Virus record (IMG/VR): IMGVR_UViG_3300032245_001860
Span: 1 to 64,000 of that record
Strand: one strand, 5' to 3'
Length of the DNA: 64,000 nucleotides
Shown here: positions 1 through 64,000 of the stretch, one piece after another
Layout of the letters: every line of letters begins with the position of its first letter
Numbering within the stretch: the first letter of the stretch is position 1
Notes under the pieces: generated by a model
Seen by the model: the letters and a program-made list of their open reading frames with translations, nothing else
What the model was told of the DNA's origin: nothing
Database searches by the model: none
Program-made: the position numbers and the translations under genes

Positions 1-1
1 T

Positions 2-1045
2 GTCAAGCCAGAATCTGATGTACGCCTTCAGGACGCTTCGACCCTGACCAATGGCATGACCCTTACAAAGTCTGGTCTCAATTCGCTTCGGTCATTCACT
101 GACATTCCATCGTCCATGGTTTCGTTCTTGGAAGAGCGTGGGTTTGAAGAAGACTTGACCCGTTTTGTCAATTCCGAATTGAACCGCCGGGAACAAGACT
201 GGTCAAACGATGGCAAGGAATCAAGAGAATTCCGTGTCCGTGTCCGCCAAGATGAGAATGGCAACGATGCTGTACGGGCTGTTGTATCTGGTCGATATGG
301 TGTGATTGATAACCATGAGGCTATGGAAATGATTGCAAATTCTTTGCCTTCATTGTCTGATGCGCTTGCATCCCACATATCCAATGATGGAGATGATATC
401 TTTGGTAACGTGCTTTTACCAGACTACATGAAGAGTGAACCAGACTCTGATTATGGGGTAGGCATTGCATTCCGCAACAGCGAGATTAAGAATTCTACCT
501 TCAACATCTCACCGTTCCTGTTCCGTGCCATCTGCCTTAACGGTATGATTTGGGGTCGGCAGGATTCCAGTATCCAAATTAACCAAAAGCATCTTGGCAA
601 CATTGACCGTGCGGAATTGCAACATAAGGTTAACCATGCCGTCAAGGTTGCATTGACACAAGGCAATGACCTTTTGACTTTGCTTGGACATTCCAAGAAA
701 GTTAAGGTTGACAACCCATTGCAGGTGATTGCACAACTCTCCCGTGATAATGGTATGACCATTGAACAAGGACGTGCATGGCACAAGGGATACTTGGAAT
801 CCCTTGGTGAGGCTAACGGTCAACTACATGACCGTTCTGCATTCGGTATTGTCAACGGTTTGACCCGTTCTGCCCAACTTTACAAGGGTTCTACCCGTGA
901 AAGCATGGAAACAACCGCTTCTTTGATACTTTCACCTGCTATTGATGCAGATTTGCAGGCAATAAGCAAAAGATGGGGCAGAATTGCCGATAATGCATCA
1001 CAATTGAAGGAAAAAGTGGTGCAACAGTACGCTTATATAGGCTAA
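2..1045 (+). CDS. DUF932-family phage protein (5' end outside window)
   Basis: Frame is open from position 2; NSEI..STFNISPFLFRAICLNGMI motif and C-terminal F.IVNGLT resemble DUF932. Confidence 0.65.
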   Translation, partial: VKPESDVRLQDASTLTNGMTLTKSGLNSLRSFTDIPSSMVSFLEERGFEEDLTRFVNSELNRREQDWSNDGKESREFRVRVRQDENGNDAVRAVVSGRYGVIDNHEAMEMIANSLPSLSDALASHISNDGDDIFGNVLLPDYMKSEPDSDYGVGIAFRNSEIKNSTFNISPFLFRAICLNGMIWGRQDSSIQINQKHLGNIDRAELQHKVNHAVKVALTQGNDLLTLLGHSKKVKVDNPLQVIAQLSRDNGMTIEQGRAWHKGYLESLGEANGQLHDRSAFGIVNGLTRSAQLYKGSTRESMETTASLILSPAIDADLQAISKRWGRIADNASQLKEKVVQQYAYIG

Positions 1046-1233
1046 AACCTGCATAAGTGACACTAAATCCCCTTATAACACGCTTATAAGGGGATTATTC
1101 TACTTAAATAATTTATTTGCAGCTCCTCCCCTTGGGGTGGTAGACCTACCACCCCAAAATATCCATGTCAAATAAAATAATTTTTCTTGCATCCCTTGTA
1201 TGAGGTGATATAATTCAGATTGAGGAAACCACT

Positions 1234-3219
1234 ATGATAGTTGATGACATGAGAGCCACAGTTTTGGTCAATGGAACGATGACAGAATCGTTCTTTACTG
1301 TAAAGCAAGAGAACCTTGCACATATCTTTTCTATTCTACGCAACAATTTGTATTCTGATAAGGCTGGCGCAATCATCCGTGAATATTGCACAAATGCCTA
1401 TGATGCTCACGTTCAAGCTGGCATCAAAGATACTCCAATTTCAATCAAGTGTCCAACATCATTCCACCAATTGCTTTGCATTCGTGACTATGGTTATGGT
1501 TTGTCAGAAGATGAGATTTTCAACATCTATGCATCCTATGGTGAATCCACAAAGCGTAACACAAATGACCAAGTAGGAATGATGGGTTTGGGTTCCAAGT
1601 CTGCATTCTCTTACACTGATTCATTCACCATCATATCTTACAATCAAGGTATGCAGAAAAATTACCTTGCATACATTGATGATTCTGGCATTGGTAAGGT
1701 CATGAAGGTAGAAGAGAATCCAACCACTGAGACTGGAATTGAAATTCAAATTCCTGTAGCACGTTTTGATTGTTACAAGTTTGAGAATGCCATCACCAAA
1801 CAATTGAAATTTTTCAGTCCAAAGCCTGTTATCAATCTCGCATATGTCCAAAGGTCTTTAGAAGAGAATCTCAATATTCACATCCATGGTGATGGGTACG
1901 ATATCATCAATTCCTACGACACACATTTTGTTGTGATGGGGAATGTTGCATATCCTTTTACCACTGAGACATTTGAGAATCACCCGCATTTCAAAGATGC
2001 AATTAACAGCTTAACTGAACATTCATTAAAAATTGTTCTGTATGCAAAGATAGGTGATGTAATACCATCTGCTTCCCGTGAATCTCTTGACTTATGTGAG
2101 AAGACCATCAATTGGATTGGTAATGCGTTAATCAATGTATCTGATGACGTTAAGCAAAACCTTGTCAGCCAAATGGATGCTTCCGACACAATCTGGAATA
2201 CAAAAGTAAGATTCTCAAATCTGAAATCCAAATTCCAAAGATTATTGACTGGCTACACAAAAGATGGCATTCTGTGTGATTCAAACCAGACTGATGTACC
2301 AAAGATTCCACTCATCACCGCCAAGAGACTGAATGAGAATAAGTTTGAGACTGTTGAGAAAATTTACAATACATCCCGGACTGTAATCTATGTTAGTAAA
2401 GGTGACGTAACATCTGGCTCAATCAAAAAGCGGATTAAGTTGGACAATCATTCATCTGATTTGTTGTATGCTGTTGAATGCAAAGATAGAGCCACATACA
2501 ATGAATTTATCAATCATCCTGAAATCATCGGCGCAAACATCATAGACCTTGCGACAATTGAACTACCAAAGATTGAACGTGAGAAAACAGCCTCCAATCA
2601 TGATGCTTATCAGTTTGTAGGTGACAGATATAACAATCAACCAAGAGATGCATGGCAAAAGACCCGTGTTAATTTCAAACTTGGAACAGGCGTATACATC
2701 AAGATTAGCAATTATAATGTCGAAGGCTTCTCTCCACATATGATGTACAAGGTACTTGAATCTCTTAAGGACTTGGGACATGAAATCACCTTGTATGGCA
2801 TTCGAGATAGTGATTCATCAAAATTGGGTGCTGGCTGGAAACACCTTAAAGTTTACGTGCAAGAGGTCATAGATAATTTGCCACAATCATTCAAGGATAG
2901 TGCTTCCAGAGGTTACATCCATGATTATATTGATATTGATACACGCTCTTTGTACGATTCATTTGCTCACTTAGATAATGACCCATTCAACTTTAAGGAC
3001 ATTGTAGACTTTGATAACTACAATTATGATGACACTAAAGCAATTCAAACGATAAGTTTGTTCATTAACTGTAATTTCAGATATGATTTGACAAAAGAGA
3101 AGCAAATTGTCAATGAATTGAAAGAATTACGGTCAAAGTATCCCTTAATTAAGTATACACAGATACATAGCGGTTCAATACCGTACATTAAGGAGTACAT
3201 TGAGGCTATGAACAGGTAG
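1234..3219 (+). CDS. rIIA: rIIA-like protein with N-terminal GHKL/HATPase domain
   Basis: LYSDK..IIREYCTNAYDAH, IRDYGYGLS and GMMGLGSKSAFSY motifs; directly upstream of rIIB-like gene. Confidence 0.88.
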   Translation: MIVDDMRATVLVNGTMTESFFTVKQENLAHIFSILRNNLYSDKAGAIIREYCTNAYDAHVQAGIKDTPISIKCPTSFHQLLCIRDYGYGLSEDEIFNIYASYGESTKRNTNDQVGMMGLGSKSAFSYTDSFTIISYNQGMQKNYLAYIDDSGIGKVMKVEENPTTETGIEIQIPVARFDCYKFENAITKQLKFFSPKPVINLAYVQRSLEENLNIHIHGDGYDIINSYDTHFVVMGNVAYPFTTETFENHPHFKDAINSLTEHSLKIVLYAKIGDVIPSASRESLDLCEKTINWIGNALINVSDDVKQNLVSQMDASDTIWNTKVRFSNLKSKFQRLLTGYTKDGILCDSNQTDVPKIPLITAKRLNENKFETVEKIYNTSRTVIYVSKGDVTSGSIKKRIKLDNHSSDLLYAVECKDRATYNEFINHPEIIGANIIDLATIELPKIEREKTASNHDAYQFVGDRYNNQPRDAWQKTRVNFKLGTGVYIKISNYNVEGFSPHMMYKVLESLKDLGHEITLYGIRDSDSSKLGAGWKHLKVYVQEVIDNLPQSFKDSASRGYIHDYIDIDTRSLYDSFAHLDNDPFNFKDIVDFDNYNYDDTKAIQTISLFINCNFRYDLTKEKQIVNELKELRSKYPLIKYTQIHSGSIPYIKEYIEAMNR

Positions 3220-3410
3220 GTTTCCTCAAATAATACCTGTTCAGAAGGGTGGAGCTTTTCCACCCTTTTTTTATTTGTCAACCCAGATGTGGGGTGGTAG
3301 TCTTACCACCCCAATGAGACAGATTGCAAATAAAATAAATTTTCCTATATAAAAAATATTTTGTTGCAGTGGTATAAAGAGATATGGTATGATTCTCTGT
3401 TAGCAAATTA

Positions 3411-4613
3411 ATGGAGAGAAAAATGGATAATATACCAGTCATTCACAACACCGACCCAGTATCAGGGTCTCTAACTGTATTTCTTGATGGCAAGCAATAC
3501 AAGATTTTTGTATCTGAGCCAAATTTCCAATCTGCTCTTACCGCATATAAAAGCAAAGACTGGGAATCTCTTCGCAATATTGTAAACCCTGCTGAAGCCT
3601 TCAAGAAACTCTATGCCAAATATGAGCAGATTGAGGTTAAGGATGGCAATGTCTTTGTCAGCGGTGAACCAATCTCTACCCTTGTCGCAAACCGAATCCT
3701 TGATTACTTGTCAATGGAACTTGACTGTGTCCCTGTATTCAAGTTTATCACCAAGTTGAATTTGAATCCAAGTAAACGTGCAGTCGATGAACTGTACACC
3801 TTCCTTGAGCATAAGTTCTTGCCAATCACTGAGAATGGTAATTTTCTTGCTTACAAGGCTTTACGCTCGGACTACACCGATGTTCACACTGGTAAATTTT
3901 TAAACACTGTAGATTCGGTGTTGGAAATGCCACGGAACAAAGTGGATGATAACAAAGAGGTAGGATGTTCTTACGGCTTCCATGCTGGCACTCTTGAATA
4001 CGCCAGAGATTTCCGACCTTCCAATGGTAAGTTGGTTGTAGTGGAAATCAACCCAGCAGATGTGGTTTCGATTCCGACTGATTGTCAATGTCAGAAATTG
4101 CGTACCTGCAAGTACAAGGTTCATTCCGAGTATGAGGTTCCGCTTGAAGACCTCACCTATGAATCACGCTACACCACAGAGTATGATGATGATGTAGACC
4201 GAGAATGGGATGATGATGGTAAATTTGCCTGTTCTGGTTGTGGATGGAATCGCCATATGTGTGAAGAGTGCGACTATTGTGTGGATTGTTGCGACTGTCC
4301 ACAAGATGATAATGGTTATGAAGAACCCGAAGGTGGCTGTATGGGTGACCCTGATGCACCAAAAATAGAAATACAGCTCGAATTGAATCTTGATAATAAG
4401 ATGACCTCAAATTGGGCAGATGCGAGATTTCAATATCTTGTAATGTTGCCTTGGCTTTATGCTCATCAACGTCCTGCTGTAGCCAATGCCTTGAGGCGAT
4501 TTTATGCTGATGTTGATGACCAGAATAAAATAAATCCTATATTTGCTATCCTTAAGCAATTCACATCTGATGAGGATGCTTATAAGATTTACAAGGAATT
4601 CACAAATTCATAA
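3411..4613 (+). CDS. rIIB: rIIB-like protein with Cys-rich/acidic C-terminal extension
   Basis: LNLNPS..AVDELYTFL, LPITENGNFLAYK, CSYGFHAG and VEINPADVVSIPTD..KLRTCKY motifs. Confidence 0.88.
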   Translation: MERKMDNIPVIHNTDPVSGSLTVFLDGKQYKIFVSEPNFQSALTAYKSKDWESLRNIVNPAEAFKKLYAKYEQIEVKDGNVFVSGEPISTLVANRILDYLSMELDCVPVFKFITKLNLNPSKRAVDELYTFLEHKFLPITENGNFLAYKALRSDYTDVHTGKFLNTVDSVLEMPRNKVDDNKEVGCSYGFHAGTLEYARDFRPSNGKLVVVEINPADVVSIPTDCQCQKLRTCKYKVHSEYEVPLEDLTYESRYTTEYDDDVDREWDDDGKFACSGCGWNRHMCEECDYCVDCCDCPQDDNGYEEPEGGCMGDPDAPKIEIQLELNLDNKMTSNWADARFQYLVMLPWLYAHQRPAVANALRRFYADVDDQNKINPIFAILKQFTSDEDAYKIYKEFTNS

Positions 4614-4772
4614 GAATTGTGATTTGTCAAGAGTATCCCCGGAGAAATCTGGGGATATTTTTTTATTTGAAGCTTTACCCTTGGGGTGATAATATTATCA
4701 CCCCAAATCTTTCATTAAATAACAAAAATAAATGTTTCAAACTGGCTTATTTTAGATATAATATGATAGAGT

Positions 4773-5423
4773 TTGATATCCAACAAAGGGGATAAAAAAA
4801 TAGTGGAACAAAAGTATGTGAATGAAGTACTTGGTGCAATAGGAGAAAAAGTAGTATCCAGCACCAAAGATTTAGATTTTGAAGCAGCGAAGGCTTTTGC
4901 GGATATAGGTTTATTGATTAAGAATTTTAATCATTTGAATATGCCTAAATTTCCTGAAACAATAGATTTAAAGAATGAAGACCACATCAATCTTAATCTT
5001 CCAGTTTCAAATCTTCAATTAGCATTGGAAGATTTGTTACCTAAGCAAGAATCTACTCCAGTTAAAAAAACATCACGACAAAGGACATCTACTAAGAGAA
5101 AACCACGTCGAAATATGGTATTTGGAGTTAGTGAATTAGAGACAGAAAATTTTATCATTGCTTGCCTACAAAAAACCAATGGCAAAGGAATGGGAAATGA
5201 GATAGCTGATACATTTGGTGAACACTATAAATCTCAATTCACTGAAGATGATTTGTCAATATCAGAGTTTCCTGACAACAATGGTAAATCATTAACCAGA
5301 CGAATCATGTGGAGACAAAGGTTCTTTTATGTTGTTTCTTCCATGCGTAAAAGAAACATTATTGTAAGCAGCACCCCAAATTTCTATGTTTTACATGAAG
5401 ATTATCTCTTGAGTAAGGTATAA
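4773..5423 (+). CDS. Hypothetical protein, possible C-terminal winged-helix (Mrr_N-like); start uncertain
   Basis: WRQRFFYVVSSMRKRNII..PNFYVL pattern; own promoter after palindrome 4682. Confidence 0.45.
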   Translation: MISNKGDKKIVEQKYVNEVLGAIGEKVVSSTKDLDFEAAKAFADIGLLIKNFNHLNMPKFPETIDLKNEDHINLNLPVSNLQLALEDLLPKQESTPVKKTSRQRTSTKRKPRRNMVFGVSELETENFIIACLQKTNGKGMGNEIADTFGEHYKSQFTEDDLSISEFPDNNGKSLTRRIMWRQRFFYVVSSMRKRNIIVSSTPNFYVLHEDYLLSKV

Positions 5424-5485
5424 TGTATATGTTGCTGGTAATCACAAACTTGCCAGCAACATATTTTGATGGTATAATAGATTAT

Positions 5486-5566
5486 CCTCCGGTGGTGGAA
5501 CGGTATACACGACGGACTTAAAATCCGTTGGCGCAAGCCTTACGAGTTCGAATCTCGTCTGGAGGA
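5486..5566 (+). tRNA. tRNA-Leu(TAA)
   Basis: Acceptor CCTCCGG/CTGGAGG, anticodon arm ACGGA-CTTAAAA-TCCGT, long variable arm, TTCGAAT T-loop. Confidence 0.93.
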
Positions 5567-5570
5567 CTTT

Positions 5571-5642
5571 GGGTTGGTAGCTCAGTGGTAGAGCAGTGCC
5601 CTTTTAAGGCATTGGTCGTGGGTTCAAATCCCACCCAACCCA
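5571..5642 (+). tRNA. tRNA-Lys(TTT)
   Basis: Acceptor GGGTTGG/CCAACCC, anticodon loop CTTTTAA, TTCAAAT T-loop. Confidence 0.95.
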
Positions 5643-5803
5643 TTTCACTTGGATTGTTTCATGCCTTTCTTACCAAGTGAAAACCAATCCCCCTCTTTCA
5701 GGCAGAGGGGGATTTCCTTATTTATGGGGTTATAATATTATAACCCCAAGATCTTGTTCTAAATAAAATTTGCACAGATTTAATTTATGTGATATAAAAG
5801 GAT

Positions 5804-6295
5804 ATGGAAAACACTACTATTGTTCCCACATTTGAGATTCATGTCCAGTTTAGTTGGAAATATCCCGGCAAGCCTTTTAAAAATATAGTCAAGGATGGCT
5901 ATATTCAATCTATTAATACAGAAGACAAATTGATTGCCGAAGAGTTTATCAATACCTTTGTCAGCAACTATGAGATTGGTATTTGTGAAGTGAAGGATAT
6001 GAAAATTCTATCCATCAAGAGAGTATTTACTTTTGATGAATGGGTGGAGAAATACAAGCCAATTCAGAATCATATAGAAGAATCAAGCACATTTGAGGGC
6101 TATGCTTTCGAGACATATGGTGAAGAGTTTGATTTCGTATGCAATCAATCTCCAGACAAAATTTGGACATTGAGAAACTTAGGTCATCGAGAAGTTATTA
6201 CATTTGGCTTGGGATGGGTTGACAGAGACTTTTATTTTGTCACTGAGAAGCCATGTGAAAAAGAAGATGAATTGAAACAAATCGTTGTGATATAA
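5804..6295 (+). CDS. Hypothetical phage protein
   Basis: 163-aa ORF; ATG 5 nt after TGA-TATAAA -10 box; FETYGEE motif common in phage proteins. Confidence 0.7.
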   Translation: MENTTIVPTFEIHVQFSWKYPGKPFKNIVKDGYIQSINTEDKLIAEEFINTFVSNYEIGICEVKDMKILSIKRVFTFDEWVEKYKPIQNHIEESSTFEGYAFETYGEEFDFVCNQSPDKIWTLRNLGHREVITFGLGWVDRDFYFVTEKPCEKEDELKQIVVI

Positions 6296-6309
6296 TTTGA
6301 GGAAACAAA

Positions 6310-6651
6310 ATGGGACTTGATAATTTTTGGAAGAAGAACCCAGATGAATTTGGTATTGTTAAAGCTAAGTTGAAAGTTTGTGGTTCAATGCTAAATGATG
6401 ATGATGATGAAAACTATTCATTTCGTGGCAAAGTATATTCTAATATAATTCAAGATGTTTCTATGGTTAATCTTTATGATGATATAATACCTCATGAAAC
6501 AGTGAAACAGATAGCAGATGATTTGGAATCTGTAACATTCATTCCAGAGTACATTGTTCATTATGACATTGAAGAAGATGAGTTTATAGACCTTGCCAAG
6601 ATGTTCAGACTCCATGCTGATGCTGGTCATTATCTTGTAAGTAGTTGGTGA
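6310..6651 (+). CDS. Hypothetical phage protein (MGLD...SW type)
   Basis: GAGG RBS; MGLD N-terminus, SFRGKVY motif. Confidence 0.7.
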   Translation: MGLDNFWKKNPDEFGIVKAKLKVCGSMLNDDDDENYSFRGKVYSNIIQDVSMVNLYDDIIPHETVKQIADDLESVTFIPEYIVHYDIEEDEFIDLAKMFRLHADAGHYLVSSW

Positions 6652-6656
6652 AAAAT

Positions 6657-6860
6657 ATGCCCCAAGATACATTAAATTATTTATCTGAAAAAACCGAGCA
6701 TGATTTGTTAGTCATACTTGAAGGATTTCGAATGCTTTTGGCTGATGCTGAATTGTTTGATATGTTAGCTGAAAAGTTAGATTACAATGATGATTGTCTA
6801 ATGGAATTGAGAGATGATGTTCAAAATTATCTTGAAGATGTTCTTGTAGATGTGGTATAA
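6657..6860 (+). CDS. Small acidic hypothetical protein
   Basis: ORF in operon with upstream genes, D/E-rich. Confidence 0.6.
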   Translation: MPQDTLNYLSEKTEHDLLVILEGFRMLLADAELFDMLAEKLDYNDDCLMELRDDVQNYLEDVLVDVV

Positions 6861-6870
6861 TTAGTTTGTT

Positions 6871-6955
6871 GGAGAGGTGGCTGAGTGGTCGATAGCGACT
6901 GTCTTGAAAACAGTTAACGTGAAAGCGTTCGCAGGTTCGAATCCTGTCCTCTCCT
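6871..6955 (+). tRNA. tRNA-Ser(TGA)
   Basis: Acceptor GGAGAGG/CCTCTCC, anticodon arm ACTGT-CTTGAAA-ACAGT, long variable arm AACG-TGAAAG-CGTT, TTCGAAT T-loop. Confidence 0.94.
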
Positions 6956-6968
6956 TTTTTAAAACACC

Positions 6969-7274
6969 ATGACTAAAGAACAAGCAGAAGAAATTAAAAC
7001 AACAATAGATGGTTTTAATAAGCTTTATCATCCTATAACTTTGTCTTTTGATATGTATAGAAATCCAAAAGAAGACCATGATGATAATTGGTTTGTCACT
7101 ATTGTTTATCATGTTACTCCAGATGATTGGTTTACTTTTGTTAGCTTAAGTTTTAATTTTGAAATGGTATCAGATAAGCTTAAAGGATATCAGTTTGCTT
7201 TGGAAGCAGTGCAAGCATATCAAGAAGAATATGGAAATTTAAAATTTTCTCATTCTGGCTTGCCTTTGGGGTAG
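6969..7274 (+). CDS. Hypothetical protein
   Basis: 101-aa ORF between tRNA-Ser and a terminator. Confidence 0.65.
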   Translation: MTKEQAEEIKTTIDGFNKLYHPITLSFDMYRNPKEDHDDNWFVTIVYHVTPDDWFTFVSLSFNFEMVSDKLKGYQFALEAVQAYQEEYGNLKFSHSGLPLG

Positions 7275-7438
7275 GAGTCAATATTGAAACAGAATGAGAG
7301 CTATCCCCCAGTTTAGTAGTGTTTTCTGGGGGATTTTTTATGCATGGGGTTATAATATTATAACCCCAATTCTCTTACTCAAAATAAAATTTGCATTTCA
7401 AGATATTGTGATATAATGAGCCATCAGAGGTAAATACA

Positions 7439-7816
7439 ATGTCGAAATCTATCAATGTTGTTTATATTGAAACTCCACGTCATGGCTATCTCAAGGTAGA
7501 TGGTGATGATGTTCGTGCAAGAAATATCAGTCAATCATTTTCAGACTATTCTTATTATGATGAAGACAATGATATTTTTTATCTTGAAGAAGACCGTGAT
7601 GCTTCAATGTTTTCTAAGCGATGTGAACTTGATGGTGTTACAACAATAGAAACAGATGAATACATGGATTCTGATGAAGAAGCAAAAAATATCCTTTGCC
7701 ATAATGATGCTCTTGGCGGTGATGTGGGATATTTTGGCGAACTTGAACAAAACCATGTAGGATTAGAAAAATTCTTCAGTGACGAAGATGATGATGACGA
7801 AGAAGATGAAGAGTAA
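7439..7816 (+). CDS. Acidic hypothetical phage protein
   Basis: GAGG RBS; TPRHGYLKV and FYLEEDRDA motifs, poly-D/E tail. Confidence 0.7.
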   Translation: MSKSINVVYIETPRHGYLKVDGDDVRARNISQSFSDYSYYDEDNDIFYLEEDRDASMFSKRCELDGVTTIETDEYMDSDEEAKNILCHNDALGGDVGYFGELEQNHVGLEKFFSDEDDDDEEDEE

Positions 7817-7945
7817 AATCTTTTCATTTTTAGAAATGGTGTATTTTATGATTTATTTCCTAATTGCTATCATTGCTGGTATCATACTTTATCCATTGTC
7901 TTTTCTTATTAAAAAAGAGCATTACGAAGAAAGTGGATATGATGT

Positions 7946-8176
7946 ATGAAATATGTGCTTTATGAAGTGACAGAAAATTATGATGTAGTAATCAAATTAT
8001 CTTTTGAGAATCACACATATTTAAATGCTTTTATTGAACAGCATACAACAGAAAAATCATATGAGCCAAAATTTCTTGTATTAGAATTTGATTCAAATGA
8101 TGATATTGAATATCTTTCTGAATATCAAGGAACTGAACAAAAAAGTCGAAAATATGTGGCGAAGATTATAGATTAA
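7946..8176 (+). CDS. Hypothetical protein
   Basis: 76-aa ORF in cassette. Confidence 0.55.
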   Translation: MKYVLYEVTENYDVVIKLSFENHTYLNAFIEQHTTEKSYEPKFLVLEFDSNDDIEYLSEYQGTEQKSRKYVAKIID

Positions 8177-8191
8177 AGGTATTATTAGTTT

Positions 8192-8312
8192 GTTCAAGAT
8201 GTCTTCAGCATCAAGAACAAAATCCAGAAGGTGGTGCTTCTGGAAAACCATGAGAAGGATGTATCTAAACCTCCTTTGCCAGTTCGTATCTCCTTGGTAC
8301 ATTCTTCTCATG
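8192..8312 (+). ncRNA. Putative structured small RNA with CU-rich anti-SD loop
   Basis: Hairpin TCCAGAAG/CTTCTGGA at 8223-8244; 15-bp stem 8249-8312 enclosing CCTCCTT and TCTCCTT. Confidence 0.5.
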
Positions 8313-8315
8313 ATT

Positions 8316-8383
8316 TGGTGGATAGCTTAAGTAGAGCAGAGGAACATAAGCCTTTGATATGGGTGCAAATCCCATTCCACCTT
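8316..8383 (+). tRNA. Degenerate tRNA-like element, CAT anticodon
   Basis: GGTGGA/TCCACC acceptor, ATGGG-TGCAAAT-CCCAT T arm, irregular anticodon arm. Confidence 0.5.
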
Positions 8384-8385
8384 TT

Positions 8386-8458
8386 GGGCGATTAGCTTAA
8401 TGGTTAAAGCAGGGGACTCATAATCCCTTGAGTGGGGGTTCGAGTCCCTCATCGCCCA
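8386..8458 (+). tRNA. tRNA with CAT anticodon (Ile2 likely, or Met)
   Basis: Acceptor GGGCGAT/ATCGCCC, anticodon arm GGGGA-CTCATAA-TCCCT, TTCGAGT T-loop. Confidence 0.92.
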
Positions 8459-8711
8459 TTGTTTCTGGTTGGTTGGTGTTTTGCATGTCCTATCTCTTCC
8501 CTCCATTAAAATTTCCAGAGAGAAATTATGGAGGGATTTTTTTATTTGAAAATCGAGCTTGGGGTGATTGAATAATCACCCCAATATTTCGAGATAAAAC
8601 ATACCACAATTGCCAGTTAAAGAATAAATTAGTTGATATAAATACACGCATTAGGTATACTATATTACGTGATGAAAATCACACAATGACAAAAGAAAGT
8701 CCTACAATAAA

Positions 8712-9071
8712 ATGTCAATTGTTCATGAAATGCAGGTAGCGGTTCAGGAACAGAAGCGTCATCGTGGTAACCCTAAATTGGGCGTTTCTCTTCCTTATTC
8801 TGTTGTGAGAGAAGCAATAAAATCACATCAATTCAAAAACTTCAAGCAATATCAGGATTGGGTTCGTGAGAATAATCCTGAAGGTTTTCCATTACATCCC
8901 AAGATGACCTACTCAAGGAAGAATGAATGGATAAGCAAGGCTCATTTTCTTGGTAAAACAGAAGACATCACTCCAGAGATTGTCGCACAAGAAGATAAGA
9001 CCATTGAAACCCCGATTGCTTTTGGTGGATTGAGACGTATTATAAGGCAAATACTGGGGATAAGCAAGTGA
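8712..9071 (+). CDS. Protein with a phage integrase-repeat-like unit
   Basis: Y..W...NP.GFPLHP..TY....EWIS..HFLG pattern. Confidence 0.6.
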   Translation: MSIVHEMQVAVQEQKRHRGNPKLGVSLPYSVVREAIKSHQFKNFKQYQDWVRENNPEGFPLHPKMTYSRKNEWISKAHFLGKTEDITPEIVAQEDKTIETPIAFGGLRRIIRQILGISK

Positions 9072-9230
9072 TTCTAAAGGGGAGAGTAAAATCTCCCCTT
9101 TTTTATTTGTCATGGCAAGCTGGGGTGATAATATTATCACCCCAAAAGAGAACAAATAATTTTAATTTTTTGTACCTAATTCTTTTACCAATCTCTTGCA
9201 AGTTATACTACATTATGTTATTATTAGTCA

Positions 9231-9782
9231 GTGGTTGATAAACAAAAACAATCAATCAAGGAGAAGAAGTTGAAAAGTACGCTTTCACTTTCAGATGCTA
9301 TGAGCATCATTGTTGGTTCAAAGATTCGCTACAAGTCAGAGTATGAGAAGTTTGTTAGAGATAACAACCTCAAGGAAATCGGTTTACCTCTCTACCCTGT
9401 TATCTCTTACGGTAGTGCATTTCCGGGCTGGGATGCATTCCTTGGCAATCCAGAAGGCACAGCGAAAGCCACTGTTTCTGCTATAAGAGTCAACTCAGCA
9501 AACAACTCTAAGTTCTGGAAGAAATCATTAACACATACTGGTGTTTCTAAGCCAAAGTCATCATACCAGAAGCCTCAACCTGTAGTTGTTGTTCAAGATA
9601 TGAGTATGGCAAATATTCTCCAGACTCTTCACAATGATTTTGGAATTGCTTTGCCAACCTTGTATCGTTTGAATGAAGAAGCCAAACAAACCTCATTAAT
9701 GAAGGTCGAAGCAATCAATGAAACCCTTACTGTCCTATTGAAGATAGCAATAGAGAAAAGTAACACTAAAGTCAAGGTCTGA
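9231..9782 (+). CDS. Protein with a phage integrase-repeat-like unit (start probably TTG at 9270)
   Basis: EYEKF...LPLYP...YG..FPGWDAFLG pattern; AAGGAG RBS before 9270. Confidence 0.55.
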   Translation: MVDKQKQSIKEKKLKSTLSLSDAMSIIVGSKIRYKSEYEKFVRDNNLKEIGLPLYPVISYGSAFPGWDAFLGNPEGTAKATVSAIRVNSANNSKFWKKSLTHTGVSKPKSSYQKPQPVVVVQDMSMANILQTLHNDFGIALPTLYRLNEEAKQTSLMKVEAINETLTVLLKIAIEKSNTKVKV

Positions 9783-9802
9783 TACTTGACAAACCTCATT
9801 CG

Positions 9803-10644
9803 TTGACTATAATAGTATTGCAGTTCGCTGTAATACTATTTTTTTATAGGTATGTAATGAAGAAGATTCATATTTCCAATTTCAGGAAGAAGCATGGTGT
9901 AGAGTTGTTTGCACAAGTGTCAGAAGCAGTCAAGAAGTCTAACTGCGATAGTCATGTAATGAAGAATTCCTTTGTAAACATTTCAAAGATTATTCAACAG
10001 CTACCAGAAAATGAAATCAAAACCAAGTTTGTGAATTGGGCCTCAGGTTATGATTTCGCTGTTATTGATGTAGTGTAATTTATTTACAAGATCTTCATGG
10101 GGTGGTAAGATTACCACCCCATTTTTCTATGTCAAATAAATTTTTATGTGATACAATGTGCTATGAACAAACTTATGCATCTTACCAGTGAATTAGATTC
10201 GCACATCAGTATGGTTGATTTTTTTGAAACCCTTGAGAAATGTCATGAGTATGGCAAAGTGATAGTTCAAGACAAGCAAGGACAAAATTATAAAATTCAT
10301 TCTGTACAGGAAGATGACAATCTCAATACTATCTTGATGATAGTACCAGAGTATAATCCAGATGAAGATGAAGATTGGGAAGAATGAAACCTATTACAAT
10401 AAGAAAAACATTAGCCAGATTTGCTTTTTATGCAAGTGAAATTAAATCAGGTAAAGAACATAAGATGATATTGGAATCTATGGATTTTACTGAAGATGAT
10501 TTCCAATATATGATAGAGCAATCATTGAAAATCGCTAACAGTGATGATTATGATTTAGATGTTGTTCTCACTGACCACACGCACAAAAGTCCTATTGGTG
10601 GATGTTATATTTCAAAAGATGGTACCAATCTTGCATGGTTGTAA
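9803..10644 (+). CDS. Three small hypothetical genes (ending 10078, 10387 and 10644)
   Basis: Co-oriented ORFs with sigma70-like promoters; true starts likely downstream of the ORF-track starts. Confidence 0.55.
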
Positions 10645-10664
10645 TTTTTGTGTATAAAAAATTC

Positions 10665-10760
10665 AACGCAGATGACATTCCCCTTTCTTCATCTGCCAGT
10701 GTTGTACAGGTCTGCAACACAACAAAACAGGCAAGAATCCTCCACTTGCCTGTTTTTATT
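10665..10760 (+). ncRNA. Putative three-hairpin small RNA with anti-SD loops
   Basis: Promoter TTGCAT-N16-TATAAA (10631-10658); hairpins GCAGATGA/TCATCTGC (loop CATTCCCCTTTCT), GTGTTG/CAACAC, and terminator AAAACAGGCAAG/CTTGCCTGTTTT (loop AATCCTCCA). Confidence 0.6.
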
Positions 10761-10794
10761 TGACTATTCCAGTATACAACGATATAATGGTTAT

Positions 10795-11190
10795 ATGAAA
10801 ATCGCTATTAGTGCTTTTTCCAATCAAGAAGACTTGACTGCATTTTTTGTCATTGATTGCAGTAACAGTTTGCATTTAGACTTGGAAGATTTTATCTCTA
10901 ATCATAAATCTGAAGAATTTATGTCTTTCAAAACTGATGATGTTTATTTAATTACCGGAACATATCATTATCTGAGAAAAAAAGTAAGTTTTTCTGAAAT
11001 CTTTAAAAATCAATACACAAACAAAGTGACTGATTTCAATTATTCAAAGAAGCAACCTGAATCAATCAAGATTTATGCAAATCGTTTTTTGTGCTATTTT
11101 TATGCTGAAAAAGATGGCATTGTATACCAATCTCATGATATGACAGTAGATATAGTTAAAGATTGGTGCAAGGAGTTAGTAGTTGTCTGA
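10795..11190 (+). CDS. Hypothetical protein (leaderless start)
   Basis: ATG 6 nt after TATAAT (10783-10788); the ORF-track extension to 10648 runs through a terminator. Confidence 0.65.
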   Translation: MKIAISAFSNQEDLTAFFVIDCSNSLHLDLEDFISNHKSEEFMSFKTDDVYLITGTYHYLRKKVSFSEIFKNQYTNKVTDFNYSKKQPESIKIYANRFLCYFYAEKDGIVYQSHDMTVDIVKDWCKELVVV

Positions 11191-11512
11191 CCAAGTATGG
11201 ATTTATTTTTCAAAGACTGGCACAGGATATGAAATCAAAGGTTCTGATGCTATTTCTGGATTTGATGCATTTATAAACATGGATGGTACATATCTTGTTG
11301 AGTATTGCTATTCTGACTTGAAAGACTCAATGCATTTCTTTATCTATGAATGGGATAATTCTCAAAAGAAACGCAGAACAGTTTTTGAGGGATATCAAAG
11401 ACAAAACATCCTTGTGAACTTTGCCAAGAATGTTCATGTTTGTCATAATGTTAGACAAGCAATCTACAAAGAATACATGATGGATTTGGAAGAACAAGAT
11501 GCAAACTCGTGA
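11183..11512 (+). CDS. Hypothetical protein
   Basis: AAGGAG RBS, TTG start, coupled to neighbours. Confidence 0.6.
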   Translation: MSDQVWIYFSKTGTGYEIKGSDAISGFDAFINMDGTYLVEYCYSDLKDSMHFFIYEWDNSQKKRRTVFEGYQRQNILVNFAKNVHVCHNVRQAIYKEYMMDLEEQDANS

Positions 11513-12011
11513 ACAGAGACTTAAGTATTTAAATAAAACCATAGACACACTTTGGCATGGTGTTCAAGAAACAAAGACTGGTGATTATCCAAAGATTGTC
11601 AACCTGTATAAAGAAGTGCTGAAAATCGAACCAAAAGACAGAGATGCTTGGGAAAATATGGTTTGGTTGATGTGGAGCTTGGCTATTAATAATAAAGATA
11701 CTGCTTGGCTTTTAGAGGCTGAAAAGTTTGTAAAAAGATATCTTTCTATTATGCCAAATGGATACCGTTCTTATGAATATGTTGGTATGTTTTATCGCTC
11801 AATGATAAAAGATGAAAAGTTAGCGGTGAGATATTATGAATCTGCAATTAGATGGAAAGATGCTCCAAAGAGCACTCATCATTCTCTTATTAACTTGTGC
11901 GTTAAATCTAATGACAAAATAAAAGCCATTGGGTATTGCAAAATGACTCTTGCCAGATTCCCCAATGACCCTTATACGAAATCGAAACTACAATCTTTAC
12001 TTAAGAATTAA
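11499..12011 (+). CDS. TPR-repeat protein
   Basis: Helical repeats YKEVLKIEP, A..YYESAI and LARFPND. Confidence 0.65.
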   Translation: MQTREQRLKYLNKTIDTLWHGVQETKTGDYPKIVNLYKEVLKIEPKDRDAWENMVWLMWSLAINNKDTAWLLEAEKFVKRYLSIMPNGYRSYEYVGMFYRSMIKDEKLAVRYYESAIRWKDAPKSTHHSLINLCVKSNDKIKAIGYCKMTLARFPNDPYTKSKLQSLLKN

Positions 12012-12368
12012 TTTTTCATATGGAATTGAAATAGGAGCACCTTGGGTCTTTCCATCTTTTAAGCGGATAACAACAACATAAACTTTACCATTATGTCTGT
12101 AATCATCAAGAACGCTACCTGTTTCAATTTCTTTATGTTTATCGAGCCATGTAATTTGCTTTCCAACATCAATGATTCTGTCTTCGTTTCGAGCTATTAA
12201 CTCAGAATGAAGCATAGCATTTTTTGTTTTCAATTCATTTACATCTTCGTCTAACTTATTGTTTAACTCTATCAGGTTATTATTATTGTCTTTGAGATTT
12301 GTGTACATTAATGCCAACACGCCACAAAGAAATAATAACAAAGTGAACAATATACTCATTACTATCAT
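11997..12368 (-). CDS. Membrane-anchored coiled-coil protein
   Basis: N-terminal hydrophobic helix followed by coiled coil; AGGAGG RBS. Confidence 0.65.
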   Translation of the reverse strand: MIVMSILFTLLLFLCGVLALMYTNLKDNNNNLIELNNKLDEDVNELKTKNAMLHSELIARNEDRIIDVGKQITWLDKHKEIETGSVLDDYRHNGKVYVVVIRLKDGKTQGAPISIPYEKLILK

Positions 12369-12385
12369 TTTATCCGCCTCCTAAA

Positions 12386-12670
12386 TTGTATTATACTCAT
12401 ATGAAAGAAATAATAACTGCAATAGCCAAAAATGGAACCTTTAAGGAAAATAAGATCCTTAGGCCTCATCTCATGGACAGGTTAGGTTTGAGATTAATTT
12501 TTCCTGAAGGCGCACAATGTATTCTCTGGACTAATGGTAGAAAATATTACGCCAGGTGTGAAGCTTTTGGTTCTTTATTTACTGTAAACATTCCACAAAA
12601 AATAGGTGATGATATCTGGTTAAGATTCAAAACTCAATTTGAAGGAAATTATTCTTATGAGGACATTTGA
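12386..12670 (+). CDS. Hypothetical protein (start likely 12401)
   Basis: ORF ends immediately before palindrome 12671. Confidence 0.55.
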   Translation: MYYTHMKEIITAIAKNGTFKENKILRPHLMDRLGLRLIFPEGAQCILWTNGRKYYARCEAFGSLFTVNIPQKIGDDIWLRFKTQFEGNYSYEDI

Positions 12671-12774
12671 TGGGGTGATAATATTATCACCCCAAGATCC
12701 TTTTAGCAAATAATTAATTTTTCTTGCATCAGTATACCATTTGTGATATAAAAGAGTATCGAAAGGTTACTACA

Positions 12775-13116
12775 ATGAACAAGAACGAAATCATCTCCAA
12801 GTTTATGTCTATTGTCGAAAAGCACGTTGATGCTATTGACAACACTGCTCAAGCAAAAGTCAATTATAACAATGCTTCTTTCGCATTAACTGACAAAGTA
12901 AATGCAATCTATCTAAACCATGATTCAAAAGAACTTGGTAGCAATGCAGAAATTCGTGGTGCTAAAATTGCATCTTTGACCAGTGCAGAACAACAAGCAA
13001 TTCGTACACTGGAAAACGAACTTGAAATTGCTCGTGCTAAGGAAGCCAGAACCAAAGCAGAAGTAGAGCAAATGAAGTACATTATTCGTGCTTTAGAAGC
13101 CAAAGCAGAAGCCTAA
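12775..13116 (+). CDS. Coiled-coil hypothetical protein
   Basis: GAAAGG RBS; LGSNAEIR motif followed by heptad repeats. Confidence 0.7.
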   Translation: MNKNEIISKFMSIVEKHVDAIDNTAQAKVNYNNASFALTDKVNAIYLNHDSKELGSNAEIRGAKIASLTSAEQQAIRTLENELEIARAKEARTKAEVEQMKYIIRALEAKAEA

Positions 13117-13177
13117 TCACAAGGGGGATTGAAAAATCCCCCTTGACATACTTAATTATATCAGGTATCATTAACCC

Positions 13178-13450
13178 ATGAAGAAACCACATATCCTTAT
13201 TGAGCGTTTTCAGCCAACAACAGACAACACCATTTATCAGGTGTACTTTGCTAATGGCTCATCAAAAACAATCCTCTCTTCCAGTCCTTTCAAACAAGGT
13301 GCATATCAGAATGCTCACCGTGAAGCAAAGAAGAACAATGTTCCCTTGTATGAAACGTACTATGTAAAAACCATTGACCGAAATGGCTTTGAGAGCATCG
13401 TTCCTACCAAAGTTGTTGAAGTACCATTGGAGAAAACAACAACCAACTAA
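13178..13450 (+). CDS. Hypothetical protein (leaderless start)
   Basis: TTGACA-N17-TATCAT-N6-ATG. Confidence 0.65.
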   Translation: MKKPHILIERFQPTTDNTIYQVYFANGSSKTILSSSPFKQGAYQNAHREAKKNNVPLYETYYVKTIDRNGFESIVPTKVVEVPLEKTTTN

Positions 13451-13587
13451 TCACATCCCTTGGCTTTTGTCAAGGGATATTTTTTATTTGTCAAGCTCTC
13501 CCTTGGGGTGGTAATCTTACCACCCCATTTTATTTTGTCAAATAAATTAATTTTTGTTGCAAGGTTAGTATATTGTGATATACTTTT

Positions 13588-13917
13588 ATGTGTAAGGAGA
13601 TGGAGATGGAACTTTCGATTCGTGGTATATTGACAGCCAACTTTGAGTTGACAATTGATGAAGCAGATTTTTCTGATGCTTGTGAGAGTGTAGAACTTGA
13701 CCCAGAAAAGTTCAAGAAATTCACTTTCGCACAATGGCAAAAACTCCGTGATGCTTTGATTGACACCACTTGCAACATGGAAAGTGAAATTGACTATGTG
13801 GAAATCCATGAGCAAAACACTGTGTCTGTGGATGAGATTCACATTGATGACACTGACAACATGACCATTGTGACTTATCAACATGATGGTAAAGTAGATT
13901 CAGTAGATATCCAATAA
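13588..13917 (+). CDS. Acidic hypothetical protein
   Basis: AAGGAG RBS, D/E-rich, followed by terminator. Confidence 0.65.
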   Translation: MCKEMEMELSIRGILTANFELTIDEADFSDACESVELDPEKFKKFTFAQWQKLRDALIDTTCNMESEIDYVEIHEQNTVSVDEIHIDDTDNMTIVTYQHDGKVDSVDIQ

Positions 13918-14198
13918 AGAAAGGATGGGTGGGATTTTCCCACCCTACTTTAATCAAATGTTCTTTGATGATTATCCTATAGTAATCTGGTTTGTTCGCA
14001 AAATCAAAAACAGTTATTGTTTATATGATTCTTGTGGGCAACTTGTAATGCGACGAGATGAAAAAAGAAAAAAAGACATATACCAATACTGTGAAGATAA
14101 TGGTATTGATTTACAAGAAGAATTCTAACCAGCTCAGACTGGTTTTTTTATTTGACAAGTGAATCTGGGGTGATAATATTATCACCCCAGAGGGTGGA

Positions 14199-14813
14199 TT
14201 ACCCACCCTCTTTTATAAAATCTTTTGAAATTACTTGATTGAACTTTCTTGGGTCATACCAGAAACATCCAAAACAAGTACCAAGATAGTTTTCGTTACC
14301 TGTAATCCAACCAGCAGAATAACCTAATCTTCTTGCATCATACCTTTTGTTTGTTTGTTCGCAGATATTACAATGTGTTCTTTTTGTATCATTGCAAGTT
14401 TTGTGTAAAGGTTGAAAATCATCTTCTTTTTGTTTGCTGATGTCTTCGTAAGTCTCAGGTGAATATCTACCATCCTTATGGTCACATTCTATTCGAGCGG
14501 CAGAATCTACAATTCTACATCTTTGTTTTTTTATGGATTTTCTAATATCACTTCGTATATTAGATTCTTTAGATTTATCTACAAAGCCATCAAGTTTTAT
14601 TGCAGTAAGTTTTCCACCAACAATAGTTTTTCTCAAAACATAGTCTTTGAGAGGCCCTCTGTCATCTTGTGCCCAACTACCATTTGTTGTATGGAAACTT
14701 ACACCAAAGTGATTCTGCAACTCTTCGAATGTTATCCATTCAGTTATTCCATCAACAGGCTTCGCATATTCAAAAAACATACGACCATATTCTGCTGGTT
14801 TTAGATTAGCCAT
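14199..14813 (-). CDS. HNH-type restriction endonuclease, NlaIII/IceA family
   Basis: IECDHKDGR, DFQPLHKTCNDTKR.HC..C, RYDA and C.GCFWYDP match the IceA1/R.NlaIII pattern; overlaps the MTase stop codon. Confidence 0.75.
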   Translation of the reverse strand: MANLKPAEYGRMFFEYAKPVDGITEWITFEELQNHFGVSFHTTNGSWAQDDRGPLKDYVLRKTIVGGKLTAIKLDGFVDKSKESNIRSDIRKSIKKQRCRIVDSAARIECDHKDGRYSPETYEDISKQKEDDFQPLHKTCNDTKRTHCNICEQTNKRYDARRLGYSAGWITGNENYLGTCFGCFWYDPRKFNQVISKDFIKEGG

Positions 14814-15510
14814 TTAGTTTACCGATTCTTTCTGTTGCTTTTGTAAAGTATGTTTCGTCCAACTCACAGCCAATGAATTTACGTTTGGTGTTATGACAAG
14901 CCACAGCACAAGAAGCAGAGCCAGCAAAACAATCCAAAACTAAATCACCTTCATTGGAATGTTTAGTAATTAAAGCTTGAAGTAGATTGAGAGGCTTTTG
15001 GGTAGGATGGAATCTATCTCTTTCATGACAGATTGCAAATTCATATATACCCTTATCATATTCGGAATGAAATGTTGGTTTCGAGCCTTTGATTGCAGTG
15101 AGAGCAATTTCTCTTGAATTAGTGAGGTAATTGATTTTCGAATTGATTGGAACTGGATTTGTCTTGACCCATTCTATAAATCTCAACTGCTTAAACTTAG
15201 CATCTTCAATCCATTTTTTAAGTGTTTCAATTTTCCAAAGGTCATAGAAACAAATAATCGTTCCACCGGGTTTTAGAATGCGATAACATTCTTCCATTAC
15301 CTTATCAAGAGCAAAAATCTCATTGTCCCATTCTCCAAACTCGTAGGACATTTTGAATCTTTCCACACCTTTTTCACCACAAGATTCAAAACCTGTAGGG
15401 CGAGAAATTGTATATGGTGGGTCAATCAAAACAAGATTGACACTTTTATCTTCTACTGTTGGCAAAAAATCCAAACAAGATTGATTTACCAGAGATATGT
15501 TTTCATTCAT
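14806..15510 (-). CDS. Beta-class N6-adenine/N4-cytosine DNA methyltransferase
   Basis: IDPPY, HPTQKP and VLDCFAGS motifs in beta order. Confidence 0.93.
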   Translation of the reverse strand: MNENISLVNQSCLDFLPTVEDKSVNLVLIDPPYTISRPTGFESCGEKGVERFKMSYEFGEWDNEIFALDKVMEECYRILKPGGTIICFYDLWKIETLKKWIEDAKFKQLRFIEWVKTNPVPINSKINYLTNSREIALTAIKGSKPTFHSEYDKGIYEFAICHERDRFHPTQKPLNLLQALITKHSNEGDLVLDCFAGSASCAVACHNTKRKFIGCELDETYFTKATERIGKLNG

Positions 15511-15588
15511 AATGAATTATACCATACGATATAGGATGCAAGAAATTAATTTTTTTATTTGACATCTGATCTTGGGGTGATAATATTA

Positions 15589-15759
15589 TCACCCCATAAA
15601 TAAAGAATCGCCAGAACTTTTATCCTGGCGATTTTTGTGCTTATCTTTTCGAGTGTATTTAGTTTTATCTTTAAACACTATGGGTCTTTGCCTACTTGCT
15701 CGCATCATTTCTGTTCCTGATGCAAGATTCAGCTCCTCAACATACTTTCTCTTTTTCAT
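15589..15759 (-). CDS. ArfA/BrfA-like alternative ribosome rescue factor, 56 aa (not in ORF track)
   Basis: AGGAG RBS; MKKRKYVEELNLASGTEMMRASRQRPIVFKDKTKYTRKDKHKNRQDKSSGDSLFMG; terminator hairpin lies inside the ORF before the stop. Confidence 0.65.
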   Translation of the reverse strand: MKKRKYVEELNLASGTEMMRASRQRPIVFKDKTKYTRKDKHKNRQDKSSGDSLFMG

Positions 15760-16069
15760 TTTGAACTCCTATCCAGCCATATGTTTCTGAGTGGTTTTTA
15801 AAATCTTCCACTAACTTATAGTATTCATTCTCGTATATTGTATACAAAGACTTGAATCTTTTTTGGTATTTTGTTTCTGATAATCTTTTTGCCATGTATT
15901 TGACAGTAGTACTACATAAATCCTCTGACATGGTAAAGCCTGTAATATCTTGCACTAAAATTTCATAATGATGAAAATGATTCCATTGCCCTAAACAATC
16001 ACCATTAGAAGTCATCCAGAAAACTTTCTTCATCTCTGCTCTCCCACTACAATATACCAAACTATACAC
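15737..16069 (-). CDS. Hypothetical protein (start likely MKKVFW)
   Basis: ORF in cassette, upstream of the ArfA-like gene. Confidence 0.55.
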   Translation of the reverse strand: MYSLVYCSGRAEMKKVFWMTSNGDCLGQWNHFHHYEILVQDITGFTMSEDLCSTTVKYMAKRLSETKYQKRFKSLYTIYENEYYKLVEDFKNHSETYGWIGVQNEKEKVC

Positions 16070-16196
16070 AAATCTGCAACAAAATTAATTTATTTGACAT
16101 TATGTCTTGGGGTGATAATATTATCACCCCAGATTCAATATTTGTCCATAAAATAATATAATGATACAATAGGTCATCAACTATAAGGAGATTCTT

Positions 16197-16884
16197 GTGT
16201 TTGACCCATCCAACATTGTCAACCCAGAGTATTGGTTTGACAAGCCGCTTATATATACAAACCATGCCAGAGAAAGATGTTTAGAACGTGCAATATTGTT
16301 TTATGATTTTATTCCGATAAATTCTAAACTTATGGATTGCGAAAAAGATAACAACAATAACATCACTTTTTTATGTTTCAAGATAAATGAACGAGGAGAT
16401 TGTTTTATTGTAACTCATGATGGTGTGGTAATTACAGTGTTCAACTGCCATGATAGAGGTTTTAATAAATACACTCATAGAAAGAACTTAAGAAGGCAAC
16501 ATAAGAATAATCTGATTGCTTATTTTGGAGATAGCACACACAGATTAATCCCAAGGAAATTTGCCAAGAGATGAGGACAAAATGAATATAAATCTTACTG
16601 AATTTGGAGACTGTATAGTTGTTAGAGGTACATATAAAGAAACTGGCCATTTGTCTGTTTTGATTACAGATTTAGAAAATAAAGTATTGGCACAAATTTC
16701 AAAAGATTTACCTAATGCATCTACATTATCTGAGGATGAATTTTATTTTGATTCAAAAGAATACAGTGGTTTATCTTCTCAACTTTTAGCGTTACCAGAG
16801 TTTACAAAAACTACAAGGAAAACTAAATCTTCAAGTTTGTTTGATGATACTGTTTATTATATTTGGAAATTTACTGGAGCATAA
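16197..16884 (+). CDS. Two hypothetical genes (16197-16574 and ~16582-16884)
   Basis: AAGGAG RBS with GTG start; first has YTNHARER...VVITV motif; terminator at 16885-16912. Confidence 0.6.
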
Positions 16885-16913
16885 AAAAATCCCTCTTCGG
16901 AGGGATTTTTCTT

Positions 16914-17120
16914 TTAACTGTACTTTATATTCTCTACTAAAACATAAAACTCCATGGGTGTTTTGTTCAATACATTACACAACTTAACCAAGTTTTTAGA
17001 ACTTGGAATCCTCTGACCTGATAACCAGCTACTAACATGAGGCTGAGAAGTGCCTACTCTTTCTGCTATTTCCTTCTGAGTTAAACCATTCTGTAGTTCC
17101 GATATAAAAAATCTTTTCAC
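16914..17120 (-). CDS. XRE-family HTH transcriptional regulator
   Basis: GLTQKEIAERVGTSQPHVSSWLSGQRIPS; GGAGG RBS before GTG at 17120. Confidence 0.88.
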   Translation of the reverse strand: MKRFFISELQNGLTQKEIAERVGTSQPHVSSWLSGQRIPSSKNLVKLCNVLNKTPMEFYVLVENIKYS

Positions 17121-17275
17121 ATTACAAACCTCCAAGCATAATAATACCACAATATACCACTGTAGACAAATATTATTTATGGGGTGATAATATTATCACC
17201 CCAAGCTGAGTAAATAAAGTAAATTCCATTATGACATATGTGATATAATTGGATATCAAAGACTGGGAGAATCAA

Positions 17276-17488
17276 ATGGATAAAAGGATGGAAGTTATCA
17301 TCTTACAAAAAGGTATGACACAAAAAGAGATAGCAGAGAGAGTGGGAGTACATCAACCCAAAGTTTCAGAATGGCTTAGAGGAGTAAGAATTCCAAATTC
17401 GAAGTTATTATATAAACTTGCTGAAGTCTTAGAAGAAGAACCAGCAGTGTTAGTAGATAAGTTAAAGCAAATATCAGAGTTAGAATAG
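17276..17488 (+). CDS. XRE-family HTH transcriptional regulator (paralogue, divergent)
   Basis: GMTQKEIAERVGVHQPKVSEWLRGVRIPN; GGGAG RBS. Confidence 0.88.
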   Translation: MDKRMEVIILQKGMTQKEIAERVGVHQPKVSEWLRGVRIPNSKLLYKLAEVLEEEPAVLVDKLKQISELE

Positions 17489-17517
17489 AAAATCCCCCAG
17501 AAATGGGGGATTTTAGT

Positions 17518-17829
17518 TTAGTCCATGATTACGCTGAGTCTGTCTTCTTTTGTCTTTATATGACCAGAAAACCAGCCATTTTTAGAAGGCTCAATCTCAG
17601 ACACAGATTCAACCAGATTCAATTGGTGCTTGTACACCTCTTCAAGTGATACAATCTGCTGTTGGATGTTTTCTGCTATTGCTTTGTTTATTGCAAGCAT
17701 CTCAATCTTGATATCTTGAAGAGCGACAATCTGATTGCGAGTTGACAAAAGAATCTCACGAAGCCTGTCCGAATTTTTAGTAGTTCTCATAACTACCTCC
17801 TTATGATAGAAGTATATCACAATATACAA
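17518..17829 (-). CDS. Hypothetical coiled-coil protein (start likely MRTTKN)
   Basis: AAGGAGG RBS. Confidence 0.6.
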   Translation of the reverse strand: MYIVIYFYHKEVVMRTTKNSDRLREILLSTRNQIVALQDIKIEMLAINKAIAENIQQQIVSLEEVYKHQLNLVESVSEIEPSKNGWFSGHIKTKEDRLSVIMD

Positions 17830-17955
17830 GCCTCACCACTAAATTAATAATTTATTTTTGTATTGAATCTGGGGTTATAATATTATAACCCCAAGAGCTA
17901 TTATGCAAATAAAAAAATATCCCTTGACTTTCGTCAAGGGATATGGTTGTGGAGT

Positions 17956-18156
17956 TTAGTAATCGTCTCCGTCATAACCACCATAGTCTTCATCGGTTCC
18001 GAAACCAGCAGAAGCCAATGCATCAGCATCCATCCAAGATTCATCCTCATAAGGCTCATCGCATTCCTGTTCTTCAAAGTCCTCTTCCCAATCTCTTGGG
18101 TCGAGGTCAACGCTTGGGAAAATTCTTGCTTCCAGTTCTGCTTCAGTGTAATCCAT
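17956..18156 (-). CDS. Very acidic 66-aa protein
   Basis: AAGGAG RBS; MDYTEAELE...DADALASAGFGTDEDY. Confidence 0.7.
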   Translation of the reverse strand: MDYTEAELEARIFPSVDLDPRDWEEDFEEQECDEPYEDESWMDADALASAGFGTDEDYGGYDGDDY

Positions 18157-18187
18157 CTCTATCTCCTTACTCCTAAAGTATACCACA

Positions 18188-18538
18188 TTATACTGAGGTG
18201 TCAACTGTATCCCAGCCAGCTGGAGCACCTTTCTTCCAATCAATTTCTTTTGTATCATTCCAAGTTGCAGGGCAATTAGATTCTACGAATAAAGCAAAGT
18301 CTGATGCCTCTTCGTCATCTCTAAGGTAATATACTACCGCTTCGTAGTATGACCCGTAATCGCTACCATCTTCACGCTTAATGCCAAACCAAGCACCTTC
18401 AGGAACATTAAGAAATATGTCCTTGAGCATCTGTACATACTTGCGAACCTCTGCTACATGAGCAGAATAATCATGCATATCCACACATTCTTCTTCGCAT
18501 GGGTTTGGTCCAAGGTAAAACCAGTTCTTTTTATCCAT
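18188..18538 (-). CDS. Hypothetical phage protein (leaderless start)
   Basis: LGPNPCEEEC and DYGSYYEAVVYY motifs; TATACT-N6-ATG. Confidence 0.7.
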   Translation of the reverse strand: MDKKNWFYLGPNPCEEECVDMHDYSAHVAEVRKYVQMLKDIFLNVPEGAWFGIKREDGSDYGSYYEAVVYYLRDDEEASDFALFVESNCPATWNDTKEIDWKKGAPAGWDTVDTSV

Positions 18539-18625
18539 GACGTAAGTATACCATAATATACTACCTGTTCAAGAAAAATTAATTTATTTGACAAAATTAT
18601 TTGGGGTGATTTTTATATCACCCCA

Positions 18626-18706
18626 AAAAAAGCCCAGCAATAAATTACTGAGCTTTTTCTGAAGGAGTTTGAAATGAATAACAAGTTGAAAATGAAAGGT
18701 TCAACA
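18626..18706 (-). ncRNA. Putative small antisense RNA complementary to an RBS+AUG
   Basis: TTGACA-N16-TATACT promoter (18739-18712), no sense ORF, terminator at 18626-18658; complementary to GAAGGAGTTTGAAATG. Confidence 0.6.
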
Positions 18707-18761
18707 TGTTAAGTATACCTGTTTTTCAAATAATGTCAAGGGGAATTTCTTCCCCTTGTTT

Positions 18762-19100
18762 TTAGTTTAATTTAGATGATTGGCAAATTATGCATTTACC
18801 AATAATGCCTACCTCATCAGTACCGTATGCCTCACGGTACATATTGGTGGCAATCATATTCACTACAGGATATGCTCTAAGCAATGCCTCTTCGTCGCAA
18901 ATAAGAATCAAGTCATCCTTAAGATTTACCACTTGGATAAGTTCACAACCTAATGCTTCGTATAGGGAATCAAGCGTAAACTCACCCTTGTATTCATAAA
19001 CGTCACGACTTGGCGTGATAACAAATGACTTGCCAGATTTAATCTGGTCAAGCATCACATTCAAAGCCAACACTGGAAGTCCAATCATCGTATACCTCAC
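18762..19100 (-). CDS. DUF3846-like protein
   Basis: LYEALGCELIQVV, LICDEEALL..PVVN.IAT and IIGKCII motifs. Confidence 0.65.
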   Translation of the reverse strand: MRYTMIGLPVLALNVMLDQIKSGKSFVITPSRDVYEYKGEFTLDSLYEALGCELIQVVNLKDDLILICDEEALLRAYPVVNMIATNMYREAYGTDEVGIIGKCIICQSSKLN

Positions 19101-19198
19101 TTACAGAATAAGTATACCAGATTATATCAGCGATGCAAATTTATTTAATTATTTGACAAAAGGATCTGGGGTGATAATATTATCACCCCAAGGTACAG

Positions 19199-19981
19199 TT
19201 AATAACCGTACCAAGGAATAATTTTTTCTGAAAAAACAAAGAGCTGGACTTCATCATTGACTACTTTATATCTCATAATGCAATAATTACTACCACATTG
19301 ACAAAAAGGCGCCCAAGCATTCCATCCTAAACAATCAGGCAGACAGGCATCACTCTCAAAGTGATGCCATTTCTCTTCAGCCAAAAGTTCAGAATATTTC
19401 TTGAGAAATTCATGGCGGTAAGTTCTCAAATTATCCCTCAACAATTTCTACATGGTCTTTGAGTCTGAACACTGGATATTCACACCAACCTGATTGATGT
19501 GATTTGCCTGTGTCTTCAAAATGTCCAGAATTCAAAACTTCTTCTTTCATGGAGCCAGCATCATTACTGTTAAAATGAAACTCTCTTGGCTCAATGTCTG
19601 TGTCTGGAAGGTTAGCTGAGATTTTTACAAGTGGCATACCATCTTGAAACAATTGGATGCCGACATGACCATTGGTATATCTACCAATCTTTGCAGTAGC
19701 CCAACCATATCTTGTAATGAGTTCAATTTTTTGCATTATACTAACTGCTCCATGTTTTCTTTTGCTCTGTTAAAGATAGTATACCAGTCAATAGTAGCCC
19801 ATGCAGAATAAAACATATCCCTGCCATATAAATTCATGTCTTCTGGTTTGCAAAAATCTTTAATCTGAAACTTAATAAATTCTTCGCTATTTCCTTTATT
19901 CAACATCTCAACAATTGTTTCCATATGAAGGACATTGACAGACCAAGTAGCCTGATTCTTCCAGCCGTTGTAATCGCTCAT
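19199..19981 (-). CDS. Three-gene cassette: 19736-19981 (YNGWKN.ATW protein), 19431-19736 (DUF4313-like) and 19199-19444 (Cys-rich)
   Basis: Coupled ORFs; DUF4313-like Y.NG..GIQL..ISANLP...SGWCEYP motif. Confidence 0.6.
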
Positions 19982-20114
19982 AGGAAAAGTATATCATAAT
20001 ATACCAACGATGCTACAAATATTTAATTATTTGACAAATTATTTTGGGGTGGTAATAATACCACCCCAATTTGATGATGATAAATAAAAAAGAGGGAGCT
20101 TTTGCTCCCTTTCA

Positions 20115-20267
20115 CTACTTTTTTTTCCGCTCTTCTTTTTTCTCTTGGAAACAATCTTCACAGGCTCCCTACCACCTGTTAGTCTCCTCCCATCTCCAAC
20201 ATCTACCTTCACCTGCTCCAACATAGCAAGCACAATAACAACATTGTTTTCCATACTTGTTTTTCAT
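20115..20267 (-). pseudogene. Zn-ribbon small protein interrupted by an in-frame TAG at 20169-20171
   Basis: GGAGG RBS; MKNKYGKQCCYCACYVGAGEGRCWRWEETNRW*GACEDCFQEKKEERKKK. Confidence 0.6.
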
Positions 20268-20322
20268 AACTACCTCCAAAGTAAATATACCAGTATATAC
20301 TTCAGATGTCAAGAAAATTTAT

Positions 20323-21919
20323 CTACTTTGCGTAATCTATGCTTTGGAATGTTGACTGCTTGAACATATCTGCTATCTTGTATGCCTCTGAAAGAAATGC
20401 ATAGATAGCACTTGAAAGAACCAAAAAACTACTTTGGTCATATGTCAGGTCTTTTGGCAAGATTTGATAGCACTGTTCATTTCCATTATTGAGAAATGTA
20501 TAAACTGTGCCTGAAATCTGCAATTTTTGTTTATTATATTGAACTTGAATTTGTCCAACATCATGAGTAATGACTAATACTAAATCTTGAGTGGCAAAAG
20601 AATCTATTGATTCTTTAACAAATGTTTCAGAGTCATAAATAAACTTTGCATTATTACTGTAAATCATTAGATTACTCTTCTCTTTTCATTCTCATCAGCG
20701 TTACTTATCATACAGCACAAAAAATAATAAAACAATACTGCAAAACAAGCAAGCATACCATTACTAAACAACCAGTATGCGGTTTTGCCATCACCTGTAA
20801 AAATCCACTCAAACAAACCATACACCAATGAAAGAGGAGTGGCACAAGCAAGAATGGTAAGAATGTTTTTCAATACTTTCAGACCTGTTGTGGTGTAAAG
20901 TCTCATATGGGCAAAAAAGACAAGCAATCCGCCACCCCAAACCACAACATACAATAATCTATTAACCATATCTAAAGTCATCCTGCTACCTCCCAATTTT
21001 CTGCCATTACATCTTCTGTCTTCAGAGTATAATATGCCCAATTAACTACATCACCATTTGAAAAAATAATCTTGAATTTCAATCGCTCATTTTCTAACTT
21101 GACAAATAGAATTGTGCTTTTATGTTCATATGGTTTTGTTCTTGTGATTGTTTGACCATCACGTAATGCTGGTAATACCTGTTCAAGTTTCATGATTAGA
21201 GTATACCATAGTATACTATCGTTGCAACAAAAATTAATTTATTTGACAAGATTATTTGGGGTGGTATTATTACCACCCCAAAAAGAAAACCCCAAGATAA
21301 ATTTCCTGGGGTTTTATATTATGCTTCTACGTTTACATACTTGGCTTCGGGATACCAGTGTTGAACCATCAGGACAGCTTCTTTTGGTTCCTGATCATCA
21401 AGATTATTTACAAAGTCTTTCAACAATGTAAAAAACTTGTATCTGGAAACCAATGTCAATGAAGTGTTTTCATCACCTGTAGTGAACTTTTCCAAAAACT
21501 GTTCCTGTTCATCATCACCCAATTCAATACTTTCAAAGATATATGAAGCATTCCAATAACCAACAGTTTCAACCGCCATTATTTCACCTCAACTTTCTTT
21601 GACAACATTCCAAATGCGATAGACAACAACGCCAAAGTTACAAGCACAGACATTACAATACTATCCATTACTTTGCCTCCTCTGCAAACGGGTCACCAAT
21701 CTCATCCTGTTCATCAAAAGCCTTGCCAATCGCTTCCAACTCTGCATCAAGTTTTGCAAGGTCTTCGGTAATCCAAGCCAACCTTTGTTCTGGTGTTGCA
21801 ATCTCGACTGAAAGAGAGGCTGAAACTTGGCACTTGAATGCCGTCTTTGCTACTTCACACTTGATAATGTAATCTTGATATGTCATCTCTATCCCCTTAC
21901 ACTTAGAAGTATACCACAA
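20323..21919 (-). CDS. Small hypothetical genes (20323-20667, 20667-~20981 membrane protein, 20978-21193, 21319-21579, 21668-~21886)
   Basis: Coupled minus-strand ORFs inside palindrome-delimited cassettes. Confidence 0.55.
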
Positions 21920-21994
21920 TATACTACCATTGCAAGAAAAATTAATTTATTTGACAAAATACTTTGGGGTGATATCAATATCACCCCAAATAAC

Positions 21995-22330
21995 AAATAA
22001 ACCCCCAAGAAAATTCTTAGGGGGTTTATTTGATGGTTACACTATAGAGGATTGATTTGTGGTTAGCTGGACTTCAACCAGTACGGAACACAAGGGCAGT
22101 TCTTTCGATGGTCTCTGCCTCCGATGTTATCCTTGTCCTTAAAGGAGCATGATACCCAACCACAAATCATTATACTTGGAGATATTGTTTGCGTCAATAG
22201 TCTCCAAGGTTTCAGTAAAAGATTGTGGACTAAACCACTCCAAGGTTGCTACCCTTATTTGGACTACGCAATTAGTCCGAGCCGTTCTGGTCTTTTACTG
22301 GATGAAGGTTGCTAATTACTTCAACCTTAC
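21995..22330 (-). ncRNA. Putative ~335-nt multi-stem non-coding RNA
   Basis: TTGACA-N17-TATTAT promoter (22365-22337), at least five helices, terminator at 21995-22031. Confidence 0.6.
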
Positions 22331-22797
22331 TTTGTTATAATACTGGAATAATCTTCGTTTGTCAAGGAGTAGACTGGAAGAAATTCCTTAACTAATTTCC
22401 ATCCTTGTTCTTCATGGGCAAAATCTAAGACCCACCATTGACCACCAGAATAAAGATAATAAAAGTCAGCCATAGTAGAATAGAAAGGTTTCATCCATTC
22501 ATCCAGTGAGACAACCTCAGCAATGACTTCTGATGAATCCTCTCCACGGTCTCTGCCATATGCTACACATACATAGGCTTGAGGCTTATCGAAAGAATGC
22601 TCACCTGTAGGATTGAGATTTTGAGCCAATTGTGAAAGGTCACCAAGCTCTAAGAGTGCATCAATATTTTCTTCAGTGTTATAATACTCTACAAGAGTTT
22701 CACCTACACCACCCTCAATATATCCATCCCAATGACAATAAATTTGTTTGATTGTGCCATCAGGTAACATTTTGCCGATTCTTGAATTGGTTGCCAT
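22327..22797 (-). CDS. Conserved phage protein (MATxSRIG...IYCHWDGY family)
   Basis: IYCHWDGY, LLELGDLS.L and AYGRDRGE motifs. Confidence 0.75.
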   Translation of the reverse strand: MATNSRIGKMLPDGTIKQIYCHWDGYIEGGVGETLVEYYNTEENIDALLELGDLSQLAQNLNPTGEHSFDKPQAYVCVAYGRDRGEDSSEVIAEVVSLDEWMKPFYSTMADFYYLYSGGQWWVLDFAHEEQGWKLVKEFLPVYSLTNEDYSSIITK

Positions 22798-22824
22798 GAT
22801 TGTTCTCCGTTATATTATATCAGG

Positions 22825-24043
22825 TTATTTCCACATATTTTTAGGCTTGGTAGACCTTTCACCGGGCATATAGAATTTCTTAATCTTATTCTTGTTGTAT
22901 GTCCAGCGTCCAACCAATTCGCCTAAGGGATTTTCATCAGTAGCCTTGTAAATAGCAAAATACCAGCCTTCAAGCGCATATTTCTTTGCTGTTTCCTTAG
23001 CCTGAATCAAAGTGGTGCAAGGCGTTAAAGATTTGGTTTTATCCCAAGTTTCGCCGATAACGATTCTGTATAGTGTCATAGGTTAAGTATATCAGTTTAT
23101 ATCAAAAATGCAAGGAAAATTATTTTATTTGACATAAAAAAATGGGGTGGTTTTTATACCACCCCAAAATCCTGCCAACAATATAAATTATTAGCAGGAT
23201 AGAACTTTTTTCTAATTTACTCCAGTTTCCAGTCTGACGGAATATGATTTGTTTTTAGCCCATTGCATTCCAAACAAATCAAAAATTCCAATTACTAATA
23301 ACGCAATATGCCATTCTTCAAACTGACTATGAATATCAACTACACTGCCAAAAGTAAATTTGGTGTTTTCATAAAAGATTGAAAACATCAGAGCTGCAAC
23401 AAAAACCTGAACATACAAACATAACTTTTCATAACTCTTTAACTTCATAACTTTTCTCCTACACAGGTAGTATACCACAATATACTACCTGTGTTAATTA
23501 ATTTTAAGGAAGATTTGCGACAAAGTCACTCAGGAAGGAATCGTAATTTCTTTTAGAGTTATCCTTAAGAATACGCTCTATGGTCATGCGACTTTCGAGT
23601 AATTTGTAATGGGAATCATTGTTTTGTTTTTCGATGAGTTTTTCGATGGATTCTTTAAGCTCTTCTGACTTAACATAGAATGAAGCATCAATATCATCCA
23701 GTGTTGCGATAAAGTCTTCAGCAACCAAACCACCATGTTGAGATTTCTTGCCATGAGAGAGACGAGCAACCTCAGTAACAGGAACAAGCATCCAATCAAT
23801 CTTAGAATCAAGTGTGCCAATTCCAAGCAGATGAATTGCCATGTTGATAGTTTCCATCTGATTGAAGTTTTGCACAGAACTGTTAAGGTCAGTTACAGAA
23901 ACTTTCAATTGATAATCTTCACCATTGTAAACAAAATATTTAATCTTGTTCTTGATAATAAGAGAGTCACCCAAAATTTCTTTGAGCGATTCAAGACCAT
24001 AAGTGTTAATGCTTCGGTTTTTCATAACTGGATTGTATCTCAC
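22825..24043 (-). CDS. Hypothetical genes (22825-23079, 23212-~23448 membrane protein, 23504-~24025)
   Basis: Each has its own extended -10 promoter. Confidence 0.55.
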
Positions 24044-24061
24044 TTTATATCAGAGCGCAAG

Positions 24062-24113
24062 AAAAAAAGACCAGATATTTCTACCTGGTCTGAATGAAAG
24101 ACAAACTATGAGC
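24062..24113 (-). ncRNA. Putative ~50-nt antisense RNA complementary to an RBS+AUG
   Basis: TTGCAT-N16-TATAAT extended promoter (24147-24120); complementary to GAATGAAAGACAAACTATG; terminator AGACCAG/CTGGTCT. Confidence 0.55.
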
Positions 24114-24254
24114 ACACTTATTATATCAAAATATATTTATCATGCAAATTAATTTATTTCTTTATTCTGGGGTTATAATATTATAACCCCATGAGCTGTT
24201 TCGCAAATAAAAAAATATCCCTTGACAAGTGCCAAGGGATGTGATAGTGGAGTT

Positions 24255-24851
24255 TTAGTCTTTGAAGCGGTCTGCGTTGGTCTCGATGACTCGCTTGGCT
24301 TCCGCTACCGTCATGAGGTCAATCAATGCTTTTTCAATGACCTTTTCCATCTGTTCAATTTCAAAGTCACCATTCTTTGTGTAGATGGCGTTTGTGCCGT
24401 ATCGGGTTGTATTGAATCCGACATTGTTCTTGAAATTGTTTACCACAATATGGAAATTGCGGATGAGGTCTTCGTACACTTCATCATTGTTTGAGGAGAT
24501 GAAGGTAAGGTGCGTAAAGTGTTGATTCTTGCGGTCACGGGTATTCTCATACCAGTAATTCTTGTGGAACCACTTGCGAGATGCGTCTGAACCCTTCTCG
24601 GCATGAATGCGGGTAACCAAGAGAATTGGCGTACCATTGTAAGAGAACAAGTAATCGCCAGTATGCTTGAAATCTAAAATACCCAAGCCACCATCAAACA
24701 TATCTGCGGTAATCTTGTTTGTGCCTGTGAGAAGGCTGTTAAGTTCATTGTACTTTGTTACCAGTACGCTGTTGACAACAAACAAGCTATCTTGTTGAGC
24801 CTGAGATTGAGGGGTTGTTGCACCGTGAGAACCAATTTGAATACCTTGCAT
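24255..24851 (-). CDS. Hypothetical protein
   Basis: 198 aa, AAGGAGG RBS, sole gene of its cassette. Confidence 0.7.
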   Translation of the reverse strand: MQGIQIGSHGATTPQSQAQQDSLFVVNSVLVTKYNELNSLLTGTNKITADMFDGGLGILDFKHTGDYLFSYNGTPILLVTRIHAEKGSDASRKWFHKNYWYENTRDRKNQHFTHLTFISSNNDEVYEDLIRNFHIVVNNFKNNVGFNTTRYGTNAIYTKNGDFEIEQMEKVIEKALIDLMTVAEAKRVIETNADRFKD

Positions 24852-25071
24852 CGTATTCCTCCTTGTTGATAGTATACCACATTATCAACCCTGTGCAAGA
24901 AAAAACTTTTTATTTGACAGGTGATTTTTGGGGTGGTACAACTACCACCCCAATCCAGGCTTTGTAAATAAAAAAATATTTTTTATTTTTTCTTGACAAA
25001 AACCTGGAAAGATGGTAGCTGAAAAATATATTAAAGCATCCCTTGACTTTCATCAAGGGATGTGGTGCAGG

Positions 25072-25952
25072 TCAGGCGCATACCTCACGTTTGCGCAGAA
25101 CATTAACCAATCTGCTGTTTTCCGCTTCAATGTCACCTCTTGAGATAAGGTTCTTAATTGCATTCTCAGGCGTATCATCGCACAGGTTAGAATGAATCTC
25201 AAGAGTGTTACCGAAACTGTAAAGGTATTGAATTGGGAAGCGATACAGTTGATTGTGTACACGCTCTCGCATTGAATCAGAGAAAGGTTGATAATACATA
25301 CGGTCTTCCTTGCCGTTTCCAAGTTTGGCATATGCCATTGCCTTTCCAACGGATTGAAAGAACTCCAAAGCCCAAAGGAAGGTATCGACAATGCCTTCAT
25401 ATGCAAAGACATACAGTTCGCTTGAATTCCAAGCGCAGGCAATACAATCCTGCCCGTTGGCTGTTCGACCTACAAAGAGAGACTTGACCGACGATGATTG
25501 GAAATTCTTGATTTCCCAGAGGTGCATAGTGTTTTCCATGGCTTAAATATACCACCTTATACCAGCAGTTCGCAAGTAATTAGGTGTGAAAAAATACACT
25601 AAAAATAAATTTGACAAACTGAAAAAAGTGTGATAGAAAAATATTTAATTTGACATTTTTTCTGGGGTGGTATTTGTACCACCCCAATTGAGGCTTTGCA
25701 AAATAAAAAAATAAATTTAAAAATCCCTTGACATCTGCCAAGGGATATGGTAGCTGTCTACTCTGCGTAGATTTTTAGTTGATTGGTTTCAGGAATAAAC
25801 CTTGTTTCAAATTCATCATTGTTGATGAAATCTGCAATTTTTGCATTGAATTCTTCTTCGGTCATACCTTCTGTGTAACCAAGGTCAGACATGGAGAGTT
25901 CCCAGAATCGATTGGTAGAAAAGGTGAGTTCTACTTGTGTATCTTTGTTCAT
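25072..25952 (-). CDS. Two single-gene cassettes (25072-25539 and 25758-25952)
   Basis: Leaderless-type starts, ATCCCTTGAC-type terminators. Confidence 0.6.
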
Positions 25953-26965
25953 GTCTATATATTACAGTATAAAGTGGTATGATGTCAAATTTATTAATGT
26001 AAGAATTAATAACTAATTAGCCCTTGCATCTGATTATATAAAGTGGTATATTATGTACATGAACGATATGTACCGACCAACAGCCTACGTCATCGAAGCC
26101 GGTATGCAAAAAGCATATGTGCTAATCCTCCACAGAATCATCAAGAACAGCATCAAGAATAAATTTGTTCTTGCTGAAGCAGACCGCATACTTGAAGAAT
26201 CAAACACTGCCTATGAACGTGCAAAGGCTAAAGCAATAGAGATGTAGGCTCTATCATATAACCAGAGTTTTGTCAAGTAAAAAATTATTTTATTTGATAA
26301 AACTTTGGGGTGGTTTGTGTACCACCCCAAAACCCCTAATGCAATATAAATTTTACATTAGGGGTTTTTATTTACTAAGGGTAAAGTATGTAACCTACTA
26401 AACCATAACGACGTAGACAATGTGTAATTCCTGCCATGGAATTCGTTGTTGCCAATAGCTCACCATTTGGGTGATATAACTCATACAGCATATTTCTGTA
26501 TTTGACTGTGCCTGTTTTCATAACAGGCACATTATATCATTTTAGAATGTTACTTGGCAACAATTCCCCTTTGTGTATAGAATTTACTTCCATCATTGAG
26601 AATCCACTCTGTGTTATATTGGCGAGCATACTTCTCACCCAGTTCTTGTGCATTGCTACCAGATGCAAGCAACAATCCATTCCGGAATGCAGAGAATTTC
26701 ATCTTTGGCATATTGGTGACAAAGGTAACAATAATCTTGTCTGTAGTGTTCATGTCAATAGTATACCACAATATACTATCTAAACAAATTAAATTAACTT
26801 GCTGTGGATCCATTGCAATCGTTATATAAGATGGTATACTTACTCTATGAACATAATCATCTCCATCATCGGCATCATCTTGAGTGCTATTCTATTGCTG
26901 GGTACTATCACAATCAACAAAGAAAAGTAATTTGCAAAGTCTATATAAGGTGGTATACTTAACCT

Positions 26966-27136
26966 ATGAACGAAAACGATGACCCAATGTTTACAATGTT
27001 CGTCTCCCAAGCCCTTCAGGAACTTGCCAAACAAAAGCCTGATGTGTCGCAAGAAGACCTCTACGAAGAGGCTATTGAACTTGCATACGAGCGATGGGAT
27101 TCCTACTGCGAATCACAATACTTTCAGGGAGAGTAA
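26966..27136 (+). CDS. Small acidic 56-aa protein (not in ORF track)
   Basis: TGG-TATACT-N6-ATG; MNENDDPMF...YFQGE. Confidence 0.55.
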   Translation: MNENDDPMFTMFVSQALQELAKQKPDVSQEDLYEEAIELAYERWDSYCESQYFQGE

Positions 27137-27239
27137 AATCTCCCTACCACACAATCTCTTTCTTGTCAAATTAAATTATTTTATTTTCAAGAAAGGGATT
27201 GGGGTGATAATATTATCACCCCATAATACAAGATATAAT

Positions 27240-27309
27240 AAAAAAAAGACCAGACAAATAAATCATCTGGTCTATAAAAAGTACCTTTTAGAAAGATAAC
27301 CAATGTATC
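27240..27309 (-). ncRNA. Putative antisense RNA, paralogue of 24062-24113
   Basis: TTGCAG-N17-TAGAAT promoter; complementary to AGAAAGATAACCAATG; same AGACCAG/CTGGTCT terminator stem. Confidence 0.5.
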
Positions 27310-27453
27310 AACACTATTCTACCCAATCATCGTTATCTCTGCAAGGTTTTCCCCATGATTTTATTGTCAAAGTCATAAGAAGACCGAAGCCGATAAAACT
27401 AACAGCGCAAATGATGATGATAGCGTGTACAATAGGGTTCATGTTTATATGAT

Positions 27454-28223
27454 ATGGTATATTTGCTGGGTTGTCAATTAAATACCAGTATAATTGCCTA
27501 TAGCGAAATAAGGAGAAAGGATATGGAAATCAAAGAAAATCCAACAGAACAAATACAAGATTTAGACCCATTACCAGAAGTATTTTTGTTTGTTAATGTT
27601 CTTACTGGTAGACATGCACAAACAACTGATACAAATAAGTTAGCTGTGTTTAAAAATGAGAATGTAGCAAGAATATGGGAAGAAAAATCTAAAGCATTGA
27701 AAGGTATGGTGGGTTATTGGGCTGCTTGGAAAGAAATGTTAGACATAGCCAAGAAACAAACAGGTGGTCAATATGAATACTTTGGAACTGGTAACTAATG
27801 GTCTGTTGGTTGCTTTTATAATATGGTTTGTAGTATTTAGTTATATGGTGGGAAAAAATAAGAAAGATGACGATAGTAAACAAGACTGACCACGTAGTAG
27901 CTTTGTGGGTAAATGATGCCTGGACTACTATTATGCCTTATGGTTTGTGTTCTAAGCTAAAAGAAGAAAAGCAGCTAATAGAAACAAGAAATGGTGTAAC
28001 ATTGAAGAAGCTTATAGTTCATGGGGTTATAGAGTTGCCTGATAGAAAACCAGATACTATATATATTGTTGAGCCAGAAGTTGCCCGATATGTTTGGAAG
28101 TCATCTTATAGAGAAGATGTATGTTATTTAGATAATCCAGTAGTAAGAGATGATAAATACAGAACCTTAGCTGCTATGTCTCTTGTTTGTTTTCATGAAG
28201 TATTATTATCTTATTGCTTGTAG
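27454..28223 (+). CDS. Two hypothetical genes (~27523-27798 and 27867-28223)
   Basis: Second has IVNKTDH, LPDRKPDTIYIV and REDV motifs of a common phage family. Confidence 0.6.
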
Positions 28224-28392
28224 GGGGTAGTTAAAAACACTTGACGGGGGGTACTTAAACTTTTGGGTCCCATATGGATCCGCACCCCCTATCAAAAAAA
28301 GGCCATAGGTGGAGAAATCGTCAGCTATATTTTTAAAATCACATAGGGGGTATACTATTTTTTTCGAATTCTCAAAAAAGTAACCATCCTTT

Positions 28393-28788
28393 TTATCTAT
28401 AACTTGCTACTAAATTTTCTGCATATTTTACTACTGTTTCATTTCTTAGATATATATGTTGTTTTCTGTGACAATTAGCACATAACATCATACATTTATC
28501 TAATTCGTTTTTGACATCTTCCCATTTACGTGATTCTATCTTGTCGCCAAGTTCAAAAGATTTATTATTTCTGTCAATATGATGAAAATCAAACATTTCA
28601 AGATCATCAATTGTTTTTCTTTCAATACCACAAATTTCGCATTTGTTATTTTTGTAATTTGATGCTGATATTCTTCTTGCAAGTCTTTTTGATTTTCTTT
28701 TGCAAATGATACATAGTTGAATAGCATCTGTTTTATGTTTTATTTCCCTATTGCAACATTTACAAAAAGAATTATAATAAACTATCAT
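28393..28788 (-). CDS. HNH endonuclease
   Basis: KCEICG, FDFHHID and ELDKCMMLCANCHRKQH motifs. Confidence 0.88.
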   Translation of the reverse strand: MIVYYNSFCKCCNREIKHKTDAIQLCIICKRKSKRLARRISASNYKNNKCEICGIERKTIDDLEMFDFHHIDRNNKSFELGDKIESRKWEDVKNELDKCMMLCANCHRKQHIYLRNETVVKYAENLVASYR

Positions 28789-28878
28789 ATCTATTTTTTA
28801 CAGAAACTATATGGGGGTGGTTAATTTTTTTTGATTTTGCCCAGAAATAACCATCCTTTTTTGGATGGTTATATTTAT

Positions 28879-30405
28879 TTAATTAATTTGATTACCATTT
28901 TCGTCTAATAATGGCAGGTTATATTTTGCTGCTAAATCTTCCGCAGACATTATTTGATCAAATTTTGTAGCAGATTCATTTCCATAACTTTTTACAATTG
29001 CTATAGGTTTCCAGTTTACTAAAACAAATTCATTAAATTCATCTTCAATAAAATCTTTTTCATCTACTATAAGAGGTAATCTATCTGTCCATCTCATTTG
29101 TCTTTGTCTTGGAGCAAAAACATATTGATTTGTTTGTAGGTCATGGTTTGCTGCTAATGTAACGTGTCCTTTTAGCATTATTCCAGCATTGCCCACCCAT
29201 CTATTTTTGTATGGTGGTTTTTTGTAAGCTATGCATGACATTTCTACATTTGACAGATTCATTCTTGGATCTAATTTTGAAGCTTGTCCATAATGTATAT
29301 ATGTAAGAGAGTTTAAGAATTCTCTATTAGCTTTTTGGTTCCATGTAGCTTTGATGTCATGCATTACATCTCTTTGATCTTCTACCATACCGGGTTGAAA
29401 TTTTTCATTCCATTCTTTTAATTTATCTTCACCGGCCCATTCTGCAGTGTTATCAGGTTGTTTAGTAGTGTTTTGTGTATCTGGTAGTGCAGCTATCTTG
29501 ATTTGATTTGTAATTTGATCAGCTAATTCTAACAATCCATTTTCATCTAAATTATTAGCTATTTTAATTAGTGATGCAATGATTTGTTTTTTCTTTATAT
29601 TTTTTGCAACTGAGGTTTTTTGTAAATTTTCTATTTCTTCTTCTGTTGGTGTTAGGTAATCTTTTAGTTCTTCGTGAGCATTTAATTTATCTTCATACCT
29701 TGGTTTATATGCTCTTTCTGCATCATAAATTTCTGTTTCATTTGTCCATTGTTGTTCAAGCCATTCGTTCATGGCTTGCACTTCGGATCTGAATTCTGTA
29801 GGTAATATTTCACTTATTTTGAGTAGTGCAGGAAGAACACGTCTTATATTAGTTTTATTTGTATCTCTATAAACACTTTTAAGTTTTTTGAATTCTCTTC
29901 TTAGTCTATATGTTAATGCAAACTCGCCTTTTTCAATCATTTCTTTGAATTGATCTTTGAGTCTTGTGTTGCCTTCTTTCTTGGTAAATATATAATCATG
30001 AAGAAGATTGACAAACTTTGGAGAATCGATTAGTAGGTCTTGAAAATCATTATTAATATGTCCAGTGCCTTCATAGTCTCTTATAACGTCTGCAAAGAAT
30101 TTATCAGGTGTCCAGTCAATTTTAGTTTCTGGAAAAAATGGTAATTTGACTTTTGGTAATGGTTTTCCATATCCTGCAACATCTTGGTATAGTGTTTCTA
30201 ATAAATTTTGTGGTGGTAATGGTTCTAAATAATTTCTTTTTAAGTCATAAGTTCCAGGATGGTCAAGTCTTTGTGGAGGTAAGTTGAGGATAGCAAGTCT
30301 TGTAGCAAGATTTTGTATTTCATCACTATATCTGTATTGTTCTTGTTGATCAAGAGTATCAGAAATATCATATAAATTAGCTATTACTTGTCTATTATTC
30401 ATCAT
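28879..30405 (-). CDS. Putative virion protein with two copies of the helical tag
   Basis: RQVIANLYDISDTLD and internal KQIIASLIKIANNLDENGLLELADQIT. Confidence 0.7.
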   Translation of the reverse strand: MMNNRQVIANLYDISDTLDQQEQYRYSDEIQNLATRLAILNLPPQRLDHPGTYDLKRNYLEPLPPQNLLETLYQDVAGYGKPLPKVKLPFFPETKIDWTPDKFFADVIRDYEGTGHINNDFQDLLIDSPKFVNLLHDYIFTKKEGNTRLKDQFKEMIEKGEFALTYRLRREFKKLKSVYRDTNKTNIRRVLPALLKISEILPTEFRSEVQAMNEWLEQQWTNETEIYDAERAYKPRYEDKLNAHEELKDYLTPTEEEIENLQKTSVAKNIKKKQIIASLIKIANNLDENGLLELADQITNQIKIAALPDTQNTTKQPDNTAEWAGEDKLKEWNEKFQPGMVEDQRDVMHDIKATWNQKANREFLNSLTYIHYGQASKLDPRMNLSNVEMSCIAYKKPPYKNRWVGNAGIMLKGHVTLAANHDLQTNQYVFAPRQRQMRWTDRLPLIVDEKDFIEDEFNEFVLVNWKPIAIVKSYGNESATKFDQIMSAEDLAAKYNLPLLDENGNQIN

Positions 30406-30806
30406 TGATCCAACTTATCGTCTAAATCTCTTGCGCTATCAAAATCCATATTTTCTACAAGTAATGAAGATATTTTGTTTCCAGCTTCTTGTAGATTTTG
30501 TATTAGATCTCTTCTATGATAATAAAACATAGAGTCATCAGGGCCTTCTTCATTTTCAAGCAATTCTGGTAATGAATTTGCGGTATTGATGATTGTTAGG
30601 ATTTGTGATTTTAGGTTATCTAAAATCACATCAACATTACTAAAATCTTGTTGTATTTCTGGTTTTTGATCACCTGGCATAATAATATCGTCAGGAGAAA
30701 CATCATAAGCTAATTTAGTAAGAGAATTAGCTTCTTTATAATAGCCAGAATTATCAAGTGTATTTGCTATTTTAATTAGTGATGATACTATTTGTTTATT
30801 ATTCAT
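30402..30806 (-). CDS. Putative virion protein with N-terminal helical tag
   Basis: MNNKQIVSSLIKIANTLDNSGYYKEANSLTKLA. Confidence 0.7.
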   Translation of the reverse strand: MNNKQIVSSLIKIANTLDNSGYYKEANSLTKLAYDVSPDDIIMPGDQKPEIQQDFSNVDVILDNLKSQILTIINTANSLPELLENEEGPDDSMFYYHRRDLIQNLQEAGNKISSLLVENMDFDSARDLDDKLDQ

Positions 30807-30860
30807 TTTATTATAGAAACAAGTGGTAAGTAAAATTACCACTTGTTTTTGTTATTTAAA

Positions 30861-31352
30861 TTATCTTAAAGAATTCATTATTTGATTTTTAATTTCTTCG
30901 TATCTATTTTTTTGTTCTCTATTCATTGTCATATTTTCTGCAACTAAATCATCTAAATCTCTGAACACATCTCCCATTTCTGAATGAGTTGGGTTATTGT
31001 AATCTTTGGAGTAATCTTCACGCAGTTTGTCAGCAGGATGATTTCCATGCATATCCATCATACTGCTAATTTCATCTAATCCATTTGAAAGATCCATAGT
31101 TGAATCATTTTCATCTTCGCCATATCCACAGTCAAAACATACACCATCTTCATCAAGATATTCACCACAATCTGGGCAGATACCATAATCTTCTGTGTTA
31201 TATTCATCGTCCTTAGCGATTCTTGACATCACTTTTGTCACTGTGTTGGCTTCTGTAAAAAGGCCAGTATTATCGAGTTCATTTGCGATCTTGTTTAAGG
31301 ATGCAACTATTTGTCTTTTGTTCATATTTTTTTCCTTTTGAGAGGGGTTCAT
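30861..31352 (-). CDS. Putative virion protein: helical tag plus Zn ribbon
   Basis: KRQIVASLNKIANELDNTGLFTEANTVT; CPDCG..CFDCG. Confidence 0.7.
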   Translation of the reverse strand: MNPSQKEKNMNKRQIVASLNKIANELDNTGLFTEANTVTKVMSRIAKDDEYNTEDYGICPDCGEYLDEDGVCFDCGYGEDENDSTMDLSNGLDEISSMMDMHGNHPADKLREDYSKDYNNPTHSEMGDVFRDLDDLVAENMTMNREQKNRYEEIKNQIMNSLR

Positions 31353-31779
31353 TATATTTTTACAATTATAGAAAAGTAATCCCTTTCTCTTTTATAATTA
31401 GGATATGTTTTTAATTTTTGGTGTTGAGTTTTTGACATATACATTTTTTGCTTACACTTCTGAAAATTTTGTAGCTTGGTTTTTGTATATTTTATGTTTA
31501 TGGATAAGTGGTTATTATTGTTGGAAGTATATTTTTGAGAAAGTGAAAACATATAGGTTGGCTTATGTATTTTTATCTAATATTATTTTTTCATTTATAT
31601 TAGTGTGTAAGCTTCTTGATATGTGGTACTCAAATTTATAAACATCTTGTATCAATTAGAACCGCCATTTATAGGCTAAATAGTGAAAAAAGTTGCGACG
31701 GATTGTAGATGACGCAGTAGATAAATAAAAAAGAGGGGCAAAAACCCCTCTTTTTTATTTATAGTATGCGGCAGATAGT

Positions 31780-32730
31780 TTGTACAAGAAGAATATGGAT
31801 CAAACAAAAAGAGTGTTGATTAATGTTCAAAATAATATAAGCATTTACATTGAATTATTAAACGCAATAGAAGCAAATATTTTAGCAATTGATAAAGATG
31901 GTAATGAATCAAGAAAAAAGTTTGAAGATTCAATTTCTTATGTTAGTGGTAATCATAAGTTTAAAATGAAGTATGCTGATTTTTGCAATTTGTTATTGAA
32001 AAATAATCAATCTCTTTCTTTGAATTTGATAATTGAAAGAGCTGAAAAGTGCAATAAGACAATTATATTTTATCATGGCAAAAATAAGAAAAATGAGCAA
32101 GTTTGGGGAGTCAAGTGTTTGTTGTGTGGGCATGAGGCTAAAAAGTTTGCAAGATGGTTTAATCAATGTTCTGGTTGCAATAATTTATATAAAGTCACTT
32201 GTCATGATGAATTTATAGTTGCAGCGAATGAAAAACATATAAATAAATATTTATATGATGATCTTTACATAAATGCTGTTACTAAAATAAATATTTTTTG
32301 CACTATGTGTAAAACATTTTTCAAGCAAACACCTCACAATCATTTAAAAGGAACAGGTTGTCCTAAGTGTAAAATATCCAAAGGCGAATTAAGGATAGAA
32401 AAATACTTAATTAAGAGAAAAAGAAATTATACTTGGCAAAAAGATTTTGATGATTTGAGACATAAACTTAAATTGAAACTTGATTTTTTTTGTCCTGATG
32501 AAAAAACTATAATTGAGTTTGATGGTGAAGGGCATTATCTTCTTTCTTTTTATATTGCCAAGAGAGTGAAAGATCCTGAAAAAGCTTTGAGAGAAGTAAA
32601 ATTAAGGGATGAAATAAAAAATGCTTGGGCAAAAGCAAATGGTTACACAATTATTAGGATACCATATTGGGATTTTGATAGAATTGAAGAGATATTAGAT
32701 GCGCATTTTGAGGGAAAATATGCAAAGTAA
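31780..32730 (+). CDS. Homing-endonuclease-like protein (DUF723-type Zn motifs plus Vsr/DUF559-like nuclease)
   Basis: QTPHNHLKGTGCPKC, SKGE, LDFF, IEFDGEGHY, RDEIKN and IIRIPYW motifs. Confidence 0.8.
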   Translation: MYKKNMDQTKRVLINVQNNISIYIELLNAIEANILAIDKDGNESRKKFEDSISYVSGNHKFKMKYADFCNLLLKNNQSLSLNLIIERAEKCNKTIIFYHGKNKKNEQVWGVKCLLCGHEAKKFARWFNQCSGCNNLYKVTCHDEFIVAANEKHINKYLYDDLYINAVTKINIFCTMCKTFFKQTPHNHLKGTGCPKCKISKGELRIEKYLIKRKRNYTWQKDFDDLRHKLKLKLDFFCPDEKTIIEFDGEGHYLLSFYIAKRVKDPEKALREVKLRDEIKNAWAKANGYTIIRIPYWDFDRIEEILDAHFEGKYAK

Positions 32731-32944
32731 AGAAGTGTATCAAGGTTTAAGTTTTGTAAATAATTTTATTGCGCTTGTTAATATTTTAATATGGCGAGAT
32801 TTATTTTTAATGTTTTTGTGTGGGTTTAATTGTTGTGTATTTGCTTTAAAAATATATTACCCCAATCATACAACAACAAAAGTTATTAGTACAGTTGGGG
32901 CAATTACAATATTTTTAGTATTTGCTTTTAGAATATTTTTCTAA

Positions 32945-33295
32945 TTATTTATTTGTATGTCTGGATTTTAACTTTTGTTGGATATGTCTTTCATCTACAC
33001 CTTTATTTGTAGAGTCCACCATAAATCCAAGAGGTTGATCATATGAACCTCTTCTTGAATATAATCCAGCTTTGTCTAAAAGATCTTCAAAAAACTCATC
33101 ATATTCATTATGATGTAATTTTTTAAGTCTATCTTGAATATGTTCAGTCACTTCATCATGATATTTATTTAGACCATCTTGAAGTGTTTCATAAGTTTCT
33201 TCAGTTCTCACTTCTTCAAGTTGTTCTTCTTTATTATCCATTCTTTCTTTTTGTTGTAATAATGCAGTTTTTATAAATTTAGCCATAAGAATCAC
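32945..33295 (-). CDS. Hypothetical protein
   Basis: GAGGTG RBS; MAKFIKTA start. Confidence 0.6.
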   Translation of the reverse strand: MILMAKFIKTALLQQKERMDNKEEQLEEVRTEETYETLQDGLNKYHDEVTEHIQDRLKKLHHNEYDEFFEDLLDKAGLYSRRGSYDQPLGFMVDSTNKGVDERHIQQKLKSRHTNK

Positions 33296-33525
33296 CTCTT
33301 CTTAATTATTCTTTTTCTTTTTCCAATAATACTTTGAGTCGAACCTCATTTGTATAAATTTGGTATGTTATATTCTTTCATTTTATTTATAAAATTTCTT
33401 TTATTTTTGATTTTATCTTTTTCAGCATTGTTTATTTTGTCTATGGCAATGATCTCTAATTATATTTGTCAAGGGCTTTTAGATTCGGATTATGAATAAA
33501 ACTATAGTTTTTTAGGAGAAAAAAA

Positions 33526-33894
33526 ATGAAAGATGTAATTGCAAAGTTATTAAAAACTGCGAATGATTTAGATGCTATTGGTATGTTCAGTGATGCTAAT
33601 TCTTTAACAAGGTTAGCTTATGATTTTAACAATCCAGAAAAAGAAGAGATAGTGGATGATTCTTTTGTCAATGCGGATGAGCATGAAGAGTTGATGAGAG
33701 TATTAGATGAGATGTCTAACTCTGGCGAAATCGATGACACTCAAGTTCAGCATATTATGGAAATTATTCAAGAAGGCAATCCATCAGCTCATTCTTGGGA
33801 AAAAGAAGAGTTAGTAGATGATTCATTAGCTATGGATATGCCAGTAAAGCAATTTTCAGATAAGAAGAAAAATTACAGTATCAAGGTTTTATAA
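33526..33894 (+). CDS. Putative virion protein with N-terminal helical tag
   Basis: MKDVIAKLLKTANDLDAIGMFSDANSLTRLAY. Confidence 0.7.
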   Translation: MKDVIAKLLKTANDLDAIGMFSDANSLTRLAYDFNNPEKEEIVDDSFVNADEHEELMRVLDEMSNSGEIDDTQVQHIMEIIQEGNPSAHSWEKEELVDDSLAMDMPVKQFSDKKKNYSIKVL

Positions 33895-34139
33895 TGAATA
33901 GAAATTTTGTTATTTTTGATGTAAGTGAAATTCCATTAATTGATTTTACTACAGTTATGGAAACTTCTCCAGATACATTGAGATTGTCAGTCGATGGCAC
34001 TAAAACATTTGTCAAGTGGGAAAATGAAGAACCTGCTTGTATTTCTCTTTTAACTACAAAAACACAAATTTATTCCTACGAAGAAATTTTAGAAATTTTA
34101 GCTGGACCTGAATGGACTCCAGTTATGCCTCCAGTGTAA
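33894..34139 (+). CDS. Conserved small phage protein
   Basis: IDF..VMETS..TLRLSVDGTKTFVKW...EW pattern common in aquatic phages. Confidence 0.7.
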   Translation: MNRNFVIFDVSEIPLIDFTTVMETSPDTLRLSVDGTKTFVKWENEEPACISLLTTKTQIYSYEEILEILAGPEWTPVMPPV

Positions 34140-34140
34140 A

Positions 34141-37134
34141 ATGAAAAAATTAAGTTATAGAATTGTAATATCTGGTATCAAAGAAGATATTGAAGCGCTT
34201 TGCAAACATATTGGCTTTACTGATCCTGAATATATAAAAGTTGTTAGGCAAAAAGTTGATGACTACAAAGGTTATCAAGTTTTTGCTGCTTGGTTATATA
34301 TTAGGGATGTTGAACCTGAATCATATGTTGTTGCATTGAATAAATATGTTAAAGCCAGACAATTAGATCCTTCAAAAATAAAAGTCACTAAAGATGCTGT
34401 TTCTATTAATGACAATGTTTTTAAGGATAAAATTGAGCTTACTGAATATATCCATTCTACATTCCCCATTATGCAAGTTGAGCAAAAAAAAGATAATGAG
34501 GAAGTAAAAAGCGAAGATCCAGTAATTGTCAACAAAGATAATTCTATAAAAATATATGAAGTTAATAGTGCAGATGATGGTAGAAGATTAGTTGGTGATG
34601 ACACTTCTTGGTGTATTGGGTACAAAGGCCCAAGTAATATGTGGCAGGGTTATAGAGACACCAAAGAATCTTCATTTTTTATTGTTTTTGATAATAATCC
34701 TCCTACTCCTGATCAAAGAAAAGTTGCGATTGATTTTACTTTTAGAGGTGTAGAACTTACTGATATACCTAATCGCACAGGTACACAATTGACTAATGGT
34801 ATGGATTGGGATGCTTATTCTAATTATCTTAAAAGTAGAGGGATTAATTTAGAAGCAAAAAGAGTTAATCCTAATACTGGTCAAGAAGAAAAGATACTTC
34901 AAAATAAACCTGTATCTCCTGAAGAAAAAATTCAAAAAGCAACATTTTCTACTGTAAATATGACTTCTGCCAGAATATTAGAAAAAAATACTGTTATGTT
35001 ATGGCAGTCTGGTAAATGCGAAATATATACGGGTACTCTTAACAGAAATTTTTTAGTTGAGCACGTTTTTCCTAAAGACCCAAAACAAACTTATCTTCAA
35101 TATCCTGATGACCGCACTGATTTTTTGATTACTATTGACAATCCAGATGCTATTTATTACACAGCAAGATGGATGTCTCAAGGAAAACCATTTACAGATG
35201 AAATATTAACATTTCTTATGAAATCTGTTGGTGGTGAAGATGTTTTATCAAAATTCTTAAACTCTGGCGCTGAAGTTCAAGACTCTCAATACAAAATTAT
35301 AAGAGAAAATAAAAGCTTATGGAAAACATACATAAGAACACAAATAATTAAGGCTGAGCAAACTGGGTACTATACACTTCCTTTTGAATATTTCAAAGAC
35401 TTAATGAATTCTGGCAACGATAAACTGATTACATATTATTTATCACTTGGCCTTAATGCAAGCCGAGAATTTGATGTCAAATTATTAAGAGATGAATTTC
35501 CAAATTACCTAAAATTATTATTGATGAGTTCGATGGGAGAAAATAAATCAAATCAATTTGCTCCATCAGTGCAACAAATAATAGTTGATACAAAAGATAA
35601 AGAAATTATTCAAAAATTTGTTCAAGTAGCAACAAATGTAACACCAGATATTGCCTCACAAATACAATCTGATCCAGAATTGTTTTTATTTTATAGTAAA
35701 GCTAATTTGGCGAAACCAGGCAGGAATGCATTTTTTGGTGAATTGGGCAATAAAATGGTTGATGCTGTTTTGAGATCTGGTGATAGAGAAGCAGTAAAAA
35801 AGGCAGCTCTTGGTAGGGGCTTTGAATATCGTGATTTTGCCCTGGCTAAAGAAATGGGTGTTTATGATGAAGCAAAGTTATCCATTTTAAATCCTAATAC
35901 TGTTGATCCAGATATATATCAATTATATGATCCTTCCAATCCTTATGATGTGTCATTAGTAGAGCAAATTCAAGATGTAAATGTTTTATCTTATTTGCAT
36001 CCTGAGTGGAGATCAAATTCAAAAGTTTCGATGGCTAATGCAATAATTAATTTTGAAAATAGACCTCATTCTCAAGAAAAACCAATACCTGATTCTGTTT
36101 ATGAACTAATGTTATATTTGATCAATGACAGTGATTATATGGCTTTTATAAGTCAATATGAATTAAGCGAAAGTGAACAAAATAAACTCAAATCTCTTTA
36201 TTCAGAATTGCAAAATTCATTAAAAAATCCAGAATTTGTAAAAACCTTTTTTACCAATTTCCAATTGATTAAGGGCAATACTCCTGGAATCAGTAGAATG
36301 TTTTCAATGATATATAATAATGTATCCGATGTTTTAAATATTCTACCGAGTGAAGCTTTATCAATTCCAGAAGTAAAAGAATATATTGAAGAGTATATAG
36401 AAGATATTAAATTTGAAAGTCTTTTAAAACATATTGATGTACCTTGGTTGTATGAAGAATTTGTGGAAAGTTGCGCTAAAGACCAAGACTTCTTAAGGCA
36501 AAAATTTAATGATTTTTACAATAAAGACAAAGAATTTGCTTTCCATTTTTTAGGTGATTGTTTTGAAAAACAAAAACCAGATTTAGGTTATTTTATTGCT
36601 ATTCCAGTGAACGTAAAAATTAAGGTAGCTTCTATTTATTTTGAAATTTATCCTGACGAAAAAGAAAGTGAAGAGACCTTAAAAAATAATTTTTTTGATT
36701 CTTTACTGATGAATAAAGGAAATAGAAGTTCTATCACTGAACAGCTTTACATATTAAGAAATTTTCCTAAATTATTCTATTATAAAATAGTACATGGTCT
36801 TCTTATGTTAAGATACATTTATCCAGAAATAAGATCTGCATTAAGACAAATGTATCCTAATATAGCCAATTTAATTCTTCAATATGAAACTGAAACAAAA
36901 TATGGAAGTGATTATTTTGATGAAAATACTGAAGAAGTAATGAGAGGGAAAAGACCAGATGAAGTTGAACCAGAACAACAAGATACATTCTATGATGGTC
37001 CCTCTGAAGAAGATTGGCCAAAGCAAGCTTCAATAAAACTTATGGTAAAAGTTGCCCAAAAACTTGATTTAAAAAAGAAATATAAGTTAGCAGATAAGTT
37101 TACAAATATATTGAGAAAATACAATGTTCAATAA
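34141..37134 (+). CDS. Large paralogous protein 1 (TxWCI domain, C-terminal tag)
   Basis: GDDTSWCIGYKGPSNMW..Y; C-terminal MVKVAQKLDLKKKYKLADKFT. Confidence 0.8.
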   Translation: MKKLSYRIVISGIKEDIEALCKHIGFTDPEYIKVVRQKVDDYKGYQVFAAWLYIRDVEPESYVVALNKYVKARQLDPSKIKVTKDAVSINDNVFKDKIELTEYIHSTFPIMQVEQKKDNEEVKSEDPVIVNKDNSIKIYEVNSADDGRRLVGDDTSWCIGYKGPSNMWQGYRDTKESSFFIVFDNNPPTPDQRKVAIDFTFRGVELTDIPNRTGTQLTNGMDWDAYSNYLKSRGINLEAKRVNPNTGQEEKILQNKPVSPEEKIQKATFSTVNMTSARILEKNTVMLWQSGKCEIYTGTLNRNFLVEHVFPKDPKQTYLQYPDDRTDFLITIDNPDAIYYTARWMSQGKPFTDEILTFLMKSVGGEDVLSKFLNSGAEVQDSQYKIIRENKSLWKTYIRTQIIKAEQTGYYTLPFEYFKDLMNSGNDKLITYYLSLGLNASREFDVKLLRDEFPNYLKLLLMSSMGENKSNQFAPSVQQIIVDTKDKEIIQKFVQVATNVTPDIASQIQSDPELFLFYSKANLAKPGRNAFFGELGNKMVDAVLRSGDREAVKKAALGRGFEYRDFALAKEMGVYDEAKLSILNPNTVDPDIYQLYDPSNPYDVSLVEQIQDVNVLSYLHPEWRSNSKVSMANAIINFENRPHSQEKPIPDSVYELMLYLINDSDYMAFISQYELSESEQNKLKSLYSELQNSLKNPEFVKTFFTNFQLIKGNTPGISRMFSMIYNNVSDVLNILPSEALSIPEVKEYIEEYIEDIKFESLLKHIDVPWLYEEFVESCAKDQDFLRQKFNDFYNKDKEFAFHFLGDCFEKQKPDLGYFIAIPVNVKIKVASIYFEIYPDEKESEETLKNNFFDSLLMNKGNRSSITEQLYILRNFPKLFYYKIVHGLLMLRYIYPEIRSALRQMYPNIANLILQYETETKYGSDYFDENTEEVMRGKRPDEVEPEQQDTFYDGPSEEDWPKQASIKLMVKVAQKLDLKKKYKLADKFTNILRKYNVQ

Positions 37135-39853
37135 TCGTATAGTAGTTGCGCAAGCTGAATTATTAAGACAAATCTTTCTTGCCAAAGAAAAAGATTATAG
37201 TGAGTTTAGAGATTTAGTTCAATCATATCAAGGCCCATATAAACTTTTGTCTGCTTGGTTATTTGCAAGAGATTTTCAAAAACCTCAAGTGGATGATATT
37301 GTTAGACATTTAGATCCATATATCAGAAAAGGTCATTTGAAGCCTGGTGAAATAAATGTTTCACCTAATGCAGTAAAAATCAGAGACAGTCAAGCTTTTG
37401 AGGAAATAGTTCCTTTCACAGATTATATTCATGCGCAATTTCCAGTAGCAACAAAAGAATCTAAAGAACCTGTAAAACAACAAGTTGAAGATATTCCTGT
37501 AGCCACCGGAGATGGAATAAAAATATATCAAATCAATAGTGCAGATGATGGAAGAAGATTAGTTGGCGGCGATACAAAATGGTGTATTGGTTATCCTGGT
37601 CCTAATAATATGTGGCCTCATTATAGACAAAATCAAGCTTCCACATTTTTTGTTGTATATGATGAAAATCCTCCAACTTCTGATCAAAGAAAAGTAGCTA
37701 TTGATTTTACTAAAAATGATATTCTATTAACAGATATACCTAACACAACTGGACATCAATTGTCTAATGGTATGGACTGGGAAGATTATTCTAAATATCT
37801 TATGAAAAAGGGCGTAAATTTAGATGCTACAAGAATAAACCCTGAAACCAATGAAGAAGAAAAGATTTTTCAAAATAAACCAGTTACACCACAAGAAAAA
37901 TTAGTAACTACTTTATTTAATTTGACAAGAAATCAAAGTAAATATCAACCCAATTTAGGTCTTACTCCAGAAGATATAAAAATGTGGTCTACTGGTAAGT
38001 TTCAAATAAGATCTGATATGGAAAACCAAACTGTCATTCAAGCAGATGATAATGATCCAAATTATTTTTATTTTAGAAAAAATTCCAGATCAACTCCAAT
38101 AAATCTTCCAACAGAAGAAGAAATTCCTGGCATAAGCATTTCAAAAGAGCCTATGGATAATCCTTCAGGTGATGGAAGAACCCTATATAGTTCTATCACC
38201 ATAAATACAGATGAAACAAAAACATTTCTATCAAAATTTATTGGTATGGGATGGATTTTACCAGATCCAATATTTGATTATGTTATTGATTTACCTGATG
38301 GCAAAGATATCATAATTCAATATATAGACACAGGATTAAAACTTCCAAAACAGCAACTGGACAAAATAAAAAATGTACCAAGTTTCATAAAAAGCTATGT
38401 TCGTAAACAACTTCAAGCTGTAGAAAGAGCTGGTTCTACAGATTTAGAATTTTTAGAATTTGCAGATCCAAATGACCTAAAAATCAGAAATCAAGTTTTA
38501 GACGCACTTTATTCAAGATATGAAAATCAATCATATGACGATATGAATATTTTCTTTGAAAATACTCCATTAGAATGGTACAAAATACCTCAAATAGGTT
38601 TATTCTTAACAGATAAAACTGATTATATTGATTTCAATGATGAGTTAGCTATAAAAGTTGCCCTTGCTAAAGGTATGTGGTTTTATCTTAATGAAAATCC
38701 AACACTTGAAAATGCTCTAATATATTTGCATGATTTAAATGCTATAAATTCATTTAAAGACAAAGCAATAGCAGAAAAATATCATCCAACATTTTTTGAA
38801 GCTCCTTATTTTTTAGGAGTATGGAAAAAATTGTGGGATAAAGTTCCTGATTCTTTAAAAAAACTTCCTGAACTAAATCAATATAAAGCAGTGGGTGAAT
38901 TTGAACCATATGGTGGTTTACATCTTGAGCAACCATATCCCGGCGATGACATTGAATTATTATATGAAACAGCTGCAATTAATATTTTGGCTGGTAATGC
39001 ACAAAGAACTTATTTATATAAAAATAAACCTGAATTTTGGATGTATTTAATAAAGAATTTTAACAAATTGATGGAAGGTGTTTTCAGGAATATTAATTAT
39101 ATAACTCTTGAATCTGAAACTGATGAAGATGGCAATGATACTGAAACTAAAACTTATAGTAGACATGATCAAAGAGAAAAATTTTTAAAGTATTTTTCTT
39201 ATGCTTTGTCAACTAATATTTTAAGTAATCCTGAAATCATATCAGCTATAAAAGACAATTTTAAGGAAAATGAAACAGATTATATATTATCTGGTTTTAT
39301 GAATGTTCCACAAGTATTAGATTATTTCGTTGAAAAAATAAATACTTTTTCAGATGCATATCAAATAGCTGATTTTAGGTTTTCAAATTTATTTATGAAA
39401 GAAAACCCTATTTTAAGAAAAATTACACAAAATGGTTTTGATGTTGATAATTTCTTAAATGTTACATTTCAGCCTTTGCATCTTATTTATAATGCATACA
39501 AATGGTATCCAGAAATAATTGATAAGATTAGCGATGAAGGTTTCCTTAAAATTTTAAAATCTCCAAGAGACAGTACTATTGCAAGAGAATATTTCAGTTT
39601 CTTGCTTGAAAAAAGACCTAATGTTATATGGACTTTATTTGAAGAAGGTTCAAGAATATTTACCTACGAGCAAAGAGTTTTCCTGACACAAAAGAAAAAA
39701 GAAATGTCTCAACAACCACAAGAACCAATTGAAGAAGAACCTACTACAGCTTTTGTAAAATCAATAGTGAAGGTGGCTAATAAACTTGACAGCAAAAATA
39801 AATACAAGTTAGCGGACAAGTTTACAAATATCTTGAGAAAATACAATGTTTAA
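37124..39853 (+). CDS. Large paralogous protein 2
   Basis: GGDTKWCIGYPGPNNMW..Y; C-terminal IVKVANKLDSKNKYKLADKFT. Confidence 0.8.
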   Translation: MFNNRIVVAQAELLRQIFLAKEKDYSEFRDLVQSYQGPYKLLSAWLFARDFQKPQVDDIVRHLDPYIRKGHLKPGEINVSPNAVKIRDSQAFEEIVPFTDYIHAQFPVATKESKEPVKQQVEDIPVATGDGIKIYQINSADDGRRLVGGDTKWCIGYPGPNNMWPHYRQNQASTFFVVYDENPPTSDQRKVAIDFTKNDILLTDIPNTTGHQLSNGMDWEDYSKYLMKKGVNLDATRINPETNEEEKIFQNKPVTPQEKLVTTLFNLTRNQSKYQPNLGLTPEDIKMWSTGKFQIRSDMENQTVIQADDNDPNYFYFRKNSRSTPINLPTEEEIPGISISKEPMDNPSGDGRTLYSSITINTDETKTFLSKFIGMGWILPDPIFDYVIDLPDGKDIIIQYIDTGLKLPKQQLDKIKNVPSFIKSYVRKQLQAVERAGSTDLEFLEFADPNDLKIRNQVLDALYSRYENQSYDDMNIFFENTPLEWYKIPQIGLFLTDKTDYIDFNDELAIKVALAKGMWFYLNENPTLENALIYLHDLNAINSFKDKAIAEKYHPTFFEAPYFLGVWKKLWDKVPDSLKKLPELNQYKAVGEFEPYGGLHLEQPYPGDDIELLYETAAINILAGNAQRTYLYKNKPEFWMYLIKNFNKLMEGVFRNINYITLESETDEDGNDTETKTYSRHDQREKFLKYFSYALSTNILSNPEIISAIKDNFKENETDYILSGFMNVPQVLDYFVEKINTFSDAYQIADFRFSNLFMKENPILRKITQNGFDVDNFLNVTFQPLHLIYNAYKWYPEIIDKISDEGFLKILKSPRDSTIAREYFSFLLEKRPNVIWTLFEEGSRIFTYEQRVFLTQKKKEMSQQPQEPIEEEPTTAFVKSIVKVANKLDSKNKYKLADKFTNILRKYNV

Positions 39854-42563
39854 TTATCGCATAGTAGTAGCAAATAAAGATTTATTCATTTCAATCTTTA
39901 GATCTGTTGGTAAAGATTACAACAACTATAAAGAAACAATTAATAACTATAATTCTGTTTTCAAATCTATTGCTGCTTGGATGCTTGCAAGAGACTCCAA
40001 TGAATTTGCAATTAACGATATAGTTAGCCATCTTACCGAATATATAAATCGTAAAAAATTAAACCCTGCTAATATCAAAGTATCTATAGCTAATATTGTA
40101 ATTAATGACAAATCTATTCCTGATTTAGAAGAATTATTCAACTATGTCCATGCCACCTTTCCAATAGTAAAGAAACAAGAAGAACAACCAGCTGAAGAAA
40201 TAATAGAACGTACTCCTATTCTCACTGGCGATGGAATACAGATATTCAAAGTAGATAGGGCTCAAGATAGTAAAGAACTTGCAGCTGATACTTCTTGGTG
40301 CATAGCTTATAAAGGCCCAAATAATATGTGGCAAAGCTATAGGAGTAACCAAGCTGCTACTTTCTTCATTGTATGGGATGAAAATCCACCAACACCTAAT
40401 CAAAGAAAAGTGGCTTTGCAATATAATAAAAATAATGTCCAAATCACTGATATTGTAAACAGAACAGGTTTTAATTTAACTAACGACATTACTTTTGAAT
40501 ATCAAGGACAAACTATTACAGGCAGAGATATACCTACTTATCTTACATATTTGAAAAGTAAGGGAGTGGATATTGATGCCACAACTATTAACCCTGAAAC
40601 TGGCCAAGAAGAAAAAATACTTAAAAACAAACCTATCACTCCTGAAGAAGCAATGGAGACAGAGATTGGCGCATATGTAAGATATAATTCTTCAGATATT
40701 AGTGTTGATAATATTAAAAGTTGGGCTACAGGAGAGTTTACTCTTACCATTCCTCAAGGTTTCATCAACAAAGTCCGTGATGGAGAATATCAAGTTTTTA
40801 CTAAAGATAATTACTCTGGAAGAAGTTTTAAAGTTCCTTATGATTTTGTAACTGAAGAAATACCATTTGATGATCACCCCCGGAACGCTTTACCTTTGCC
40901 ATTAAAATCCGTCACTTTTGAATCAGAAAATATAAAAACATACCTTGCCAAATTCATCGGAATGGGATGGATTATGTCTGATGAAATTGTAGATTATTTG
41001 ATGGAAGTTCCTGGTGGTAAAGATTACTTAATTCAATATGTAAATACTGGCTTACAATTACCTAAAAGTCAAGTTGATAAATTAAGCACTAATAAACAAC
41101 TTTTTAATTCCTATTTGAAACAACAACTGACAGCATTCGAATTAGGGCACAACAATGGAGAGTTTTTACAATATATTGATACTGATAATGAAGAAGTAAA
41201 AAATAAAATTCTTGAAAGATATAAGAAAAATTCATTTATCAATATTCCCTTAAAATGGCTTAAAGTATTACCACAAATAGGTGTTTTTAAGTTTACAGGT
41301 CCTAACTTTGATTTTGGAGATGAATTTATAAATCAATTGGCTATTTCTCATGGTAATACTGACATTTATGAACAATTTCCAACTCTTGAAAATACAAAAA
41401 TTTTACTTCAATTTCCTGAAGCAATTGATAAACTAAAACCAAGAGCTGAAGCAGAAGGATATTCTTCAAATGTATTTAGTGAGATTGATCAATTAAGTGA
41501 TTGGACTGTTAGATGGAAATCCGTGCCAGAAATATTTCACGACAATCCTGAATTTCAAATATATAAATCCGCTGCTTTAGCTGGTCAAAATTCATATGAC
41601 AGAATGGATCTCAAGAAACACGAAGGTAATAATCCAGATGATTTCTTATATTACACAATTCTTTTGATGAATGATGAAATACAACATGAAGAAAAAAATT
41701 CTCCGATAATCAAAAACCCTGAATTTTGGAAATTTGCAATTAATAACTTTGATCATTTGATAGATACAGTATTTAAAAAAATCAAAATATGGCATAGAGA
41801 TTTACCTGATAATTTTGATGAAGATAATGATGACGAAGAAAATTTTGATGAAATAGAAGACAAAGATAAACAAAGGGTAGAACTTGCTGGTTTCTTAAAA
41901 AATATGCCACCTGAAATATTCTTCTCCCCTGAAATGGTTGAATTGATCAAGAGCAAGTTTGACCTTGAAATAATAAACAATGCATTAGTAAACTATTTGC
42001 AAAAAGGTTGGAATCTTGACGCATTTTCAGCATACATAAAAGATTTTGCTGATTTAGCTCAGTTTTCTAATTATGGATTTATATTTTTTACTCATCCAAA
42101 TAATTTAATTAAAACATTAGTGAGAGATCATTACGATGAACAAAAATTCTTATATGCTTTGAGTAATTTAGCTGGCTTTAAATCAAGTGTTTTTGTAGAA
42201 CTTACTAAATGGCTTCCAGAATTATTTCTAAAAGTATCTGATGAAGCAATATTGAAAATGCTTACCAATATTCGTGGCACAATACCAAGAGAATTTTTAG
42301 ATCATATCTTAGAATATAAACCAGATTTCATAAAAAAATATTCTGATCGATTAATACCTAAAATGCATTCACAAGATGTATGGTATTATCTTACTGAAGA
42401 ATTGAGAAAACAACAAGAAGAAGCAGATAAAACAATTGAAGAAGAAGATAAGTTTGCTTCTGTAAAAATTATGGTGAAAGTGGCACAAAAGCTTGATATT
42501 AAAAAGAAATATGAGTTAGCAGATAAACTAACTCATATTCTAAAGGTAAAAACCTCTCAATAG
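39846..42563 (+). CDS. Large paralogous protein 3
   Basis: ADTSWCIAYKGPNNMW..Y; C-terminal MVKVAQKLDIKKKYELADKLT. Confidence 0.8.
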   Translation: MFNYRIVVANKDLFISIFRSVGKDYNNYKETINNYNSVFKSIAAWMLARDSNEFAINDIVSHLTEYINRKKLNPANIKVSIANIVINDKSIPDLEELFNYVHATFPIVKKQEEQPAEEIIERTPILTGDGIQIFKVDRAQDSKELAADTSWCIAYKGPNNMWQSYRSNQAATFFIVWDENPPTPNQRKVALQYNKNNVQITDIVNRTGFNLTNDITFEYQGQTITGRDIPTYLTYLKSKGVDIDATTINPETGQEEKILKNKPITPEEAMETEIGAYVRYNSSDISVDNIKSWATGEFTLTIPQGFINKVRDGEYQVFTKDNYSGRSFKVPYDFVTEEIPFDDHPRNALPLPLKSVTFESENIKTYLAKFIGMGWIMSDEIVDYLMEVPGGKDYLIQYVNTGLQLPKSQVDKLSTNKQLFNSYLKQQLTAFELGHNNGEFLQYIDTDNEEVKNKILERYKKNSFINIPLKWLKVLPQIGVFKFTGPNFDFGDEFINQLAISHGNTDIYEQFPTLENTKILLQFPEAIDKLKPRAEAEGYSSNVFSEIDQLSDWTVRWKSVPEIFHDNPEFQIYKSAALAGQNSYDRMDLKKHEGNNPDDFLYYTILLMNDEIQHEEKNSPIIKNPEFWKFAINNFDHLIDTVFKKIKIWHRDLPDNFDEDNDDEENFDEIEDKDKQRVELAGFLKNMPPEIFFSPEMVELIKSKFDLEIINNALVNYLQKGWNLDAFSAYIKDFADLAQFSNYGFIFFTHPNNLIKTLVRDHYDEQKFLYALSNLAGFKSSVFVELTKWLPELFLKVSDEAILKMLTNIRGTIPREFLDHILEYKPDFIKKYSDRLIPKMHSQDVWYYLTEELRKQQEEADKTIEEEDKFASVKIMVKVAQKLDIKKKYELADKLTHILKVKTSQ

Positions 42564-42575
42564 AGAGGTTTTTTA

Positions 42576-42938
42576 TTATCGAAGTGGTTTTACTTGTTCT
42601 ACGTTTTTAGCAACAGTAGAAGCCCATTTTTCAGCTAATTTTTGAGCTGAAGAATTGTGAACCTTTGCATCAGATTTAGTAACAGATACTAAAACCTTGT
42701 CACCTACCAATACACACCATGTATTGTTCACCTTCTTGACATTTACATCAGAAGCTTTTACATCTGCATTCAAGCAAAGAGCATTGAAACGATCATAGAG
42801 ATCATCTAATCTTTTGCCATCATCTACAACAGAAAGATATCTTACACCACTAAATGAAAGTGATCTAACATATTTCACTGAACTTCCCATTGTATTTAGA
42901 CTGCATACAGCCAATAAACCAATCATTAGAGTTTTCAT
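42576..42938 (-). CDS. Secreted small protein
   Basis: Signal-peptide-like N-terminus; LVSVT..DA......LA.KW motif. Confidence 0.6.
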   Translation of the reverse strand: MKTLMIGLLAVCSLNTMGSSVKYVRSLSFSGVRYLSVVDDGKRLDDLYDRFNALCLNADVKASDVNVKKVNNTWCVLVGDKVLVSVTKSDAKVHNSSAQKLAEKWASTVAKNVEQVKPLR

Positions 42939-42975
42939 ATTTTTATTTTACCTCTTATATTTTTATTTGCAAATT

Positions 42976-43938
42976 TTAATCAATATTTTCAGCTACAAGT
43001 TCAGCTCTATTTGTCCAGCCTTTTCCATATATATCTGCTTGTTCATCAGATTTATACCTATGGATCTGTGCATCAAGAATTTGCTTCGTAAATGTTTTAT
43101 CATCTTTTTTGCATTTTGACCAGATAGCAGCAAGAGTTTTAGGACCCATAAAACCAGTTTGTTCAATATTTAATAATCTTTGAACAAATCTAATTGAATC
43201 TTGTGGGCCATCAGTTAAAGCCATTGACATCATAGCTTTAGCAACATTATGAGGAAGTTGATCACCTTTTATCACTCCCCAAAATAATTTTCTATAAATT
43301 TTCAATGCTCTTGTCTTTGATATCTTAAAGACATCAGAAGACTTGATTTTGTTCTGTTTTGCCCAATCATTATATGTTCTTTGGGTGATGCCAAAATTAG
43401 TTCTACCGCCTCTATCTGATTTTTCATCAGTTTTTCCACCTTCAAGATTTAACATCAACTTCATTGTTTCGTCAAAATTGCCTTTAGGTAACTGTGAAGC
43501 TTTGAATGGTTCAGGTTTTTTTACTTCTTGCTCTTTTACAGGTTCAAATTTAGGTCTTGGAGCAGGTTGAACTCTTCTGCGTAATCTTTTTTGAACAGGT
43601 TTTTCTACTGGGGTTTCAATTTGTTTTGGAGCTGGTTTTGCTTGTGGCTTGACATATGTATCTTCAACAAATTCAGAATCTTCCCCATATTGATCCATGA
43701 AAGCTTGTTGGTCCATCATTCTTTGTTCAGCAGCAGGAGGTTTAGTTGGTAAAGGACTGACAACATTCCCTAAAGTTCCAATACCAACTGCTAATGGAAG
43801 TGCTTTTAAGAAATCAACAGGTCTGAAAGTTTTTTCGCCAGCTAATTTTATAAGTTGATCAAGATTGTCTGCTGTTTGAAAATCTCCAATATCATCGTAG
43901 ATTCTTGCAGCAATTCTTATATTATTTACAGAGGTCAT
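42976..43938 (-). CDS. Glycoside hydrolase family 108 lysozyme with N-terminal tag and hydrophobic segment
   Basis: LEGG..D..SDRGGRTNFGITQ; C-terminal peptidoglycan-binding G.MGPKTL and YGKGWTNR. Confidence 0.88.
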   Translation of the reverse strand: MTSVNNIRIAARIYDDIGDFQTADNLDQLIKLAGEKTFRPVDFLKALPLAVGIGTLGNVVSPLPTKPPAAEQRMMDQQAFMDQYGEDSEFVEDTYVKPQAKPAPKQIETPVEKPVQKRLRRRVQPAPRPKFEPVKEQEVKKPEPFKASQLPKGNFDETMKLMLNLEGGKTDEKSDRGGRTNFGITQRTYNDWAKQNKIKSSDVFKISKTRALKIYRKLFWGVIKGDQLPHNVAKAMMSMALTDGPQDSIRFVQRLLNIEQTGFMGPKTLAAIWSKCKKDDKTFTKQILDAQIHRYKSDEQADIYGKGWTNRAELVAENID

Positions 43939-44134
43939 AAAGTAATTTTACTTTTATGAGCCTTACTTACCTCTTGATCCGCTTCTTCTGATTTGTGGCT
44001 TTAAGGCATTTGAATTAGCTTTTTGATTATTGTTTGTATTTAAGGGTAAAGCTTTTTCATTAACATTATTTTGAAATTTAGCCAAGAGTTTTTCTTGCTC
44101 TGGTGATAATAAAGATTTGCGATTCGCCATTGAA

Positions 44135-45868
44135 TTAGTTTCCTTTTTTATAGTTTTTATTATTATACACACCTGCATAGGCCCAATTTTCATCTTTATC
44201 AGTCATTGGCCTTTCAGTGAGCTTGTCTATTGTTTGATTGTTATTTTCTTCTATTTCGTGTTTAGGAGCAAATAATCTTAATTGTGATCTGTTATTTTCT
44301 ATTTGTTTTTCATGAAGATCAAGAAGTGGTTGTGTTTTTAAGAACGGGATTATTTCATCATCACTGTAGAAATTTTTTCTATATCCACTTGGTATTCTAA
44401 AATCATTGCCTGTCTTTTCTTTATATTGAAATGCAAATTTACTTTTCTCAAAGAAATTTTCTATTTTATTTGCCACTAAAAAATAAAGATATTCAGGTTG
44501 TTTTTGATACCAAGACATGAATGGTTCTTTTGATTCTGAATCTTTATATTTTTCTTTTGCTTCTTCAAACTTTTTTGTAGCTGTTTCAAGTACACCATTG
44601 ACATCTAAATATCTTTCAAAATTGTGTGTAGTAAATGATTTTTTTAATGCTAATTCTGCTTTGTGTTCTAATGCAGTGTAGAAAGTGTTAGCGTAATCAT
44701 CAAGAGGATAATCTTCTATTGTATATGCTTCATTATCCCAATTAAATGCACTACCTGATCTTTGTAATCCATCATGCATTTCACTAATTGCAGCATCTAT
44801 AATATCTGGAATATGTGAGCCATAAAGATTTGATTCAGCGAATTGTTCATGATTCCAAACAGGAGATATAATTCCAAATCTGTTAAAATCTTCTGTTACA
44901 TCATCATCAATAGCATCATATTCTGATTCATCTGGGCCATAAATAGATTCTGTTATAGCGTATCCAATTTGATCAGGTTCATATGTCCAATAAATTCTTT
45001 CTTGCCAATCTTCAAAATGATCAGCTACAGGATTTATATTAGATTGTTTTTTGATATCTTCTCTGTCGTCAAAAAATTCTCTAATTTTTTCCACTAAATC
45101 ATCATCTTCAACTTTAGCATTATTTGGGCCCTTGATTTGAATTACTTTATCACCTTGTATTTCAATTGTTGCTTTAGGTTGATTTTGTGGATCTCTTAAG
45201 GAATAGATTCTTGAATGTCCTCTTCTCACTGCATCCCAATATCCAGCAACACAGTGATGCATTTTTGCACCTTCAACATCAAGATCATTTTCTGATTTGA
45301 CATTTACCATATTCCAACCATCAGGATATGCCATTACTACTTCTCGGTCAGCTGGATTGTAAAATTTACCTCCACCTTTACCTATAAGTATTTGCTCCCA
45401 TTCATCTGTGTCTTCAACCACTTGTTCCCAGGACTTCAATCCAAGATTATAATCAGGGTCATTTGTTTCAATATTGTTGACAAAATCTTGCATATGGAGA
45501 GCTTGTTCTAAAAAATTAGCATGCTCACCATTCATACCACCTGAAGGAATATTATGATCATATTCACCATTAGGTTTTTGAGGTTGTATTCTCCAGCCTT
45601 TTAATTTATGAAATAACCAGTTTTTAAATCTTTCATTTGTGAAGTTGTCTAATATGAATTTTTCTTCTCTTGTTGGTCTATTTTGACTTGAAAGATTTTC
45701 TAATTCTTGCAATGTGATATTTGGATTTTGTTTGATTGCGCCTAACATTTTACCTTTGGCAGCATTATCAAATTTGGGGTCAGAAAAAACAGCTAAAATA
45801 GATTCATTTATGCCTTGAGTTCTAAGCTTTTCTACTTCATCTTGTAAACTTGCAAATCTGTACCACAT
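44135..45868 (-). CDS. PcfJ-like domain protein with MWYR N-terminus
   Basis: LDVEGAKMHHCVAGY...IYSLRD..QPKATIEI...QIKGPNN. Confidence 0.78.
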   Translation of the reverse strand: MWYRFASLQDEVEKLRTQGINESILAVFSDPKFDNAAKGKMLGAIKQNPNITLQELENLSSQNRPTREEKFILDNFTNERFKNWLFHKLKGWRIQPQKPNGEYDHNIPSGGMNGEHANFLEQALHMQDFVNNIETNDPDYNLGLKSWEQVVEDTDEWEQILIGKGGGKFYNPADREVVMAYPDGWNMVNVKSENDLDVEGAKMHHCVAGYWDAVRRGHSRIYSLRDPQNQPKATIEIQGDKVIQIKGPNNAKVEDDDLVEKIREFFDDREDIKKQSNINPVADHFEDWQERIYWTYEPDQIGYAITESIYGPDESEYDAIDDDVTEDFNRFGIISPVWNHEQFAESNLYGSHIPDIIDAAISEMHDGLQRSGSAFNWDNEAYTIEDYPLDDYANTFYTALEHKAELALKKSFTTHNFERYLDVNGVLETATKKFEEAKEKYKDSESKEPFMSWYQKQPEYLYFLVANKIENFFEKSKFAFQYKEKTGNDFRIPSGYRKNFYSDDEIIPFLKTQPLLDLHEKQIENNRSQLRLFAPKHEIEENNNQTIDKLTERPMTDKDENWAYAGVYNNKNYKKGN

Positions 45869-45871
45869 AGT

Positions 45872-47680
45872 TTAAGCCTTGTTCGCCAATCTAAATCTTT
45901 TATTATTGAATGAATATCTCCACTCATTCACGCCTTCAGTAAATAATTTTTGCTGTTGTCTTCTACTTAAGAAATCTTGGTAATAATCTTCTGTTCCTCT
46001 ATACAATGCTTCACTTGGAGTAACTGGTGAAACATCTAAATTAATAGATAGTTTATTTGCAATATCATAAAACTCTTTTGGCATATTGTTTCTTATATAG
46101 GTATACAAAGCTCTATAAAAATAAACAGGATAAACATCATAAATATTTTCATATTCTTTGAGTTGATGATAACCTCTTGAATCTGGCCTCTCATATGGTT
46201 GATTTGCTAATTCATTTATTTCATCATCACTCATATTTTCAAGATTTAATTTGACAGGTTTGTTTCCAGGATTAAATTCTTCACTTACTGCTGCTTCTTT
46301 ATAATCTCTAATTTTTTCTAATTCTTCTGAGAGAGCTTCTTTGTATTTATGTCTTATATCATCTATATTAAGACCGCTTATTATAATTTCTCTGTTTGTT
46401 CCTAAAGTACCAACTTGAGATGCATAGTCCTTAATTTTTTCTAAATCTTTACGAATATACATATCGCCAAGTAAAGAAATTAATTCATCAAATCTATCAT
46501 CATCAGGTATTTCTTGATAAGTTTTATAATAACCAGCATTATCTACCCCGACTTGACTGATTAAATATTCAACTGGCAAGTCTCTGTAAAGGTCATCATA
46601 ATCTCTTTCAATTGGCCTGTAACGAACACCCAATTCGTCAGTCATTGTTTCATCATTTTCAGGATTTAAATAATCTGCAATTGCATACAAAGCATCTTGT
46701 TCAGACATATTCTGATTCAGGTTCAGGTCTTCATTGAGATCATGTTTAGAATAAAAATTATTTTGTTCAATCCAGTAAAGAGCTAATTTTTTATACTCTG
46801 GTTTGGGTGGTTTATTGCCTTTGCCTTGAATTTGCTTTACTTTGTCAGGCAATCCTATTTCTATAGTAACATGTGGTTTGTTTGATTCATCTCTTAAAGA
46901 ATAAGTGTCGCTAATGCCTTGTTCATATAAGCCATGGTAATTATTTGTGCCTGTACAGTGACCCATATTTTGACCTTCAGCATCAAAATCTCTTTCTTGG
47001 GTAAGTTTGACCATCATCCAATCATTGTATTCTTCAGGTAATCCTAAAGATTTAACTGTCTGTGCATCAAAAATCATTACTACATTTGGGTCAACTATTT
47101 TGCCATTTTCTTTCTTGATTTTAGAATATGTTGCACCTGGTTCTTGATTACTTAATTCTTCATGCCATATTTCACTGGCTCTACTTGCTTGATCTAAATT
47201 CATAGAAAAAATATTGAATCTTGGGTTTTCACTTACATATTCAACATACCAATCTAAAATATGATAAAGCTCATTTGTAACACCGATAATTGGTCCTATA
47301 GCAATATGTGAAAATTTAGGATAACTGAATTTTTCTGGGTCATGTTGATTTGGTCTGTAAGAAGGTAAAGCTACTCTTTCAACCCATTTATAAAAATTAG
47401 CTTTTTGTTCTTCGGAAATATTCATTCCTGATAATCTTGTGTCTAAATCTGCTAATAATCTTAATTCGTCATTAGATACTTTTTGTAATTGATTAGTTTG
47501 GAATTTGCCTTGTAATTCATCCCAAGGCATAAGAGGATTTTGCATCAAGGCTCCAATATATTTACCTCTTAATGGTATATCGGTCATTGCTTGTAGGTTA
47601 TCAATTGTGTCATCGCTTACACCTTTAGATTTAAGTGTTTCAAAAGCTCGTTCTACGTTTTGTGCAAGTCTATACCACAT
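45872..47680 (-). CDS. PcfJ-like domain protein (paralogue) with MWYR N-terminus
   Basis: EGQNMGHCTG...YSLRDESNKPHVTIEI...QIQGKGN. Confidence 0.78.
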   Translation of the reverse strand: MWYRLAQNVERAFETLKSKGVSDDTIDNLQAMTDIPLRGKYIGALMQNPLMPWDELQGKFQTNQLQKVSNDELRLLADLDTRLSGMNISEEQKANFYKWVERVALPSYRPNQHDPEKFSYPKFSHIAIGPIIGVTNELYHILDWYVEYVSENPRFNIFSMNLDQASRASEIWHEELSNQEPGATYSKIKKENGKIVDPNVVMIFDAQTVKSLGLPEEYNDWMMVKLTQERDFDAEGQNMGHCTGTNNYHGLYEQGISDTYSLRDESNKPHVTIEIGLPDKVKQIQGKGNKPPKPEYKKLALYWIEQNNFYSKHDLNEDLNLNQNMSEQDALYAIADYLNPENDETMTDELGVRYRPIERDYDDLYRDLPVEYLISQVGVDNAGYYKTYQEIPDDDRFDELISLLGDMYIRKDLEKIKDYASQVGTLGTNREIIISGLNIDDIRHKYKEALSEELEKIRDYKEAAVSEEFNPGNKPVKLNLENMSDDEINELANQPYERPDSRGYHQLKEYENIYDVYPVYFYRALYTYIRNNMPKEFYDIANKLSINLDVSPVTPSEALYRGTEDYYQDFLSRRQQQKLFTEGVNEWRYSFNNKRFRLANKA

Positions 47681-47797
47681 GTGTCTTATTCCTCAATATA
47701 CAAATTATTATAAGAATTTAGCTTACGAACCTGTAATTAATCAATTTTTCATTTTTGGTGCGTATAATAGAGTACTTGTGAAAGGAAAAATAAAAAA

Positions 47798-48097
47798 ATG
47801 AACAAGATTTTAGTTTCTATTGCAGCTTTTATGGTTGTACTTGGTGTAGTATTCGCTCAAAGTCCTGGTGGATTTCAAGATCCACAAGAGGCACCACGTC
47901 CAGGTCAAGTTCCAACATTTGGTGGTGGACGAAATGGTGGAAATGGTGGTGGTGTAGTTGTTACAGCAAATGAAAAGTATCTTTTTGTTGTTACAGGTGG
48001 CACTATCTATAAGTATGATGTTGATAGCATGATCCTAAAGGGTAGAACAGAGGTGCCATCTAACCAAAATCGTAGACCTGAAAGACCAAATAACTAA
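47798..48097 (+). CDS. Secreted Gly-rich small protein
   Basis: Signal peptide ending VFA-Q. Confidence 0.65.
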   Translation: MNKILVSIAAFMVVLGVVFAQSPGGFQDPQEAPRPGQVPTFGGGRNGGNGGGVVVTANEKYLFVVTGGTIYKYDVDSMILKGRTEVPSNQNRRPERPNN

Positions 48098-48216
48098 ACA
48101 AATAAAGAGTGGAAAAATCTTCCACTCTTTATTATTTAACATTCACTTAACATAACTTGTTAATAAATACATAATAATAATTGTGTTTGCAGACTTTTCT
48201 TTCAAAGGTTTATAAA

Positions 48217-49116
48217 ATGAAAAAAGCTTTTACCTTAATTGAACTTCTCGTAGTTATTGCCATCATTGCTATTTTGGCTGCTATTCTCTTCCCTGTCTTC
48301 GCTCAGGCTCGTGATAAGGCTCGTGGTGCTTCTTGTCTTTCCAACCTTAAGCAAATCGGAACATCCACCATGATGTATGTTCAAGATTACGATGAGAGCT
48401 ATTATCCTCACCGCTTCAACTGCCGTGATGCATCTGGTGCTTTCCAAGTTTGCCCTCAATATGTTGGCGATCCTGCTGCTGCAGCCTATGATTCTAACTC
48501 TTCAATGCGTTATTATTGGGTTTACTTGCTTCAACCATATGTAAAGAACTACCAACTGTTTAAGTGTCCAAGTAATCCAACAGCATTTGTCCCTGGCGAC
48601 AAGGCGAAGGTTAACTTCAACGCTCCAGGTGCCCTCGGAACAAACTATGGTGGACAGAACTCATATGGTCACAATGATGCTTGGATGAGCCCTGCAGGTG
48701 CTTTCGCTGATGCAAGTGGCAACCCAGCAACTGTTGCTGGTGCAAGTGTTTCCCGTCCAGCTGGTGTTATTCTTGTCACTGATGCATCTTATTATGGTGT
48801 TGTTCCTGACATTATGAACGAATCAGGTCTCCTTGAAACCAACAAGTTTACAGCTGATGAACTTGCTGCAATCCAAAACTATGTCAATGGTCAAGGTTCT
48901 CAATACAAGTCTTACTGGAAAAACCTTGGTAATGGGGGCTGGAGTGCAAATGGCGGAACTGTAACTGCTGCTACTGCTCTTTCAAGAATGTCTGGTCGTC
49001 ACACTGGTGTCTTGAATGCAATCTTTGTTGATGGACATGCTAAGGCTGTTCAATATAAGAAGGCTGTTGGTGACCTTTGTCTGTGGACTACTGCCGAGTA
49101 TGCTGGCTGTAACTAA
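48217..49116 (+). CDS. Prepilin-type N-methylation / DUF1559 protein with H-X9-DG motif
   Basis: [41 protein letters not shown]...MYVQDYDE; [16 protein letters not shown]. Confidence 0.92.
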
Positions 49117-49177
49117 TCTTTAGTTACTCAAAAAAGAGAGGAGAAATCCTCTCTTTTTTTATTAGTATAAAAAGAAT

Positions 49178-49903
49178 ATGGAAAAATTAAGAGGTTTGTT
49201 AATTTTAAGAGGAACAAGTTTTCGGCATAAGAATACAACAGGTCATTGGAAATCAGTATATCAACAAATTGCCTGTACACTGAGCCATCTTAAGTTAGTC
49301 AAAACTACAATAAAAAAATATGGCTGTAATTTTGATATTGCATTAGATACATTAAGCACACCTTACGATCTAATTATATTATTTATCTTGAGAAAGTATT
49401 TAGTTTACAGAAACATCATGTCCTGGCCTGATTACAGTCAGATAGATGGAATATTGAGATTTTTCTGTCAAATAGAATCAAAACTGTTTGAATATGATTT
49501 TATTTTAATTGCTCGAAACGATATTATTTTATTTGATGAATTTATTAATAAATTTAATCCTAATGATGATAAAATTAAGTTTCCTTTCATTCATTCTTAC
49601 AGAACAAGAAGAGTTTATGGAACAAGTGAGTTTCCTATAGTTGGAGATGCTTTCATGTATTTTCCAAAAAAATATTTCTTCACATTAGCTATAATCAACA
49701 TAATTGCTTCTGGATTTCACATGCATGATATTGTTCACTTGATGAAAGAAGCAAACTTTGATTTTGAATTTGATGTATATTGTAATACCTATCATGATAC
49801 AAACTCAGAACTTGAATGGAATCCTTTATATAAGATGAGTGGCAGACCTCAATCTAAAGTAATTGGCTCTGATTTAAATTTGAAATATCCAGAAGATTTT
49901 TAA
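49178..49903 (+). CDS. Uncharacterised protein, possible glycosyltransferase-like; paralogue of 57473 and 58228
   Basis: GL.I.RG.SFR, RND and HDTN..WNPLYK..RP...NLKYPEDF motifs. Confidence 0.6.
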   Translation: MEKLRGLLILRGTSFRHKNTTGHWKSVYQQIACTLSHLKLVKTTIKKYGCNFDIALDTLSTPYDLIILFILRKYLVYRNIMSWPDYSQIDGILRFFCQIESKLFEYDFILIARNDIILFDEFINKFNPNDDKIKFPFIHSYRTRRVYGTSEFPIVGDAFMYFPKKYFFTLAIINIIASGFHMHDIVHLMKEANFDFEFDVYCNTYHDTNSELEWNPLYKMSGRPQSKVIGSDLNLKYPEDF

Positions 49904-49962
49904 TCCAATATGTCAAAAAAACGATAAGATTATCCTATTTTTTTATTGGTATAATATGCAAA

Positions 49963-50820
49963 ATGAGTAACATAAAACTTGGATTGTCAGGATGCAAAAT
50001 TGAGTTGCTATCAAAAAATATAATAAGAAAGCACTCCAAGGATTTATCTTACAATGCAAGATTAGTTTCTCAAGCAAATAAACAAAAATATTTTAATAGC
50101 TTATATATACCAAACATAAGTTCGCCTCAAGTTTATTCTATAAATCAAAATAATTTATATTATTTTGATATGGAATATTGTACTGGTAAGAACTATTTTC
50201 AATTTTTAGACAATTGTTCAATTAAAGACTCTCAGGATATTTTATGTACACTTTTTCGATATTTTGACTTTATAATAAATAACTCTCAACCGCTTGAATA
50301 TAACTACGTTAAGGATAAAATTATCCAAAAACTGCAATCTTTAGCCTCAAAAAGTGAGTATTCAAAAATTATAAATTGTATTATTGAGACGTATGATGAG
50401 TTAGGCATTAATAATGTAAGAAGTTCTTTTTGCCATGGAGATTTGACTTTTAGCAACATTTTATTTTCTAAAGGCCACATCTACTTTATAGATTTTTTGG
50501 ACTCTTTTATTGATTCTTATTATATTGATTTTGCAAAAGTAAAACAAGATATTTATTATCACTGGGCTATCAATATCAATCATGATGAATCTTTGAGAAT
50601 TTTGCAAAACTTTTCTTTCTTTTGGTATAATATATGTGAAAGATACAGTGAAATTATATCTTCAGAAACATTTGATTTATTTGATTTCTTAAACCTAATT
50701 AGAATAGAGCCCTACGCAAATGAAACACATCGTGAAATCTTGAGACACTGTATAAGAAAACACAAGTATTATGTCAACTTTAATAGTACCAATGGCAGGT
50801 CAGTCATCCAGATTTCCTAA
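49963..50820 (+). CDS. Phosphotransferase (APH/choline-kinase-like) of sugar cluster
   Basis: GLSG, FDMEY, CHGDLTFSNILF and YFIDF motifs. Confidence 0.8.
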   Translation: MSNIKLGLSGCKIELLSKNIIRKHSKDLSYNARLVSQANKQKYFNSLYIPNISSPQVYSINQNNLYYFDMEYCTGKNYFQFLDNCSIKDSQDILCTLFRYFDFIINNSQPLEYNYVKDKIIQKLQSLASKSEYSKIINCIIETYDELGINNVRSSFCHGDLTFSNILFSKGHIYFIDFLDSFIDSYYIDFAKVKQDIYYHWAININHDESLRILQNFSFFWYNICERYSEIISSETFDLFDFLNLIRIEPYANETHREILRHCIRKHKYYVNFNSTNGRSVIQIS

Positions 50821-51829
50821 TAGTAGACCGAAATGGATGTTGTCTCATCCAGTAACTAAAACTTACATGGTTTTAGAATCTATTTCAGGCATTAATTTAG
50901 ATTTTTTCGATAAGATTATTTTTGTTGTCTTGAGAGAACAAATTGAAAAATATGATGTTTTGCCTTTTTTCAATAAAGAATTATCAAAACTCGGATTACA
51001 AGATAAGAGTGAAATTTGCATTCTCGATAAACAAACCAAATCCCAGTCAGAAACAGTAGCTAATGCAATTAAAATTCACAATATTAAAGGTTTTATTTAC
51101 ATCAAAGATTGTGATAGTTTTTTCAAGGTAAAACTTACAGAGAAGAAAAATCTTGTTTCGTATTTTGATTTACACAATATTAAATATATAAATGCAATTT
51201 CTAAAAGTTATATTGATATTGATTCAAATCATAAAATTATAAATATTGTTGAAAAAAAGATTATAAGTACTTATTTCAATGTTGGCGGTTATGCTTTTGA
51301 GAATGCTGAGGAATTTTTGAGTCATTTTCAAAAAATAAACTCTTTTGAAAAAGAATGTTTTATTTCTAATGTCATTTACGAAATGATGCTTTCAAATAAT
51401 GATTTTCATGGACTTCTGACTACAGACTATATTGACTGGGGAACTTCAGAAGATTGGGAAAATTATACTAAAAAATTCAAAACATTATTTGTAGATCTTG
51501 ATGGAACTTTAGTTCAAAATTCTTCACATTTGATCCCTCCCAGTATTGGTGAAGGACTACCATTATTGAAAAATATTGAAACTCTCAGGAAGCTTTACAA
51601 AGATAAAAAAACCTATGTTGTAATAACTACTTCAAGACCAGAAGAATTTTATAAAGAGACTATTCAAGAACTATCAAGAAACAACATTCCGTTTGACAAA
51701 TTAATTATGGGATTGCCACATTCCCAAAGAATTATAATTAATGACTTTGCGAATTCTAACAAATATCCGTCATGTTCTGCCATAAATGTTCCGAGAAATA
51801 GTGAGACACTTGAGGATTTCCTAAAATGA
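50771..51829 (+). CDS. Nucleotidyltransferase fused to HAD phosphatase
   Basis: IVPMAGQSSRF..PK, IKDCD, DWGT; C-terminal FVDLDGTL and TTSR. Confidence 0.85.
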   Translation: MSTLIVPMAGQSSRFPNSRPKWMLSHPVTKTYMVLESISGINLDFFDKIIFVVLREQIEKYDVLPFFNKELSKLGLQDKSEICILDKQTKSQSETVANAIKIHNIKGFIYIKDCDSFFKVKLTEKKNLVSYFDLHNIKYINAISKSYIDIDSNHKIINIVEKKIISTYFNVGGYAFENAEEFLSHFQKINSFEKECFISNVIYEMMLSNNDFHGLLTTDYIDWGTSEDWENYTKKFKTLFVDLDGTLVQNSSHLIPPSIGEGLPLLKNIETLRKLYKDKKTYVVITTSRPEEFYKETIQELSRNNIPFDKLIMGLPHSQRIIINDFANSNKYPSCSAINVPRNSETLEDFLK

Positions 51830-52830
51830 AAATATTGATTACTGGGGCTGCTGGTGGTATTGGTTCTCTAATATGTGAATCCTTGGGTGAACATTTTGAA
51901 TTAGTTTTGGTTGATAACTTTAGAAATGGATTTCGTGAAAATTTACCAAATCATTGCATTCATGAAATTGATATTTGTTCAAAAGAATTTATTGATCTAA
52001 CAAAAAATGTTAAACCTGATGTTATATTGCATTTAGCAGCTATCACATCTCTGCCAGATTGTGAGTCAAATAAATCAGAGTGTATTCAAGTAAATGTCAA
52101 TGGGACTGTAAATGTTTTAGAGGCAGCCAGACATGCAAATGTGGAAAAAATAATCTTTGCTTCTACATCAGCTGTTTATGAAAACAATTTATCAACTGAA
52201 TCTCCTTTTATTGAAAGTTTACAAGTAAGTCCATTATTGTTTTATAGTTTGTCTAAAAAGATGGCTGAAGATGTTTGCAATTCATATATAAAAAATTATG
52301 ATATGAATATTATTACATTAAGATTTTTCAATATTTTTGGACCAAATCAAGATACTAAAAGGAAATCCCCTCCTTTACTTAATTATTTGGTCAAAAGTGT
52401 TATTGATCAAGTTCAACCAGTTTTACATTCAGATGGAAAGCAAGAAAGAGACTATGTATCGGCATATGATTTAGTTGAGTTGATTAAGACTATTTTACAA
52501 AATGATACTTTTGAAAGTGATTGTTACAATGTAGCATCAGGTGCAACTTTGTCTGTCAAAGATATTGTTCATTTTGTCGAAGTTTCTTTAGGTACTAAAG
52601 TAAATCCAATTTTCAGATCTCCAAGTATGTTGTGGGACAACTATCCTGCATTGTTTGAAACCAATAAGCCTCTTAATAAAAACGTTATAAGTAAAGAAGC
52701 AAACAAATTTAGTCTTGGTTGCAACAAAAAACTTTTCAAAAAATTTGGATGGAAGCCTACTACTGAATTTCAAAAAGAATTTGAAAAAGTTATAATAAAA
52801 TTGTCTGAGAGAATAAAAAATGAAGATTGA
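51826..52830 (+). CDS. NAD-dependent epimerase/dehydratase
   Basis: ITGAAGGIGS, HLAA, ASTSAVY, YSLSK, LRFFNIFGP and RDYV motifs. Confidence 0.93.
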   Translation: MKILITGAAGGIGSLICESLGEHFELVLVDNFRNGFRENLPNHCIHEIDICSKEFIDLTKNVKPDVILHLAAITSLPDCESNKSECIQVNVNGTVNVLEAARHANVEKIIFASTSAVYENNLSTESPFIESLQVSPLLFYSLSKKMAEDVCNSYIKNYDMNIITLRFFNIFGPNQDTKRKSPPLLNYLVKSVIDQVQPVLHSDGKQERDYVSAYDLVELIKTILQNDTFESDCYNVASGATLSVKDIVHFVEVSLGTKVNPIFRSPSMLWDNYPALFETNKPLNKNVISKEANKFSLGCNKKLFKKFGWKPTTEFQKEFEKVIIKLSERIKNED

Positions 52831-53671
52831 CATTTTGATGCAAGGTAGATTTCATGACTACACTTTTGATTTTGCATACGATTATGCTGATTTAGATTAC
52901 GTTAATAAAGTAATTATTTCTACTTGGAAAAATCATAATGAACCATTTACCTGGCTTGAATCACATCCTAAGATAGAATATGTATTTTCTGAAGATGTTG
53001 ACTTTGCTGCAGACAACAGAAATAGACAAATTTATAGCACTCTTGCTGGATTAAGGAAATGTAAATCTGAGTTTACATTGAAAACAAGGACAGACCAATT
53101 CATATACCTTAAGTGTATTGACAAACTTGTAGATTTTTATGACAAACATAAAGAACCAGTGATGCACTATCACGACAATCCCTCTATGCCTCACAATAGA
53201 ATGTGCGTAGCTGGGATGTATAAAACTTATCCTTATTGTCCAAGAGACCACTTTATGTTAGGTAATACAAAAGACTTAATTGAATTCTTTGATATCCCTT
53301 TAGATTATCAATTCCAATTTACCCCAGAGAGACAAAAAGAATTTAATGAAAAAGGAAGAGTAATGCTTGAAGACTTCGAGTGGAACACAAGATGTGAAGT
53401 CTATATGGGCGCTTGGTATTGTGCAAAATTTGACAAAAGGGTATATAATCATTTATGGAATTATAAAAAATATCTTACAGATTTAGCTCCTAACTTGCAT
53501 GAGTCAATAGATCTATCAAAAGAAATAGTTACCAAAATCATGAAACCATTTCCAAGACAAGGCGTAGACTTTATGTGGCCATCGCACGGAATCAAAAATT
53601 ATTATTATGATTATCAAGCTGAACATGGTCAATTTTGGGCAGAAGATGATTCTGAATGGAACAAAGATTAA
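52820..53671 (+). CDS. WavE-like LPS synthesis protein
   Basis: ILMQG, IISTW, NRNRQIYSTLAGL, KTRTD and RDHFMLG motifs. Confidence 0.78.
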   Translation: MKIDILMQGRFHDYTFDFAYDYADLDYVNKVIISTWKNHNEPFTWLESHPKIEYVFSEDVDFAADNRNRQIYSTLAGLRKCKSEFTLKTRTDQFIYLKCIDKLVDFYDKHKEPVMHYHDNPSMPHNRMCVAGMYKTYPYCPRDHFMLGNTKDLIEFFDIPLDYQFQFTPERQKEFNEKGRVMLEDFEWNTRCEVYMGAWYCAKFDKRVYNHLWNYKKYLTDLAPNLHESIDLSKEIVTKIMKPFPRQGVDFMWPSHGIKNYYYDYQAEHGQFWAEDDSEWNKD

Positions 53672-54891
53672 TGAAAAAATATTTATCAATGGGATCACAT
53701 TATGTATCTGATTTCATTAAGAATGAAAACGAATACAATAGAGAAAAATATTCATTAGATTTATATTTTGATGAAAGTATTGGTGCATTAAGACTCAATG
53801 AAACAGCTCCTCATGACACAATGTGGGGTACTTATTGGTATAGATCTGGTATCAATGAGTCTATGCCATTAGAACTTAAAAGTATTGTTGAGCAGGTTAC
53901 TAAACGAGTAAAACACAATTCTGGTGACATTTGGCTTGACATTGCCTGTAATGATGGGACAATGTTTAAATTTATTCCTGATTCTTTCACTAAAATTGGA
54001 ATAGATCCAAGTGATGATTCTTATTACTCTGAGTCATCAAAATTGGCCACTGTGGTACAAGATTATTTTTCATATGAAGCTTACAATAAGACAGGTTTTG
54101 CTGATCAAAAATGTAAGATTATTACATCCATAGCAATGTTTTATGATTTGGAAAATCCTCATATTTTCATCAAAGATATTTGCAGAATCTTAGACAATGA
54201 TGGAGTGTGGGTTATGCAACTTTCATACACCCCATTGATGTTAAAGCAAATGGCTTTTGACAATATCTGTCACGAACATGTATATTACTATTCTTTGCAA
54301 AGCTTGAAGAATTTATTTGAACAACATGATCTTAAAATAGTTGATGCTGAAATCAATGACGCTAATGGTGGTAGTGTTAGAGTTTATATCCAAAAAAATA
54401 CAGCTTCATTAACAAGTTTTGGAACAGCTCATTTAAGAGATGTATGTGAATTCAAAATCAATGCATTATTGGATTATGAATTGAAACATTACGACATAAC
54501 TTCAGAAGAAAATTGGATTAGATTTTCAGAAAAACTCCATGATCTTAAGAATCAAACTGTTGATTTCATAAAAAAAGAAAAAGAATTAGGCAAGAAGATT
54601 TATGGATATGGAGCTTCTACAAAAGGTAATACTTTATTGCAATTTTATGGTTTAGATCATAATCATATTGATGCAATAGCAGAAAGGTCACCATATAAGT
54701 TTGGTTTGAAAACTGTGGGTTCTAACATCCCAATTGTTTCTGAATCTGAAATGAGGGCTGCAAAACCTGATTATTTACTTATTTTGCCTTGGTGTTTTGT
54801 TTCTGAATTTGTAGAAAGAGAAAAAGAATTCTTGGAAAATGGAGGCAAATTTATTGTCCCATGTCCAGATTTTCAAATAATAGGATTATAA
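53656..54891 (+). CDS. NDP-hexose C-methyltransferase-like protein
   Basis: YWYRSG, LDIACNDG, FDNICHEH, NGGSVR, YGASTKGNTLL and LILPW motifs. Confidence 0.88.
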   Translation: MEQRLMKKYLSMGSHYVSDFIKNENEYNREKYSLDLYFDESIGALRLNETAPHDTMWGTYWYRSGINESMPLELKSIVEQVTKRVKHNSGDIWLDIACNDGTMFKFIPDSFTKIGIDPSDDSYYSESSKLATVVQDYFSYEAYNKTGFADQKCKIITSIAMFYDLENPHIFIKDICRILDNDGVWVMQLSYTPLMLKQMAFDNICHEHVYYYSLQSLKNLFEQHDLKIVDAEINDANGGSVRVYIQKNTASLTSFGTAHLRDVCEFKINALLDYELKHYDITSEENWIRFSEKLHDLKNQTVDFIKKEKELGKKIYGYGASTKGNTLLQFYGLDHNHIDAIAERSPYKFGLKTVGSNIPIVSESEMRAAKPDYLLILPWCFVSEFVEREKEFLENGGKFIVPCPDFQIIGL

Positions 54892-54892
54892 T

Positions 54893-55513
54893 ATGAAGAA
54901 TGTATTTTATGATGGTGATGGTCCTGTTGGTGAATACTTGAGGAACAATTATTTTTTAGATTATGATTACAAAGGTATTTTGCTTGAAGTAGGTGGGGGA
55001 CATCCAGAACAGTATTCATTTTCTAAACATTTTATTGACAATGGCTGGAGAGGTATTATTTTCGAACCAAATCCAAAATATGCTCAAATGCATAGAGAAT
55101 TGGGAAATGAAATTTATCAAGTAGCAGTTTCGACCAAAGATGAAGAAAATGTAGATTTTCAAATATTAACAAAATTTGGTGATTTTGAAATGTCTGGTAG
55201 TGCGTTAAGTGTCAAATATCAAAATGAATTTTCACCAGGTACAACAGTAAGTTCAATCAAGGTTGATGTAATAACACTAAATTCTTTTTTTGAAAAAAAT
55301 AATCTAAAAGAAGTTGACATTATCTCAGTTGACACCGAAGGATGGGAATTAGAAGTCATGGAAGGCTTTGATACATCTAAATATTATTCAAGATTTGTTG
55401 TCTTGGAAAATTTGAAATATAGTCCAAAGTATAATAAATTTATGAGAGAAAAAGGATATAAACTCCTTACAAATTTGGGTATTAACTATATTTACGAATT
55501 TGTAAAAAAATAA
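54893..55513 (+). CDS. FkbM-family methyltransferase
   Basis: EVGG, GWRGIIFEPNP and SVDTEGWELEV motifs. Confidence 0.85.
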   Translation: MKNVFYDGDGPVGEYLRNNYFLDYDYKGILLEVGGGHPEQYSFSKHFIDNGWRGIIFEPNPKYAQMHRELGNEIYQVAVSTKDEENVDFQILTKFGDFEMSGSALSVKYQNEFSPGTTVSSIKVDVITLNSFFEKNNLKEVDIISVDTEGWELEVMEGFDTSKYYSRFVVLENLKYSPKYNKFMREKGYKLLTNLGINYIYEFVKK

Positions 55514-55549
55514 TCATTACAATAAAAAACCCTCCTTTCGGAGGGTTTT

Positions 55550-55876
55550 TTATCTTTTATAAGCTCTAATACTTTTTATCTTATTATCTTCATCAAACTC
55601 TAAAATATCAACTACAAAAAGCTGAGTATTACTATTGATCAAAATATCAATTTCTGCAAATACATTTTTATCATTAGATCCAATTCTTTTTACTAATATA
55701 TTTACAGATTGAACAGAATCAAATAAGTTTTTATTTGCAGATAATACTTGTTCTTTTCCATCAAAAAATAAAGGCTCCCAATCTGCGAGAGTAACATCAT
55801 CTGAGTAAAGTTCAGAAAGTTTTTCTAAATCTTTATTAGAGAATGCTTCAAAATAATTACAAGCTTTTTCAATCAT
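55550..55876 (-). CDS. SnoaL/NTF2-like protein
   Basis: YFEAFSNKDL..LYSDDV.L.DW...VVDILEF..KIKSIRAY. Confidence 0.8.
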   Translation of the reverse strand: MIEKACNYFEAFSNKDLEKLSELYSDDVTLADWEPLFFDGKEQVLSANKNLFDSVQSVNILVKRIGSNDKNVFAEIDILINSNTQLFVVDILEFDEDNKIKSIRAYKR

Positions 55877-56321
55877 AAATTGTTTCCTTTAGTGAATAAA
55901 ATTCAAGATAATCATCAACTTTATTAACAACATCACAGCAAGTACTATAAAAATCTTCCAAAGAAAACTCAACTAATGAATCAAGTCTCAAGGTGTCAAT
56001 AATTTCAGATAAATTATATGGAGGTGGGATGTCTTTCATATCCTTTGGCTTCCAACAATTATCTTTGTCTAAAATATATTCTCTATTGTATTCAGATAAT
56101 GAAAATGCATGAATAGCATCTTCACAGTTGTCATCAAAATATTCATATTGTTCATCTAATCTTTGAGTGCGTAAAAGTGTTTTAAAATCTTTCTCTGAAA
56201 AGATTCGATCATTAAAAACCATACATTCGATAAAGATATATGAAAGAAATTCAATTTTCTCTTGCATGATTTTATTATACCTTGCTCTGTATAAAGTTAC
56301 TATGCAAAAAACTTCATGCAT
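55869..56321 (-). CDS. Hypothetical protein (start likely MQEKIE)
   Basis: ORF upstream of the SnoaL-like gene. Confidence 0.55.
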   Translation of the reverse strand: MHEVFCIVTLYRARYNKIMQEKIEFLSYIFIECMVFNDRIFSEKDFKTLLRTQRLDEQYEYFDDNCEDAIHAFSLSEYNREYILDKDNCWKPKDMKDIPPPYNLSEIIDTLRLDSLVEFSLEDFYSTCCDVVNKVDDYLEFYSLKETIYD

Positions 56322-56670
56322 TGTCCATAAACCCTTTTCTGCAAATCAAATGTATGTTCCAATAGCTCGTGGAAAAATGATTAAGTCCAGAAAATACAAT
56401 GCATGGATAGATAAAAATCTTCCTTTGATGAAAGAAGAAATGTTACCAGCTTATCAGTTTCCAATAAATGTAGAATTACTTGTTATGGCTAATCATTTAT
56501 GGAGAATGAAAAATGATTCTGATAACTTAGTAAAACCATTAATTGATCTTTTAGTTAGAGCTGAAATCATTCCTGATGACACCTCAAGATATATTGAAAA
56601 TGTACATATAAGGTATTTATACATTCCGGGCGATCCAATGGTAAGAATTTCATATGAACCTGTGGAATAA
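56302..56670 (+). CDS. rusA: RusA-family Holliday junction resolvase
   Basis: PFSANQMY and DSDNLVKPLIDLL...IIPDD motifs. Confidence 0.82.
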   Translation: MQKTSCIVHKPFSANQMYVPIARGKMIKSRKYNAWIDKNLPLMKEEMLPAYQFPINVELLVMANHLWRMKNDSDNLVKPLIDLLVRAEIIPDDTSRYIENVHIRYLYIPGDPMVRISYEPVE

Positions 56671-56679
56671 ATAAATACT

Positions 56680-57456
56680 ATGTGGTATAGACTTTCCAAA
56701 AAAATTATCAAAGCAGAAGACGAAAAAGATCCATTAGGTATAAGTGAAATTAAACCTACTCAAATTTCTGATGACCCATATATAAAGAAACTCAATTCAT
56801 TGATCAAGTCTGGGCTAATGACAGAGTCAGAATTTTTTGATGAACTTATATTAGAAAGACCTGATTTGATGCAAAGTATGGTTTCAACATCAAATATTCC
56901 TAATGATCAAGAAATAGATAGAATAGTTTCACATGTTAAAAGTCAAGGTGTTAAAGTAAATGCAAAAGACAGAGATGCTTTGGCTAAATTTTACGATATA
57001 ACAGCATATGTATATATTGATTTCATAAAAGAACTCGAAACAAATTTTTCTTTTATCTTGAGAAATTTAGCAAGCAAAAATTTATTGCCACAACAATATT
57101 TTAACAATATAGATGATCATGATGCTGGAATGTTATTAGGAGAGTTGATAGAACCATCAACAATTGAACAGTATCTTTCAAGAGAATATCTTGAGTTAAG
57201 ATCTGCTGGTATTGATATTAATGAAGCAATAAAAATGATTTCTGATGGTGATTTTAGCACAATAGAAGAAGCATTTAATGATTTCATTGAAAGATATATT
57301 TCTGTATTAGCTCAAAAAGTTACAAGAGCTACAGGCGTTCAATATCATGAAGAAGATATTGCAAGAAAATTTGAAGAAAAACAAATTAATTTAGACAATT
57401 TAAATTTTACAGTTGAAGATACATTAGCGGAACTTTATTACATATATAAGAATTGA
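56680..57456 (+). CDS. Hypothetical protein with MWYR N-terminus
   Basis: MWYRLSKKIIKAE. Confidence 0.65.
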   Translation: MWYRLSKKIIKAEDEKDPLGISEIKPTQISDDPYIKKLNSLIKSGLMTESEFFDELILERPDLMQSMVSTSNIPNDQEIDRIVSHVKSQGVKVNAKDRDALAKFYDITAYVYIDFIKELETNFSFILRNLASKNLLPQQYFNNIDDHDAGMLLGELIEPSTIEQYLSREYLELRSAGIDINEAIKMISDGDFSTIEEAFNDFIERYISVLAQKVTRATGVQYHEEDIARKFEEKQINLDNLNFTVEDTLAELYYIYKN

Positions 57457-57472
57457 TTGTACAATTGCCTTT

Positions 57473-58195
57473 ATGAAGGGTTTAATTTTATTTCGAGGAT
57501 TGACTTTTAGAGGTTTTGGCAAAAGTAGAGATATTGATTTATCTGATCATTCTTATTCTAATCAATTAAGTGCAACAAAATCGCACGTTTCTTTAGTTAA
57601 GCATCTTGAATCACAAGGTCATGAAATAGATGTTGCATTTGATACTGTTGAATGCGAAAAAACTTACGATCTTATAAGATTGTTTGGTTCCAATCTTAAA
57701 TATTACGCACTTAAAAATGTAATAGATTTAGATATGCAATTTTCTTTTTATAGATCTGTAAGAAGTTTAGAACCAATTTTCTTTTATGTTGATTATGATT
57801 TCTTTTTAGTTGTTAGAAACGACTTAATGTTCAAAGAAAATTTTTTTGAAATGTTTGATCCCAGTTGCCAAGAGTTGAAATTTATTTCTGTTTTGTGGCA
57901 TATAAATAGAAAAACTGAAAATAATAATCCAAGAGTTAATGATTGTGTGTTCTTTTTTCCCAAAAAATATTTTCACCTAATCAGTTCAATACCTGAACCT
58001 GGTGGGTGCGATTTTCACAACATTTTAGATAATTGGAATAAGCCTGAAAATAAATTAAACTTTAATTTTTATTTAGATAGATATCATGATTCAAACACTC
58101 ATTTAGACTGGAATCCTCTATACAAATTAGTAAATAGACCTGAGGCTGATAAGCAATTTAGTGATCCTAATTTGAAATACCCAGATGATTTTTAA
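57473..58195 (+). CDS. Paralogue of 49178 and 58228
   Basis: MKGLILFRGLTFR...VRND...NPLYKLVNRP..DPNLKYPDDF. Confidence 0.7.
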   Translation: MKGLILFRGLTFRGFGKSRDIDLSDHSYSNQLSATKSHVSLVKHLESQGHEIDVAFDTVECEKTYDLIRLFGSNLKYYALKNVIDLDMQFSFYRSVRSLEPIFFYVDYDFFLVVRNDLMFKENFFEMFDPSCQELKFISVLWHINRKTENNNPRVNDCVFFFPKKYFHLISSIPEPGGCDFHNILDNWNKPENKLNFNFYLDRYHDSNTHLDWNPLYKLVNRPEADKQFSDPNLKYPDDF

Positions 58196-58227
58196 TTGTT
58201 TGAAACCTTAATTGTACAAAAGACTTT

Positions 58228-58950
58228 ATGAAGGGTTTAATTTTATTTCGTGGTTTGACTTTTAGAGAGTTTGATTCAAAGAGAAGGTTTGCAGAATCTT
58301 TAGAATCATATAATAATCAAATAAGTGCAACACTTTCTCATGTGAAATTTGTCAAGCATTTAAAATCTCAAGGTCATGATATTGATGTTGCATTTGACAC
58401 TATTCAAACACAACATACTACCGACTTAACTAATTTATTTGAAGATAATCTAAAATTTTGTTCTTTGAAAAATGTTATGGACGTTCATACACATTATTCA
58501 CTTTATAGAGCTGTAACTAACCTTGAGCCTGTGTTTTATAATGTGTTTTATGATTTTTTTGTCATTGTAAGAAATGATATGTTTTTGAAAGATCAATTTT
58601 TCGAAGTTTTTAACCCTGATGATGATAAATTAAAATTTATGTCCATCACATGGTACAAACATAGAAAAACACCTAAAAACAATCCAAGAGTCAATGATTG
58701 TATGTTTTTTATACCACGACAATATTTCAATATTATGAGATTTTTGCCAACTGATCCTGGGTCAGATCATCATGATATTTTAGATATTTGGTTAAAGGAA
58801 TTTCCAAAATTAGAATTCGATTGTTATCTTAAGGGGTATTTTGATTCTAATACAAAAAATGACCAAAACCCTCTTTATAAATTAGTAGACAGACCTGAAG
58901 CTCAAAATCAGGATAGTGACCCAAATCTTAAGTTTCCAGATGATTTCTAA
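58228..58950 (+). CDS. Tandem paralogue of 57473
   Basis: Same length (240 aa) and same motifs. Confidence 0.7.
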   Translation: MKGLILFRGLTFREFDSKRRFAESLESYNNQISATLSHVKFVKHLKSQGHDIDVAFDTIQTQHTTDLTNLFEDNLKFCSLKNVMDVHTHYSLYRAVTNLEPVFYNVFYDFFVIVRNDMFLKDQFFEVFNPDDDKLKFMSITWYKHRKTPKNNPRVNDCMFFIPRQYFNIMRFLPTDPGSDHHDILDIWLKEFPKLEFDCYLKGYFDSNTKNDQNPLYKLVDRPEAQNQDSDPNLKFPDDF

Positions 58951-59210
58951 TTTCTCAACATTCTTTCTATTGCTATTTGCTTTGATGTCTTAACTGGTCT
59001 GTGTGGAAAACTTTGCTTCATACTGGATAAAGTATATAAAGCTTTATGACATAGCTCTTGTTGTTGAATTACTGCGCTTTGAAGTTCTTTTGCTCTTTGA
59101 TCAGGTCCAGCTTGATACCCAAAGCCATAACCTATCACACCGAAGGCAAAACAACTGAATACAAATATAGGTAAATTCTTCAAAAATTGATTCTTCATCA
59201 TTTTCTCCAA
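58947..59210 (-). CDS. Small membrane-anchored protein
   Basis: N-terminal hydrophobic segment. Confidence 0.55.
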   Translation of the reverse strand: MEKMMKNQFLKNLPIFVFSCFAFGVIGYGFGYQAGPDQRAKELQSAVIQQQELCHKALYTLSSMKQSFPHRPVKTSKQIAIERMLRN

Positions 59211-59288
59211 TTAAAAAAGCCCTATCCATTTTAGGATAGGGCTTCTGTGCTCTATTTATATAATACAATATTTGAAGAAAAGTTCCTA

Positions 59289-60053
59289 TTAGATTTTAGA
59301 TACTTGAAAATTTTTACCTGTCAATTCTGTATATCTTGCTAATGAAAGTTCAAAATATTCATCGTCAAGTTCGCAACCTTTGAAATTTCTTCCAGTATTA
59401 TCGCAAGCAATCATAACAGAAGCTGCCCCTGAAAATATATCCAGAACAACATCTCCAGGATTTGTGTATGCCTTTATCAATCTTTCTAAGATTTCTAATG
59501 GCTTTTGTGTTGGATGCCAATTACAGTATTCTTTTGAAGTTGTATGATTATTCTTTTCCCATACACAAGTTGGGATAGTGCCTTTTTCATATTCTTTGCC
59601 TGTACGAATATTAATTTTTTGTTTACGAGCTACATTGACATCATCAGCATTAAACAAGAATTGCTTATCTTTTGAATAGCACCAAATATATTCATGCTTT
59701 CTGGCAAAATTCTTTTTTGATCTTCCTCCCCAATTGTAAGACCAAATAATTTCTTCATTACTAAAGAAATTAGGAATTTTATTGAGGATATCAAGTTTAT
59801 ATTTGAGAAATGTGTCATATTTCAGAGTTCCAAAAACACACATCATTCTGTTAGGCTTCAAAACTCTAAAACATTCTTTTGTCCAGAGTTCGCACCAATC
59901 AAGATAATCTTTTTCAGAAGCCCATTGAGAATCCCAACCTTTACCTCCATCATATCCAAGAAAATATGGAGGGTCAGTAAGAATCATATCTACACTGTTA
60001 TCAGGCAATGTCTTGAGATATTGAAGGCAATCAATGTTTTTGTACTCGTGCAT
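59289..60053 (-). CDS. Beta-class N6/N4 DNA methyltransferase (orphan)
   Basis: TDPPY, HPTQKP and VLDIFSG motifs. Confidence 0.93.
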   Translation of the reverse strand: MHEYKNIDCLQYLKTLPDNSVDMILTDPPYFLGYDGGKGWDSQWASEKDYLDWCELWTKECFRVLKPNRMMCVFGTLKYDTFLKYKLDILNKIPNFFSNEEIIWSYNWGGRSKKNFARKHEYIWCYSKDKQFLFNADDVNVARKQKINIRTGKEYEKGTIPTCVWEKNNHTTSKEYCNWHPTQKPLEILERLIKAYTNPGDVVLDIFSGAASVMIACDNTGRNFKGCELDDEYFELSLARYTELTGKNFQVSKI

Positions 60054-60137
60054 AGTTGCTATTATACCATAAGAAGGTTCAATATTTTTAATTGTAGAAA
60101 AAGAATGTAACTGTTTTTCAGATAAGGATTTTTTATC

Positions 60138-61436
60138 ATGGATAGAGATGAACTTGATATTTATTTAGAGCTCGCCAATGAAGCTGAAAATGCTGGCGAT
60201 TATAGAACTGCTGACAAAATTGATGGCATGATTAGAGAAGCGCAAGCTGGCGTAATGGAAAGATTGAGAAGAAGACTCAGAAATACCAAACTCCCAAGTG
60301 AAAGACGTGAGCTTGAAAGACAAATTCGCCAAACAACAAATGGACCTTCCTTTGTTGATAGATTTATGAGAAGACAACCGTCATTTTCTGATGCACAAGC
60401 AACAATTGATGCTGGACAAAACATAAGTGGTGGATTTGAAAAGAAAAATCTTAATATGGATAAATCTTTGCTTGGAAGATTAAGAAATGCTTTTCAATCA
60501 GTTTATTCTCAAGAAATGAAATTGAGAGATCAGTTTCCACAAGCTTTTGAAGCCTGGGATGCTGACATCCGAAGACAAGTCCAGACACAAATTAATGATG
60601 AGATTGCAAAAAGAACACAACATAATGATGCATTAGCTGCTTGGAGAGCTGCAAACCCTGGCAAAGGAGCAACAGCAGCAAATGGCTGGGTTTCTCCTGT
60701 ACCTGCGTATGGGAGCAAAAATAATACTTTTAATTTATCTCCAACTACAGTTGAAGAATATCTAACAAGAAAAAGTATGCTTTCTAAAATAGACGATCCG
60801 AATAATCCATTAGTTACATTAAGAGATGCCCATCTTGATACAATTCAACGTGCAATTGGTCTTGCAAGAGCTGCTGGACACTCAACTCCAAGAGATATTC
60901 TTGCATTTATAGCCTCCGATAGGCAGCTTAGAGGTTTTCTATACGATAACTCTTCTATTACAGATGGTATGGTTAAGGAAGTTATCAGAACTAATTCTCT
61001 TCCAATGAGTGAATTCTGCAATAACTACAAGGCATTCAAGAAAAGAATGTCTCCTGGTGCAGCTTGGTTAATTGGAGCTGCAGTCGCTGGCGGAGTTACA
61101 ACTATAATAAGACCTAAGGGCGAAGATAAAGTTGTTTATGTTCCAGTACCTGGCAAACCTGAAGCCTTAAAGATTGATAATGAATTGGAAGCTGACAGAA
61201 GGAAAGCAAGACAGTTTGACACTCCTATTGCAGATCTTGAAGCATATCTTAATTTTAAGAAATCCAAGGGTGTTTACACACAAGGCAAAACTACTAAGAA
61301 AGAGCTTTACAATATGGCACTTCAAGAAAAGGGTGGGCACTTTGCAAACAACTTAATTCAATATGTATTGAAAAAATATGGATTGTATACACCTGCAGGT
61401 GGTGGAGCCGAGCCAGACGCAGCAATTGGAGTATAA
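60138..61436 (+). CDS. Putative virion protein with N-terminal tag and one TM segment
   Basis: LELANEAENAGDYRTADKID..IREAQ; AAWLIGAAVAGGVTTII. Confidence 0.65.
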   Translation: MDRDELDIYLELANEAENAGDYRTADKIDGMIREAQAGVMERLRRRLRNTKLPSERRELERQIRQTTNGPSFVDRFMRRQPSFSDAQATIDAGQNISGGFEKKNLNMDKSLLGRLRNAFQSVYSQEMKLRDQFPQAFEAWDADIRRQVQTQINDEIAKRTQHNDALAAWRAANPGKGATAANGWVSPVPAYGSKNNTFNLSPTTVEEYLTRKSMLSKIDDPNNPLVTLRDAHLDTIQRAIGLARAAGHSTPRDILAFIASDRQLRGFLYDNSSITDGMVKEVIRTNSLPMSEFCNNYKAFKKRMSPGAAWLIGAAVAGGVTTIIRPKGEDKVVYVPVPGKPEALKIDNELEADRRKARQFDTPIADLEAYLNFKKSKGVYTQGKTTKKELYNMALQEKGGHFANNLIQYVLKKYGLYTPAGGGAEPDAAIGV

Positions 61437-61464
61437 CAAAAAACCCCTCAAAAGAGGGGTTTTT

Positions 61465-61722
61465 TTATTTAACTTGTGAAATCTTTAAAAATATTTCATG
61501 TAAAGTTGAAGCTTCTTTTTCAAAACCTTTTTCTTCAAGAGCTGTGATAACTTTATTAAGTTCATTCAAGCTCTTCTTTTTTCTTTTCTTAGTCTTTTTC
61601 TTTTTGAATTTTGACCAAGCTATTGCCCAAGCAATTGATTCTTTTTGTTTATCGCTTTTGTCAGGATAAAATTCAGGATCAGCAATTAAGGCATCATGTA
61701 TTTCGTCAACTTTCTTTGGCAT
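61465..61722 (-). CDS. Small basic protein with C-terminal tag
   Basis: MPKKV..AWAIAWS; LNKVITALEEKGFEKEASTL. Confidence 0.6.
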   Translation of the reverse strand: MPKKVDEIHDALIADPEFYPDKSDKQKESIAWAIAWSKFKKKKTKKRKKKSLNELNKVITALEEKGFEKEASTLHEIFLKISQVK

Positions 61723-61723
61723 A

Positions 61724-62626
61724 TTATTCTCCTTTCAAAATTTTGATTGCTTTATCAACATCATTTTGAGTCAAGCCTTGTTTGTCTTTTGTTTTTACAA
61801 AGTTAGGGTTGTCAAAATCTTCATCTGTACTTAAATGATCATCATCTAATATCACATAACGCTCAGGTGAATATTCTTTAATTATTTTATTTATTTGTTT
61901 CCATCTGTCATCATGCTCAACTCCACCTTTTTCAGTTGCGCATTCCAATTCACCTTTGAATCCTTTATCTTCAAATATTTTTTGCATTTCTTTGATAGAT
62001 AAAACATTTCTCCAAGCAGATGAAATAACTATAGTAGGATTTACTTCTTCAACTATTTGATTTAATAGTTTGATTTTATCTTTTTGAATATATTTTGAAA
62101 GTTTGCCTTGATCAAAATCTTCTGGATGTTTCATTATATGTAAATGCGGATCTGTATTTAAAACTCCATCACAATCCAAGAATAACATTTTTGTTTGAGA
62201 TGCATAAAGTTTAGAAACAGCTTCTAAAATATGTTTTTTGCCATCCCATAAAATTTCAGGAAGATCATTTACATCAAACCATTTTAAAGCTTCACAATCA
62301 CTATCAGCTACTGGCTCTTTGTCATCTTTGTATTTGTAAGCATAAATATCGCAAAATCTTCCGTCTGATTCTGATTTGAACGATTTTTCAATTGTGTGTA
62401 GTTTTTTCTTTTTAAGCTTAAGATGAGTTTCTTCTTTGATTTCTCTGACAGCTGCTGATTCTGATGACTCTCCTGATTCTATTTTTCCACCAGGTATTGC
62501 ATATTTTGTTGAAGTTTTTTGCTCTAATAAAACTTCAACTTTGTCATCTTCTTTTCTAAATACAATAACACAAGCTACTGATTTGCTGTCACTCATTGTT
62601 CCACTTTGAGCTATTTTGTACCACAT
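61724..62626 (-). CDS. Nudix hydrolase fused to HAD (Swiss-army-knife RNA-repair-like) domain, MWYK N-terminus
   Basis: GGKIESGESSESAAVREIKEETHL Nudix box; FLDCDGVLN, VISSAWR and YVILDD motifs. Confidence 0.85.
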   Translation of the reverse strand: MWYKIAQSGTMSDSKSVACVIVFRKEDDKVEVLLEQKTSTKYAIPGGKIESGESSESAAVREIKEETHLKLKKKKLHTIEKSFKSESDGRFCDIYAYKYKDDKEPVADSDCEALKWFDVNDLPEILWDGKKHILEAVSKLYASQTKMLFLDCDGVLNTDPHLHIMKHPEDFDQGKLSKYIQKDKIKLLNQIVEEVNPTIVISSAWRNVLSIKEMQKIFEDKGFKGELECATEKGGVEHDDRWKQINKIIKEYSPERYVILDDDHLSTDEDFDNPNFVKTKDKQGLTQNDVDKAIKILKGE

Positions 62627-62696
62627 GCTAATTTTATTCTGCCTTACTTGCTTTTTTTCTTGTTATTGTGTATTATCTAATTTGAGGTGATATAAA

Positions 62697-63305
62697 ATGT
62701 TTGTACCAGAAAGCAGATCCTGGAAAGAATTGTTTGTTTATGAAAGCAATTTGATAGATCCACAACCAGGCTATATAGGAAACTCTCCTGGTTGTCCGAT
62801 GTTTGAAAATCACATGAATGCTATTAATTTTTGCCTAAGTAATGGCTGGGAGTTAAATGAAAATACTCCACTTGACATACATAGATTTTTAACTCGTGGC
62901 ATACCTTTTTTTGAAGATCATAATTCATCAGGTAAATATAGAACAGTGGATGTTTGGATTGGCCATGATTTATGTCCTAATCCTATTTTAATTCCTAATC
63001 TTATGAATCAATGGTTTAAGATTACCAATAAAATGATGAATAGTTTTATTAACAAATGTGGCAATGAATCAGAAGCTCGTAAAATAGCTTGGATTTCGCA
63101 TCATATTTTTGAAACCATACATCCTTTTATAGATGGGAATGGAAGAACTGGTAGGCTTTTATTGGCCAAAATTTTACATGATTTAGGTCATGATCCAATT
63201 GTTGTAAGATTTGATGATAGATTTGAATATTATGATGCTATTCAAAGTTTTAGAGATCAATATTGGACTGGCAAGCAATTCATAATTACTGACTTCGAAA
63301 TGTAA
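62697..63305 (+). CDS. Fic-domain protein
   Basis: HPFIDGNGRTGR motif. Confidence 0.92.
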   Translation: MFVPESRSWKELFVYESNLIDPQPGYIGNSPGCPMFENHMNAINFCLSNGWELNENTPLDIHRFLTRGIPFFEDHNSSGKYRTVDVWIGHDLCPNPILIPNLMNQWFKITNKMMNSFINKCGNESEARKIAWISHHIFETIHPFIDGNGRTGRLLLAKILHDLGHDPIVVRFDDRFEYYDAIQSFRDQYWTGKQFIITDFEM

Positions 63306-63330
63306 AAAACCGGGGTTTTTCCCCGGTTTT

Positions 63331-63999
63331 TTATAAGATTCTTACTGGTCCTGAAGATAAGTTGCTTGATGGTGTGCTTGGTGAAGAAATATTTTCATTT
63401 TCATTTTTTTCACCACCTGTAAAATCTTTTACTTTATCTTTGACAAATTTACCAGCTGTTCCAATTTTTTCTTCAATAGCTTGTACTAAATTTTCAAGCA
63501 TACCCTTGTCTTTATTGTCAAGATTCATTTTTTCAATTTCTTTTAATAGTTCAGAAGATTTTTCCACAAGTGTATTTGCAAGATTAATATCTATTTGCTC
63601 TAATGCATCTGACATTTTAGATATTTTATAAGATAAATCTTTTGATTGGAGATAAGCTTTTCCAGTGTTAGAAATATTTCTATACCAAAGATCTTCAGCG
63701 CCTTTTGTAAGTACATTTCCAGCCCCACCAGTTAGACTTCCAACTAATGCTCCAATTGGTCCACCTATAACACCACCAGCTGCACCCCCTGCTAAAGCAC
63801 CAGTAAAAAACTCTCTTAAGTAACCCGGCATTTCTTCTTCAATATTTCCTCTTATTGCCAGTTTTTGAGTTTTTGCATTGTAAACTTTTCTGAAATTAAT
63901 ATTACAAGCAGTTTTTACTGTTTCTTTGCCTTCATCAAACTTTTTCATTCCTTCTTTTGCCAATTCTTTAATTTGATCTGTAAGTTGAGAAACTGTTGG
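63331..63999 (-). CDS. Glycine-zipper protein (5' end outside window)
   Basis: Frame open to window edge; GALAGGAAGGVIGGPIGALVGSLTGGAG. Confidence 0.65.
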   Translation of the reverse strand, partial: PTVSQLTDQIKELAKEGMKKFDEGKETVKTACNINFRKVYNAKTQKLAIRGNIEEEMPGYLREFFTGALAGGAAGGVIGGPIGALVGSLTGGAGNVLTKGAEDLWYRNISNTGKAYLQSKDLSYKISKMSDALEQIDINLANTLVEKSSELLKEIEKMNLDNKDKGMLENLVQAIEEKIGTAGKFVKDKVKDFTGGEKNENENISSPSTPSSNLSSGPVRIL

Positions 64000-64000
64000 T

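What the first reader, a model, noticed from the sequence alone, without database searches (positions are those of the whole stretch)
15589..15759. Unannotated ArfA-like ribosome-rescue factor on a predicted non-stop mRNA
Seen: a 56-aa ORF with AGGAG RBS containing SRQRPIVFKDKTKYTRKDKHKNR. An intrinsic terminator (AATCGCCAGG/TCTGGCGATT plus T-rich tail, ~15598-15633) lies in the frame just after the KH motif, and the stop codon falls only inside the downstream palindrome. Known: E. coli ArfA has FRQRV..[10 protein letters not shown], and ArfA/BrfA are made from truncated mRNAs so that they accumulate only when tmRNA rescue is saturated. Inference: a phage-encoded backup rescue factor retaining this control.
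Basis: partly seen in the sequence, partly recalled or inferred. Interest (0 to 1): 0.78.

Follow-up and report, generated by a model that had tools for sequence, protein, structure and literature searches.

The report
Phage ArfA-like peptide on non-stop mRNA
A jumbo phage encodes a 56-residue basic peptide of the uncharacterised DUF7230 family that carries the ribosome-binding "KH" tail motif of the bacterial rescue factor ArfA and, like arfA, has a conserved RNA hairpin/terminator inside its own reading frame, which suggests a new and widespread family of stalled-ribosome rescue factors.

Summary
A 56-aa ORF (15759..15589, minus strand) has an AGGAG ribosome-binding site. A 12-bp hairpin plus T-rich tail (15633..15596) starts two codons after an invariant Lys-His. 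The stop codon lies 14 nt beyond the stem, inside a palindrome that recurs nine times in the genome.

The protein is not a member of the ArfA family: the Pfam ArfA model gives no hit for it or for 118 relatives. It belongs to DUF7230, which has no assigned function. Its C-terminal module (F/Y)KDK(T/S)KYxRKxKH aligns with ArfA's KGKGSYxRKxKH better than any of 400 composition-preserving permutations. The N-terminal halves do not align.

The hairpin is selected as RNA: 95.5% of stem cells pair, compensatory changes alter the encoded residues, one homologue keeps the stem despite a frameshift, and synonymous sites are frozen only in the stem. Unrelated hairpins or terminators sit at the same in-ORF position in at least seven DUF7230 lineages (the phage class A plus six others), including chromosomal gammaproteobacterial genes. 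Other members simply stop 3–8 residues after KH.

Best reading (confidence about 0.5): a release-factor-dependent rescue factor analogous to ArfA/BrfA, made from a non-stop mRNA. No transcript or biochemical evidence exists; the one RNA data set was uninformative.

The parts
16051..16079 (-). Promoter-like sequence for the two-gene operon: TTGCAG, 17 nt, TGG-TATATT (extended -10). It lies just downstream of a copy of the repeated palindrome module (16111-16128).
   Evidence: Read. The same arrangement follows other palindrome copies. Consensus match only; function inferred.
15740..16033 (-). Upstream partner ORF, 98 aa, function unknown. Its stop (15739-15737) overlaps the start of the DUF7230 gene by 23 nt.
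   Evidence: Conserved upstream, on the same strand and overlapping, in 78 of 90 loci. No Pfam hit. AlphaFold2 pLDDT 90.5. Only weak fold resemblance to SUKH/SMI1/Imm63/DMP12-type proteins.
15766..15770 (-). Shine-Dalgarno AGGAG, 6 nt before the ATG.
   Evidence: read directly.
15589..15759 (-). DUF7230 ORF, 56 aa including the read-through tail; stop TGA at 15591-15589.
   Evidence: PF23876, 27.6 bits against a cut-off of 27. 58 homologue clusters. 122 clusters at 50% identity.
15634..15675 (-). Codons 29-42, FKDKTKYTRKDKHK: the near-invariant C-terminal module of the family, containing the Lys-His pair. It is the inferred binding element for the ribosomal mRNA channel.
   Evidence: Invariant columns. 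Aligns to ArfA [12 protein letters not shown]. The KH motif of ArfA and BrfA contacts 16S U534 (PMC6881298).
15606..15633 (-). In-ORF hairpin: 12-bp stem, 4-nt loop, about -16 kcal/mol. It encodes N-R-Q-D-K-S-S-G-D.
   Evidence: Conservation and covariation in 46 distinct sequences.
15596..15605 (-). T-rich tail CTTTATTTAT (7 T in 10). Transcripts terminated here would end before the stop codon.
   Evidence: The position of the 3' end is inferred from general knowledge of intrinsic terminators; it was not measured.
15574..15595 (.). 22-bp palindrome that holds the stop codon. It is one of nine copies of a repeated early-region module and heads the next operon (methylase plus ICEA-like nuclease).

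Best explanation
The ORF encodes a small basic peptide of the DUF7230 family that works like ArfA or BrfA.

Proposed mechanism:
- The C-terminal tail (FKDKTKYTRKDKH) binds the empty mRNA entry channel of ribosomes stalled at the 3' end of truncated mRNAs.
- The conserved segment before it (LASGTEMMRAS...F) recruits or activates a host release factor, which frees the peptidyl-tRNA.
- In this phage the mRNA ends at the hairpin/terminator inside the ORF, upstream of the stop codon, so the factor is translated from a non-stop message.
- While host tmRNA-SmpB has spare capacity, the nascent peptide is tagged and degraded. When trans-translation is saturated, as expected when infection or RNA-cleaving defences flood the cell with broken mRNAs, the untagged peptide of about 50 aa accumulates and keeps ribosomes available.

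Shown by sequence and comparison: the gene, the motif, its similarity to ArfA's tail, the RNA-level conservation of the hairpin, its position before the stop, and the recurrence of that layout.

Inferred: ribosome binding, release-factor recruitment, the actual 3' end, tmRNA control, and the benefit to the phage.
For: 1. Real conserved gene. There are 58 close clusters and 122 clusters at 50% identity, all 32-128 aa with the module at the C-terminus.

2. Tail motif.
- BLASTP against E. coli ArfA gives 9 of 17 identities over KDKTKYTRKDKHKNRQD / [17 protein letters not shown].
- hhalign gives score 22.1 and probability 51-58%. None of 400 column permutations reach that score (mean 8.5, sd 2.3).
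- E. coli ArfA's only other Pfam hit is DUF7230, E = 0.11, over the same residues.
- 84 of the 100 nearest named Atlas clusters carry the ArfA family (a lead only).
- The literature reports that the KGKGS and KH residues of ArfA/BrfA lie in the mRNA channel and contact 16S U534.

3. Hairpin selected as RNA.
- 95.5% of stem cells pair, against 35-52% when the partners are slid.
- One pair runs CG 26 / UG 13 / UA 6, and the change converts Gly to Asp. Another runs GC 31 / AU 3, converting Ser to Phe.
- The stem codons AAT, CAG and GAT are invariant in 46 of 46 sequences, while the Lys and His codons just upstream vary.
- L077 keeps the stem although a 1-nt deletion shifts the reading frame of the 3' arm.
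- Tails after the stem vary in length and sequence; the stop lies 39-114 nt after the His codon.

4. Same position as in arfA. In 29 diverse arfA genes the hairpin mostly starts 4-36 nt after the Tyr codon; here it starts at +24.

5. Recurrence. Sequence-unrelated in-ORF hairpins or terminators directly follow KH in six further lineages, each with the stop well downstream: the chromosomal NPVAK group (L148, L151, L152; dG -27 to -30), L156, L157 and L158, L160/L161 (dG -41 and -48), and L164/L165.

6. Members without a hairpin stop 3-8 residues after KH, so the tail beyond the hairpin is dispensable.

7. Cellular carriers.
- Four reduced Bacilli genomes have tmRNA, RF1 and RF2 but no ArfA or ArfB.
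- In 401 gammaproteobacterial genomes, 10 have DUF7230, 6 have ArfA and none has both. The expected overlap is only about 0.15, so this result is merely compatible.

8. The phage has no release factor, SmpB or tmRNA of its own.
Against: - It is not detected by the ArfA HMM, nor are any of 118 relatives.
- No ArfA or BrfA chain in the PDB is reached even at E <= 10.
- Only 10-15 residues align. The probability falls to 6-37% with broader profiles.
- There is no counterpart to ArfA's RF2-binding residues 15-31.
- The shared motif is short and lysine-rich, and could reflect convergence or a different RNA-binding role.
- In the phage clade, the hairpin is present exactly when the gene ends its operon and absent when a downstream gene overlaps it. 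A plain terminator would behave the same way.
- In several class A variants the T-tract is weak, or the stop lies only 5-7 nt after the stem. Terminated RNAs might then still contain the stop.
- The host is unknown.
- The only RNA library holding the region gave low-depth contigs over 15695-16006 and no 3' end.
- The conserved partner ORF has no translation-related fold.
Confidence: 0.5

Rival explanations
1. Ordinary operon terminator. The peptide is a small basic protein with some other role, for example nucleic-acid binding. The hairpin is just the intrinsic terminator of a compact two-gene early operon that happens to overlap the dispensable end of the ORF, and being non-stop has no regulatory meaning.
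For: - The hairpin occurs only in loci where the gene is last in the operon. In class B a downstream gene overlaps it and there is no hairpin.
- The T-rich tail resembles those of the phage's other terminators.
- No transcript or protein data exist.
Against: - None of the 46 distinct class A sequences has a stop before or inside the hairpin, although class B shows that the protein can end 7 residues after His.
- The same before-the-stop placement recurs with unrelated hairpins in at least six other lineages, including monocistronic chromosomal genes whose long stems lack T-tracts and look like RNase III sites rather than terminators.
- Any transcript ending at such a terminator is by construction a non-stop mRNA and so a tmRNA substrate.
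- The motif similarity to ArfA's tail exceeds chance.
Confidence: 0.2
2. A ribosome-targeting peptide with a different outcome. The tail occupies the mRNA channel, but the peptide blocks rather than rescues. It might compete with the SmpB tail to inhibit trans-translation, or act as a shut-off or hibernation-type factor for vacant ribosomes.
For: - The same tail-motif evidence applies.
- The N-terminal part is unlike ArfA's RF2-binding segment and differs widely between subfamilies.
- Peptides that mimic the SmpB tail inhibit tmRNA binding (review PMC8012679).
- The gene sits in the early region of a jumbo phage.
Against: - Chromosomal copies in free-living Gammaproteobacteria and in reduced Bacilli lacking ArfA and ArfB fit a housekeeping backup role better than an inhibitor.
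- The recurrent non-stop layout is so far known only for rescue factors (ArfA, BrfA).
Confidence: 0.2
3. A true, merely divergent arfA orthologue that the phage captured from a beta- or gammaproteobacterial host.
For: - The C-terminal motif and the hairpin position match arfA.
- Genuine ArfA homologues do exist in cultured phages: Arash gp99 and pf16. Phage RXM g10 is annotated as ArfA.
- A loose co-linear alignment of the NPVAK group with ArfA scores above most permutations; 3 of 100 reach it.
Against: - The ArfA HMM is negative for the window protein and for all 118 representatives.
- The N-terminal halves do not align.
- The family has its own Pfam model and its own wide distribution, including Bacilli.
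Confidence: 0.05
4. Spurious ORF: only the RNA hairpin and the promoter module are functional.
For: The ORF is very short and lysine-rich in a genome of 33% G+C.
Against: - It has a strong Shine-Dalgarno sequence.
- 21 residues are invariant across 28 sequences while synonymous sites vary.
- The family spans phages and cellular chromosomes.
Confidence: 0.01

Closest known systems
ArfA (alternative ribosome-rescue factor A, Pfam PF03889; E. coli YhdL)
   Same: - Small basic peptide with a mature size of about 50 aa.
- C-terminal K-x-K-x-x-Y-x-R-K-x-K-H motif containing the Lys-His pair.
- A strong hairpin inside the ORF, starting a few codons after that motif and before the stop.
- A variable or hydrophobic, dispensable read-through tail.
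   Different: - No match to the ArfA HMM.
- Gly-rich KGKGS is replaced by KDK(T/S)K.
- An aromatic residue sits directly before the motif instead of F25, which lies 8 residues upstream in ArfA.
- No DNAxxALLxDPLFRxRVE segment for binding RF2.
- The family also occurs in Bacilli and phages, whereas ArfA is confined to beta- and gammaproteobacteria (PMC6881298).
BrfA (Bacillus subtilis YqkK)
   Same: - A rho-independent terminator inside the coding region gives a non-stop mRNA and tmRNA-dependent control.
- Has a Lys-His motif in a basic C-terminal tail.
- Regarded as having arisen independently of ArfA (PMC6881298), which is a precedent for repeated invention of this design.
   Different: - No sequence similarity was detected; the PDB profile search did not reach the BrfA chain.
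- BrfA is limited to Bacillus.
ArfT (Francisella tularensis)
   Same: A 40-aa release-factor-dependent rescue factor with an ordinary stop codon and no non-stop control. In that respect it resembles the hairpin-less DUF7230 members (class B and the Bacilli genes).
   Different: ArfT's tail is KKGGSTNKK and belongs to a KGG-repeat family (PMC6299226, PMC6514570). There is no KYxRKxKH module.
Phage-borne true ArfA homologues (Salmonella phage Arash gp99, Pseudomonas phage pf16, Citromicrobium phage RXM g10)
   Same: They show that lytic phages carry arfA-type genes.
   Different: The Arash and pf16 genes match ArfA itself and have ordinary stops about 10 codons after the Tyr, with no in-ORF hairpin. 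I did not examine the RXM g10 sequence; it is known here only as an annotation. None has been tested experimentally as far as the searched literature shows.

Membership tests
DUF7230 (Pfam PF23876) | Score at or above the family's gathering threshold | tested here: met
   27.6 bits against a cut-off of 27 for the window protein. 118 of 118 representative relatives match, best E = 4e-21.
ArfA (Pfam PF03889) | Match to the family HMM | tested here: not met
   No hit at E <= 1 for the window protein, for 118 relatives, or at E <= 10 for 10 chromosomal members. As a control, E. coli ArfA scores 89.5 bits.
ArfA (Pfam PF03889) | Basic C-terminal tail with KGKGS-Y-x-R-K-x-K-H, including the Lys-His pair that contacts 16S rRNA in the mRNA channel | tested here: met
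   K30-x-K32-x-x-Y35-x-R37-K38-x-K40-H41 aligns without gaps to ArfA K34...H45. None of 400 permutations reach the score. The glycines of KGKGS are not conserved.
ArfA (Pfam PF03889) | N-terminal RF2-binding segment (residues 15-31; A18, F25; beta-strand addition to RF2) | tested here: not met
   No alignment of the N-terminal halves in any profile comparison. A loose co-linear alignment scores 8.2 against 2.5 +/- 2.0 for permutations, and 3 of 100 permutations reach it.
ArfA / BrfA (functional class) | Hairpin or terminator inside the ORF, upstream of the stop codon | tested here: met
   12-bp hairpin at 15633..15606 plus a T-rich tail; the stop is 14 nt beyond the stem. Conserved with covariation. 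Its position matches real arfA genes.
ArfA / BrfA (functional class) | mRNA actually ends before the stop; product is tagged by tmRNA and accumulates only without trans-translation | tested here: inconclusive
   The only RNA library holding the region has low-depth contigs over 15695-16006 and gives no 3' ends.
ArfA / BrfA (functional class) | RF2-dependent peptidyl-tRNA hydrolysis on non-stop ribosomes; synthetic lethality with ssrA | not testable with these tools
   Requires biochemistry and genetics.
BrfA | Sequence similarity to B. subtilis BrfA | tested here: not met
   Searches of all PDB chains with the sequence and with the family profile gave no rescue-factor hit at E <= 10. The library includes the BrfA-ribosome entry 6SZS cited in PMC8012679.
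ArfT | KKGGSTNKK / KGG-repeat helix | tested here: not met
   The motif is absent from the sequence, and no KGG-type Pfam hit appears at E <= 1. The ArfT description comes from PMC6299226 and PMC6514570.
Intrinsic (rho-independent) terminator | G+C-containing stem-loop followed by a U-tract | tested here: met
   12 pairs (5 G-C), loop of 4, tail with 7 T in 10. In many homologues the tail is weaker, with 3-5 T.

The most novel reading that the evidence does not exclude
DUF7230 is a fourth, and so far the most widely spread, family of release-factor-dependent ribosome rescue factors. It occurs in freshwater jumbo phages, in Gammaproteobacteria and in genome-reduced Bacilli. In-ORF terminators or RNase III hairpins, and hence tmRNA-gated non-stop expression, evolved repeatedly at the same position in the family. 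The phage copies keep ribosomes free when infection, or RNA-cleaving host defences, saturate trans-translation.
Probability: 0.4. Interest if true: 0.85.

Novelty: new variant of a known kind. Interest (0 to 1): 0.72.

Why it matters
Release-factor-dependent rescue factors (ArfA, BrfA, ArfT) were each found by genetics in a single organism, and reviews say outright that more must exist but cannot be found by homology (PMC8012679). This work gives a sequence signature that picks out a whole uncharacterised family: a C-terminal KYxRKxKH module followed by a hairpin inside the ORF. The family comprises 122 clusters at 50% identity and is at least as frequent as ArfA in a 401-genome gammaproteobacterial sample.

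If the function is confirmed, three things follow:
- It would explain how some bacteria without ArfA or ArfB could tolerate a shortfall in trans-translation.
- It would show that the 'make the backup factor from a non-stop mRNA' circuit is a recurrent evolutionary solution.
- It would add ribosome rescue to the translation functions that large phages bring with them.

The claim can be tested directly with a synthetic 50-residue peptide.

Tried and rejected
- ArfA membership: rejected.
- PDB searches with the sequence and with the family profile for ArfA or BrfA chains: nothing; only a chance uS17 hit at E = 1.6.
- NCBIfam: no hit.
- Literature search for 'DUF7230': no papers.
- Cultured-phage collection: no match by DNA or by protein for the window protein or for P0187.
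- Reads: the RNA library was too thin to define 3' ends.
- Co-occurrence test, DUF7230 against ArfA: no overlap, but the expected overlap was about 0.15, so it is uninformative. The proteobacterial phylum sample had only the seed genome.
- Genomes behind L148 and L152 are not held, so their rescue repertoire could not be checked.
- The weak ArfA-model hits in G005 are a short frame without a start codon, probably chance.
- L167 as a bridge to ArfA's N-terminus: seen by eye, not supported by Pfam, weak in hhalign.
- The partner ORF's fold gave no link to translation.
- I did not predict a structure for the 56-aa peptide. ArfA-type peptides are only ordered on the ribosome, and the tool cannot model complexes.
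- I did not search for RqcH or BrfA in the Bacilli carriers, so 'no other backup' there covers only ArfA and ArfB.
- Host identity was not resolved. One homologue sits on a 4-kb contig binned with a Crocinitomicaceae MAG, which is weak evidence.

Full report
**1. What is there**

The window is the first 64 kb of a 316-kb virus contig (33% G+C, CheckV completeness 88%), that is, a jumbo phage from freshwater or subsurface metagenomes.

- On the minus strand an ATG at 15759 opens a 56-codon frame that ends at TGA 15591-15589. AGGAG lies 6 nt upstream.
- The product is MKKRKYVEELNLASGTEMMRASRQRPIVFKDKTKYTRKDKHKNRQDKSSGDSLFMG.
- Two codons after His41 begins a 12-bp hairpin (15633..15606) followed by CTTTATTTAT.
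- The stop lies 14 nt beyond the stem, inside a 22-bp palindrome (15595..15574).
- The 86-nt stretch folds into these two hairpins at -33.3 kcal/mol, z = -7.75 against shuffles.

The palindrome, however, is one of nine copies of a repeated module in the first 27 kb: palindrome, about 10 nt, GTCAAATAA, then an extended -10. This module heads the neighbouring early operons. That the stop falls inside it is incidental.

**2. Which family**

Pfam places the peptide in DUF7230 (PF23876), just above threshold at 27.6 bits against 27. It does not place it in ArfA. NCBIfam has nothing.

- The word-index search found 58 close clusters, all labelled 'hypothetical'.
- The exhaustive profile search of 1.84 billion representatives found 122 clusters at E <= 1e-3. 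All are 32-128 aa with the match at the C-terminal end.
- All 118 that I scanned hit DUF7230 and none hits ArfA.
- Alignments show one near-invariant module, (F/Y)(K/R)DK(T/S)KYxRKxKH, preceded by N-terminal parts that differ between subfamilies.

Members occur in:
- phage contigs;
- four genome-reduced Bacilli MAGs and a proteobacterial MAG;
- ordinary chromosomal contexts of Gammaproteobacteria, next to aroQ-accBC-prmA and next to gidAB-parAB. One of these is named 'DUF7230 family protein [Gammaproteobacteria bacterium]'.

In an even sample of 401 gammaproteobacterial species genomes, 10 carry the family and 6 carry ArfA. No paper in the library mentions DUF7230.

**3. How like ArfA?**

I took E. 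coli arfA from the annotated K-12 record and 29 diverse arfA genes from proteobacterial genomes.

- BLASTP aligns 17 residues with 9 identities.
- Profile-profile comparison aligns 15 columns, KDKtKYtRKxKHKNr with KGKGSYxRxxkh. The score is 22.1 and the probability 51-58%.
- Neither 200 permutations of the ArfA columns nor 200 of the DUF7230 columns reach that score (mean 8.5, sd 2.3, maximum 21.4). The reversed profile scores 10.2.
- Conversely, E. coli ArfA's only other Pfam hit at E <= 10 is DUF7230, E = 0.11, over residues 29-51.
- A language-model neighbour search, with DUF7230 excluded, returned ArfA-bearing clusters for 84 of its 100 named hits. The scores were low (0.81), so this is only a lead.

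According to the literature, this is exactly the part of ArfA that lies in the empty mRNA channel. The Lys-His pair, shared with the otherwise unrelated BrfA, contacts 16S U534 (PMC6299226, PMC6881298, PMC8012679).

Against membership:
- The N-terminal halves never align.
- Broader DUF7230 profiles lower the probability to 6-37%.
- No ArfA or BrfA chain in the PDB is reached.
- A loose co-linear alignment of the gammaproteobacterial NPVAK group with ArfA is marginal; 3 of 100 permutations reach it.

So the two families share a tail motif, and whether that reflects common ancestry or convergence is open. The gene should not be filed as ArfA.

**4. The hairpin**

I collected 94 homologous loci. 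They fall into two classes.

- Class A (65 loci, 46 distinct sequences, including the window) reads ...KHKNRQ-x3-SGD.... It has a hairpin of -12 to -23 kcal/mol starting 1-6 nt after the His codon. The stop follows 39-114 nt after that codon, and the tails differ in length and sequence.
- Class B (25 loci) reads ...KHKKGSENE*. It stops 24-30 nt after the His codon, has no hairpin, and in 24 of the 25 loci is overlapped by a downstream gene.

Evidence that the class A hairpin is conserved as RNA rather than as protein:
- 95.5% of stem cells pair, against 35-52% with slid partners.
- One pair runs CG (26), UG (13), UA (6), and the G-to-A change converts Gly to Asp.
- Another pair runs GC (31), AU (3), and converts Ser to Phe.
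- The stem codons AAT, CAG and GAT are invariant in 46 of 46, while the Lys and His codons just upstream vary at their third positions.
- L077 keeps the stem although a 1-nt deletion in the loop changes the reading frame of the 3' arm.

The covariation is modest in amount because the sequences are close relatives, but it is consistent.

**5. The same design elsewhere**

In the 29 arfA genes a strong in-ORF hairpin mostly starts 4-36 nt after the Tyr codon of KGKGSY. In the phage gene it starts at +24.

Other DUF7230 lineages with long tails carry their own, sequence-unrelated hairpins at that position and before their stops:
- the chromosomal NPVAK group (L148, L151, L152: 17-20 bp stems, -27 to -30 kcal/mol, +21 to +82 nt, hydrophobic tails);
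- L156, L157 and L158, which have terminator-like stems followed by T-runs;
- L160 and L161, at -41 and -48 kcal/mol;
- L164 and L165, which have classic terminators.

Members without such a hairpin end 3-8 residues after KH. A KH tail, then an in-ORF hairpin, then a dispensable read-through tail is the hallmark of arfA and brfA. In my view its repeated appearance here is the strongest argument that the family's products are meant to be made from non-stop mRNAs.

**6. Context**

- The gene is the second of a two-gene cassette. The 98-aa upstream ORF (16033..15740) is conserved in 78 of 90 loci. It folds confidently (pLDDT 90.5) but resembles only SUKH/SMI1/Imm63/DMP12-type proteins, and only weakly. 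It gives no link to translation.
- The phage encodes tRNAs but no tmRNA, SmpB or release factor, so any rescue would use host release factors.
- The four Bacilli carriers have tmRNA, RF1 and RF2 but no ArfA and no third GGQ protein, meaning no ArfB.
- In the gammaproteobacterial sample DUF7230 and ArfA never co-occur. With 10 and 6 carriers among 401 genomes the expected overlap is only 0.15, so this says little.

**7. Direct evidence sought**

One freshwater metatranscriptome holds part of the region. Laid on the window, it gives only contigs of depth 2-4 over 15695-16006 and no defined ends. That is compatible with transcription of the cassette but uninformative about the 3' end.

**8. Precedents in phages**

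- True ArfA homologues exist in cultured lytic phages: Salmonella phage Arash gp99 (annotated 'ribosomal protein L2') and an unannotated frame in Pseudomonas phage pf16. Both have ordinary stops and no in-ORF hairpin.
- One paper annotates ArfA in phage RXM (PMC8953757).

Phage-borne arfA-type genes are therefore not unheard of at the annotation level. A DUF7230 gene with the non-stop layout has not been described.

**9. Verdict**

My best explanation (confidence about 0.5) is an ArfA/BrfA-like, release-factor-dependent rescue factor expressed from a non-stop mRNA. The main rivals, at about 0.2 each, are:
- an ordinary operon terminator intruding into a small basic protein of other function;
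- a peptide that binds the mRNA channel but inhibits rather than rescues.

I rate it a new variant of a known kind, with interest 0.72.

Noticed in passing
window 4685, 9124, 12674, 14169, 15576, 16111, 17183, 19170, 27203 (start of the 18-bp core): A 22-bp perfect palindrome, GGGGTGATAATATTATCACCCC, occurs nine times in the first 27 kb and nowhere else in the 316-kb genome. It is usually followed about 10 nt later by GTCAAATAA, an A/T run and an extended -10 (TGGTATAAT-like). It looks like a repeated early promoter/operator or insulator module. Unitigs of the source run break at it.
   Followed up: partly
window 15740-16033 (-): A 98-aa ORF overlaps the start of the DUF7230 gene and is conserved in 78 of 90 loci. 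It has no Pfam hit. The AlphaFold2 model is confident (pLDDT 90.5) and only weakly resembles SUKH/SMI1, Imm63, DUF1840 and the DNA-mimic DMP12.
   Followed up: partly
window 14199-15510 (-): An N6/N4 DNA methylase (PF01555, E = 3e-35) is followed by an overlapping ICEA/NlaIII-like endonuclease (PF05315, E = 1e-28). This is a restriction-modification-like pair in a phage early region. The -10 element sits only 5 nt before the methylase ATG, so the mRNA may be leaderless.
   Followed up: no
window 16914-17150 (-) and 17249-17488 (+): Two divergently oriented HTH_3 (Cro/cI-type) genes flank a copy of the palindrome at 17183. This may be a repressor/antirepressor switch acting on the repeated palindrome.
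   Followed up: no
L154:1417-1641 (Salmonella phage Arash gp99); L155:1486-1638 (Pseudomonas phage pf16): Genuine ArfA homologues (...DPLFSQKVEKPKKGKGSYRR...) occur in cultured lytic phages. One is annotated 'ribosomal protein L2'. The other lies in an unannotated frame opposite pf16_199. Both have ordinary stops and no in-ORF hairpin.
   Followed up: partly
L016-L019 (Bacilli MAGs, genomes of 0.8-1.3 Mb): 41-42-aa chromosomal DUF7230 genes (MKKKKVALKDPNAKAMWGRTRSTTFKDKTKYTRKEKHKNNYR) occur in genomes that have tmRNA, RF1 and RF2 but no detectable ArfA or ArfB. They are candidates for the only release-factor-dependent backup factor found there; RqcH and BrfA were not searched for.
   Followed up: partly
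window 8316-8383 (+): Rfam finds a fifth tRNA (39.4 bits) next to tRNA-Met that ARAGORN did not report.
   Followed up: no
L167:1489-1596 (-): A 36-aa gammaproteobacterial DUF7230 member whose N-terminus (NPIAKQVRTPRFRPRVVQDKKK) resembles ArfA's RF2-binding stretch ([22 protein letters not shown]) by eye. Pfam does not support this. It may be a lead for linking the two families.
   Followed up: partly

What the first reader, a model, noticed from the sequence alone, without database searches (positions are those of the whole stretch)
18626..18739. Transcription unit making only a small RNA antisense to a canonical RBS+AUG
Seen: a near-consensus TTGACA-N16-TATACT promoter drives ~80 nt with a 5' hairpin (loop CCUUUCAUU), a single-stranded UUAUUCAUUUCAAACUCCUUC complementary to GAAGGAG-TTTGAA-ATG-AATAA, and a terminator. 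There is no sense ORF. Together with 5643, 8192, 10665, 21995, 24062 and 27240 this makes about seven RNAs exposing CAU and/or CCU(U/C) sequence. Inference: a phage battery of trans-acting antisense RNAs silencing host (possibly defence) genes at initiation, apparently undescribed.
Basis: partly seen in the sequence, partly recalled or inferred. Interest (0 to 1): 0.82.

Follow-up and report, generated by a model that had tools for sequence, protein, structure and literature searches.

The report
Orphan small-RNA cassette in jumbo phage
An uncultured freshwater giant phage carries a 137-base module with its own strong promoter and terminator that should make an 80-base non-coding RNA exposing a stretch complementary to a ribosome-binding site, but no target, no expression data and no family of similar RNAs could be shown, so it is a plausible but ordinary candidate phage small RNA.

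Summary
On the minus strand there is a TTGACA-N16-TATACT promoter, a stem-loop starting at the predicted +1 (G18705), a 24-nt unpaired track containing CAU and CUCCUUC, and an intrinsic terminator with U7. Four natural versions (91-100% identical) fold the same way, and the terminator stem carries a compensatory change.

The complementarity to an RBS plus AUG is only the opposite strand of the same locus. No trans target was found. That sequence is a generic strong initiation region, present at unrelated gene starts in 26 other viral contigs and 7 genomes.

The plus-strand 12-codon ORF has no promoter and sits just after a terminator. It is cut to 7 codons in one relative. The minus-strand 20-codon ORF is lost in two relatives.

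The unit is a lineage-specific module set between PeSL-like promoter/stem-loop cassettes in a hyperplastic early region. About 45 relatives whose sequence continues past the neighbour gene lack it.

The "battery of seven" is heterogeneous: a tRNA end, UTR hairpins, gene terminators, one structured RNA and one other ORF-less unit. None is homologous to this unit.

Best reading, at about 0.4: an early base-pairing sRNA with an unknown target. The main rival is a neutral, gene-less cassette.

The parts
18737..18758 (.). GGGG...CCCC stem-loop directly after the stop of the upstream gene (18762-19088, minus). It serves as that gene's terminator and is the stem-loop of a PeSL-type promoter. Its 3' arm overlaps the -35. 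On the plus strand it is followed by T5.
   Evidence: The same architecture occurs at the promoter of the leaderless gene at 13178.
18712..18739 (-). Promoter: -35 TTGACA (18739-18734), 16-nt spacer, -10 TATACT (18717-18712).
   Evidence: 11 of 12 matches. Both hexamers are invariant in all 4 versions; only spacer position 18729 varies.
18705..18705 (-). Predicted transcription start, the 7th nt after the -10 hexamer.
   Evidence: Inferred from the phage's own rule: 12 ORFs start with ATG exactly 6 nt after a -10, against 0.85 expected.
18685..18705 (-). 5'-terminal stem-loop of the RNA, GUUGAA-9 nt-UUCAAC. The DNA inverted repeat extends to 11 bp, 18710-18700 and 18690-18680.
   Evidence: The stem is invariant except 18706. 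The loop varies at 3 of 9 positions.
18661..18684 (-). Unpaired 24-nt track holding CAU (18676-18674) and the anti-SD CUCCUUC (18667-18661).
   Evidence: Unpaired in the MFE and centroid folds of all four versions. Within it only one A/C substitution varies; a one-base deletion in L012 lies just downstream at 18659.
18625..18654 (-). Intrinsic terminator: a 7-bp stem with one G.U pair (a C.A mismatch on the plus strand), a loop, and U7.
   Evidence: L012 has G-C>A-U and G.U>G-C in the stem. L011 and runs X2 have 18647 A>G, which adds a pair.
18603..18624 (.). Canonical cassette hairpin (GGGGTGAT...ATCACCCC) that opens the next promoter cassette. It marks the right boundary of the module and a recombination breakpoint.
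18538..18572 (-). Promoter of the downstream gene (TTGAAC-N16-TATACT with TG) and its leaderless ATG at 18538.
   Evidence: Promoter, 6-nt gap and N-terminus are kept in L012.
18661..18712 (+). Plus-strand SD GAAGGAG (18661-18667) and 12-codon mini-ORF (ATG 18674 to TAA 18710-18712). Judged a by-product of the minus-strand track.
   Evidence: It is truncated to 7 codons in L012, and no plus-strand promoter lies between 17851 and 19153.

Best explanation
The 137 bases between the stop codon of gene 18762-19088 and the next cassette hairpin (18761-18625) form a lineage-specific, self-contained early transcription module without a protein gene. Host sigma-70 RNA polymerase should start at about G18705 and stop at the U7 tract near 18626. 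The product would be an RNA of about 80 nt with three parts. A stem-loop sits at its very 5' end, which is inferred to protect it from 5'-end-dependent decay. A 24-nt unpaired track carries CAU and CUCCUUC. An intrinsic terminator hairpin closes it.

The most likely function is a base-pairing regulatory RNA. Its unpaired track would anneal across the Shine-Dalgarno and start codon of one or more SD-led mRNAs, of the host or of the phage, and block 30S binding. The target is unknown.

Shown here: the promoter, fold and terminator anatomy; its preservation in four natural versions; and the absence of a conserved ORF on either strand. Inferred: transcription, the TSS, the stabilising role of the 5' hairpin, pairing at initiation regions, and any biological effect.
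For: - The promoter matches 11 of 12 consensus positions and shares the GGTATACTTA context of the phage's early promoters. Both hexamers are invariant in four versions.
- All four versions fold identically, z = -4.1 to -6.6.
- The terminator stem has a compensatory G-C>A-U change plus two changes that add or strengthen pairs. The G.U pair in the stem is a C.A mismatch on the plus strand, which points to minus-strand use.
- Variable positions fall in the hairpin loops (5 of about 18) more than in the unpaired track (2 of about 26).
- Neither strand keeps an ORF. The minus-strand ATG is AAG in L002 and L012. The plus-strand ORF has a stop at codon 8 in L012.
- The plus strand has no promoter, and a terminator abuts its SD.
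- The module is organised like the neighbouring protein-coding modules: PeSL promoter, then body, then own terminator, then the next cassette hairpin.
- The same early block holds another stand-alone RNA gene with covariation support, so RNA genes do occur in these cassettes.
- By a rough estimate of mine, a 7-nt anti-SD with CAU at ideal spacing in a given 26-nt track has a chance of about 4e-4.
Against: - There is no expression evidence. The only metatranscriptome with relatives covers 18080-18596 but about 0 over 18609-19010, and its strain carries different sequence beyond the cassette hairpin.
- No target was found. The best in-window duplex is -23 kcal/mol, and 8% of shuffled seeds do as well.
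- The exact complement is unique to the locus itself.
- The complementary sequence is a generic strong initiation region found at unrelated gene starts.
- Only four versions exist, and they differ little. Between the window and L012 the unit differs at about 8%. Synonymous sites in the adjacent, recently shared 3' part of the upstream gene differ at about 10%. Purifying selection is therefore not demonstrated.
- About 45 relatives whose sequence continues past the neighbour gene lack the unit.
- One of the two changes in the track lies between the anti-SD and anti-AUG parts.
Confidence: 0.4

Rival explanations
1. Neutral, gene-less cassette. The module is a by-product of recombination between the repeated promoter/stem-loop cassettes: a working promoter and terminator left with no gene between them. 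It may well be transcribed, but the RNA does nothing. Its apparent conservation reflects recent common ancestry of a mosaic segment.
For: - It sits in a hyperplastic region with about 26 PeSL-like cassettes.
- It is present in only four close versions and absent from about 45 relatives.
- The high-identity segment shared with L012 runs from about 18862 to exactly the end of the unit (18625). To the right, identity falls to about 60%.
- Divergence in the unit (about 8%) equals the local synonymous rate (about 10%).
- A second short ORF-less unit exists at 24148-24068.
- No target was found.
Against: - A perfect 11-bp inverted repeat placed exactly at the start of the transcript is not expected in a deletion scar.
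- The terminator stem shows compensatory and pair-improving changes.
- The anti-SD and CAU at ideal spacing are not expected by chance.
- PeSL-PeSL recombination is described as leaving a single hybrid cassette, not two cassettes with an 80-nt body between them (PMC2839356).
- No longer gene whose ends match the unit was found in 100 fetched loci.
Confidence: 0.3
2. Transcriptional insulator or leader for the downstream leaderless gene. Leaderless genes need transcripts that start exactly at the ATG. The strong promoter plus terminator upstream would absorb or stop read-through from gene 18762-19088, or the terminator would be a regulated attenuator feeding the downstream operon. The RNA itself would have no trans role.
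For: - The downstream gene starts 6 nt after its own -10 and has no SD.
- Two terminator-like hairpins in tandem lie between the unit and that promoter.
- The second ORF-less unit (24148-24068) also sits immediately upstream of a promoter followed 6 nt later by an in-frame ATG (codon 7 of ORF 23504-24043).
- A relative's RNA-library contig runs through a cassette hairpin into the gene.
Against: - Other leaderless genes do without such a unit; a gene terminator plus the cassette hairpin suffices.
- Insulation needs a terminator, not an extra near-consensus promoter.
- No alternative (antiterminator) fold is evident in an 80-nt RNA whose MFE and centroid structures coincide.
- A read-through transcript would carry the downstream ATG without an SD.
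Confidence: 0.12
3. Cis-antisense pair or plus-strand minigene. The plus strand would be transcribed and its ideal SD plus 12-codon ORF translated, as a peptide, a ribosome- or tRNA-sequestering minigene, or a type-I-toxin-like product. The minus-strand RNA would be its antisense repressor, in the manner of P22 sar or type I antitoxins.
For: - The SD is perfect (GAAGGAG), with a 6-nt spacer, an ATG and an A-rich start.
- The stem-loop 18737-18758 has its better T-run on the plus strand.
- Three of the four window-versus-L002 changes are synonymous, conservative or in the SD-ATG spacer.
- The plus strand also gives a hairpin-plus-terminator arrangement.
Against: - No plus-strand promoter lies between 17851 and 19153. 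The TTGACA at 18588 faces TTTTTA or TTTTAT in the window and TAATTC in L012.
- A terminator, perfect on the plus strand in L012, ends in a T-run that abuts the SD.
- The ORF is cut to 7 codons in L012.
- The peptide is 12 residues, basic and hydrophilic, unlike type I toxins.
- Nothing lies downstream on the plus strand except the antisense of a gene.
Confidence: 0.07
4. DNA-level site. The 11-bp inverted repeat with a 9-bp spacer at +1 to +26 would be an operator for a dimeric phage regulator, for example one of the two XRE-type HTH proteins encoded 1.3 kb away. That regulator would control the promoter, and the transcript would be incidental.
For: - The arms are conserved and the spacer varies in four versions.
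- Two divergent HTH genes lie at 16914-17488.
- The repeat extends 5 bp upstream of the predicted TSS, so it is longer in DNA than in the RNA.
Against: - The repeat occurs nowhere else in the window.
- An operator controlling a promoter with no gene only moves the question.
- The window and L011 carry a mismatch in one arm.
Confidence: 0.04

Closest known systems
PeSL (promoter-early stem-loop) cassettes of T4-type phages (Arbiol et al. 2010, PMC2839356; Comeau et al. 2014, PMC4122927)
   Same: Both are strong sigma-70-like promoters with AT-rich upstream sequence and GGGG...CCCC stem-loops placed before, on or between the promoter hexamers. Both are repeated many times in a hyperplastic early region full of ORFans. 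Both serve as breakpoints of insertions, deletions and replacements between close relatives. The unit's own promoter has the stem-loop overlapping the -35, and its right border is a canonical cassette hairpin.
   Different: Described PeSLs end in an SD and the start codon of a protein gene. Here the module body is 80 nt of non-coding sequence, and many neighbouring cassettes drive leaderless genes (ATG 6 nt after the -10) rather than SD-led ones. The phage is not a close T4 relative; its rIIA is at most 31% identical to any cultured phage.
Antisense RNAs of temperate phages that occlude an RBS: P22 sar, P1/P7 c4, lambda OOP (from my knowledge of the literature)
   Same: They are short (about 70-80 nt) phage RNAs with their own promoter and terminator, and they pair with a Shine-Dalgarno/start region.
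   Different: Those RNAs have a defined, expressed sense gene (ant, cII), encoded opposite or nearby. Here the only perfectly complementary sequence is an unexpressed-looking 12-codon (7 in L012) ORF at the same locus.
CU-rich anti-SD trans sRNAs such as cyanobacterial PsrR1 (RF02701) and RsaE/RoxS
   Same: The architecture is the same: an unpaired CUCCU-type motif a few nucleotides upstream of an intrinsic terminator, which pairs with ribosome-binding sites. The unit aligns end to end with the PsrR1 model at exactly the predicted transcript borders.
   Different: The score is 22.7 bits against a gathering score of 42, so it is not a member. Sequence similarity is limited to CUCCU and the terminator. 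The unit is phage-encoded and its target is unknown.
sRNAs predicted or found in virulent and jumbo phages (summarised in PMC8244752; prophage examples DicF and IpeX from my knowledge)
   Same: It is a stand-alone small transcript in a phage genome with a proposed base-pairing role.
   Different: There is no homology. For virulent phages the functions are themselves mostly unknown, as PMC8244752 states.

Membership tests
PeSL-type regulatory cassette (T4-type phages) | Strong sigma-70-like promoter with AT-rich upstream region | tested here: met
   The promoter matches 11 of 12 positions. The next cassette has the conserved AT-rich TTGTCAAATAAATTAATTTTTC upstream of its -35.
PeSL-type regulatory cassette (T4-type phages) | Adjacent or overlapping stem-loop, often GGGG...CCCC, acting as terminator or attenuator | tested here: met
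   The 18737-18758 stem overlaps the -35. The 18603-18624 hairpin is one of about 26 copies whose stem covaries. Terminator activity itself was not tested.
PeSL-type regulatory cassette (T4-type phages) | Repeated in hyperplastic regions and marking indel or replacement breakpoints between relatives | tested here: met
   The module is absent from about 45 relatives, in which divergence starts right after the stop codon. The mosaic breakpoint with L012 falls at 18625.
PeSL-type regulatory cassette (T4-type phages) | 3' end carries the SD and start codon of a downstream ORF(an) | tested here: not met
   No conserved ORF follows the unit's promoter. This is a PeSL-like promoter with a non-coding body.
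Rfam PsrR1 (RF02701), and any Rfam 15 family | Covariance-model score at or above the family's gathering score | tested here: not met
   No family reaches its gathering score. The best full-length minus-strand match is PsrR1 at 22.7 bits against 42. No CRISPR-repeat family appears among matches up to E = 10.
Type I toxin-antitoxin pair | Expressed small hydrophobic toxin ORF overlapped by or paired with an antisense RNA | tested here: not met
   The plus-strand ORF is 12 residues and hydrophilic, is truncated to 7 in L012, and has no promoter.
Cis-antisense RBS-occluding phage RNA (sar/c4 type) | A transcribed sense mRNA whose RBS is complementary to the small RNA | tested here: inconclusive
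   Complementarity is perfect only at the unit's own locus. No sense promoter was found by consensus scan. No strand-specific RNA data were available.
Trans-acting base-pairing sRNA | Own promoter, intrinsic terminator and an accessible seed | tested here: met
Trans-acting base-pairing sRNA | Demonstrated transcript and at least one validated or statistically supported target | tested here: not met
   The informative part of the metatranscriptome lacks the unit. The best in-window target is not better than shuffles give (8%). The host genome is unknown.

The most novel reading that the evidence does not exclude
The phage starts many early genes as leaderless mRNAs: 12 ORFs have ATG exactly 6 nt after a -10 hexamer. 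From the same promoter class it would make an abundant early RNA whose exposed track mimics the ribosome's anti-SD plus an anti-AUG. In this reading the RNA acts as a broad silencer of SD-led, mainly host, translation initiation, while the phage's leaderless early messages escape. That would be an RNA-based host translation shut-off coupled to leaderless phage expression.
Probability: 0.05. Interest if true: 0.85.

Novelty: new member of a known kind. Interest (0 to 1): 0.3.

Why it matters
Functions of small RNAs in virulent and jumbo phages are almost unknown. If real, this would be a clean minimal example: a single promoter, an 80-nt RNA and an exposed anti-initiation-region seed, carried as a mobile cassette in a phage lineage abundant in lakes. 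It would show that PeSL-type cassettes shuttle RNA genes as well as ORFans.

As it stands it is a reasonable candidate for experiment, not a discovery. The proposed battery of host-silencing RNAs is not supported.

The context found along the way may be of more general interest than the unit itself. It comprises PeSL-like cassettes outside the T4 group, systematic leaderless early genes, and a covarying cloverleaf-like RNA at 22168-22000.

Tried and rejected
1. Homology to known phages and plasmids: no DNA match.
2. Rfam at gathering and at E <= 10: no family, and no CRISPR-repeat (RNA anti-CRISPR-like) match.
3. Paralogues: a covariance model of the unit finds none in the window or in 56 related loci. 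blastn finds none either.
4. More versions: three viral-contig pattern scans and one metagenome scan give only four distinct versions. One extra 20-mer hit (L100) is an unrelated coding sequence.
5. A full-length gene starting MNNKLKMKG in viral contigs: none but the locus itself.
6. Host or other targets. The 18- and 21-nt complement is a generic gene start in unrelated taxa. The longest match is 26 nt, at an SDR gene start in a Methylophilaceae MAG. About a 3-10% chance of such an extension among 7 hits is my estimate. That protein is on record on only two contigs; the one shown is that MAG's own assembly, which gives no link to the phage's lakes. I treat it as a lead only.
7. In-window target prediction with RNAduplex: not better than shuffled seeds.
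8. Minus-strand leaderless 20-codon ORF: rejected. The gap to the -10 is 4 nt, not 6. The ATG is absent in L002 and L012, and the stop is lost in L011.
9. Expression: the one RNA run is uninformative for this unit.
10. Test for purifying selection: the unit's divergence is not distinguishable from the local synonymous rate.

Full report
**What the window is.** The window equals bases 1-64000 of a 315,852-bp uncultured viral contig, IMGVR_UViG_3300032245_001860. The contig comes from freshwater, and about 20 lake metagenomes hold near-identical DNA. It encodes rIIA and rIIB. It has no DNA match in GenBank phages or in PLSDB plasmids, and its rIIA is at most 31% identical to that of any cultured phage. 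The host is unknown.

**The observation.** Genes around the finding lie on the minus strand. Read on that strand, the order of features is as follows.
- The upstream gene (18762-19088) ends at its stop codon.
- A GGGG...CCCC stem-loop follows at 18758-18737, and its 3' arm runs into a -35 TTGACA (18739-18734).
- After 16 nt comes a -10 TATACT (18717-18712).
- An inverted repeat has arms at 18710-18700 and 18690-18680, with loop CCTTTCATT.
- An unpaired track contains CAT (18676-18674) and CTCCTTC (18667-18661).
- A 7-bp stem-loop (18654-18631) is followed by a T-run to 18625.
- The next promoter cassette begins at the hairpin 18624-18603.

The promoter matches 11 of 12 consensus positions. It shares the extended context GGTATACTTA with the phage's other early promoters.

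The RNA folds into a 5' hairpin, a 24-nt single-stranded stretch and a terminator. The fold is -21 kcal/mol, z = -4.8, and none of 200 shuffles folds as well.

**Where the transcript starts.** Twelve ORFs of at least 30 codons begin with ATG exactly 6 nt after a -10 hexamer. A first-order Markov null expects 0.85, and all other gaps are at background. The same TATACT-6 nt-ATG arrangement is kept in dozens of relatives and at the downstream gene in L012.

This gives an internal rule that +1 is the 7th nt after the -10. Applied here, the RNA starts at G18705, the first base of the stem GUUGAA. The ATG at 18707-18705, which opens a 20-codon minus-strand ORF in the window, is therefore not at the leaderless position. 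Its gap to the -10 is 4 nt, not 6.

**Comparative evidence.** Searches with the neighbouring proteins and with DNA patterns covered IMG/VR and JGI metagenomes. They yielded 55 metagenome loci and six viral-contig loci with the upstream gene. Only four distinct versions of the unit turned up:
- the window itself;
- L002 (96.6% identical over 116 nt);
- L011 (97.4%);
- L012 (91.4%; its neighbour gene is 85.6% identical in DNA).

In about 45 other relatives whose sequence continues past that gene, the sequence after its stop codon is different. Those relatives have a different terminator, a different cassette hairpin and a different leaderless gene.

The unit is thus a lineage-specific 137-bp module. 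It lies between a stop codon and a cassette hairpin.

**Pattern of change in the four versions.**
- Both promoter hexamers are invariant. One spacer position varies, and the same variant is seen in the runs.
- The 5' stem varies at one position only. That position is T.T in the window and L011 and a proper A-T pair in L002 and L012, and it lies upstream of +1.
- The 9-nt loop varies at 3 positions. CAU becomes GAU in L002, so the loop CAU carries no constraint.
- The unpaired track and the A-run after it show one A/C change and one 1-nt deletion in about 26 nt.
- The terminator stem in L012 has G-C>A-U (both sides changed) and G.U>G-C. In L011 a loop base changes so that one more pair forms.

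All four versions fold identically. The G.U pair of the window's terminator is a C.A mismatch on the plus strand, which favours use on the minus strand.

**Limits of that evidence.** The identity between the window and L012 is mosaic. It is about 80% in the 5' half of the upstream gene, 96% from about 18860 to the stop, about 92% across the unit, and about 60% to the right of 18625.

Within the recently shared segment, synonymous sites differ at roughly 10% (3 of 30) and the unit at about 8%. I therefore cannot show purifying selection. What I can show is that the changes that did occur spare or repair every structural element. The right-hand breakpoint coincides exactly with the end of the unit.

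**The plus strand.** The sequence said to be the target, GAAGGAG-TTTGAA-ATG-AATAA, is the plus strand of the same DNA. It occurs nowhere else in the window and only once in the whole 316-kb contig. It opens a 12-codon ORF, MNNKLKMKGSTC. Four points count against that ORF being the product.
- No sigma-70-like promoter lies on the plus strand between 17851 and 19153. The cassette's TTGACA at 18588 faces TTTTTA or TTTTAT here, and TAATTC in L012.
- The minus-strand terminator also reads as a terminator on the plus strand. It is a perfect one in L012, and its T-run abuts the SD.
- Codon 8 is TAA in L012, leaving 7 codons.
- Nothing follows on that strand except a terminator and the antisense of a gene.

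Two points count for it. The stem-loop 18737-18758 has its better T-run on the plus strand. The few window-versus-L002 changes are synonymous, conservative or in the SD-ATG spacer. I keep this reading as a minor rival.

**Is there a trans target?** The 18-mer GAAGGAGTT(T/G)GAAATGAA sits at ordinary gene starts in 26 other, unrelated viral contigs. The 21-mer sits in 7 unrelated bacterial genomes: Chitinophaga, Clostridia, Geobacter, Bacteroidales, Anaerolineales, Anaeromicropila and Methylophilaceae. It is a generic strong initiation region, not a signature of one gene.

The longest match is 26 nt, at the start of a short-chain dehydrogenase gene in a Methylophilaceae MAG. By my estimate this is a 3-10% event among 7 hits. 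That protein is recorded on only two contigs; the one shown is that MAG's own assembly, so nothing links it to the phage's lakes. I treat it as a lead, not a finding.

Within the window, the best predicted duplex is with the initiation region of a 32-codon ORF at 20267, at -23 kcal/mol. In 8% of trials a shuffled seed does at least as well.

**Expression.** One freshwater metatranscriptome holds relatives. Its contigs cover 18080-18596 but essentially nothing over 18609-19010. Its strain continues with different sequence beyond the cassette hairpin, so it lacks the unit. The data are uninformative, not negative.

**Context: a PeSL-like system.** About 26 copies of a cassette lie between 1134 and 27222. 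Each has a hairpin GGGGTGRT-loop-AYCACCCC whose stem covaries (GAT/ATC, GGT/ACC, TAT/ATA). In the complete copies a conserved AT-rich TTGTCAAATAAAT... element follows, then a -35 and a -10.

This matches the promoter-early stem-loop cassettes of T4-type phages. Those are strong sigma-70-like promoters with AT-rich upstream sequence and GGGG...CCCC stem-loops in variable positions, including overlapping the -35. They are concentrated in hyperplastic regions and mediate insertion, deletion and replacement of ORFans (PMC2839356, PMC4122927).

The unit's own promoter is of the subclass with the stem-loop on the -35, like the promoter of the leaderless gene at 13178. What differs from described PeSL modules is the cargo: 80 nt of non-coding sequence instead of an ORFan.

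**The 'battery'.**
- 5643 is the last base of tRNA-Lys.
- 8192 is the region just before the promoter of a tRNA cluster.
- 10665 is a set of hairpins between a stop codon and the promoter of a leaderless gene.
- 27240 is the terminator of a leaderless 42-codon membrane ORF.
- 21995 is the terminator of a different RNA of about 170 nt (22168-22000). That RNA has a 13-bp closing stem, three arms and covariation in four relatives.
- 24062 is a second short ORF-less unit, with promoter 24148-24120 and terminator 24091-24068.

They share no sequence or structure with the unit. CAU and CCUU are too short to mean anything in AT-rich loops. So there is no family. The phage does, however, carry at least one other genuine stand-alone RNA gene in the same block, which raises the prior that this unit is one too.

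**Known families.** No Rfam family reaches its threshold. The best end-to-end match is cyanobacterial PsrR1 at 22.7 bits against a gathering score of 42. The similarity consists of an unpaired CUCCU a few bases before a terminator. That is a resemblance in design, not membership. No CRISPR-repeat model matches, which argues against a solitary-repeat RNA anti-CRISPR.

**Verdict.** The feature is real and is most simply read as a small early RNA gene carried as a mobile cassette. The most likely mechanism, at about 0.4, is occlusion of a translation initiation region by its exposed CUCCUUC...CAU track, with the target unknown.

A neutral gene-less cassette (about 0.3) cannot be excluded with four close versions and no RNA data. 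Smaller rivals are an insulator or leader for the downstream leaderless gene (about 0.12), a cis-antisense or minigene pair (about 0.07) and a DNA operator (about 0.04).

It is a new member of a known kind, a candidate phage sRNA in a PeSL-type cassette.

Noticed in passing
window 1134-27222 (e.g. 4683-4704, 12672-12693, 18603-18624, 19168-19189, 21966-21987): About 26 copies of a regulatory cassette. Each has a hairpin GGGGTGRT-loop-AYCACCCC with a covarying stem; in the complete copies a conserved AT-rich TTGTCAAATAAAT... element and a sigma-70-type promoter follow. It is closely analogous to the PeSL cassettes of T4-type phages, but occurs in a phage only remotely related to them. Relatives use the same layout with a different hairpin sequence (AGGTCTGG...CCAGACCT).
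   Followed up: partly
window ATG at 18538(-), 21193(-), 25539(-), 25952(-), 27442(-), 42938(-), 10795(+), 13178(+), 26966(+), 31405(+); also 26847(+), a 27-codon ORF below the 30-codon cut-off; relatives in L003, L013-L053: Systematic leaderless gene starts. Twelve ORFs of at least 30 codons begin with ATG exactly 6 nt after a -10 hexamer and have no Shine-Dalgarno, against 0.85 expected; other spacings are at background. The arrangement is conserved in relatives. Other genes in the same block use strong SDs.
   Followed up: partly
window 22000-22197 (minus strand): A stand-alone RNA gene. The promoter TTGACG-N17-TATAAT is followed by about 170 nt ending in a terminator. The RNA has a 13-bp closing stem, three arms (one T-arm-like, CUGG-UUGAAGU-CCAG) and a conserved GGAGGCAGAGACCAUCGAAAGAACUGCC core. 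Five pairs show compensatory changes among four relatives (80-98% identical). There is no Rfam match and no ARAGORN call. This may be a new structured phage RNA.
   Followed up: partly
window 24068-24148 (minus strand): A second short ORF-less unit. The promoter TTTGCA-N17-TATAAT is followed by about 55 nt and a terminator with U7. It lies immediately upstream of a second promoter-like site (TTGCGC-N17-TACAAT) that is followed 6 nt later by an in-frame ATG, codon 7 of ORF 23504-24043. No relative was available for comparison.
   Followed up: partly
window 14199-15510 (minus strand): A phage-borne restriction-modification-like pair: an ICEA (NlaIII-like endonuclease family) protein and an N6/N4 DNA methylase. 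They are inserted in the opposite orientation between plus-strand early genes.
   Followed up: no
window 16914-17150 (-) and 17249-17488 (+): Two divergently transcribed small ORFs with similar helix-turn-helix-like sequence (...TQKEIAERVG...QP.VS.WL.G.RIP.S..L.KL...). They sit exactly at the switch between the plus-strand and minus-strand gene blocks and resemble a repressor/antirepressor switch. The family assignment was not tested.
   Followed up: no
L067 7407-7432 (Methylophilaceae MAG DATBRG010000004.1) versus window 18660-18685: A 26-nt exact identity between the plus strand of the unit and the SD plus first codons of a short-chain dehydrogenase gene. It is the longest of the generic initiation-region matches. 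It may be chance, or a lead to a host or target.
   Followed up: partly
window 8316-8383: A fifth tRNA-like gene is detected by the Rfam tRNA model (39.4 bits) but not by ARAGORN. It lies directly before tRNA-Met(CAU) at 8385-8459.
   Followed up: no
window 56-1045, 44135-45868, 45872-47680: A DUF932 protein and two PcfJ-like proteins. I recall these families mainly from conjugative elements, and here they are encoded in a jumbo phage.
   Followed up: no
window 18862 and 18625, compared with L012: There is a sharp mosaic structure. Identity to L012 jumps from about 80% to 96% inside the upstream gene at about 18862. It drops to about 60% exactly at the cassette hairpin after the unit. This is consistent with cassette-mediated recombination.
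   Followed up: yes

Follow-up and report, generated by a model that had tools for sequence, protein, structure and literature searches.

An abundant structured non-coding RNA of freshwater phages without a counterpart in Rfam

Analysis of a 64,000-nucleotide stretch of DNA (hereafter the window; positions 1 to 64,000 of the IMG/VR virus record IMGVR_UViG_3300032245_001860) showed that the minus strand from 22330 to about 21996 carries a separately transcribed non-coding RNA gene of roughly 334 nucleotides. The predicted fold of this RNA is conserved across about 50 related sequences, the RNA is very abundant in lake and river RNA samples as judged from contig depth, and it matches no described RNA family. 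It therefore represents a new RNA class, the function of which is not yet known. The first-pass annotation had proposed a highly structured non-coding RNA of about 335 nt and unknown class on the minus strand, located between a promoter and a terminator, and each part of this proposal was supported. In contrast, the anti-Shine-Dalgarno-like sequence CAUGCUCCUUU that it had also pointed out, although present at 22151-22141, is not a conserved feature of the family, for which the consensus at this position is CUAUGCUCUCUUU; an anti-Shine-Dalgarno reading was rejected for this reason.

The window is the first 64 kb of a 315,852-bp record (33% G+C, CheckV completeness 88%), that is, of an uncultured jumbo phage. 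Its large terminase is only 23-26% identical to that of any deposited phage, so no host could be assigned. Near-identical DNA occurs in many freshwater, lake and aquatic metagenomes. The G+C content of the locus is 0.415-0.42, against 0.333 for the whole genome.

The flanking signals of a transcription unit were present. A near-consensus sigma-70-type promoter, TTGACA-17-TATTAT (11 of 12 match), lies at 22365..22337 on the minus strand, with the −35 element at 22365-22360 and the −10 element at 22342-22337, inside the last codons of an upstream 156-aa ORF; the predicted start is about G22330. In nearly all homologues, a −10 element TAATAT/TATTAT sits at the same distance from the core, with a −35 element TTGACA or TTGCAN. 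A 3′ tail (22052-22024) that is conserved in neither length nor sequence is followed by an intrinsic terminator hairpin (22023-22002) and its U tract, and transcription from about G22330 to the U tract gives about 334 nt. By a strict rule, a terminator was found within 170 nt of the core in 30 of 43 homologues. The adjacent segment at 21899..21990 is not part of the RNA; it is a copy of a repeated intergenic cassette (palindrome 21990-21963 plus promoter TTGCAA-16-TATACT) that starts the next gene, 21919-21668. An internal promoter-like match at 22197..22169 is formed by the pseudoknot loop and the inter-domain linker, and it is not kept in the second sequence class of the family.

Homologues of the upstream protein led to two close relatives whose RNA is 98-99% identical. 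Pattern scans of IMG/VR and a scan of metagenome contigs, the latter yielding about 35 true members, followed by nhmmer filtering, gave about 50 non-redundant members at 68-99% identity. The contigs included ones of 300-358 kb, and the metagenome members that could be placed by their run records were freshwater or aquatic. Notably, the RNA core is 81-87% identical in pairs where the DNA of the neighbouring protein gene is only 60-78% identical, in line with purifying selection on the RNA.

The minus strand folded to −109.8 kcal/mol (z = −5.48), and 0 of 100 shuffled sequences folded as well, whereas the plus strand gave z = −4.75. On a 39-sequence, 300-column alignment, RNAalifold predicted 70 pairs, 30 of them with compensatory double changes. 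One helix that it had missed, CG[G/U/A]A with U[C/A/U]CG, and a loop–loop pseudoknot were added. In the resulting 79-pair structure, 98.3% of cells pair, against 32-42% when the partners were slid and 92.4% when shuffled, and 31 pairs show double changes, against 2-8 when slid and 17.3 ± 1.9 when shuffled (0 of 500 shuffles reached the observed value). Many pairs alternate between G-C or A-U and G-U (e.g., GU:17 at columns 135/165); on the other strand these would be C-A mismatches, so the RNA sense is the minus strand of the window. Mutual information between unpaired columns gave no convincing further tertiary pairs.

The four helices named in the first-pass annotation were all present and conserved. 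P1 (22305-22311/22322-22328, within 22305..22330) is a 5′-terminal hairpin that starts at or within 2 nt of the predicted +1; its sequence varies, but all 22 distinct P1 sequences in the family fold into a hairpin of at least 5 bp. In domain 1, P2 (22300-22291/22222-22213) closes a five-way junction holding P2a (22290-22282, invariant loop CCAGAACGG), P2b (22278-22261), P2c (22257-22241, invariant loop GUAGCAA) and P2d (22238-22225). Double changes were found in four pairs of P2, in five of six of P2b and in two of P2d, and the junction nucleotides are invariant. The P3 hairpin (22175..22208; outer part 22175-22182/22201-22208) covaries at six pairs. Its loop CGCAA (22193-22189) pairs with the P2b loop UUGCG (22271-22267) in the proposed pseudoknot. 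These loops are invariant in the 39-sequence alignment, but the divergent member L009 has UUGUG with CACAA, which is one compensatory event, and the member L021 has UUGUG with CGCAA, which gives a G-U pair. The pseudoknot is thus supported, but only thinly. Domain 2 (22053..22170) is a four-way cloverleaf comprising the long stem P4 (22170-22157/22066-22053, including the annotated 22053-22064/22158-22169), P4a (22156-22126), P4b (22123-22084, with the invariant 15-nt loop AGACCAUCGAAAGAA at 22114-22100) and P4c (22081-22067), a T-arm-like hairpin CUGG-UUGAAGU-CCAG whose loop is invariant in the family as UUGAANU. Five pairs of P4 and seven of P4a covary, and the P4b base pair runs G-C/U-A/A-U.

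The RNA is non-coding. The 63-aa plus-strand ORFs are not conserved: the longest stop-free stretch changes strand and frame between members and falls to 34-46 codons in some, and variable columns show no three-base periodicity in either 63-aa frame.

Comparison with known families was likewise negative. Against Rfam 15 (4,227 models), the whole window at gathering thresholds gave only five tRNAs elsewhere; at E ≤ 10, the region 21800-22500 gave only attenuator and terminator look-alikes on the two 3′ hairpins, plus one chance match at 22211-22263 (E = 5.9); and six other members searched at E ≤ 1 gave nothing on the RNA. Accordingly, there was no match to tmRNA, RNase P RNA, 6S RNA or SRP RNA, and ARAGORN found no tRNA or tmRNA at the locus. 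A BLAST search of the locus against 50,697 deposited phage genomes gave no match, and neither its characteristic sequences, in DNA or RNA spelling, nor a description of this RNA was found in the literature searched. A screen for structured RNAs in IMG/VR (PMC10690425) reported candidates of 30-151 nt that are not characterised individually, and that screen may have caught pieces of this RNA.

The RNA is expressed. In four metatranscriptomes from different studies, contigs at least 80% alike cover only 22056-22318, where the summed depth reaches 100-400, while the flanking genes are at zero apart from traces of depth 2-3. In a fifth RNA run, the depth reaches about 8,800 with zero on the flanks. 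In contrast, three DNA runs cover the flanks (45-50 in the best holder) and the gene (58-137) alike. Contigs bridging both domains occur in four RNA runs. However, Logan contigs carry no strand and are a poor measure of expression level, and the conserved gene also gathers contigs from several strains.

A covariance model built on this family, with the window copy as a seed sequence, found exactly one copy in each of three related large phage records, which share 76-81% identical terminases with the window phage; related records scored 277-320 bits. It also found one copy in each of two phages rated 100% complete by CheckV, namely a full copy in a phage of 70 kb and a domain-1-only copy (L009, 105 bits) in a phage of 84 kb, neither of which has a detectable homologue of the TerL of the window phage. 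In L363 (147 bits), from a jumbo relative with a 43%-identical terminase, domain 1 is intact but domain 2 is replaced by a tRNA-like cloverleaf on an extended 12-bp stem, scoring 28.5 bits on RF00005 against a cut-off of 29; ARAGORN found nothing there either. Four members (L011, L019, L144 and L201) carry an extra domain of about 110 nt between P3 and P4, and three others have a hairpin inserted in the P4b internal loop. Domain 1 is thus the constant element, and domain 2 is exchangeable. Among cellular genomes, none of 120 loci returned by a scan was a true member, and nothing was found by BLAST in 802 sampled Cyanobacteriota and Burkholderiales genomes or by the model in five whole genomes, although the scan was compromised and absence from cellular genomes is not shown.

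The surrounding 14-27 kb holds small genes on the minus strand, separated by at least 11 copies (between 14.1 and 27.2 kb) of a cassette of about 95 nt made of a 26-bp palindrome and a promoter, and the same small genes are shuffled in order between loci. One neighbour family carries the Thoeris anti-defence Tad2-like domain; its window member, 20978-21193, was assigned by BLAST clustering. The 156-aa protein (phrog_1987) lies upstream in 21 of 33 loci, yet its distant homologues have no RNA beside them. In L021, a Mom-like gene follows the RNA, but a link to Mom, a DNA-modifying enzyme that uses charged tRNA (PMC13219725), was rejected because Mom is absent from five other carrier records. 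A bacterial Y RNA (YrlA) was not supported, as no Ro60/Rsr (TROVE) gene was found in the 315.9-kb phage record in a search whose positive controls did match, although a host-encoded Rsr cannot be excluded. Similarly, a retron msr-msd or DGR template RNA was rejected because no reverse transcriptase (RVT_1) was found in that record.

Taken together, the explanation we favour, as somewhat more likely than not, is an independent gene for a stable, very abundant RNA that acts in trans. Host sigma-70 RNA polymerase would start at the strong promoter, and the RNA would begin with a protective 5′ hairpin and end at the intrinsic terminator. Domain 1 is present in every variant and is therefore taken to be the functional, binding core, whereas domain 2, which can be lost or swapped, is taken to be an accessory tRNA-shaped module for stability, processing or docking. 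Action in trans is inferred from the RNA having its own promoter and terminator, from its varying neighbours and from its stable accumulation with protected ends. The most likely mode of action is the binding, as a decoy or a recruiter, of a host or phage factor early in infection, which would fit the host-takeover and anti-defence gene region in which the RNA sits. However, this mechanism is inferred and no partner or target was identified; the anti-defence context rests on two Pfam hits in neighbouring genes and does not bear on the RNA itself. Moreover, L009 and L021 lack the terminator and run straight into an ORF, an arrangement that would suit a cis-acting role.

A cis-acting sensor (riboswitch or leader), in which domain 1 would be a ligand- or factor-binding aptamer and its pseudoknot to P3 would control the downstream gene by terminator read-through or by freeing a ribosome-binding site, is possible but unlikely. 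In L009, domain 1 sits directly upstream of an 88-aa ORF, and the 3′ strand of P3 (UCUCCC) could alternatively pair with the Shine-Dalgarno sequence AAGGGGA. Invariant junction nucleotides beside variable peripheral helices are typical of aptamers, and a junction core joined by a kissing loop to a 3′ hairpin appears to resemble the layout of cobalamin riboswitches. Nevertheless, 30 of 43 members have a strong terminator, followed by a separate promoter cassette for the next gene; the spacer between core and terminator varies without conserved alternative pairing; the downstream gene differs between loci; the RNA accumulates to very high levels with no signal on the downstream gene; and no riboswitch family matches.

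A self-assembling architectural RNA, like ROOL (RF03087), GOLLD (RF01998) or OLE, is about as doubtful. Like GOLLD and ROOL, for which homo-oligomeric assemblies have been reported (PMC12286853), the RNA is phage-borne, multi-domain, supported by covariation, highly abundant and of unknown function; those RNAs are also associated with tRNA genes or tRNA-like elements, and GOLLD was first seen in lake metagenomes. The invariant exposed loops include the self-complementary UCGA in the P4b loop. However, there is no match to the ROOL or GOLLD models, the helices and junctions differ in topology, the invariant loops give no covariation bearing on intermolecular pairing, and at about 290 nt the RNA is much smaller, half their size or less if those RNAs are roughly 580 and 800 nt.

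It is also unlikely that the RNA is a ribozyme or a precursor from which domain 1 is released by RNase P, RNase Z or self-cleavage. The tRNA-like replacement in L363, the T-loop-like hairpin next to the 3′ strand of the long stem and a depth over domain 1 exceeding that over domain 2 by 3-40 fold in two RNA runs could point in this direction. In contrast, RNA contigs bridge the two domains in four runs, no ribozyme family matches, and the acceptor-like stem of 11-15 bp, with no single-stranded leader at the expected cleavage point, seems unlike an RNase P substrate. The difference in depth could also reflect only a pile-up of strains on the more conserved domain. Although P4c abuts the 3′ strand of the stem as a T arm does, domain 2 differs from tRNA in its far longer arms, its lack of an anticodon loop, a D-loop GG and a 3′ CCA, and a G or A in the T-loop where tRNA has C56.

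A base-pairing regulatory RNA is improbable: invariant single-stranded loops of 7-15 nt and early, strong expression would allow it, but complementary 10-mers in the phage genome are no more frequent than expected, and the size and elaborate conserved tertiary fold are unlike typical seed-pairing sRNAs. A small protein gene or a chance fold, suggested only by ORFs of 44-63 codons on both strands of this copy, is refuted by the compensatory changes and the absence of a conserved frame.

A more speculative and improbable reading is that domain 1 is a natural aptamer with which the phage floods the cell early in infection as an RNA-based counter-defence, acting as a decoy or sponge for a host immune component or signalling nucleotide. 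It would be the RNA counterpart of protein sponges such as the Tad2-like protein encoded nearby, with domain 2 stabilising or docking the RNA. This would be a new kind of phage anti-defence molecule and a new fold class among large RNAs.

As a stable RNA encoded among small, shuffled early genes separated by promoter-plus-stem-loop cassettes, it may be comparable to species 1 and 2 of the phage T4 tRNA region and to the promoter-early stem-loop (PeSL) cassettes of T4-type hyperplastic regions. Large, elaborately folded RNAs with strong covariation and very high expression are rare, and each earlier find (RNase P, tmRNA, OLE, GOLLD, ROOL and raiA) opened a line of biochemistry. The present RNA is among the more strongly represented phage-derived sequences in several lake, river and sediment metatranscriptomes, and its natural variants supply ready-made constructs for dissecting function. 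Its occurrence in phage lineages that share no detectable terminase homology points to a selectable function directed at the host. If it proves to be an RNA-based takeover or counter-defence factor, it would add a new category to phage–host conflict.

Natural variants of the RNA differed in the portion that follows domain 1. At L363:4236-4330 (-) (IMGVR_UViG_3300016476_001169), a variant of the RNA was found in which domain 2 is replaced by a tRNA-like cloverleaf. This element has a D loop with GG and a T loop UUCGAGG, but carries a CCGG tetraloop instead of an anticodon loop, and it sits on a 12-bp stem. Its score on RF00005 was 28.5 bits, just under the cut-off. At L009:3662-3800 (-) (IMGVR_UViG_3300020050_009836, an 84-kb phage record rated complete), domain 1 occurs alone, immediately upstream of an 88-aa ORF. 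In this member, the 3' strand of the P3 hairpin could alternatively pair with the Shine-Dalgarno sequence of that ORF, which would be a possible cis-regulatory use of the same fold. Additionally, four members (L011, at positions 7870-7980, and also L019, L144 and L201) carry an extra structured domain of about 110 nt inserted between P3 and P4. This insertion contains GGAUUGCAACC, which resembles the P2c hairpin GGGUAGCAACC.

Within the RNA itself, an internal sigma-70-like match (TTGACG-17-TATAAT, 11 of 12) was identified at 22169-22197 (-) of the window. It is formed by the invariant pseudoknot loop and the inter-domain linker and would start transcription at the base of domain 2. However, this match is not kept in the second sequence class and is thus probably coincidental. 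Upstream of the RNA core, a 121-aa ORF of unknown function was found at L018:1059-1424 (+), one of the loci carrying the RNA, with homologues in 13 other loci. This ORF is transcribed divergently and starts a constant 93-106 nt upstream of the core (102-106 in 13 of the 14 loci), although it is absent from the window. In the 70-kb phage rated complete (G005, locus L021), the upstream region of the RNA has no sigma-70-type promoter, and a Mom-like protein (PF25680; L021:935-1915 (-)) lies two genes downstream of the RNA. Mom is reported to use charged tRNA-Gly to modify DNA (PMC13219725), but no Mom gene is present in five other carrier records.

Proteins with the HATPase_c_3 (GHKL/MORC-like ATPase) domain recur near the RNA in 8 loci (for example, L019:3285-4631 and L158:5691-7274), and one is present in the window at 1234-3219 (+). 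Two adjacent PcfJ-like proteins lie at 44135-47680. The window also contains a tRNA cluster (Leu-UAA, Lys-UUU, Ser-UGA and Met-CAU) at 5486-8459 (+), in which Rfam calls a fifth, weaker tRNA at 8316-8383 (39.4 bits) that is not called by ARAGORN. In the related 300-kb phage (G002), the large terminase matches in two pieces about 1 kb apart within a single 1,077-aa open frame (C1:205683-208892 (-)), suggesting an intein or another in-frame insertion.

The small minus-strand genes between 14142 and 27235 of the window are separated by at least 11 copies of an intergenic cassette of about 95 nt (for example, at 21899-22000, 21191-21292 and 23077-23178). Each cassette has a 26-bp palindrome (TTGGGGTGATAATATTATCACCCCAA), a TTGACA box and a promoter TTGCAA-16-TATACT, and the palindrome also carries a plus-strand TTGACA-N16/17-TAATAT match. 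These cassettes resemble the promoter-early stem-loop cassettes thought to drive gene shuffling in T4-type phages. Furthermore, a 71-aa protein encoded at 20978-21193 (-) of the window was assigned, by BLAST clustering, to a neighbour family whose L019 member matches the Thoeris anti-defence Tad2-like domain (PF11195, E = 3.9e-6), which suggests that this region is an anti-defence or accessory island.

What the first reader, a model, noticed from the sequence alone, without database searches (positions are those of the whole stretch)
24062..27344. Paralogous pair of minimal antisense RNAs (seed plus terminator)
Seen: 24062-24113 and 27240-27309 each have a promoter, a 5' seed complementary to GAAAGA-N6-ATG (GAAAGACAAACTATG and GAAAGATAACCAATG) and an AGACCAG/CTGGTCT terminator stem. 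Inference: a common scaffold with diverged guides aimed at different initiation regions. The second could instead be a 3' UTR of a small membrane-protein ORF.
Basis: partly seen in the sequence, partly recalled or inferred. Interest (0 to 1): 0.7.

Follow-up and report, generated by a model that had tools for sequence, protein, structure and literature searches.

The report
Promoter and terminator punctuation, phage cassettes
The two supposed guide RNAs are most likely ordinary transcription signals of a gene-shuffling region of a freshwater jumbo phage: one is a promoter that runs straight into a terminator with no gene between them, and the other is the tail end of a tiny membrane-protein gene.

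Summary
Both elements are real and lie on the minus strand. e1 is a strong sigma-70 promoter (-35 24147-24142, TG-extended -10 24125-24120). About 25 nt downstream comes a strong intrinsic terminator (24091-24068 plus T7), so the predicted RNA is about 52 nt. A second promoter for a leaderless 173-aa gene follows directly. e2 (terminator 27273-27247 plus T8) sits 40 nt after the stop codon of a 42-aa membrane-protein gene that is under purifying selection. A promoter-like TTGCAG-17-TAGAAT overlaps that gene's last codons.

The shared features are weak evidence of kinship. The AGACCAG stem is generic in phages, and a 12/15 "seed" match occurs in 5% of random terminator pairs of this genome.

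In more distant relatives the promoter hexamers and the terminators are kept. The "seed" is the least conserved part of both elements: it is replaced, with indels, at or above the neutral rate. I found no complementary target above chance in the phage, no Rfam match and no listed RNA run.

The region is a PeSL-like cassette-shuffling zone. e1's promoter is a PeSL promoter copy. Best reading: e1 is an ORF-less cassette or insulator, and e2 is a 3' UTR with its terminator. A real small RNA is not excluded.

The parts
24169..24190 (-). PeSL-like hairpin GGGGTTATAATATTATAACCCC that heads the e1 cassette
   Evidence: One of 25 such hairpins, all between 1134 and 27222. It is 100% conserved in L133. 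It is the boundary of the cassette deletion in L003.
24120..24147 (-). e1 promoter P1: -35 TTGCAT (24147-24142), 16-nt spacer, TG-extended -10 TATAAT (24125-24120), preceded by the AT-rich block AAATAAATTAAT
   Evidence: Listed. It is a copy of the PeSL promoter subtype also found at 5726, 7346 and 17871. In relatives the -35 is unchanged and the -10 shows only TATAAT to TATACT in L133, while 8 of 16 spacer positions vary.
24062..24113 (-). Predicted e1 transcript of about 52 nt (start inferred 7 nt after the -10; not shown experimentally)
   Evidence: Read from the sequence and folded. It contains no ATG-initiated ORF. No RNA run was listed.
24092..24105 (-).
   Evidence: Replaced by GTAAAACCTAACTCTC in L133, and by similar variants with indels in runs X12, X13 and X19. 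The first 8 nt of the transcript, GCTCATAG (24113-24106), never vary.
24068..24091 (-). e1 intrinsic terminator hairpin, followed by a T-run (24067-24062)
   Evidence: It is among the few strong terminators, and the only minus-strand one in the cassette region, with no ORF of 30 aa or more ending within 150 nt upstream. It differs at 1 of 24 positions in L133. The 24089 A>G variant keeps a G-U pair.
24025..24060 (-). Promoter P2 (TTGCGC 24060-24055, 17-nt spacer, TACAAT 24037-24032), then 6 nt and ATG 24025 of the 173-aa gene (leaderless arrangement)
   Evidence: The 6-nt spacing is kept in L133 although the promoter sequence diverged. The 6-nt class is enriched.
27314..27442 (-). 42-aa single-pass membrane-protein gene whose 3' end carries e2
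   Evidence: Intact in 10 of 10 relatives, with divergence by codon position of 0.07-0.09, 0-0.02 and 0.21-0.30. Its promoter is TTGACA-17-TATCAT plus 6 nt plus ATG.
27316..27344 (-). Promoter-like TTGCAG-17-TAGAAT overlapping the last codons and stop of the 42-aa gene (candidate internal promoter of e2)
   Evidence: It is conserved in relatives, but it lies inside coding sequence, so that is uninformative. It is below the threshold of the generic scan.
27274..27313 (-).
   Evidence: Two haplotypes exist: A is 40 nt; B is 24 nt (ATTGTAAACATTTTTTCCTTTTGT) and lacks the seed. Indels at 27277-27290 are seen in L002, L003 and run X3.
27239..27273 (-). e2 intrinsic terminator (hairpin 27273-27247 plus T8)
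   Evidence: The stem is invariant in 10 relatives and only the loop varies.
27201..27222 (-). PeSL-like hairpin directly after the e2 terminator, followed by a fossil PeSL promoter (27199-27145)
   Evidence: Runs X3 and X13 carry a canonical 23-nt junction in its place (table 5c).

Best explanation
Both elements are transcription punctuation of a cassette-shuffling (PeSL-like) early region of an uncultured 316-kb freshwater phage. They are not sequence-specific guide RNAs.

e1 is an ORF-less cassette. A standard PeSL promoter, with the first few nucleotides of its usual 5' UTR, is joined directly to a strong intrinsic terminator. It can make at most a roughly 52-nt early RNA. Its terminator stops transcription from the PeSL promoter about 7 nt before the -35 of the next promoter. 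That next promoter must start transcription exactly at the A of the ATG of a leaderless 173-aa gene. e1 therefore works as an insulator or a relic, and the sequence between its promoter and terminator is free to drift.

e2 is the 3' UTR and terminator of a real, leaderless 42-aa membrane-protein gene.

The two terminators probably share ancestry through local cassette duplication.

Shown: the signals themselves, their conservation pattern, and the cassette indels. Inferred: the transcription start sites, that transcripts exist, the insulating role, and the origin by loss of an ORF.
For: (1) Context.
- 25 GGGGTGRTA...TAYCACCCC hairpins, each followed by an AT-rich block and a promoter, occur only between 1134 and 27222.
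- Relatives differ by whole cassettes bounded at these hairpins. L003 lacks 24205-23167 and 26275-25707. Metagenome contigs show joints such as 24192>27199 and 24920>26306.
- This matches the description of PeSLs (PMC2839356, PMC4122927).

(2) e1's promoter.
- It is a copy of the PeSL subtype at 5726, 7346 and 17871.
- Its first transcribed bases, CTCATAG(G), resemble the 5' UTRs of those copies (CCATCAGAGG, CTATCATAAGGAGG). Type B keeps AGGTAAAAC, like the Shine-Dalgarno region AGGTAAATAC at 7346.
- From reading the flanks, e1 was the only PeSL promoter I saw that is not followed by a gene (not checked exhaustively).

(3) Divergence, window against L133.
- Third codon positions of the flanking gene: 45%. 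Promoter spacer: 50%.
- Constrained parts: -35 0/6, -10 1/6, first 14 transcribed nt 2/14, terminator 1/24.
- The 'seed' is unalignable, with a 2-nt indel. The same pattern appears in runs X12, X13 and X19.

(4) e2.
- The 42-aa ORF is under purifying selection.
- The 3' UTR between the stop codon and the terminator has two haplotypes that differ by a 16-nt indel, while the terminator stem is invariant.

(5) Leaderless genes.
- A spacing of -10 plus 6 nt plus ATG occurs 13 times in the first 30 kb, against 0-3 for other spacings. It holds for the gene after e1 in both haplotypes.

(6) Tests of the guide idea.
- No targets above chance in the phage.
- No pairing with the neighbouring mRNA.
- No Rfam family.
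Against: - A strong promoter and a strong terminator have both been maintained about 25 nt apart over substantial divergence. That is also what a real small-RNA gene would look like.
- The invariant first 8 nt (GCTCATAG) are not explained by insulation alone.
- e2 does have a promoter-like site at the matching distance from the CAT...TCTTTC motif. TTGCAN-16..18-TANAAT occurs only 4 times in 30 kb, and two of those are e1 and e2.
- e1-e2 is the top non-self alignment in the genome.
- Conservation of the PeSL part may reflect concerted evolution rather than selection.
- No transcript data exist and the host genome is unknown, so host targets were never tested.
- No relative with an ORF between P1 and the terminator was found, so the 'lost ORF' origin is only inferred.
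Confidence: 0.55

Rival explanations
1. e1 alone is a genuine early phage small RNA of about 52 nt: a 5' single strand followed by a terminator hairpin and a U-tail. It would act in trans on a host transcript or protein. Its fast-changing middle would reflect adaptation to different hosts or an arms race. e2 is just a 3' UTR.
For: - P1 is strong, with an AT-rich upstream block and a TG-extended -10.
- The hexamers, the first 8 transcribed nt and the terminator are maintained while neutral sites changed 45-50%.
- No ORF lies in the unit.
- The RNA has an unstructured U-rich 5' part followed by a stable hairpin and U7. From general knowledge, this is the architecture of Hfq-type sRNAs.
Against: - In known trans-acting sRNAs the seed is the most conserved part (general knowledge). 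Here it is the least conserved.
- No phage target above chance.
- No Rfam match.
- No RNA run listed.
- The promoter is simply a PeSL copy.
- The unit is absent, together with its cassette, from the close relative L003.
Confidence: 0.2
2. One reading: e1 and e2 are paralogous minimal antisense RNAs. They share one scaffold (promoter, CAU..UCUUUC region, AGACCAG terminator) and carry different guides against translation-initiation regions. e2 would be a 3'-UTR-derived sRNA with its own promoter inside the coding sequence.
For: - Collinear similarity from the -35 to the T-run is the best non-self hit in the genome.
- Both have TTGCAN-16/17-TANAAT.
- The CAT and TCTTTC motifs lie within 1 nt of the same distance from the -10.
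- The shared 7-bp outer stem is unique to the two elements within the genome.
Against: - The margin over background is small, 46 against 41-42.
- A 12/15 seed identity occurs in 5% of random terminator pairs.
- MAFFT gives a different alignment that I judge no better.
- TCTTTC is absent from the type B versions of both e1 and e2, so the common motif is not ancestral.
- e1's promoter is closer to the PeSL at 7346 than to e2.
- GAAAGA-N6-ATG occurs only 5 times in the genome, and the three sites other than e1 and e2 themselves were not shown to be gene starts.
- No further scaffold copies exist.
Confidence: 0.08
3. e2 belongs to a type I toxin-antitoxin-like pair, or to an overlapping-gene pair. 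In this reading the small hydrophobic 42-aa protein is opposed by a plus-strand RNA, or a 49-aa ORF (27303-27452), that starts at the GAAAGA-N6-ATG.
For: - The 42-aa product has a single hydrophobic transmembrane stretch and a charged tail.
- The plus-strand ATG with a purine-rich stretch upstream is kept in both 3' UTR haplotypes: GAAAGAtaaccaATG and AAGGAaaaaATG.
- The antisense ORF stays open in 8 of 10 relatives.
- A TATAAT lies at 27234-27239 on the plus strand.
Against: - The antisense ORF is cut by a stop codon in L002 and L140.
- Its openness follows from the lack of Tyr, His and Gln codons in the sense gene.
- The codon-position divergence (pos2 < pos1 < pos3) fits the minus ORF, not the plus one.
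- The plus-strand -35 has a poor 15-nt spacing.
- No Pfam or PHROG hit.
- Small membrane proteins are common in phage early regions (general knowledge).
Confidence: 0.07

Closest known systems
PeSLs (promoter-early stem-loops) of T4-type phages (Arbiol et al. 2010, PMC2839356; Comeau et al. 2014, PMC4122927)
   Same: - A repeated composite intergenic element of about 100 bp: a G-tract/C-tract stem-loop, an AT-rich block and a sigma-70-type promoter.
- It is concentrated in a region of small ORFan genes.
- Relatives differ by whole cassettes bounded by the elements.
- e1's promoter is one of these copies and e2's terminator abuts another.
   Different: - The phage is an uncultured 316-kb freshwater virus. 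Its rIIA is at most 31% identical to any known phage's. A search for T4 Gp23 found nothing, though that search's controls did not ring either.
- The hairpin sits inside a longer inverted repeat, TTATTTGACA-N9-hairpin-N9-TGTCAAATAA.
- Separate T-run terminators usually precede it.
- Many downstream genes are leaderless rather than led by a Shine-Dalgarno sequence.
- I did not see an ORF-less PeSL cassette such as e1 described in the passages I read.
Ordinary Rho-independent (intrinsic) terminators
   Same: A G+C-rich hairpin followed by 7-8 T. The e2 terminator lies 40 nt after a stop codon. The same stem plus T-run appears in more than 117 unrelated viral contigs.
   Different: The e1 terminator has no gene upstream. 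It lies about 25 nt from a promoter and about 7 nt before the -35 of the next one.
Hfq-type trans-acting sRNAs and 3'-UTR-derived sRNAs with internal promoters, such as MicL and DapZ (recalled from general knowledge, not tested here)
   Same: A short RNA with a single-stranded 5' region, a terminator hairpin and a U-tail. For e2, a candidate promoter lies inside the upstream coding sequence.
   Different: The seed is the least conserved part rather than the most conserved. No targets were found, there is no transcript evidence, and there is no Rfam family.

Membership tests
PeSL composite promoter/stem-loop cassettes | Repeated conserved intergenic motif with a stem-loop rich in G and C tracts | tested here: met
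   25 copies of GGGGTGRTA-loop-TAYCACCCC between 1134 and 27222, and essentially none elsewhere in 316 kb.
PeSL composite promoter/stem-loop cassettes | Sigma-70-like early promoter with an AT-rich upstream region next to the stem-loop | tested here: met
   AAATAAATTAAT followed by TTGCAN-16/17-TAtAcT lies downstream of the hairpins. This is a consensus match only; promoter activity was not measured.
PeSL composite promoter/stem-loop cassettes | Insertions, deletions and replacements between close relatives have their end points in the elements | tested here: met
   L003 lacks 24205-23167 and 26275-25707, with break points at the hairpins. Joints at 24192, 24245, 24920, 25686, 26306 and 27199 appear in metagenome contigs.
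PeSL composite promoter/stem-loop cassettes | Host phage is a T4-type myovirus | tested here: inconclusive
   An rIIA gene is present but only distantly related to known ones. The Gp23 profile found nothing, but its controls did not ring either.
Trans-acting base-pairing sRNA (seed plus terminator) | A discrete transcript exists | not testable with these tools
   No RNA run was listed for the locus. Only DNA metagenome runs hold it.
Trans-acting base-pairing sRNA (seed plus terminator) | Seed region conserved at least as well as the rest of the RNA | tested here: not met
   The e1 middle (24092-24105) and the e2 3' UTR middle are replaced, with indels, in type B relatives, while the terminators and the first 8 nt are kept.
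Trans-acting base-pairing sRNA (seed plus terminator) | Complementary target sites above chance | tested here: inconclusive
   Phage genome: 9 non-self 11-mers for e1, against 4.5 +/- 3.9 in shuffles. The single 12-mer match lies inside a coding region. e2 is below the shuffle mean. The neighbouring mRNA shows no better pairing than shuffles. The host is unknown and was not tested.
Trans-acting base-pairing sRNA (seed plus terminator) | Own promoter and Rho-independent terminator | tested here: met
   Clearly met for e1. For e2 there is only a moderate promoter-like site inside the coding sequence.
Type I toxin-antitoxin | Small hydrophobic toxin ORF with an overlapping antisense RNA that has its own promoter | tested here: inconclusive
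   The 42-aa transmembrane ORF is real. The antisense promoter is poor and the antisense ORF is not consistently kept. Toxicity was not tested.
Any curated RNA family (Rfam 15) | Match at or above the gathering score | tested here: not met
   Only tRNAs reach the gathering score in the window. The best hit near e2 is ncr1241 at 30 bits against a threshold of 60. Nothing hits e1.

The most novel reading that the evidence does not exclude
e1, and perhaps e2, is a minimal phage small-RNA gene built from a constant promoter, 5' tag and terminator scaffold. Its roughly 14-nt middle is swapped between strains, as a fast-evolving guide that retargets host or competitor transcripts during early infection, and it is carried and exchanged as part of PeSL-type cassettes.
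Probability: 0.1. Interest if true: 0.7.

Novelty: new member of a known kind. Interest (0 to 1): 0.27.

Why it matters
As guide RNAs the two elements would have been a new class of phage regulators, but the evidence points to ordinary signals.

Three points remain of modest interest:
- PeSL-like shuffling cassettes, described so far for T4-type phages, also organise the early region of a very distant freshwater jumbo phage.
- Many of its cassette genes are leaderless, with a fixed 6-nt distance between the -10 and the ATG. Precise promoter placement and upstream termination therefore matter functionally.
- A promoter-terminator unit without a gene has been maintained across diverged strains. 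It is a cheap, testable candidate for a natural transcriptional insulator or a non-specific early RNA.

Tried and rejected
- **Known phages.** Near and distant DNA searches of the region found no match.
- **Rfam.** Searches at gathering and at permissive thresholds found nothing for e1 and only a sub-threshold terminator-like hit for e2.
- **More scaffold copies.**
  - A regex over the genome found only the two.
  - AGACCAG-N-CTGGTCTTTTTT in IMG/VR gave more than 117 unrelated terminators.
  - Adding TCTTTC gave 12 loci. Only the near-identical relatives carry the elements. L119, L128 and L129 have a loosely similar TATAAT...CATTGATTTCTTTC...terminator at the end of an unrelated gene, in phages that share almost nothing with this genome. 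I judged this to be chance or generic.
- **The 14-aa plus-strand ORF at e1** (MSTLIISKYIYHAN). Rejected: it merely spans the promoter, and its residues change with the promoter spacer.
- **The 49-aa plus-strand ORF at e2.** Rejected as a gene.
- **Leaderless mini-ORFs on the e1 and e2 RNAs.** None is conserved.
- **Pairing of the e1 middle with the 5' end of the downstream leaderless mRNA,** tested in both haplotypes. No better than shuffles.
- **Finding more distant relatives.**
  - The 508-aa neighbour returned only the same close relative.
  - The 91-aa neighbour returned close relatives plus a contig cut at the gene.
  - The genome search 'relatives' is not available for virus records.
- **RNA-seq runs.** None was listed.
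Full report
**What the window is**

The window is the first 64 kb of a single 315,852-bp virus record with 33% G+C.
- It carries rIIA (1234-3219), four or five tRNAs, sigma-70-type promoters, Shine-Dalgarno sites and intrinsic terminators.
- No known phage is close. DNA searches found nothing, and rIIA is at most 31% identical to that of any known phage.
- Public runs that hold it are freshwater metagenomes.

**The observation**

Read on the minus strand, both elements are intrinsic terminators with the same outer 7-bp stem.
- e1 is AGACCAGGTAGAAATATCTGGTCT plus T7 (24091-24068).
- e2 is AGACCAGATGATTTATTTGTCTGGTCT plus T8 (27273-27247).
- They fold at -14.1 and -17.2 kcal/mol, with z about -2.9.
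- They are the only two such hairpins in the genome.
- Upstream of each lies a 15-mer, CATAGTTTGTCTTTC in e1 and CATTGGTTATCTTTC in e2, identical at 12 of 15 positions.

e1 has a convincing promoter: TTGCAT, 16 nt, TGaTATAAT (24147-24120). The inferred start is G at 24113, which gives an RNA of about 52 nt with no ORF.

e2 lies 40 nt after the stop codon of a 42-aa ORF (27314-27442). The sequence TTGCAG-17-TAGAAT overlaps that ORF's last codons.

**How much of this exceeds chance**

- The stem plus T-run is generic.
- A 12/15 match within 45 nt upstream occurs in 5% of all pairs of this genome's 68 strong terminators.
- A local alignment from the -35 to the T-run makes e2 the best non-self match of e1 in the genome, but it scores 46 against 41-42 for the next hits.
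- MAFFT gives a different alignment, which I judge no better.
- TTGCAN-16..18-TANAAT is rare, with 4 occurrences in the first 30 kb, two of which are e1 and e2.
- GAAAGA-N6-ATG occurs only 5 times in the genome, so it is not a common start context.

My reading: common ancestry of the two terminators is plausible because they are near each other, on the same strand and share a stem unique in the genome. Wider paralogy is not established.

**Context**

The first 27 kb contain 25 copies of a hairpin, GGGGTGRTA-loop-TAYCACCCC.
- On the gene strand each hairpin is usually preceded by a T-run terminator.
- Each is followed by an AT-rich block and a TTGCAN-17-TAtAcT promoter.
- A 94%-identical relative (L001/L002) is collinear. 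Another (L003) lacks exactly 24205-23167 (e1, the 173-aa gene and an 88-aa gene) and 26275-25707, with break points at the hairpins.
- Contigs from four freshwater runs show many more such joints.
- This matches the PeSL elements of T4-type phages: a stem-loop plus a strong early promoter that mediate modular shuffling of ORFan cassettes (PMC2839356, PMC4122927).
- The neighbouring genes have no Pfam or PHROG function.

**e1 in this frame**

- Its promoter follows the hairpin at 24190-24169. It is a copy of the promoter behind the three other hairpins of the same subtype, at 5726, 7346 and 17871.
- Those promoters drive genes with ordinary leaders: GAGCCATCAGAGGTAAATACAATG and TCTATCATAAGGAGGTAGTTATG.
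- The first transcribed bases of e1, GCTCATAG(G), resemble the beginning of those leaders. The type B version of e1 continues AGGTAAAAC, like the Shine-Dalgarno region at 7346.
- In e1 a terminator follows instead of a start codon.
- About 7 nt after the T-run comes a second promoter, TTGCGC-17-TACAAT. Exactly 6 nt after it comes the ATG of the 173-aa gene.
- This 6-nt spacing marks a class. It occurs 48 times genome-wide, against 23-35 for other spacings, and 13 against 0-3 in the first 30 kb.
- Three other leaderless genes use the PeSL promoter itself.
- From reading the flanks, e1 was the only PeSL promoter I saw with no gene. Its terminator is among the few strong ones with no ORF of 30 aa or more ending within 150 nt upstream.

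**Comparative test of the 'seed'**

For e1, a metagenome contig (L133) encodes the 173-aa protein at 81% identity. Compared with the window:

| Segment | Divergence, window vs L133 |
|---|---|
| Third codon positions of the gene | 45% |
| P1 spacer | 8/16 |
| Hairpin plus AT-rich block | 0/43 |
| -35 | 0/6 |
| -10 | 1/6 |
| First 14 transcribed nt | 2/14 |
| Terminator | 1/24 |
| Middle, TTTGTCTTTCATTC | replaced by GTAAAACCTAACTCTC |

- Contigs of runs X12, X13 and X19 show the same pattern. All differences inside e1 cluster at 24093-24105 and include indels. None falls in the hexamers. One stem change (24089 A>G) keeps a G-U pair.

For e2, eight further contigs encode the 42-aa protein.
- The gene is under purifying selection, with divergence by codon position of 0.07-0.09, 0-0.02 and 0.21-0.30.
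- The terminator stem is invariant.
- The 3' UTR exists in two forms, and form B is 16 nt shorter and lacks GGTTATCTTTC.

The proposed seed is thus the least constrained segment of both elements. The TCTTTC that links them exists only in one haplotype of each. In known base-pairing sRNAs the seed is the best conserved part (general knowledge).

**Targets and transcripts**

- Complementary 9- to 12-mers in the phage genome are not enriched over shuffles. The single 12-mer match, at 131223, lies inside a coding region.
- The variable middle of e1 does not pair with the 5' end of the adjacent leaderless mRNA better than shuffles, in either haplotype.
- No RNA run was listed.
- The host is unknown, so host targets remain untested.

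**Plus-strand readings**

- The 14-aa ORF opposite e1 merely spans the promoter.
- The 49-aa ORF opposite the 42-aa gene stays open in 8 of 10 relatives. This follows from the absence of Tyr, His and Gln codons in the sense gene, and the ORF is cut by a stop in L002 and L140. The codon-position pattern fits the minus ORF.

**Conclusion**

e2 is the 3' UTR and terminator of a small leaderless membrane-protein gene. e1 is a PeSL promoter joined to a terminator with no gene between them. It is most simply a cassette that lost, or never had, its ORF. It is retained because the terminator shields the precisely positioned leaderless promoter behind it.

That a roughly 52-nt RNA is made is likely from the signals but not shown. 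That it has a sequence-specific function is not supported, though it is not excluded either.

My confidence in the punctuation/insulator reading is about 0.55.

Noticed in passing
window 1134-27222: There are 25 PeSL-like hairpins, GGGGTGRTA-loop-TAYCACCCC. Each sits inside a longer inverted repeat, TTATTTGACA-N9-hairpin-N9-TGTCAAATAA. The 5' arm and loop (TGaTAATAT) also read as an extended -10 placed 16-17 nt after the TTGACA, on either strand. Relatives differ by whole cassettes bounded at these elements.
   Followed up: partly
window 10795, 13178, 18538, 21193, 23079, 24025, 25539, 25952, 26059, 26753, 26847, 26966, 27442 (start codons): A class of apparently leaderless genes: -10 hexamer, exactly 6 nt, then ATG. 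This spacing occurs 48 times genome-wide against 23-35 for other spacings, and 13 against 0-3 in the first 30 kb. Other genes of the same phage have ordinary Shine-Dalgarno leaders. The spacing is kept in L133 even though the promoter sequence diverged.
   Followed up: partly
window 18632-18760, both strands: A second very short unit. On the minus strand: TTGACA-16-TATACT, 4 nt, an ATG-initiated 20-aa ORF, then the terminator GCTCAGTAATTTATTGCTGGGC plus T7. On the plus strand, overlapping it: GAAGGAG, 7 nt, a 12-aa ORF and the terminator CAAGGGGAATTTCTTCCCCTTG plus T5. This could be a convergent pair of mini-transcripts.
   Followed up: no
window 27303-27452 (+): A 49-aa ORF lies fully antisense to the 42-aa membrane-protein gene. 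Both 3' UTR haplotypes have a purine-rich stretch before its ATG. It is open in 8 of 10 relatives and cut by a stop in L002 and L140. It is explained by the codon composition of the sense gene.
   Followed up: yes
window 27145-27199 (-): A fossil PeSL promoter: the AT-rich block and TTGACA are kept, but the -10 is lost where it meets the 3' end of the convergent 56-aa gene. Contigs in runs X3 and X13 carry the canonical 23-nt junction CTTTTTTATTTGTCATGAGAAGC instead.
   Followed up: partly
window 8316-8383 (+): Rfam calls a weak fifth tRNA (39 bits) directly before tRNA-Met. ARAGORN does not report it.
   Followed up: no
loci L007, L011, L015, L016, L018, L044, L054, L056, L059, L070, L082, L090, L097, L118 and others: About 20 unrelated IMG/VR contigs share a conserved element...CTCTGCAAACAnGAA-AGACCAGTCAGCCACACTGGTCTTTTTT-GGCTATAAT... 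It looks like a structured RNA 3' end plus terminator followed by a promoter. It belongs to a different phage group.
   Followed up: no
window 28393-28788 (-): A 131-aa ORF with several CxxC pairs and an HH...N...H pattern resembles an HNH-type endonuclease. It had no Pfam hit at E <= 0.01.
   Followed up: no
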